From Chiloscyllium plagiosum (lineage: Eukaryota): 20,944 bases of DNA. Positions 1-20,944 of this stretch are shown here, in pieces. How positions within the stretch are numbered: position 1 is the stretch's first letter; the number at the start of each line of letters is the position of its first letter. The stretch is taken from assembly GCF_004010195.1 (NCBI RefSeq), contig NC_057719.1, forward strand, positions 24,023,629-24,044,572, written 5' to 3'. The notes under the pieces are model-generated. The model did no database searches and had not been told where the DNA came from. It saw only the letters and a program-made list of their open reading frames with translations. The translations under genes and the position numbers were made by a program.

Positions 1-29
1 TAAACTAATTAGCATACAAAAATGCTTTC

Positions 30-560
30 TTATTGCACCAGTGCACCAGAAAAGCCAATCTCTTAATGTTATGATGTGTCCCTTTGCTCCAGATTCTCTC
101 ACTAGTGGAAATAACATTGCTTTATGTGCTTACATCATTATAAATGCCCCAATTAATTATCCTTCAGCTTTGGAAACTCAAAGGAATAGAATGCTTTTTT
201 TTTGCAACTTGTCTTCATAATTTAACCACCAAAGTTTCAGAATCATTTTGTTAAATCTGCAGAGTTCCTCTTTAAAACCATATATACTAGCTATGGTATC
301 GTGCCCAAAACTGAATACAATGCTCCAGATGTGATGGAGAAATGGCCAAAATTCAGGCCAACTGAAGCATAACCACTTCTTTTTGTATGCCAATCTCTTT
401 GAAATTAAAGCCAACACTCCTTTTGTCTCTTTTGATTTTTTTTTACCTGTGCACTAGCTTTTAATGATTTGTGCACCTGGACAAATACCTTTGTTCCTTC
501 AGTTTCTATTCATCAAATAAGTTTGTCATATGCTTCATGGCTATTACAGTATGACCTGAA
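30..560 (-). mobile_element. Degenerate CR1-type LINE fragment (RT C-terminal part)
   Basis: Reverse complement near 300-330 encodes LEHCIQFWA, matching the CR1 LEYCVQFW motif. Boundaries are approximate. Confidence 0.65.
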
Positions 561-901
561 CTTGTCTTCAATAGACTGATACAACTTATCATACTTACAT
601 TATTAGCTTGTTTTCATAGTTTTGTTCCTACCCCCTTTCTGCATATCCAGGTTTCTCTTTTTATTTGTATATTATTTTCTTCAGCTTAATATTGCCTTTT
701 AGATCATGAGGACGTAGGAGAGAGTGAGGGGAGAGAAAAGATAAATTATTATGAAATGAAAACCGAGAAATTGGTGACTCTTACTGCTCCACCTACATAA
801 TACTCCGACCAACAATAGTCAGAGTACGAACGATTATCTATAAGTTAAAAATTTAAAAATGAGTAATTATAGATCTGCAATAATTGCTTATTTTTGTTCA
901 G

Positions 902-1172
902 GGAAGTGGATGGCTCCCTTTGATCCAAATGGTACCAAGGATGGAATATTCTATATAAATGCATATACCAGAATCAAAGTACCAATGATGTTCAAAGAGG
1001 ACACTTTTTTCTTAACACATGACAAGACACATTCTTGTATAATACTGAAGATTCCATACCAAGGAAATGCAAGTATGTTGGTGGTGATACCAAAAAATGG
1101 AGAATATCTACATGTGGAAGATGAGCTAACAACAGAATTATTAGCCAAGTGGATCAAAGCATTGAAACCTAA
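902..1172 (+). CDS. SERPINA10: Serpin (protein Z-dependent protease inhibitor-like), internal coding exon, 271 bp; upstream exons lie outside the window
   Basis: Acceptor tttttgttcag|GG at 901/902 and donor AA|gtatga at 1172/1173. Translation GKWMAPFDPNGTKDGIFYINAYTRIKVPMMFKEDTFFLTHDKTHSCIILKIPYQGNASMLVVIPKNGEYLHVEDELTTELLAKWIKALKP carries serpin motifs GKW..PF, VPMM and PYQGNA, and resembles human ZPI as I recall it. Phase 1 start and phase 2 end match the alpha1-antitrypsin-type (V2) intron pattern. Confidence 0.93.
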
Positions 1173-1689
1173 GTATGACTTTCAATTTTACAATCAAACA
1201 GTAATGGGTATGTCAAAATGCAATAGGTTACAACTGAGAAAAAGCGGCTATAGTGAGGCAAAGATTAACATACTGTTTTCAATGAAGTACTGTTCTTAAT
1301 TACAGCTCATTCTTCATTATTGGACTTAGAATTTACTTTATGTATCTTTGACATATGTGGAGCCGGACAGAAGTCTGAGACAGATTTATAGACCTAAAAA
1401 AAGCCTTAAGCATTCTTGTTATCACTTGTAACTTAATTATATCATTTAAATTTAATTTAATTCCAATTAAAATATATACTTGTTTTAGTAAGATATTAGG
1501 ATTTCTATGTTGAAATAATGATGAATAGTTAATAGCTTAAATGTGTTTTTTTTGGTAAATTGTGCATGTAGTTAACTCTACAGAAAAGTGGTTGGGTAAA
1601 TATTCATGTAGACTGGATATTTTTACTGTATGTTCTGGACTCATGGCAATGCTTGCAGAATCACTTTAATTGTCTATCTCTTATCTGCT

Positions 1690-2004
1690 TTTCTGTGGGT
1701 AAGGAAAACTAAAACTAGAGGGCATTGGTTTAAGGTGAGAAAGGAAAGATTTAAACAGGACCTGAGGGGTGACTTTTTTAATGCAGGGGGCGGTGTGTAT
1801 ATAGAATGAACTGCCAGCAGAAGTAGTGGAAGATGGAAAAATTACAGCATTTAATAGGCATCTGTACGGTATATGAATAAGAAGAGTTTAGAGGGAAAAG
1901 AGCCAAATGCTGACAAATGGGACAAGGTCGGATTAGGATTAATGGTCAGTGTTGACAAATTGGAATGAAGGGTCTATTTCCGGGCTGTATGTCACTATGA
2001 TTCT
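1690..2004 (+). mobile_element. CR1-type LINE 3' end fragment in the serpin intron
   Basis: aaaactagagggcat..tttaaggtgaga (TRGH.FKVR motif), gaatgaactgccag, and a CR1-type 3' UTR ending ...gctgtatgtcactatgattct. Confidence 0.8.
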
Positions 2005-2169
2005 GCTGTAAAATTAATCACTACTAACCACCTTATGATTATTTTGCGCAAATAGCAATTACTGAGTCAGTTGAAAGGATTAAAACCTTTTATCCACAGT
2101 ATGTAGGTTTAATAAGTTTCCTTCTCAGAAAAACTTATGTGAAATATTTTCAATTTCACATTCACATTT

Positions 2170-2420
2170 TACATTATGTCCCTAGTCCTAGATCCCCTAA
2201 TCAGCAGAAAATGTTTATCTATATCTACCTGATTTTTCTCCCTTAGTAGCTTGAATACTTCAACTAAATTATTCTTTAATTTCTAAATTTCTGGAGATAT
2301 ATCTATAATGTGAAATTTCTCTTTCTAATTCAACTCTTGGAATCCAGGTATCATTCTAGTAAATCTACTCACTTCCTCTTGAAACAAATCCATCCTTCCT
2401 AAAGCAGAATACCCAGATTT
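2170..2420 (-). mobile_element. Degenerate CR1-type LINE fragment
   Basis: Reverse complement resembles the CR1 RFTRMIPG...EVFK...TRGH region. Boundaries are approximate. Confidence 0.55.
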
Positions 2421-3439
2421 TTAAAAATCTGCTTATTATCACTATTTAAAATATAAATACATTCAGATTCAGATCAATGTAACTTAAAAAACAAATGCAA
2501 CTGAGTAACATTAAAAATAAAATCAAATTTAAGTATTTAATAGTAAAAAATAAAATTTAGTCAGGAAAAACTTCCTTTGTTGTCAATGAATTATCACATC
2601 ATGGTATTTTTATGGCTCATTCCTTTTTAGTGCAATTCACGAAATTTTGAATCACTGCATGTCAAACTCCATTCTCTGGAAATGAGGAGTAAAAAGACAA
2701 TATGTTTACATATCTTTTGTCAATGCTGGCTTGTGATCAGTTGCTGGAAGTGATCAAAATTACTTCAATTATTTTATTTTTCACTTCTCTATGTAAGAAA
2801 GTATCAGCTCCACTTGGCTCTTGTCCTCAACAATTTGACTGAAATCTGGAACCTGCCAGATGGCTGATTCAGATACTAATCTTCATCCTGTCGCTCGATG
2901 GCATAGCAATAATGGTTAACTGCTATGCTGCTTCGCTAATCTTTAAACCTAGATTAATTTTAAATTTTATTTTGAGAGTCATTGTCTTTTATTGAATCTA
3001 CACAATTTAATGATAATTTAATGATAATGAAATACCTTCAACTTACTAACATAGTGCATGAGTAAGGTTAAAGTTAACACAGAATTCTCCTTACATTTTG
3101 CAAATAATGCATCCAGTTTCCAGTTCTGAAATTCTTTTCCGTAGAGTGATGGTTATTTCTGATTTTGCAGAGTCCCTACCGTTATAAAGGGAGCATGTTT
3201 TAATTGGCATAGCTGGCAGCAGAACATTTACCATTCTGATTCCATTTCCAGAGTGCATTCAACTATATATTATATACATATATATAAAGGGAAAGGTATT
3301 TCTTGAAAAGCAGACAAGCTTGATTGCTGAGTTTGCAGTATCTGAATAGATTGTAATCAAATCGAAGTTTCTTTTGTGAAAAATGGCATTGACACACCTT
3401 ACTGTTCAGCATTGCATTTCTCACATTAGCTGTGCAAAA

Positions 3440-3550
3440 GGAAGCATGCCAGTTGGAGCTAAAGTGGGCAATAGAGTTGATGTATGGATAAGCCACGATT
3501 TAATTGAATACCAAACCAGGCTTTTGGGGGTAATGGGCTTCCTCTTGTTA
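3440..3550 (+). mobile_element. Very degenerate CR1-type 3' UTR remnant
   Basis: gataagccacgatttaattgaataccaaaccaggct...aatgggcttcctcttgtt resembles CR1 3' tails. Confidence 0.4.
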
Positions 3551-3886
3551 CTTTGTAAAGCCAATTGGAATAAAACAAACATTTTGTTCATTGAATATTT
3601 TCTACAATGAATCCATTTTTAAAAATGCAGAACATGCTATTAAGCACTCCATAATTGTCACAAATGTACAAGGAATTTTGCTTCACTAGTTTAGGCTGGA
3701 TACAAATGAGACTCCACAAGCAAAGATTTTGCTCTAGGTCTCAATCATCTATTCTTCCCTCATGATTCCAACATAAAATATTAACGTGCTCTATTACATG
3801 ACAATACATCTGAATAGCAATAACATTAAATGTTTTTGTTCTTAGTTTTCTGTTGCTTGTAAATCATGTTTATTTTCTTGTCCTAG

Positions 3887-4034
3887 GAAAATCGAATTAT
3901 ATTTTCCAAAATTTAAATTGAACAAGTCGTATGACATGGAAAGGAAGCTGAGACAATTGGGAATTATAACACCCTTCACAAACACTGCCAATTTTTCTGG
4001 AATCTCTTCATCTTACCATCTGAAGATTTCTAAG
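3887..4034 (+). CDS. SERPINA10: Serpin coding exon, 148 bp (absent from the ORF track)
   Basis: Acceptor ttcttgtcctag|G and donor AAG|gtacat. Translation (K)KIELYFPKFKLNKSYDMERKLRQLGIITPFTNTANFSGISSSYHLKISK has serpin PKFKL, LG and ANFSGIS motifs. It joins in frame with the previous exon (AA+G = Lys). Confidence 0.93.
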
Positions 4035-4161
4035 GTACATTTGTTCTGAAAATAGTCACTGAAACCATATCAATTTTTCTCCTGTTTGCTATGCTTATTT
4101 GAATATGGCAGGAGAAGGAGGAAGTAGCAACTGATTAATTTCATTTTGTTTATTTTTTCAG

Positions 4162-4353
4162 GTTATTCACAAAGCAACGATTGATGTGAATGAGAGAGGA
4201 ACTGAAGCAGCAGCAGTAACCAGTGTTTCAGCAGTGCCTTATTCACTTCCAACTGTCATAAAAGTGGACCACCCTTTTGTTTTCATGATATATGAAGAAA
4301 TAACAAACATGCTACTGTTTATAGGACGGGTGAAAGATCCCACCAAGAGTTAA
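4162..4353 (+). CDS. SERPINA10: Serpin terminal coding exon with reactive centre loop (absent from the ORF track)
   Basis: Acceptor tattttttcag|GTT. Translation VIHKATIDVNERGTEAAAVTSVSAVPYSLPTVIKVDHPFVFMIYEEITNMLLFIGRVKDPTKS* with stop TAA at 4351-4353. The hinge ERGTEAAA is of the inhibitory type, and counting from P17 Glu gives P1-P1' = Tyr-Ser (Tyr codon 4240-4242), typical of ZPI. Confidence 0.93.
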   Translation, partial: VIHKATIDVNERGTEAAAVTSVSAVPYSLPTVIKVDHPFVFMIYEEITNMLLFIGRVKDPTKS

Positions 4354-4554
4354 TGTTCTCGTGAGATTATTGTTTTTGAATTGATTGTTGTTTTGTAAGT
4401 TAGGCATTACAATAATGACTCTTGAAAGGATTAACAATATTTTAGACAATACTGTGTTGGCCTATAGCAGTACAGAACATAGAATAATCAATTTGATTCA
4501 ATTTTTCAGATTTGGAAACTTTCAATAACTATGTTTAATATTTAAAAGCATTGA

Positions 4555-4560
4555 AATAAA
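4555..4560 (+). promoter_or_regulatory. Candidate polyadenylation signal of the serpin gene
   Basis: First AATAAA, about 200 nt after the stop codon, followed by T-rich sequence. Confidence 0.55.
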
Positions 4561-5929
4561 AAAGTCCTTTTCTCAAAGATTGCTTTCACTTTATGCATGA
4601 TGTTAATTTGTTTTCAATCAGAGGTCACTTTGCACTTTTGACTAACTGGCATAAATGTGTTTTCAGTTTCTCAAAAGTTCCACATTATCCTGAAACTTTG
4701 AAACTTAAAACATCCTCTTGGAGGTCACAGCAAAATTCAGTTGATGAAAGGGAACCACTGGTTTTCAAGAAACTCTATGGTACTCCTGAGCTTACGCTTG
4801 TCAGGTTATACATGATAGGCAGTAATTGCAGTTGATGCTAGCTGTAACACTTACTATTGAAGGACAATGAAAAGGCAATTCTGGTGCAGTGTAATTGATA
4901 CACCTTGGGATGGGGGGGCAGAAAGATATGGACTATTTAGAAGAGTGGTTTTTAGACGCTGAATATGTGCCAATGGCATGCATTAAGGTAACAGTAGAGA
5001 TATTGAAACATAAAGGAAAGGTACTACTCTCAAAACTAAATTGATATTTAATTCTCAAACTTAAAAGCAAGACATAAGACCACAAAAGCAACTAATGATA
5101 CAATGCCTCTATAGAGGTTACACAGAATTTTCTCAGGCTGATTGCAATGTATATATTTAGAATGGCTTTATCCCTCCCAAGTTGGAAACTATTATTTTTC
5201 ATAGCATGATCACTTTCACTCCTACTGACACTAAAATAACATACACTTCTGTACAATCAAAACTAAGGTTCAGAATAAAACGTATGATGGAGTGACTGAT
5301 ATGACGGATGACCTTTTAGTTAAGGTTAAAATTGAGACATTGGGGAATTACATCTGTGAAGTTGACCTCTGCTGTGTGCATTTTCTGCAGCAAACCATTC
5401 CTTACTATCCTAAGGTGTTGGGCAGGAGCATGTGCAACACTTAATCTTTTAACAAAACTGCAACCATTGTTTGTACATTATTTAGATACAAGACAGCAAC
5501 CCTTTTGAGATTAATTTTGATTGCCAAAAATAGATAAATAGATTAAGGTCAGGTGGGAAGTTAAACTTTAAAAATCTTAAACCAATCCGTTTCCAACTTA
5601 CCCACATCCAGGTTTAACAGAAGTGGGACAAGTGCCAAATGGAAGAGGGTTGGCTATTTATATATTGAAATAAGGCTGGCAGCCTGAAATGTTAACTGCC
5701 TAGCAGGTTTAACTACTACTGGACAAATCTGTGTGTCCTTGCGAAACATGGACTATTTTAGAGCAAAGTTATCACAGATCCTGAAAAGATTTCTCCAAAC
5801 AAGGGGGCAATGTCTTGCCAATTTCTAATATGCTGTTGTCTTTCTAGAGTCTAGGGAAGACTGGGAAGATTATAACCAAACATCCTGCAATTTCCATTCT
5901 CATTTCCTTGAATACTCCTCATCCAGCTC

Positions 5930-7110
5930 TGGTATCTTGCTAACTTTAAGCATCAACAGTTTATCTGATAACTCCTCATCAGTTTTAAACTCTGTTATTG
6001 GTAGTTTTCTCCTCTGTGACCATGGCCTGGGGGGCATTTGACTCCTTGGTAAAGATAAATGCAAAATATTCTTTTAAAACTTCTGTCAGAACTCCTGTCT
6101 CCTTGGGTAAATCTTGTTGGTCCGTAATCGACCCTATTCCTTCTTTTGGCACCCTATTCTGTTTATGTGCCTATAGAAGATATCAAGACTCCCCAAATGT
6201 TATGTTAGTTACTAGCCTTTTAGGTTAGTTACTAGCTTTTTTTTTCTCATAGTCCTTCTTTATTTCTCTTGTAAGTTTTTTATTTTAACCTCTCCTCTGA
6301 ATGTTTTGTATTCAGCTTTGTTCTCAATTTTATTTTCTACCAAACAGTCATCATGCCTACTTCTTTCTTCCTTATCTTAATTTCTATATTTTTTTTTCAT
6401 CCAGGGACCTTGGGATTTGTCTGGGATACCAATGCCTTTTGAAACAATATGCTTGACTGTACCTGCTTTCTTTTTAGAAGTTAGTCCATTGTTCAGTTAG
6501 TTTCCACAAAACATTGATTTCCAGTCCATTTAGCCTCGTTTCATTTTCCCCTCATTTGAATTGGCTCTACCCCAAGTAAATTATTGTTATTTTGGATTGC
6601 ACACTGTCCTTTTGTGCCACCTTCTTAAACCTTATGATACAATGATCACAGTATCCTGACAGTTGATCTACTTGGCCCACCTCATTTCCAAAAACAGGTC
6701 TAGGTACTGCCTCCTTTCTTATCTAACTGGACATATATTGCTATAGAAAATTCGCCTGACACAATCTAGGAATGCTAATCTCATACTGCTCTGTGCACTA
6801 ACACTACCAGGATTCATATTTGAGAAATTAATGACCCCACTATAATAGCCCTAAAGCATTCACATCTCCCTGTAATTTCCCTACAAATTTGTTCCTCTAC
6901 GTCCTTCCTACTGGTTCGTTTATAGACTACACCAAGCAACTTAATTGTATGCTTTTTTTTCCTCAGCTCTATCCAAACTTATTCTGTCCTTGGAGCCTCT
7001 GGGACTTCCTCTTTCTGCACCATAGCAGTGCTCTCCTTAATCAATACAATCACTCATCTTCTTTCTTTATTTCCGATCTTTTCTGAACACCTTCTACCCA
7101 GGAATACATA
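5930..7110 (-). mobile_element. Degenerate CR1-type LINE, APE endonuclease and linker region
   Basis: The minus strand gives broken APE motifs (IPG..VFRKDR, GVVY, RKEAV..DL..GNEVGQVD, DH.II.F) with many stops and frameshifts. Confidence 0.7.
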
Positions 7111-7839
7111 ACACTCAGTCCTATCCTACACAAACAGTTCACCAAATCTCTGACACCCACACCGAAGATTAAGCCCCTTGCTCCAGCAAAAATGGGGTCT
7201 GTTTGAAATCTGCAGAGACCGCAATTACCTGCTGGATTTGGGGCTTCTCTCTTCAGAGAGTCATGCCCTCTCCCTCCTGTTCCTTTTCATGAATACAGGA
7301 TTGTCAGAATTGGAGCAATCTGGGTTCTTCCAGCATTTCTCAAGGTCTGTGAAGGTCTTAGCTCCTGGTCAAGTAGGCATACATGCAGATTTTTAAAAAA
7401 CTTAGTGATGCGTCTGGTTCTCGAAGGATCCACAGCAATATTTAAAAAGATTATTAGATCATGAAATAATAGAATGGCAGGATCAATTTTCTAACTATAA
7501 TTGGCTAGGAGTATCACCTGTCCAAATGCTCTGGAATTCTCTTGCTAAACCAGTCCCTTTTTGGTTTTCAACCTTCCTCACCTCCTTTGATTCCCTGCTT
7601 AAAGTTCACCTCTTAGTTTTATGGGAAAATACGTGCAGTTTCAGGTGAGATATGGTGTTTTAATTTATTTAACGTTTTCTGTCTAGAAGTCATTGTTTGA
7701 CAGGCTTGGCTTCAATTATACAGAGAATACTTGTGAGAAATCTGGAAGCTCATGCAGGGAGCTTACAGCTGCTACTTGGGGTCTAGATTAGAATGGTGCT
7801 GGAAAAGCACAGCAGTTCAGGCAGCATCCGAGGAGCAGT

Positions 7840-7877
7840 AAAATCGATGTTTCGGGTAAAAGCCCTTCATCAGGAAT
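7840..7877 (-). ncRNA. Minimal hammerhead ribozyme motif, slightly decayed copy
   Basis: AUUC-CUGAUGA-A-GGGC-UUUU-ACCC-GAAAC-AUC|GAUUUU. Core boxes are intact, with one mismatch in stem II and one in the stem III palindrome. Confidence 0.6.
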
Positions 7878-8212
7878 ACAGGCAGAGAGCCTGAAGGGTG
7901 GAGAGATAAATGAGAGGAGGGTGGGTGTGGGGAGAAAGTAGCATAGAGTACAATAGATGAGTGGAGGAGGGGATGAAGGTGATAGGTCTTCAGGGCAGAG
8001 GAAATGACCTGGGAGTTGCAGTGGGAGAGGGACTCCTTGAGATTCTTGTAGAGAGAGGAGGAAAACTTCTTCAAGGCAGGCATCCTTGCAAGAGGATTCG
8101 CAGTAAGGTTAAAACTAACTAGGTAAAAACAATGACTGCAGATGCTGGAAACCAGAGTCGAGATGAGAGTGGTGCTGGAAACGTACAGCAGTTCAGGCAG
8201 CATTCAAGCAGT

Positions 8213-8250
8213 AAAATCGACGTTTCGGGCAAAAGCCCTTCATCAGGAAT
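8213..8250 (-). ncRNA. Minimal type I hammerhead ribozyme motif (PLE type), intact core
   Basis: Minus-strand RNA AUUC-CUGAUGA-A-GGGC-UUUU-GCCC-GAAAC-GUC|GAUUUU: conserved CUGANGA and GAAA boxes, a 4-bp stem II, and a loopless palindromic stem III (ACGU). Predicted cleavage between 8219 and 8218. Confidence 0.75.
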
Positions 8251-8432
8251 ACAGGCAGAGAGCCTGAAGGGTGGAGAGATAAATGAGAGGAGGGTGGGTG
8301 GGGAGAGAAAGTAGCATAGAGTACAATAGGTGAGGGGGGGAGGGGATGAAGGCTGCTACTTGGAGTATTAGCTGGTGGGAGCAGTCTGATCCCCAACCCC
8401 TTTGTCTTTGAATGGGGTAATGGGGTTAACCC

Positions 8433-8565
8433 AAGCCAAGGTTTTAGACTGCATAGCTCAAGGATTAAGGATGTACTTACACCAGTATGCACATTTAACG
8501 CATTACGCTGCTTATAAATATTTCTGTAGTAAGACAGTAAAAGGAAGTATGTGACAAAGGGAATC
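8433..8565 (+). repeat. Diverged ~130-bp direct duplicate of 9788-9920
   Basis: Shared colinear blocks ttttagactgcatagctcaa, ttacaccagtatgcacat, ttataaatatttctgtag and tgtgacaaagg. Confidence 0.85.
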
Positions 8566-8590
8566 AGCAGGAATCTCATCTGCTACTCTA

Positions 8591-8763
8591 GGACAAGGTC
8601 AAAAGTCACAGACACCAGGTTATAGCCCAAAATTTTATTTGAAATCTCAAGCTTTCAGAGCACTGTTCCTTTGTCAGGTGAAGGGACAGCACTCCAAAAG
8701 CTTGTGATTCCAAATAAACCTGTTGGGCTATAACCTAGTGTCATATGACTTTTGAACTTGCCC
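8591..8763. repeat. Imperfect ~170-bp palindrome, probably inverted termini of a second PLE family, with decayed hammerhead motifs
   Basis: The left arm (tcaaaagtcacagacaccaggttatagcccaa...caagctttcagagcactgttcctt) is reverse-complementary to the right arm (agggacagcactccaaaagcttgtgattccaaataaacctgttgggctataacctagtgtcatatgacttttga). The centre is at ~8678. Confidence 0.75.
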
Positions 8764-8812
8764 ACACCAGTCCAACACCAGCACCTTCGCATCATGGCTA
8801 ATTTAGGCCTAC

Positions 8813-9265
8813 AGCAGAACCATAAATAAGATTGGTGAGTTACTGGTTCAAATTGCATTATGTACAGTCGGTGTTGCTATAACACAGCAGTTCCATTCTT
8901 ATGCAATCCCATATTATAAGGAAATCATATAATAGAAGCACCATTTAAACCAAACGGGGCCAGAACTGTATTAGAACCAATACACGCTTTAAAACTTTGT
9001 GCTTTAGAAATAGTGTCCACATCAATCGTGTAATAGCGAATTCTGTGTGTTACAGCAGAACAACTGTAATCACGATGCTGTGGCGGAAACAGAGACCTGG
9101 CTCATGAAAGGGCAGGACTGGGTATCGAATATTCCTGGGCATAAAGTGTTCAAAAAGATAGGAAGGGAAGGAAAAAAGGTAGGATGATGGCATTGATTAA
9201 AGAGAACACTGAAGTGCTGGAGAAAGGAGATCCCAGAAGATTAAAGGACAGAATTTATTTGGCTA
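8813..9265 (+). mobile_element. CR1-type LINE APE endonuclease N-terminal fragment, interrupted by a MITE
   Basis: With 8865-9068 removed it reads NKIGELLVQIALCNHDAVAETETWLMKGQDWVSNIPGHKVFKK, containing the APE ETWL and IPG motifs. Confidence 0.75.
8865..9066. mobile_element. Tc1/mariner-superfamily (Tigger/pogo-like) MITE, 202 bp
   Basis: Imperfect terminal inverted repeats CAGTCGGTGTTGCTATAACAC and GTGTTACAGCAGAACAACTG, flanked by a TA duplication at 8863-8864 and 9067-9068. Confidence 0.8.
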
Positions 9266-9787
9266 AGCAGACTTGGAGCCTAAGCATTTGCTCTGCCCAG
9301 AGTCTAGCAAATCTCCACTAAAAACTGTCAAAAAAAAGGCTCAGGATGGAATGTGAGCAGATAATAAGCCAAAGACCTGTCTTTGTGCAGAGCGTAATTG
9401 TTAATGATGTTGTGGAGCTATCCACTACAAGACACTGTTCCACTTGGCATTAAGCTGCAAGCAAAACAAACTGACCACTAAGCTGTGGGACAGCTCTTAG
9501 TCTTATTTGCATAGTGCTCTTTCAACTTTGATGTGCTCAATGGCCTTTCCTCATACCATTTTGTTTTGTTCTTAAACTACTGGACCATAAGTGAGAACTT
9601 GCCCTTAATAAATGAGAATAAGTGTGTTAGATATGTCAGTGATGTGCAATTTACATTTTTATGAGAGATAACAAACACAACAGCATTGCTGAATTTCTAT
9701 TGAGAGTTTATAACTTAGTTAAGAATATGTAACATCCAACTGTAACAGAACTTGAGTTGACATTACCTGTTTAAAGTTTTTTACATA

Positions 9788-9920
9788 AAGCCAGGATTTT
9801 AGACTGCATAGCTCAATCTGATTAAGGCCATATTTACACCAGTATGCACATCTAATGCATAACACTGTTTATAAATATTTCTGTAGCAAGACGGTAGATT
9901 AGGTCTGTGACAAAGGAATT
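9788..9920 (+). repeat. Diverged ~130-bp direct duplicate of 8433-8565
   Basis: Same colinear blocks as the first copy. Confidence 0.85.
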
Positions 9921-9959
9921 TATGCATATTAGCTTTAAAAAGAATCATGGACATGCTAA

Positions 9960-12479
9960 ACAAAATAAACATTAAAATAATTAATTTCATTTTTATCTTA
10001 TTAAAAAACAATACATTTGAATATCTTTTACATGCTTACAATGTAATTCTTGTGCAATTATACATGGTTATTTACAACATATGGCGAAACGAGAGGATAA
10101 CACCTACTCTTGCAGAAAGTATCTCTTACATAAAGTCTTGTAGGTGGAAAATAGTAAAGTAAGATTCCAAATCAAATCAAGGAAATACAATACTCGGATC
10201 TGAAAATAACCAAAAAAGATAATACAATACATTGTATCTAAAAGTTTTACAATGAGAAGCTCAACTCAACACTGAAAATTTATAATAAATCCCTGGTTAC
10301 CAGAAATTATTTAAAACTGCCATTAGATTGCGAACATGAGAAGACAGAACCAAACAGTAAAATGTACATACAGAAATGACTAAATATATTGGTAACATAG
10401 GACAATTGATAATACTGATATCCTGCATGACGTCAATGTTTGCAGTTTTTATACAGTATGCAAGCTTCATTAAAAAATTGTACATTTCAGAGCAATATAA
10501 ATAAACACTTCAGATTTTTAAAGTAATTTGTTACATTCAGTTTAGAAGCCAGTACTTCTTGTACTATTGTTCAACACCAAGTGATTGCTAAAGGCCTCTT
10601 AAGAGCAATACAGGGCACAGACATCTGACACTCAATGCCAGTTAAATATTATACACAATCTTTTTGATGGGTGCCATACTGAGATTTTCATCACACCAAT
10701 GAAAGAGCAAAATGACAACTAATGCCAACCAGTACTAATGAGAGTGAGAATAACTCAAAGGAGGTTTTGCACCATATTCATTTGGCACCCATGGTGGTAT
10801 TTTGGATAAAATACAATCCACATTTGTCAACACTTAAAACAAAACCATATCTCCTGTATGTGTCATAGAGTCATAATTTGCCAAAATGTACTCAAATTGG
10901 AAAATTTGTTGCAAGAGGGTATGACATTCATCATGAGGTGTACTTTTGATCAGAAATATAGAAGTCACAAAGTACATTAGTTTAGTCAAATTTTAAAGAT
11001 TTATTTTTTAAATTAGTACTCTTAGGGTGTAAGATTCTGAAGGAACGCTGTTTTAATATTTGACAGTTACTTCACTAAAACGTTTTCTCTAGCACAATGC
11101 AGCAAATCTCTACTCATGGGGATTATTTTTTGTTGAAAATCTACATCTTAAGTCCTTAATATCTGGTTTATTAATTTATTTCAAATAATGTGTTAGTGAA
11201 GAGTTTCAGTTTTCAAGAAGTGCATTAAAAACTAAAATGTCCCAGATCTGTAACTGGAGTCTGATTGTAGCTGGACTTCAATAAATTGGTCCCCAGGATC
11301 TCCCGATTTGCTTTAAAGATCACAATAAGTGGCCTCAAATTAAAGCATAATTTGCAGAGAGTCAGCATCTAAAACAGACTGCTGCATAATCAAGTTCAAG
11401 AACTAACTTTGGCTATGAATGAAAAGTTATCTTATAGTGTAAATGTTAATTGCAACACAAACTGACACTGAAGTTGACAATATCAACATTTACTCTGAGC
11501 TCTTTTTCATTGATTAAAAAAAAGTCCTGACAAACCACCACAAAAAGTCTCTTAAATAAAAATGAGTTGTACTGTATTGCTCAAATATAAATTAAGCTGG
11601 ATTTGTGAATTTAATCACTGAGCATGGATGAAATAAAATTGTATCATTTCACTTCTTCAATTAACTTGGGTTTGCTGGGCCTACATTTGGAAGCTTGCTT
11701 CTTAGTTCAATCACTTTTGTTAAATTTCTAATATTTTAACTTGAACCTGTATTTCATCCTGGTTAACAACTCAGTTACAGTTTGGCATCAACTTTGGCAT
11801 TTTAACATGGTCATTTGCTATTGTTCAGAGGGAGGAGTTAAGCACTCCATTTATGCTTCAAATTTAGCAAAAGTTTGAAGAATTTAATAATTTACAACAC
11901 AACTTTGCAAAGGTATTGGGTCAGCCGGTCAGTCATTATAGATAAATGAATGATGTTTAAAATCCATAAGCAACCGAGTTTGTTACCAGTTACCATCCAC
12001 AGCAAAATTGCGATCCCGAATATGCCTGGGAATCTAGTTACATCATTATGCCAAACTCCACACACTTCAGTTTCTTACAAGCAAGAAATAGTCAACTTAA
12101 GTGTGCTGAGATAAACTTACATTTTAAATTTCTTTGTACATACCCAACAGGGTACTTGGAGGTATTTGTGGTAGTAGCTGCTGAAAGCTCTGCAATGCTT
12201 TCTTTAATGAATTGTGATCACTGTATAGCAAACAAGGATGTATGCAGTAATATTTATACAATAGCTGACATGAAAAATAAAATATGGGAATAAATTGCTT
12301 TTGTGAAACCCACAGTCTTAGCTTCAAATCTGAGTGCTTTCTCTTCAGGACTAGGTAGTCAGGGAAATCCGTGTAGTTCCTCGCAGCTTCAAAATCATGT
12401 GAACCCTCCTGAAACTTGCCCTTAAGGAAGTCACTGATATGCTTTATAAAATGTCTTTCGTGGAGTGCTTTCCAGATTG
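9960..12479 (-). other. PPP4R4: Probable PPP4R4 3' UTR (distal end uncertain)
   Basis: About 2.5 kb of AT-rich sequence with no recognisable repeats directly after the stop codon, in an otherwise repeat-saturated window. Minus-strand AATAAA occurs at 11175-11180, 11167-11172 and 11000-11005. Confidence 0.5.
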
Positions 12480-12504
12480 TTAAGGATTTGATTTTCTGCT
12501 TTTC
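12480..12504 (-). CDS. PPP4R4: PPP4R4 terminal coding exon (25 coding nt)
   Basis: Minus strand reads a polypyrimidine tract ending ttgaag|G AAA AGC AGA AAA TCA AAT CCT TAA = (L)KSRKSNP*, the same as the human PPP4R4 C-terminus as I recall it. Phase 2 matches the upstream donor (TT+G = Leu). Confidence 0.88.
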
Positions 12505-12544
12505 CTTCAAAAAAAAGAGATAATTTGCTTAAGTAAATAGTTAA

Positions 12545-13986
12545 TGAAGGTTGCTCATGTTGTCCCCCTGTACAAGAAGGGTAGTAGGGATATTCCGGGT
12601 AACTACAGACCAGTGAGCCTGATGTCGATGGTGGGAAAGTTGCTGGAGAAGCTACTGAGGGATAGGATCTATTTATATTTAGAAAAGAATGAGCTTGTCA
12701 GTGATAGGCAACATGGTTTTGTGCGGGGGAGATCGTGCCTTACCAACTTAATAGAGTTCTTTGAGGAAGTGACCAAGTTGATAGATAAAGGAAGGGATGT
12801 TGATGTCATATACATGGACTTTAGTAAGGCGTTTGATAAGGTTCCCCATGGTAGACTAATGGAGAAAGTGAAGTCATATGGTGTGCAGGGTGTTCTAGCT
12901 AGGTGGATAAAGAACTGGTTGAGCAACAGGAGACAGAGAGTAGTAGTTGAAGGGAGTTTCTCAAAATGGAGAAAGGTGACCAGTGGTGTTCCACAGGGGT
13001 CAGTATTGGGGCCACTGTTGTTTGTAATAATCATAAATGATCTGGAAGAGGGCACTGTTGTTTGCAGATGACACGAAGATTGGTGGAGTAGCAGAAAGCA
13101 TAAGGGACTATCAGAGTATACAGGAGGATATAGATAGACTGGAGAGTTAGGCGGAAAAGTGGCAGATGGTTTTCAATCCAGACAAATGTCAGGTGATGCA
13201 TTTAGGCAAGTCTAATTCTAGAGTGAATTATACAATGAACGGAAGAGCCTTGGGAAAAGTTGATGGGCAGAGAGATCTGGGAGTGCAGGTCTATTGTACC
13301 CTGAAGGTTGCTGCACAGGTAAATAGAGTGCTCAGGAAGGCATATTGTATGCTTGCCTTCATTGGACGGGATATCGAGTATAAGAGCTGGCAAGTCATGT
13401 TAAAATTGTACAAGACATTAGTTCGGCCGCATCTAAATACTGTGTACAGTTCTGGTCGCCACATTACCAGAAGGATGTGGATGCTTTGGAGAGGGTGCAG
13501 AGAAGGTTTACGAGGATGTTGCCTGGTATGGAAGGTGCTAGTTATGAAGAAAGGTTGAGTAGGTTACATTTATTTTCATTAGAAAAAAAGAGATTGAGGG
13601 GGGACCTGATTGAGGTTTACAAAATCATGAAGGGTATAGACAGGGTGAATAGAGACAAGCTTTTTCCCAGGGCGAAGGATTCAATAATGAAAGGTCACAC
13701 TTTCAAGGTGAGAGGTGGAAAGTTTAACGGGAATGCACGCGGCAAGTACTTCACACAGAGGGTGGTAGGCGTTTGGAATGCGTTGCCAGCAGCGATGGTA
13801 GAGGCAGGCACGGTAGATTCATTTAAGATGTGTCTGGATAAATGCATGAGTTGATGGGCAGTAGATGGATACAGATGCTTAGGAATTGCCTGACAGGTTT
13901 AGACAGTACATTTGGATCGGCTCAGGCTTGGAGGATGGAAGGGCTAGTTCCTGGGCTGTAAATTTTCTTTGTTCTTTCTTTGTTCT
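12545..13986 (+). mobile_element. Relatively young 5'-truncated CR1 LINE (RT domain plus 3' UTR), inactivated
   Basis: ORFs 12544-13071, 13166-13558 and 13477-13854 carry [53 protein letters not shown] and RLRGDLIEVYK. There is a frameshifting deletion just before FADD (~13060), a TAG at 13148-13150 and a frameshift near 13436. The tail is a (ttctttg)-type repeat. Confidence 0.95.
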
Positions 13987-15951
13987 ATCAGTATTATTCC
14001 ATAGAATGTGTTCTGCTATAATAATAAGAGGGATTGATAAATAGTTCTAGTTTTTTTTGTTAATAAGTTTGGTGACATTTGATTATTCTTATGCCTATAT
14101 TAAACTCAAGATTCTCCTTAAATCATTGGGATATTACAGTTGCCACAAAATGCATTGTGCGTTGTGACATTGAATGCTATAGGCATAGGTTTCTCATAAC
14201 TGCCACAAATCTCAACCTCACCAACTGATCTTTTTAATGGAGTTGCAGGTGGACCAAGGCAGAGTGCAACTGGGGTTGCACTATGCAGAAACCCCAGCTC
14301 AGATGCTTCCTACGAGGCAGTTCCATTAAGGTAAGTTGATCAGCAGAGACACACATTATGTAGCCACATTGCCCTCTGCATTTTAAACAGCTGTGAGGAA
14401 GGATGATTTTTTGACCATGATGATCAGCATTAGGTGATAATCAGAGGGAGCCCTGGGATAAAAAGTATTAAGCACAGGTGGTGTTTATTTGATTGAATTT
14501 TGCTTTAAAGGAATATTTTTTTGATTGAGCAGATAAGTGCCCTCCTCCTTCTCTGGCCCATACCATTGTAACTCGCTGAGGCATACTGGGATGTCTACCT
14601 CCCATATGTAAATGATCACAGGATCTCAGAGGCAGATGGAGAACTTTGCCTTTTCGAGCTGTGCGTTAAACAAATGAGAAGGATGAACGGTTGGAGCAGG
14701 TAGCCTAGCCCAAATTTGACGCTTAGCCAGCAATCACATCATTTATTTAGCTGCTATGACTTAACTCCCTTTTCAGATCAAGTGGCAGGTCAGATGACTG
14801 AAAAGCATAAAGAATAGTGAAGAATGACTAAAAGATCATTCAGGAGAAAGAAATTAAAGTTTGACAGGAAGCTAACTAGAAAAGTAAAAACAGTCAGCAA
14901 TTTCCACAAGTATATAAAAAGGAAGAAAGTAAATCAAGTCAGAAAGAGAGCGAGAGAGAGAAAATGGAGTTAATAATCATGGAATGGTACGTAATGAAGA
15001 AGGATTGATAACTGGTCTTGTAGTTAAGGATCCTCTTGGAAGGAGTGACCACAATGTGCTAGAGTTTCATATTCGGATTGGAAAAGTGAAGACAGAGTTG
15101 CATACAAGGGGTTTACTGTTGGGCAAAGACAATTATATAGGCTGAGAAAGGAGTTGGCTCGAGTGGACTGGGCAAAAATTTTTAAGGGCAGGACAGTTGA
15201 AGAACAGTGGTAAATGCTTAGGGAGATACTAAATACCTCTCAATTAAAATATATTCCTGACAGGAAGAGGAATTGTAAAAAGGTTAAAAATCATCCACGG
15301 TTTAATATGGAAATCAAGGATAACAGATAGGCAAAGACTAGGGTATATCATACTGCAAAAGTTAGTGGCACTCTGGAGGATTGGGAGAACTTTAAATGTC
15401 AGCAAAGGATTACTAAAAACAAAATCAAAAGAGTTAAGATTAATGATGAAAGGAAACTAGCAGAAAACATAAGCACTGATATCAAAAGCTTCTACAAAAA
15501 GGAAGCAAATAGTGAAAGCAAATGTTGGCCCTTCAGAGGATGAAAACGGTGAGGTAATAAATGGGAAACTCAGAAATGGCAGAGGCACTAAACCAATATG
15601 TTGTCTCTCTTTTCTCAGAGGAAGATAATTTCTTCTCCTTAACAAAACAGCTTCTACAGAGAAATTTGATGAAATTGCTATAACTAGGGAAAAGGTATTA
15701 AGTAAACTGATGGGATTAAAGGCAGGTACGCCTGATGGCTTGCATCCTAGCATATTAAAGGAGGTGGTAGCACAGATAGTGGATGCATTAGTTATGATAT
15801 TCCAAAATTCTCTGGATTCTGGAAAGGTACCAGTGGACTGGAAACATGCTAATGTGACACCCTTATTCAAAAACAAAGATGGGCACAAAATGAGAAACTA
15901 CAGACCAGTTAGTTTGCTTGACCTCTATGGTAAGAAAATTGCTGGAGTCAA

Positions 15952-16045
15952 TGGGTGGGTTGCGCTTCGGCAGGTCGGTGTGGACTTGTTGGGCCGAAGG
16001 GCCTGTTTCCACACTGTAAGTAATCTAAACTAATCTAATCTAATC
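15952..16045 (+). mobile_element. 3' end of an HE1-like elasmobranch SINE (CR1-derived tail) nested in a CR1
   Basis: gggtgggttgcgcttcggcaggtcggtgtggacttgttgggccgaagggcctgtttccacactgtaag followed by a (taatc)n tail. It splits the host CR1 reading LLES-IIKDDI. Confidence 0.75.
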
Positions 16046-16888
16046 ATAAAGGATGACATAACTAAACACTTGGAAAAACGAAGCTTAATTCACAAGTATC
16101 AGCACAGTTTCATGAAGGACAAGTCATGCTTGACAAATTTGGAGTTCTTTGAGGATGTAACCAGCAAGGTAGATAATGGATATCTGATGGGTGTGGTATA
16201 TCTAAACTTCCAAAAGGCATTTGACAAGGTGCCACTTAAAAGACTGATCTAGAAAGTTAGATTCCATGGGGTTAAAGATAGAGTATTGGTTTAGATAGAG
16301 GATTGGCTAACTGACAGAAAGCAGAGAACGAGGATAAATAGGTCCTTCTCTAACTATTGGGGTGTCACAGGGTTCAGTTCTCAGACCTCAACTATTTACA
16401 ATCTACATAAATGATCTGCAAGCAGGGACAGAGTGCAATATAGCAAACTTTGCAGGTGTTACTTAAATAAGTAGGAAATGAGGACATAAACAGTTTACAG
16501 ATGGATATTGACAGGCTAGGAGAATGGGAGCCAGAATCTGGCAGGTGGGGTTTAATGTGGGTAAGTGCAAGGTTATCCATTTAGCTGGAAAATAAAAGGG
16601 CAAGTTATTATTTTAAAATGAGAAACACACTCAAATGTGCATCAGTACAGAAGGATATGGGCATCTTTGTGCTTGAATTGCAGAAAGTGCGTATGCAGGT
16701 GCAGCATTATAACAAGAAAGCAAATGAAATCCTGGTACTTATTGCAAAAGAATTGAATTAAAGAAGTAAACAAGTGTTGTGCCAATTATCTAAGACGTTA
16801 GTGAGACCACGCCTGGAGTTTTGACCTCCTTACTAGACAAAAGATGTGGTGGCACTGGGGGTAGTTCAGAGGAGATTCACCAGGTTGA

Positions 16889-17116
16889 GGTGGGTGTGTG
16901 TATGGAATGAGCTGCCAGAGGAAGTGGTGGAGGCTGGTCCAATTACAACATTTAAAAGGCATCTGGATGGGTATATGATTAGGAAGGGGTTACAGCGATA
17001 TGGGCTGGGTGCTGGCAAATGAGGCTAGATTAATTTAGAATTTCTGGTTGACATTGACAAGTTGGACTGAAGGGTCGGTTGCCATGCTGTACATCTCCAA
17101 GACATTGTGATTCTAT
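16889..17116 (+). mobile_element. Short CR1 3'-end insertion nested in the older CR1
   Basis: tggaatgagctgccagaggaagtggtggaggctgg... plus a 3' UTR similar to 1790-2004. It interrupts the host reading FTRL|IPGMK. Confidence 0.75.
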
Positions 17117-17214
17117 AATTCCAGGGATGAAAGCGCTGCCATACGAGGAGCGGTTGAATAGCTTGGGCTTGTCATCGCTGGAGTTCTGAAGAATGAGGGT
17201 GGATCTGACTGAGG

Positions 17215-17393
17215 ATTTTTTTTCATTCATGGGATGTAGGCATCGCTGGCCAGGCCAGCATTTATTACCTATCCCTAATTACCCAGAAGGCAGTTAAGTG
17301 TCAACCACATTGCTGTGAGTCTGGGGTCACTTGTAGGCCAGACAAGTAAGGGTGACTGTTTCCTTTCCTTATGGGCATTAGTGAATTAGATGA
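17215..17393 (-). mobile_element. SINE 3' portion with an A-rich tail (shark SINE, exact family uncertain)
   Basis: The minus strand ends ...taataaatgctggcctggccagcgatgcctacatcccatgaatgaaaaaaaa. It is inserted in opposite orientation into the CR1 after RMRVDLTE. Confidence 0.65.
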
Positions 17394-18099
17394 AAAGTGG
17401 GATAAAGGGCTATGGGGAGCAGGCAGGAGATGGCGGATCAGGCTTGAGGGTCTGAATTGCCTATGGCAGCTCTTAAGTCCTATGCTCCTAGTGGTAGAAA
17501 ATATGGAAATGGTGGATGAAATGAACAAATATTTTTCCTGTCTTCACCACAGGGATAGAAAAAAACCCAGTAACGGTTCTAAGTCAGGAGGTGGAATGGA
17601 GAGAGGAATTTAGTGAAATTACAGTCACAAGGGAAGTGGTACTAAGCAAGTTGATGGAGCTGTGGTCTGGGCTGACACATCTTCATATCCAGATAGACTA
17701 TCCTATCTTTTATCCTAGGTTGATAAAAGAGGTTGCTTTTTGAGGAAACAGATGTGTTGGTTAATTTTCCAAAATTTACTGGCTATAAAGGTTCCATCAG
17801 ACTGCAAAGTAGCAAATATAACTCTTCCAACCAATAAGGCAGGGATGCAGAAGTTAGGAAAATGGTGCGGATGGAGTTAAATCAACGATTAAAGAAGTAT
17901 AGTTGGGTACCTAGAAAAACTCTAAGTCATTGGGAAAGGTCAGCATGGTTTTGTAAAAAGAAAATTATGTTCAATTTGTTGAAGCTCTTTGAAGCAGTTA
18001 CTCACGCTGTGGATGAGAAGAACCCACTGACTTATTTGGATCCAGAAGGTATTTGCTTAAAAATGTGTTGCTGGAAAAGCGCAGCATCAAAGGAACAGG

Positions 18100-18137
18100 A
18101 GAATCGACGTTTCGGGCATAAGCCCTTCTTCAGGAAT
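18100..18137 (-). ncRNA. Minimal hammerhead ribozyme motif in the PLE terminal repeat
   Basis: AUUC-CUGAAGA-A-GGGC-UUAU-GCCC-GAAAC-GUC|GAUUCU. Predicted cleavage between 18106 and 18105. Confidence 0.72.
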
Positions 18138-18302
18138 GGGGAGGATGTGCCAAGCAGGCTAAGATAAAAGGTAGGGAGGAGGGACTTGGGGGAGGGGCGT
18201 TGGGAATACGATAGGTGGAAGGAGGTTAAGGTGCGGGTGATAGGCCGGAGAGGGGGTGGGGGCGGAGAGGTCGGGAAGAAGATTGCAGGTCAAAAAGGCG
18301 GT

Positions 18303-18804
18303 NNNNNNNNNNNNNNNNNNNNNNNNNNNNNNNNNNNNNNNNNNNNNNNNNNNNNNNNNNNNNNNNNNNNNNNNNNNNNNNNNNNNNNNNNNNNNNNNNN
18401 NNNNNNNNNNNNNNNNNNNNNNNNNNNNNNNNNNNNNNNNNNNNNNNNNNNNNNNNNNNNNNNNNNNNNNNNNNNNNNNNNNNNNNNNNNNNNNNNNNNN
18501 NNNNNNNNNNNNNNNNNNNNNNNNNNNNNNNNNNNNNNNNNNNNNNNNNNNNNNNNNNNNNNNNNNNNNNNNNNNNNNNNNNNNNNNNNNNNNNNNNNNN
18601 NNNNNNNNNNNNNNNNNNNNNNNNNNNNNNNNNNNNNNNNNNNNNNNNNNNNNNNNNNNNNNNNNNNNNNNNNNNNNNNNNNNNNNNNNNNNNNNNNNNN
18701 NNNNNNNNNNNNNNNNNNNNNNNNNNNNNNNNNNNNNNNNNNNNNNNNNNNNNNNNNNNNNNNNNNNNNNNNNNNNNNNNNNNNNNNNNNNNNNNNNNNN
18801 NNNN
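18303..18804. other. Assembly gap (502 N)
   Basis: Run of N inside the PLE. Confidence 1.
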
Positions 18805-20477
18805 ACGTCTGAGGGGAAATTGCGGTCTTTGAAGAAGGAGGCCATCTGGGTCGTTCGGTATTGGAATTGGTCCTCCTGGGAGCAGATGCGGCAAAGGCGA
18901 AGGAATTGGGAATATGGGATGGCGTTTTTACAGGGGGCAGGGTGGGAGGAGGTGTAATCTAGGTAGCTGGGGGAGTCAGTCGGTTTATAGTAAACGTCCG
19001 TGTTGATTCGGTCATCCGAGATAAAAATGAAGAGGTCTAGGAAGGGAAGGGAGGAGTCTGAGATGGTCCAGATAAATTTGAGGTCGGGGTGGAAGGTGTT
19101 AGTAAAGTGGATGAATGCCCTCCACCTCCTCCATGAGTTTGACTTCCCCGGTCCCCAACGCCTTATCTTACACATCTCCTTCCAGAAGGTATCTGCCAAA
19201 GTACCATATGAAAGGTTATAAAAGGGCAGAGCAGTAGCTTATTGTAGAGGCGATAACATATTAGCATTGATAGAAGATTGGTCGAAAAGAGAAGGGAGCA
19301 AAAACAGGTCTTTTTCTGGTTGGCAGGATGTCGAGTTCTGCAGGGGTTGTGCTGAGGCCTTAATTTTTAATAATTTATATCAACTTGTTAGATGAGTGGA
19401 ATGTAGGCATGGGAGCTAAATTTGCAGAATACGCAATAGGTAGGAAAGTATGCTGTGAAGAGGAAGAATGCACACGTTTGAGTGAATGGGCAAAAAAAAC
19501 TTGCAAATGGAGTATAACATGGGAAAATGTGAAGTTGTTCACTTCAATGGGAAGAATAAAAAAGGTGAGTACTTAAATGAAGAGTGATGGCACAATTCTG
19601 AGGTGTGGAGGGATCTAGGTGTTCTAGTGCAAAAGTCACAAAAATAAAGCACATAGGTACAGCTAGCGATTAAGTCAGTTAATATTCTTCACTATGGAAA
19701 GAATTGAACATAAACTTAAAGTTGTTATGTTTCATTTATACAGAACACTGGTGAGATTACATTTTAAATACTGTGTGGACATTTGGTCTGCTTATTTAAA
19801 GGGGAAAAGATTTACCAGATTGATACGGGGACTGAGGAATTTGTCTTGTGAGAAAAACTTGGAGAGATTGGAATTCTGAAAAACGAGAGGTGACTTGATT
19901 GAAGCATATAAGATCCTGAGCGATCTTGACAAATTGGTTATGAAAAAGGATTTTGCCTTTTGTCAGTGAGTCCAGAACTAGGACTGTTCATTTAAAATTT
20001 AGAAGTCACCCTTCTAGGACAACAATGAGCAGATTTTTTTCTCAGCATATTGTGAGATTTTGGAACTCTGTTTCAGAAGGCAGTAGAGGTGGGATCATTG
20101 AATATTTTTAAAGGTGAAGGTAAATAACTTTTGGCTTAATTAAAATGTTTTTACATTTCTATCACTAATCTCTGGTAGAAAGTGCAAACAGGTGACTGAA
20201 TCAGTATTATAAACTACACTAAGTCAGAATCCTGTGCTGTTGATAGGGAGGGAGGGCACAAGATTATATCCAAGGACTGAAACATTTGGCTTATATGAAA
20301 ATTACTATTTTGGGTAAAGACTGTACAAAACAGTTGACAGTTATGAAGCAATTACAATCAAAGTTGTGGCAACTTCAGGAAAGTTGGGCAAGGTAAGTGA
20401 ATGGAAGCATGTTTATTAAAAAAATCTTATTTATTGGCCTTGCAAGCCAAAGAACAAATTTACATGCATGGACTTAC

Positions 20478-20616
20478 AAGTTAAACTTCTTTGGAAGAGT
20501 ATCTTTACTCCCGTTTGTTTTGTGTTCATTGGAGTTCGTTGAATAAAAACGAGAAGAACAAGTTGGCAGGCTGGCAGTCCCTCCAGAACTTGAAGAATGA
20601 CTCTGAAGCATCCCAT
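20478..20616 (-). CDS. PPP4R4: Protein phosphatase 4 regulatory subunit 4, penultimate coding exon (139 bp)
   Basis: Minus-strand acceptor cttcactttag|AT and donor TT|gtaagt. Translation (D)GMLQSHSSSSGGTASLPTCSSRFYSTNSNEHKTNGSKDTLPKKFN(L) resembles the Ser-rich PPP4R4 C-terminus as I recall it (...GSKDTQPRKATL). It splices in frame to the exon at 12504. Confidence 0.85.
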
Positions 20617-20944
20617 CTAAAGTGAAGTATAACATATTAGGACATTTGTATACGCAATGGGGCACTGTTACCATTTGCTTTTTTTTCTGTTGACAATCTT
20701 ATAAAATTGACATGTTGCAGGCAGAATGTAATTTTACAATACACGAACAAAAACGTTATTTTGTTTACATAATCAAGTATTTGTATTTCCCAGTGCATAC
20801 TTCTAGCTATTAATATATGACATAAATATAACAATTCATTGGTACAACCAGAATCTATTTGCAATCATCACTTTTGTAAGTACTCTCACACACACCACCC
20901 ATGCCCTCCACCTGCTCCATGATTTTCGCTTCCCTGGTCCCCAA

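Follow-up and report, generated by a model that had tools for sequence, protein, structure and literature searches.

An old, internally deleted copy of a Penelope-like element with two hammerhead motifs in the genome of the shark Chiloscyllium plagiosum

The insert and its genomic surroundings

The window analysed here is a stretch of 20,944 nt from the Chiloscyllium plagiosum genome (contig NC_057719.1, positions 24,023,629 to 24,044,572 of the forward strand), and all coordinates below refer to it. Its left part carries on the plus strand the last coding exons of a serpin gene (844-4353), which may resemble SERPINA10; they lie near 900-1170, 3890-4000 and 4170-4353. The insert described in this work (7783-8351) lies about 3.4 kb beyond the serpin stop codon, the last coding exon ending near 4353, and is therefore outside the coding introns of this gene. 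Directly to the right of the insert, a segment of about 107 nt is duplicated (8433-8539 and 9788-9896, 1,356 nt apart, 86-93% identity). Just downstream there is also a palindromic repeat (8581-8800) with arms at 8611-8630 and 8723-8742 and an inner hairpin at about 8635-8717, which is probably a head-to-head stub of another Penelope-like element (PLE) family. It contains on the minus strand a degenerate hammerhead-like motif ending in GAAAGCT (8650-8677), a weak one that was matched in 24 of 100 shuffles; the Rfam microRNA hits in the same repeat were far below the gathering score. Broken fragments of a LINE-type reverse transcriptase (RT) are located on the plus strand at 12541-13854, 15629-16033 and 16885-16970. 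Another PLE fragment lies on the minus strand at 18066-19115. It retains C-terminal RT coding (41% to protein P0026, see below) and contains a 502-nt run of N (18303-18804); it shares only 57 nt with the insert and includes a hammerhead core (18106-18133) that has CUGAAGA.

The insert is 569 bp long and is bounded by two 15-mers, 7768-7782 and 8352-8366, which are identical at 14 of 15 positions; a 14/15 match was reached in only one of 1,986 random pairs of 35-nt windows. These are the two copies of the TSD, the first standing at the 3' end and the second at the 5' end of the element, which reads on the minus strand. Alignment of 7781-7979 with 8157-8352 showed 182 of 199 aligned positions to be identical (91.5%), with 14 substitutions and one 3-nt gap. 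The sequence-only reading of this DNA had described a 569-bp insertion with a 15-bp TSD carrying one mismatch and two direct repeats of about 200 bp, and these descriptions were borne out.

The order of parts along the minus strand is a 5'-truncated upstream pLTR (copy B, 8157-8351), a tail (8125-8156), a leader (8084-8124), the first 32 codons of an ORF (7988-8083), a deletion, and the last 205 nt of a PLE, which form the downstream pLTR (copy A, 7783-7987) and have no tail behind them; aligned pieces from other copies also stop at 7988. The hallmarks of PLEs, namely the partial tandem that forms the pLTRs, a tail at one end and a TSD, are all present. Counted in units of 373-376 nt, the insert contains about 1.5 units, and no tandem repeat of this period was reported by TRF, run with settings differing from those of a recent preprint on retrozymes (10.64898/2026.07.22.740005).

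The spacer between the repeats was found to be partly coding. Minus-strand 8083-7988 encodes 32 residues that correspond to the N-terminus of a PLE ORF; 30 of 35 positions are identical to the N-terminus of protein P0002 from Chiloscyllium punctatum, and the residues also match N-termini of proteins from Hemiscyllium (H. ocellatum), Stegostoma (S. tigrinum) and Rhincodon (R. typus). Residues 36-162 of P0002 match P0026 (E 5.7e-7), a protein of 882 aa with a C-terminal GIY-YIG domain in which PADKG and YIDD are visible, presumably the RT motifs of PLEs. Another protein, P0025, has the same N-terminus as the spacer ORF and also aligns just before the RT region of P0026 (E 3e-13). By this chain of homology (P0002, P0025, P0026), in which no RT domain was named by Pfam, the spacer reads as the start of a PLE ORF standing behind a tail and a leader, and the derivation from Penelope proposed earlier is upheld. 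The earlier statement that the insert has no RT or endonuclease coding also holds, as no intact RT plus endonuclease ORF is contained in the insert and only 32 PLE codons are left, with the one amendment that the spacer is coding over these 32 residues. A search with residues 1-170 of P0002 returned no full-length ORF among 139 candidates. Scans for exact patterns of the ORF start or the hammerhead gave no match in metagenome_contigs or viral_contigs, collections in which shark DNA is not to be expected, and this carries no weight as evidence.

The boundary between tail and leader was placed by a depth step near 8124, between the bins 8106-8123 and 8124-8141, seen in three DNA-type runs, in which the tail segment has about 6- to 9-fold the depth of the leader; the upper boundary of the leader, which precedes the ATG, is approximate. 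The tail so defined is about 32 nt long and is found only behind the internal pLTR. PLE tails are described in the literature (including PMC11167929) as 30-40 bp long and present at one end only.

The two hammerhead cores

A search of the window with the pattern CTGANGA-N(6-30)-GAAACRTH gave three matches, all on the minus strand (7846-7873, 8219-8246 and 18106-18133), against a mean of 0.04 in shuffled sequences; none of 100 shuffles reached three. The two cores reported earlier in the insert are thereby confirmed. Rfam, searched at E values up to 10, returned 7 weak matches, none of them a hammerhead, and for this reason we base the identification as ribozymes on the pattern match together with the published description of minimal hammerheads (min-HHRs). 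According to Cervera and De la Pena 2014 (PMC4209133), the min-HHRs of PLEs have an extra base between positions 9 and 10.1, a G10.1-C11.1 pair and a palindromic 15.2-16.2, and the insert resembles them in these features.

Core B (8219-8246) is consensus-like: it consists of CUGAUGA, an extra A, a 4-bp stem II and GAAACGUC, with the nominal cut after 8219. The conserved core, G10.1-C11.1, the extra base after A9 and a palindromic, loopless stem III are all found in it, in agreement with the earlier assignment to minimal type I hammerheads, and fold prediction gave pair probabilities of 0.95-0.99 for its stem II. Core A (7846-7873, nominal cut after 7846) is damaged, having ACAU at stem III, where the palindrome is missing, and a C-A opposition in stem II; both substitutions had been pointed out by the earlier reading. 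From cut site to cut site the two cores are 373 nt apart, precisely the distance claimed.

It had been proposed that one transcript supplies both halves of a double hammerhead and thereby releases a 373-nt monomer. In the model, a double hammerhead of B and A is fully nested, each core cutting the site of the other, so that the first part of the proposal is topologically possible. The energy model, whose values are no measure of activity, scored the B-B structure at -10.3 kcal/mol, B-A at -0.3 and A-A at +7.2, and in this geometry the A site carries a C-A mismatch at 15.2-16.2. Release of the monomer needs both cuts and the A site is damaged, and it is therefore unlikely from this copy; as modelled, the insert probably cannot release the 373-nt monomer, and at most weak cutting at 8219, with none at 7846, is to be expected. 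The predicted fold of this monomer was no better than that of shuffled sequences (z -0.40). The fold of the whole element, in which the double hammerhead lies 29 kcal/mol above the ensemble, was dropped as proof, as an intact B-B also lies 14.3 above the best dimer fold. Dimer cleavage is reportedly the subject of Lunse et al.

Age of the insertion and the deletion junction

Four of the 24 sequencing runs listed were aligned to 7620-8156, which covers the left flank, repeat A and the spacer and does not include repeat B; they comprised three contig runs from organisms A, B and C and one RNA run (X21). In each contig run, one contig of single-copy-like depth spans from the left flank to 23-24 nt inside the element, differing from the window by 7, 1 and 7 positions, respectively, in 186-187 nt. 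The insertion is therefore common to all three organisms, and it is old. The two repeats differ by 14 substitutions in 196 positions (K2P 0.076); if they started identical, the age of the insertion would be about double that of the split from organisms A and C, an estimate that becomes an upper bound if two RNAs were copied.

Part of the decay can be assigned to this copy. At 7857, 96-97% of the aligned DNA depth from other copies reads C, and the stem II mismatch of core A is thus private decay; at 7848, C is read in 41-49%, so loss of the CpG palindrome is common. These depths include other PLE families and are not copy numbers. In organism B, the intact stem III palindrome base at 7848 makes up 65% of the RNA depth and 49% of the DNA depth, possibly because younger copies are transcribed more.

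The deletion junction joins ORF codon 32 to the 3' end of the element at 7987..7988 (minus strand), where base 7988 fits both sides; protein homology stops at 7988 and aligned pieces from both sides end there. None of the 24 pieces listed, of 208,917 aligned, bridges 7988. Seven of these 24 end at 7984-7989, two of them simply ending and five continuing with 8-26 letters that do not fit, so that wherever letters past 7988 exist (5/5) they diverge there. The junction form is not dominant among related copies, and the piece listing indicates no more than this. Depth in the junction bin was discarded as a test, because bridging and non-bridging records both contribute to it. For the reading frame that crosses the junction (P0001), no protein of 48-154 aa sharing three words with it was found, and the one longer protein match covers the N-terminus only; likewise, none of 59 database hits gave a credible alignment across the junction, both being weak tests. 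A gappy extension of P0004 beyond the junction was treated as alignment noise. Splicing as the cause of the deletion seems unlikely: neither the residues that come after codon 32 in relatives (Leu-Phe/Leu) nor the one base in common looks like a splice join.

Other joints were seen close by. Among the 15 listed of 270 joints are different short-cuts that connect the 3' end with the ORF start: that from 7949 to 8007 occurs in 2, 1 and 5 contigs of the three runs, and that from 7950 to 7988 in two runs, with 1 contig in one and 4 in the other, the shorter sides being 22-30 letters with unknown letters between, and repeats can create such joints. They suggest that internal deletions recur with differing breakpoints, and they are possibly sister mini-elements of about 320-340 nt, the first of them in all three organisms. 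For some of these joints the summed depth is about 5-9 times that of the single-copy flank (91.5 vs 9.9 in run X1; 115.6 and 158 vs 24.5 in run X12), and with depths up to about 9 times the flank, short derivatives could multiply in small families. A further joint, from 7877 to 8121, is present in contigs of all three runs (4, 10 and 2) and leads from the tail directly to a pLTR that starts 4 nt before the hammerhead core; these contigs suggest tandem units of about 133 nt. Loose ends at 7877 amount to 570-789 records per run. Units with this joint may be better retrozyme candidates than the 7783-8351 insert.

The neighbouring joints, with as many as 5 contigs in a run and present in all three organisms, would also fit a small non-autonomous family in which an internally deleted master PLE is copied repeatedly in trans, the templates being linear or tandem transcripts left uncut, with neither cleavage nor circles required. 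The R2 SIDEs provide a precedent (PMC6765202), and the unit retains the ORF start along with pLTR and tail, a region of the sort needed in cis in the anole element Poseidon (PMC11167929). We consider such a family unlikely, though to be taken seriously, since no listed piece bridges 7988 and the weak protein searches yielded neither a homologue of near length nor an alignment across the junction.

The RNA run, a poly(A) single-cell library of which about 2% was read, gave 2,303 aligned reads, 62 of them at >=99%. Reads of the pLTR were on both strands, with no depth in the flank and no pile-up of starts or ends. Such a library would miss circles, and the run therefore says nothing about them. 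A search of sequencing runs listed no RNA run that contains the sequence. Joints going back by 361-376 were dropped as evidence of circles, as any pLTR followed by its tail yields them. A read joining 7846 to 8218 recreates the repeat sequence in its ordinary form, so that only variants specific to one copy could make it diagnostic.

Origin of the insert and comparison with known elements

We concluded that the anatomy of the insert is real and its origin ordinary: it is a PLE copy of old age that has lost its interior and in which one hammerhead is damaged. Probably it is a single old carpet-shark insertion of an endonuclease-bearing PLE that lost its ORF after codon 32 through a template jump, a one-off or low-copy by-product. 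The layout of published endonuclease-bearing PLEs with min-HHRs (PMC4209133; Craig et al., 10.1101/2021.04.23.441226; Arkhipova et al. 2013, PMC3846280; Frangieh et al. 2024, PMC11167929) is the same, with a 5'-truncated pLTR and a tail before the ORF start, a 3' pLTR and a TSD. The insert differs in that its ORF is deleted after codon 32 and only 373 nt separate its hammerheads, where published PLEs have about 3 kb. The spacer of tail and ORF start and this shared layout support the proposed origin, and the joints 7949/8007 and 7950/7988 speak for deletions that arose more than once and in different forms. Each of the two pLTRs carries its hammerhead as a passenger, of the usual type found at the ends of such elements; the spacing of the two needs no retrozyme, because any PLE deleted in its middle gives it.

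The insertion could have arisen as follows. PLE protein supplied in trans would nick the target site, and reverse transcription would start on uncut PLE RNA at an internal point, about 63 nt downstream of the hammerhead site. Having copied 205 nt, it would stall just past a C/U-rich tract and, with a microhomology of 1 base, jump to codon 32, either in the same PLE RNA or in another one. The leader, the tail and the upstream pLTR would then be copied up to a second stop at nearly the same point of the tract, and later decay would have damaged core A. Both cut sites lie intact within the insert, and the template was therefore either linear RNA that had not been cut or a circle; a linear cut monomer cannot have served. 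The upstream pLTR starts 8-9 nt inside the point equivalent to the junction, which argues for one cause of both ends, as the end of the C/U-rich tract may be a shared stall or RNA-start site. In anole Poseidon, reverse transcription starts internally and defines the tail, hammerhead mutants have no effect on insertion in vitro, and the main template is uncut RNA (PMC11167929).

In another explanation, the insertion was of a full-length PLE, whose middle was removed afterwards by a deletion at the DNA level. The locus is old enough for this, and the 1-base overlap fits end joining. PLEs are typically roughly 3 kb long, and out of roughly 3 kb such a deletion must end by chance 8-9 nt from the start of the upstream pLTR, a less likely coincidence than the one a circle has to assume (see below); we regard this course as very improbable.

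The insert shares much with the non-LTR retrozymes of metazoans (Cervera and de la Pena 2020, PMC7229834; Li, Clavereau and Pollet 2026, 10.64898/2026.07.22.740005). These are likewise related to PLEs, lack mobility coding, and have a type I hammerhead per unit and a long TSD, and the unit of 373-376 nt is retrozyme-like in size and content. The preprint describes retrozymes from 20 of 31 vertebrates, among them its one chondrichthyan, for which the mean consensus is 363 bp, and argues for their origin from PLEs. The earlier reading was aware of no described shark family of this kind; our literature search found no paper on this particular element, which the supplements of the preprint may hold. 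Against this likeness, the insert has only about 1.5 units where two complete units are the criterion, one core is damaged, its hammerheads are minimal whereas those of PMC7229834 are canonical, and its unit includes the ORF start, while the preprint matched Xenopus retrozymes to pLTRs.

A true non-LTR retrozyme would have arisen by double-hammerhead cleavage of an ancestral transcript, with a 376-nt monomer circularised and then copied 1.5 times round by PLE RT. The two tandem cores, the nested topology and the 1.5 units agree with this, as do the axolotl retrozymes, for which dimer cleavage and circles of 330-350 nt are proven (PMC7229834), and the chondrichthyan report. The axolotl hammerheads, however, are canonical, min-HHR dimers cleave weakly (PMC4209133), and 8 of 9 Xenopus dimers stayed uncleaved, only one being cut (10.64898/2026.07.22.740005). 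The anole PLE hammerhead required protein for cutting, and in RNA-seq no reads start or end at its site (PMC11167929). Core A is damaged, TRF gave no tandem of the unit period, and a second-round stop at most 10 nt from the junction has a chance of about 5% if stops are uniform, unless the same stall is assumed. We therefore think it doubtful that the insert is a retrozyme in this sense. A wider version is a long shot: carpet-shark PLE mini-element families, formed by internal deletion with pLTR, tail and ORF start kept, would spread as hammerhead-cut circles of 320-376 nt, with the insert a 1.5-round copy and a snapshot of the birth of a retrozyme, and the neighbouring joints its sister families.

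Some observations could count against a by-product present once or in few copies. Given that 24 of 208,917 pieces and 15 of 270 joints are listed, a family numbering tens to hundreds could lie beneath the much more abundant parent, and the elevated depth of other joints could mean that short derivatives multiply. An insert of 1.5 units is also predicted by more-than-unit copying of a circle (PMC4209133), and a unit of 373-376 nt lies near the mean of 363 bp given for the retrozymes of one chondrichthyan (10.64898/2026.07.22.740005). R2 SIDEs resemble the insert in bearing a ribozyme and in having lost the ORF by internal deletion with the ends kept; they differ in being R2-derived, with an HDV-like ribozyme, and proven to spread in trans (PMC6765202). 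A by-product fossil of a known kind remains, in our judgement, the most likely identity of the insert.

As a single decayed by-product the insert matters little. If its junction proved to be multi-copy, it would represent a concrete route from a PLE to a retrozyme, by an internal deletion that keeps the ORF start, and this route, if true, would complement the pLTR-tandem route proposed in 10.64898/2026.07.22.740005. It would also offer a short natural substrate on which the cutting and circularisation of PLE RNA by minimal hammerheads could be tested.
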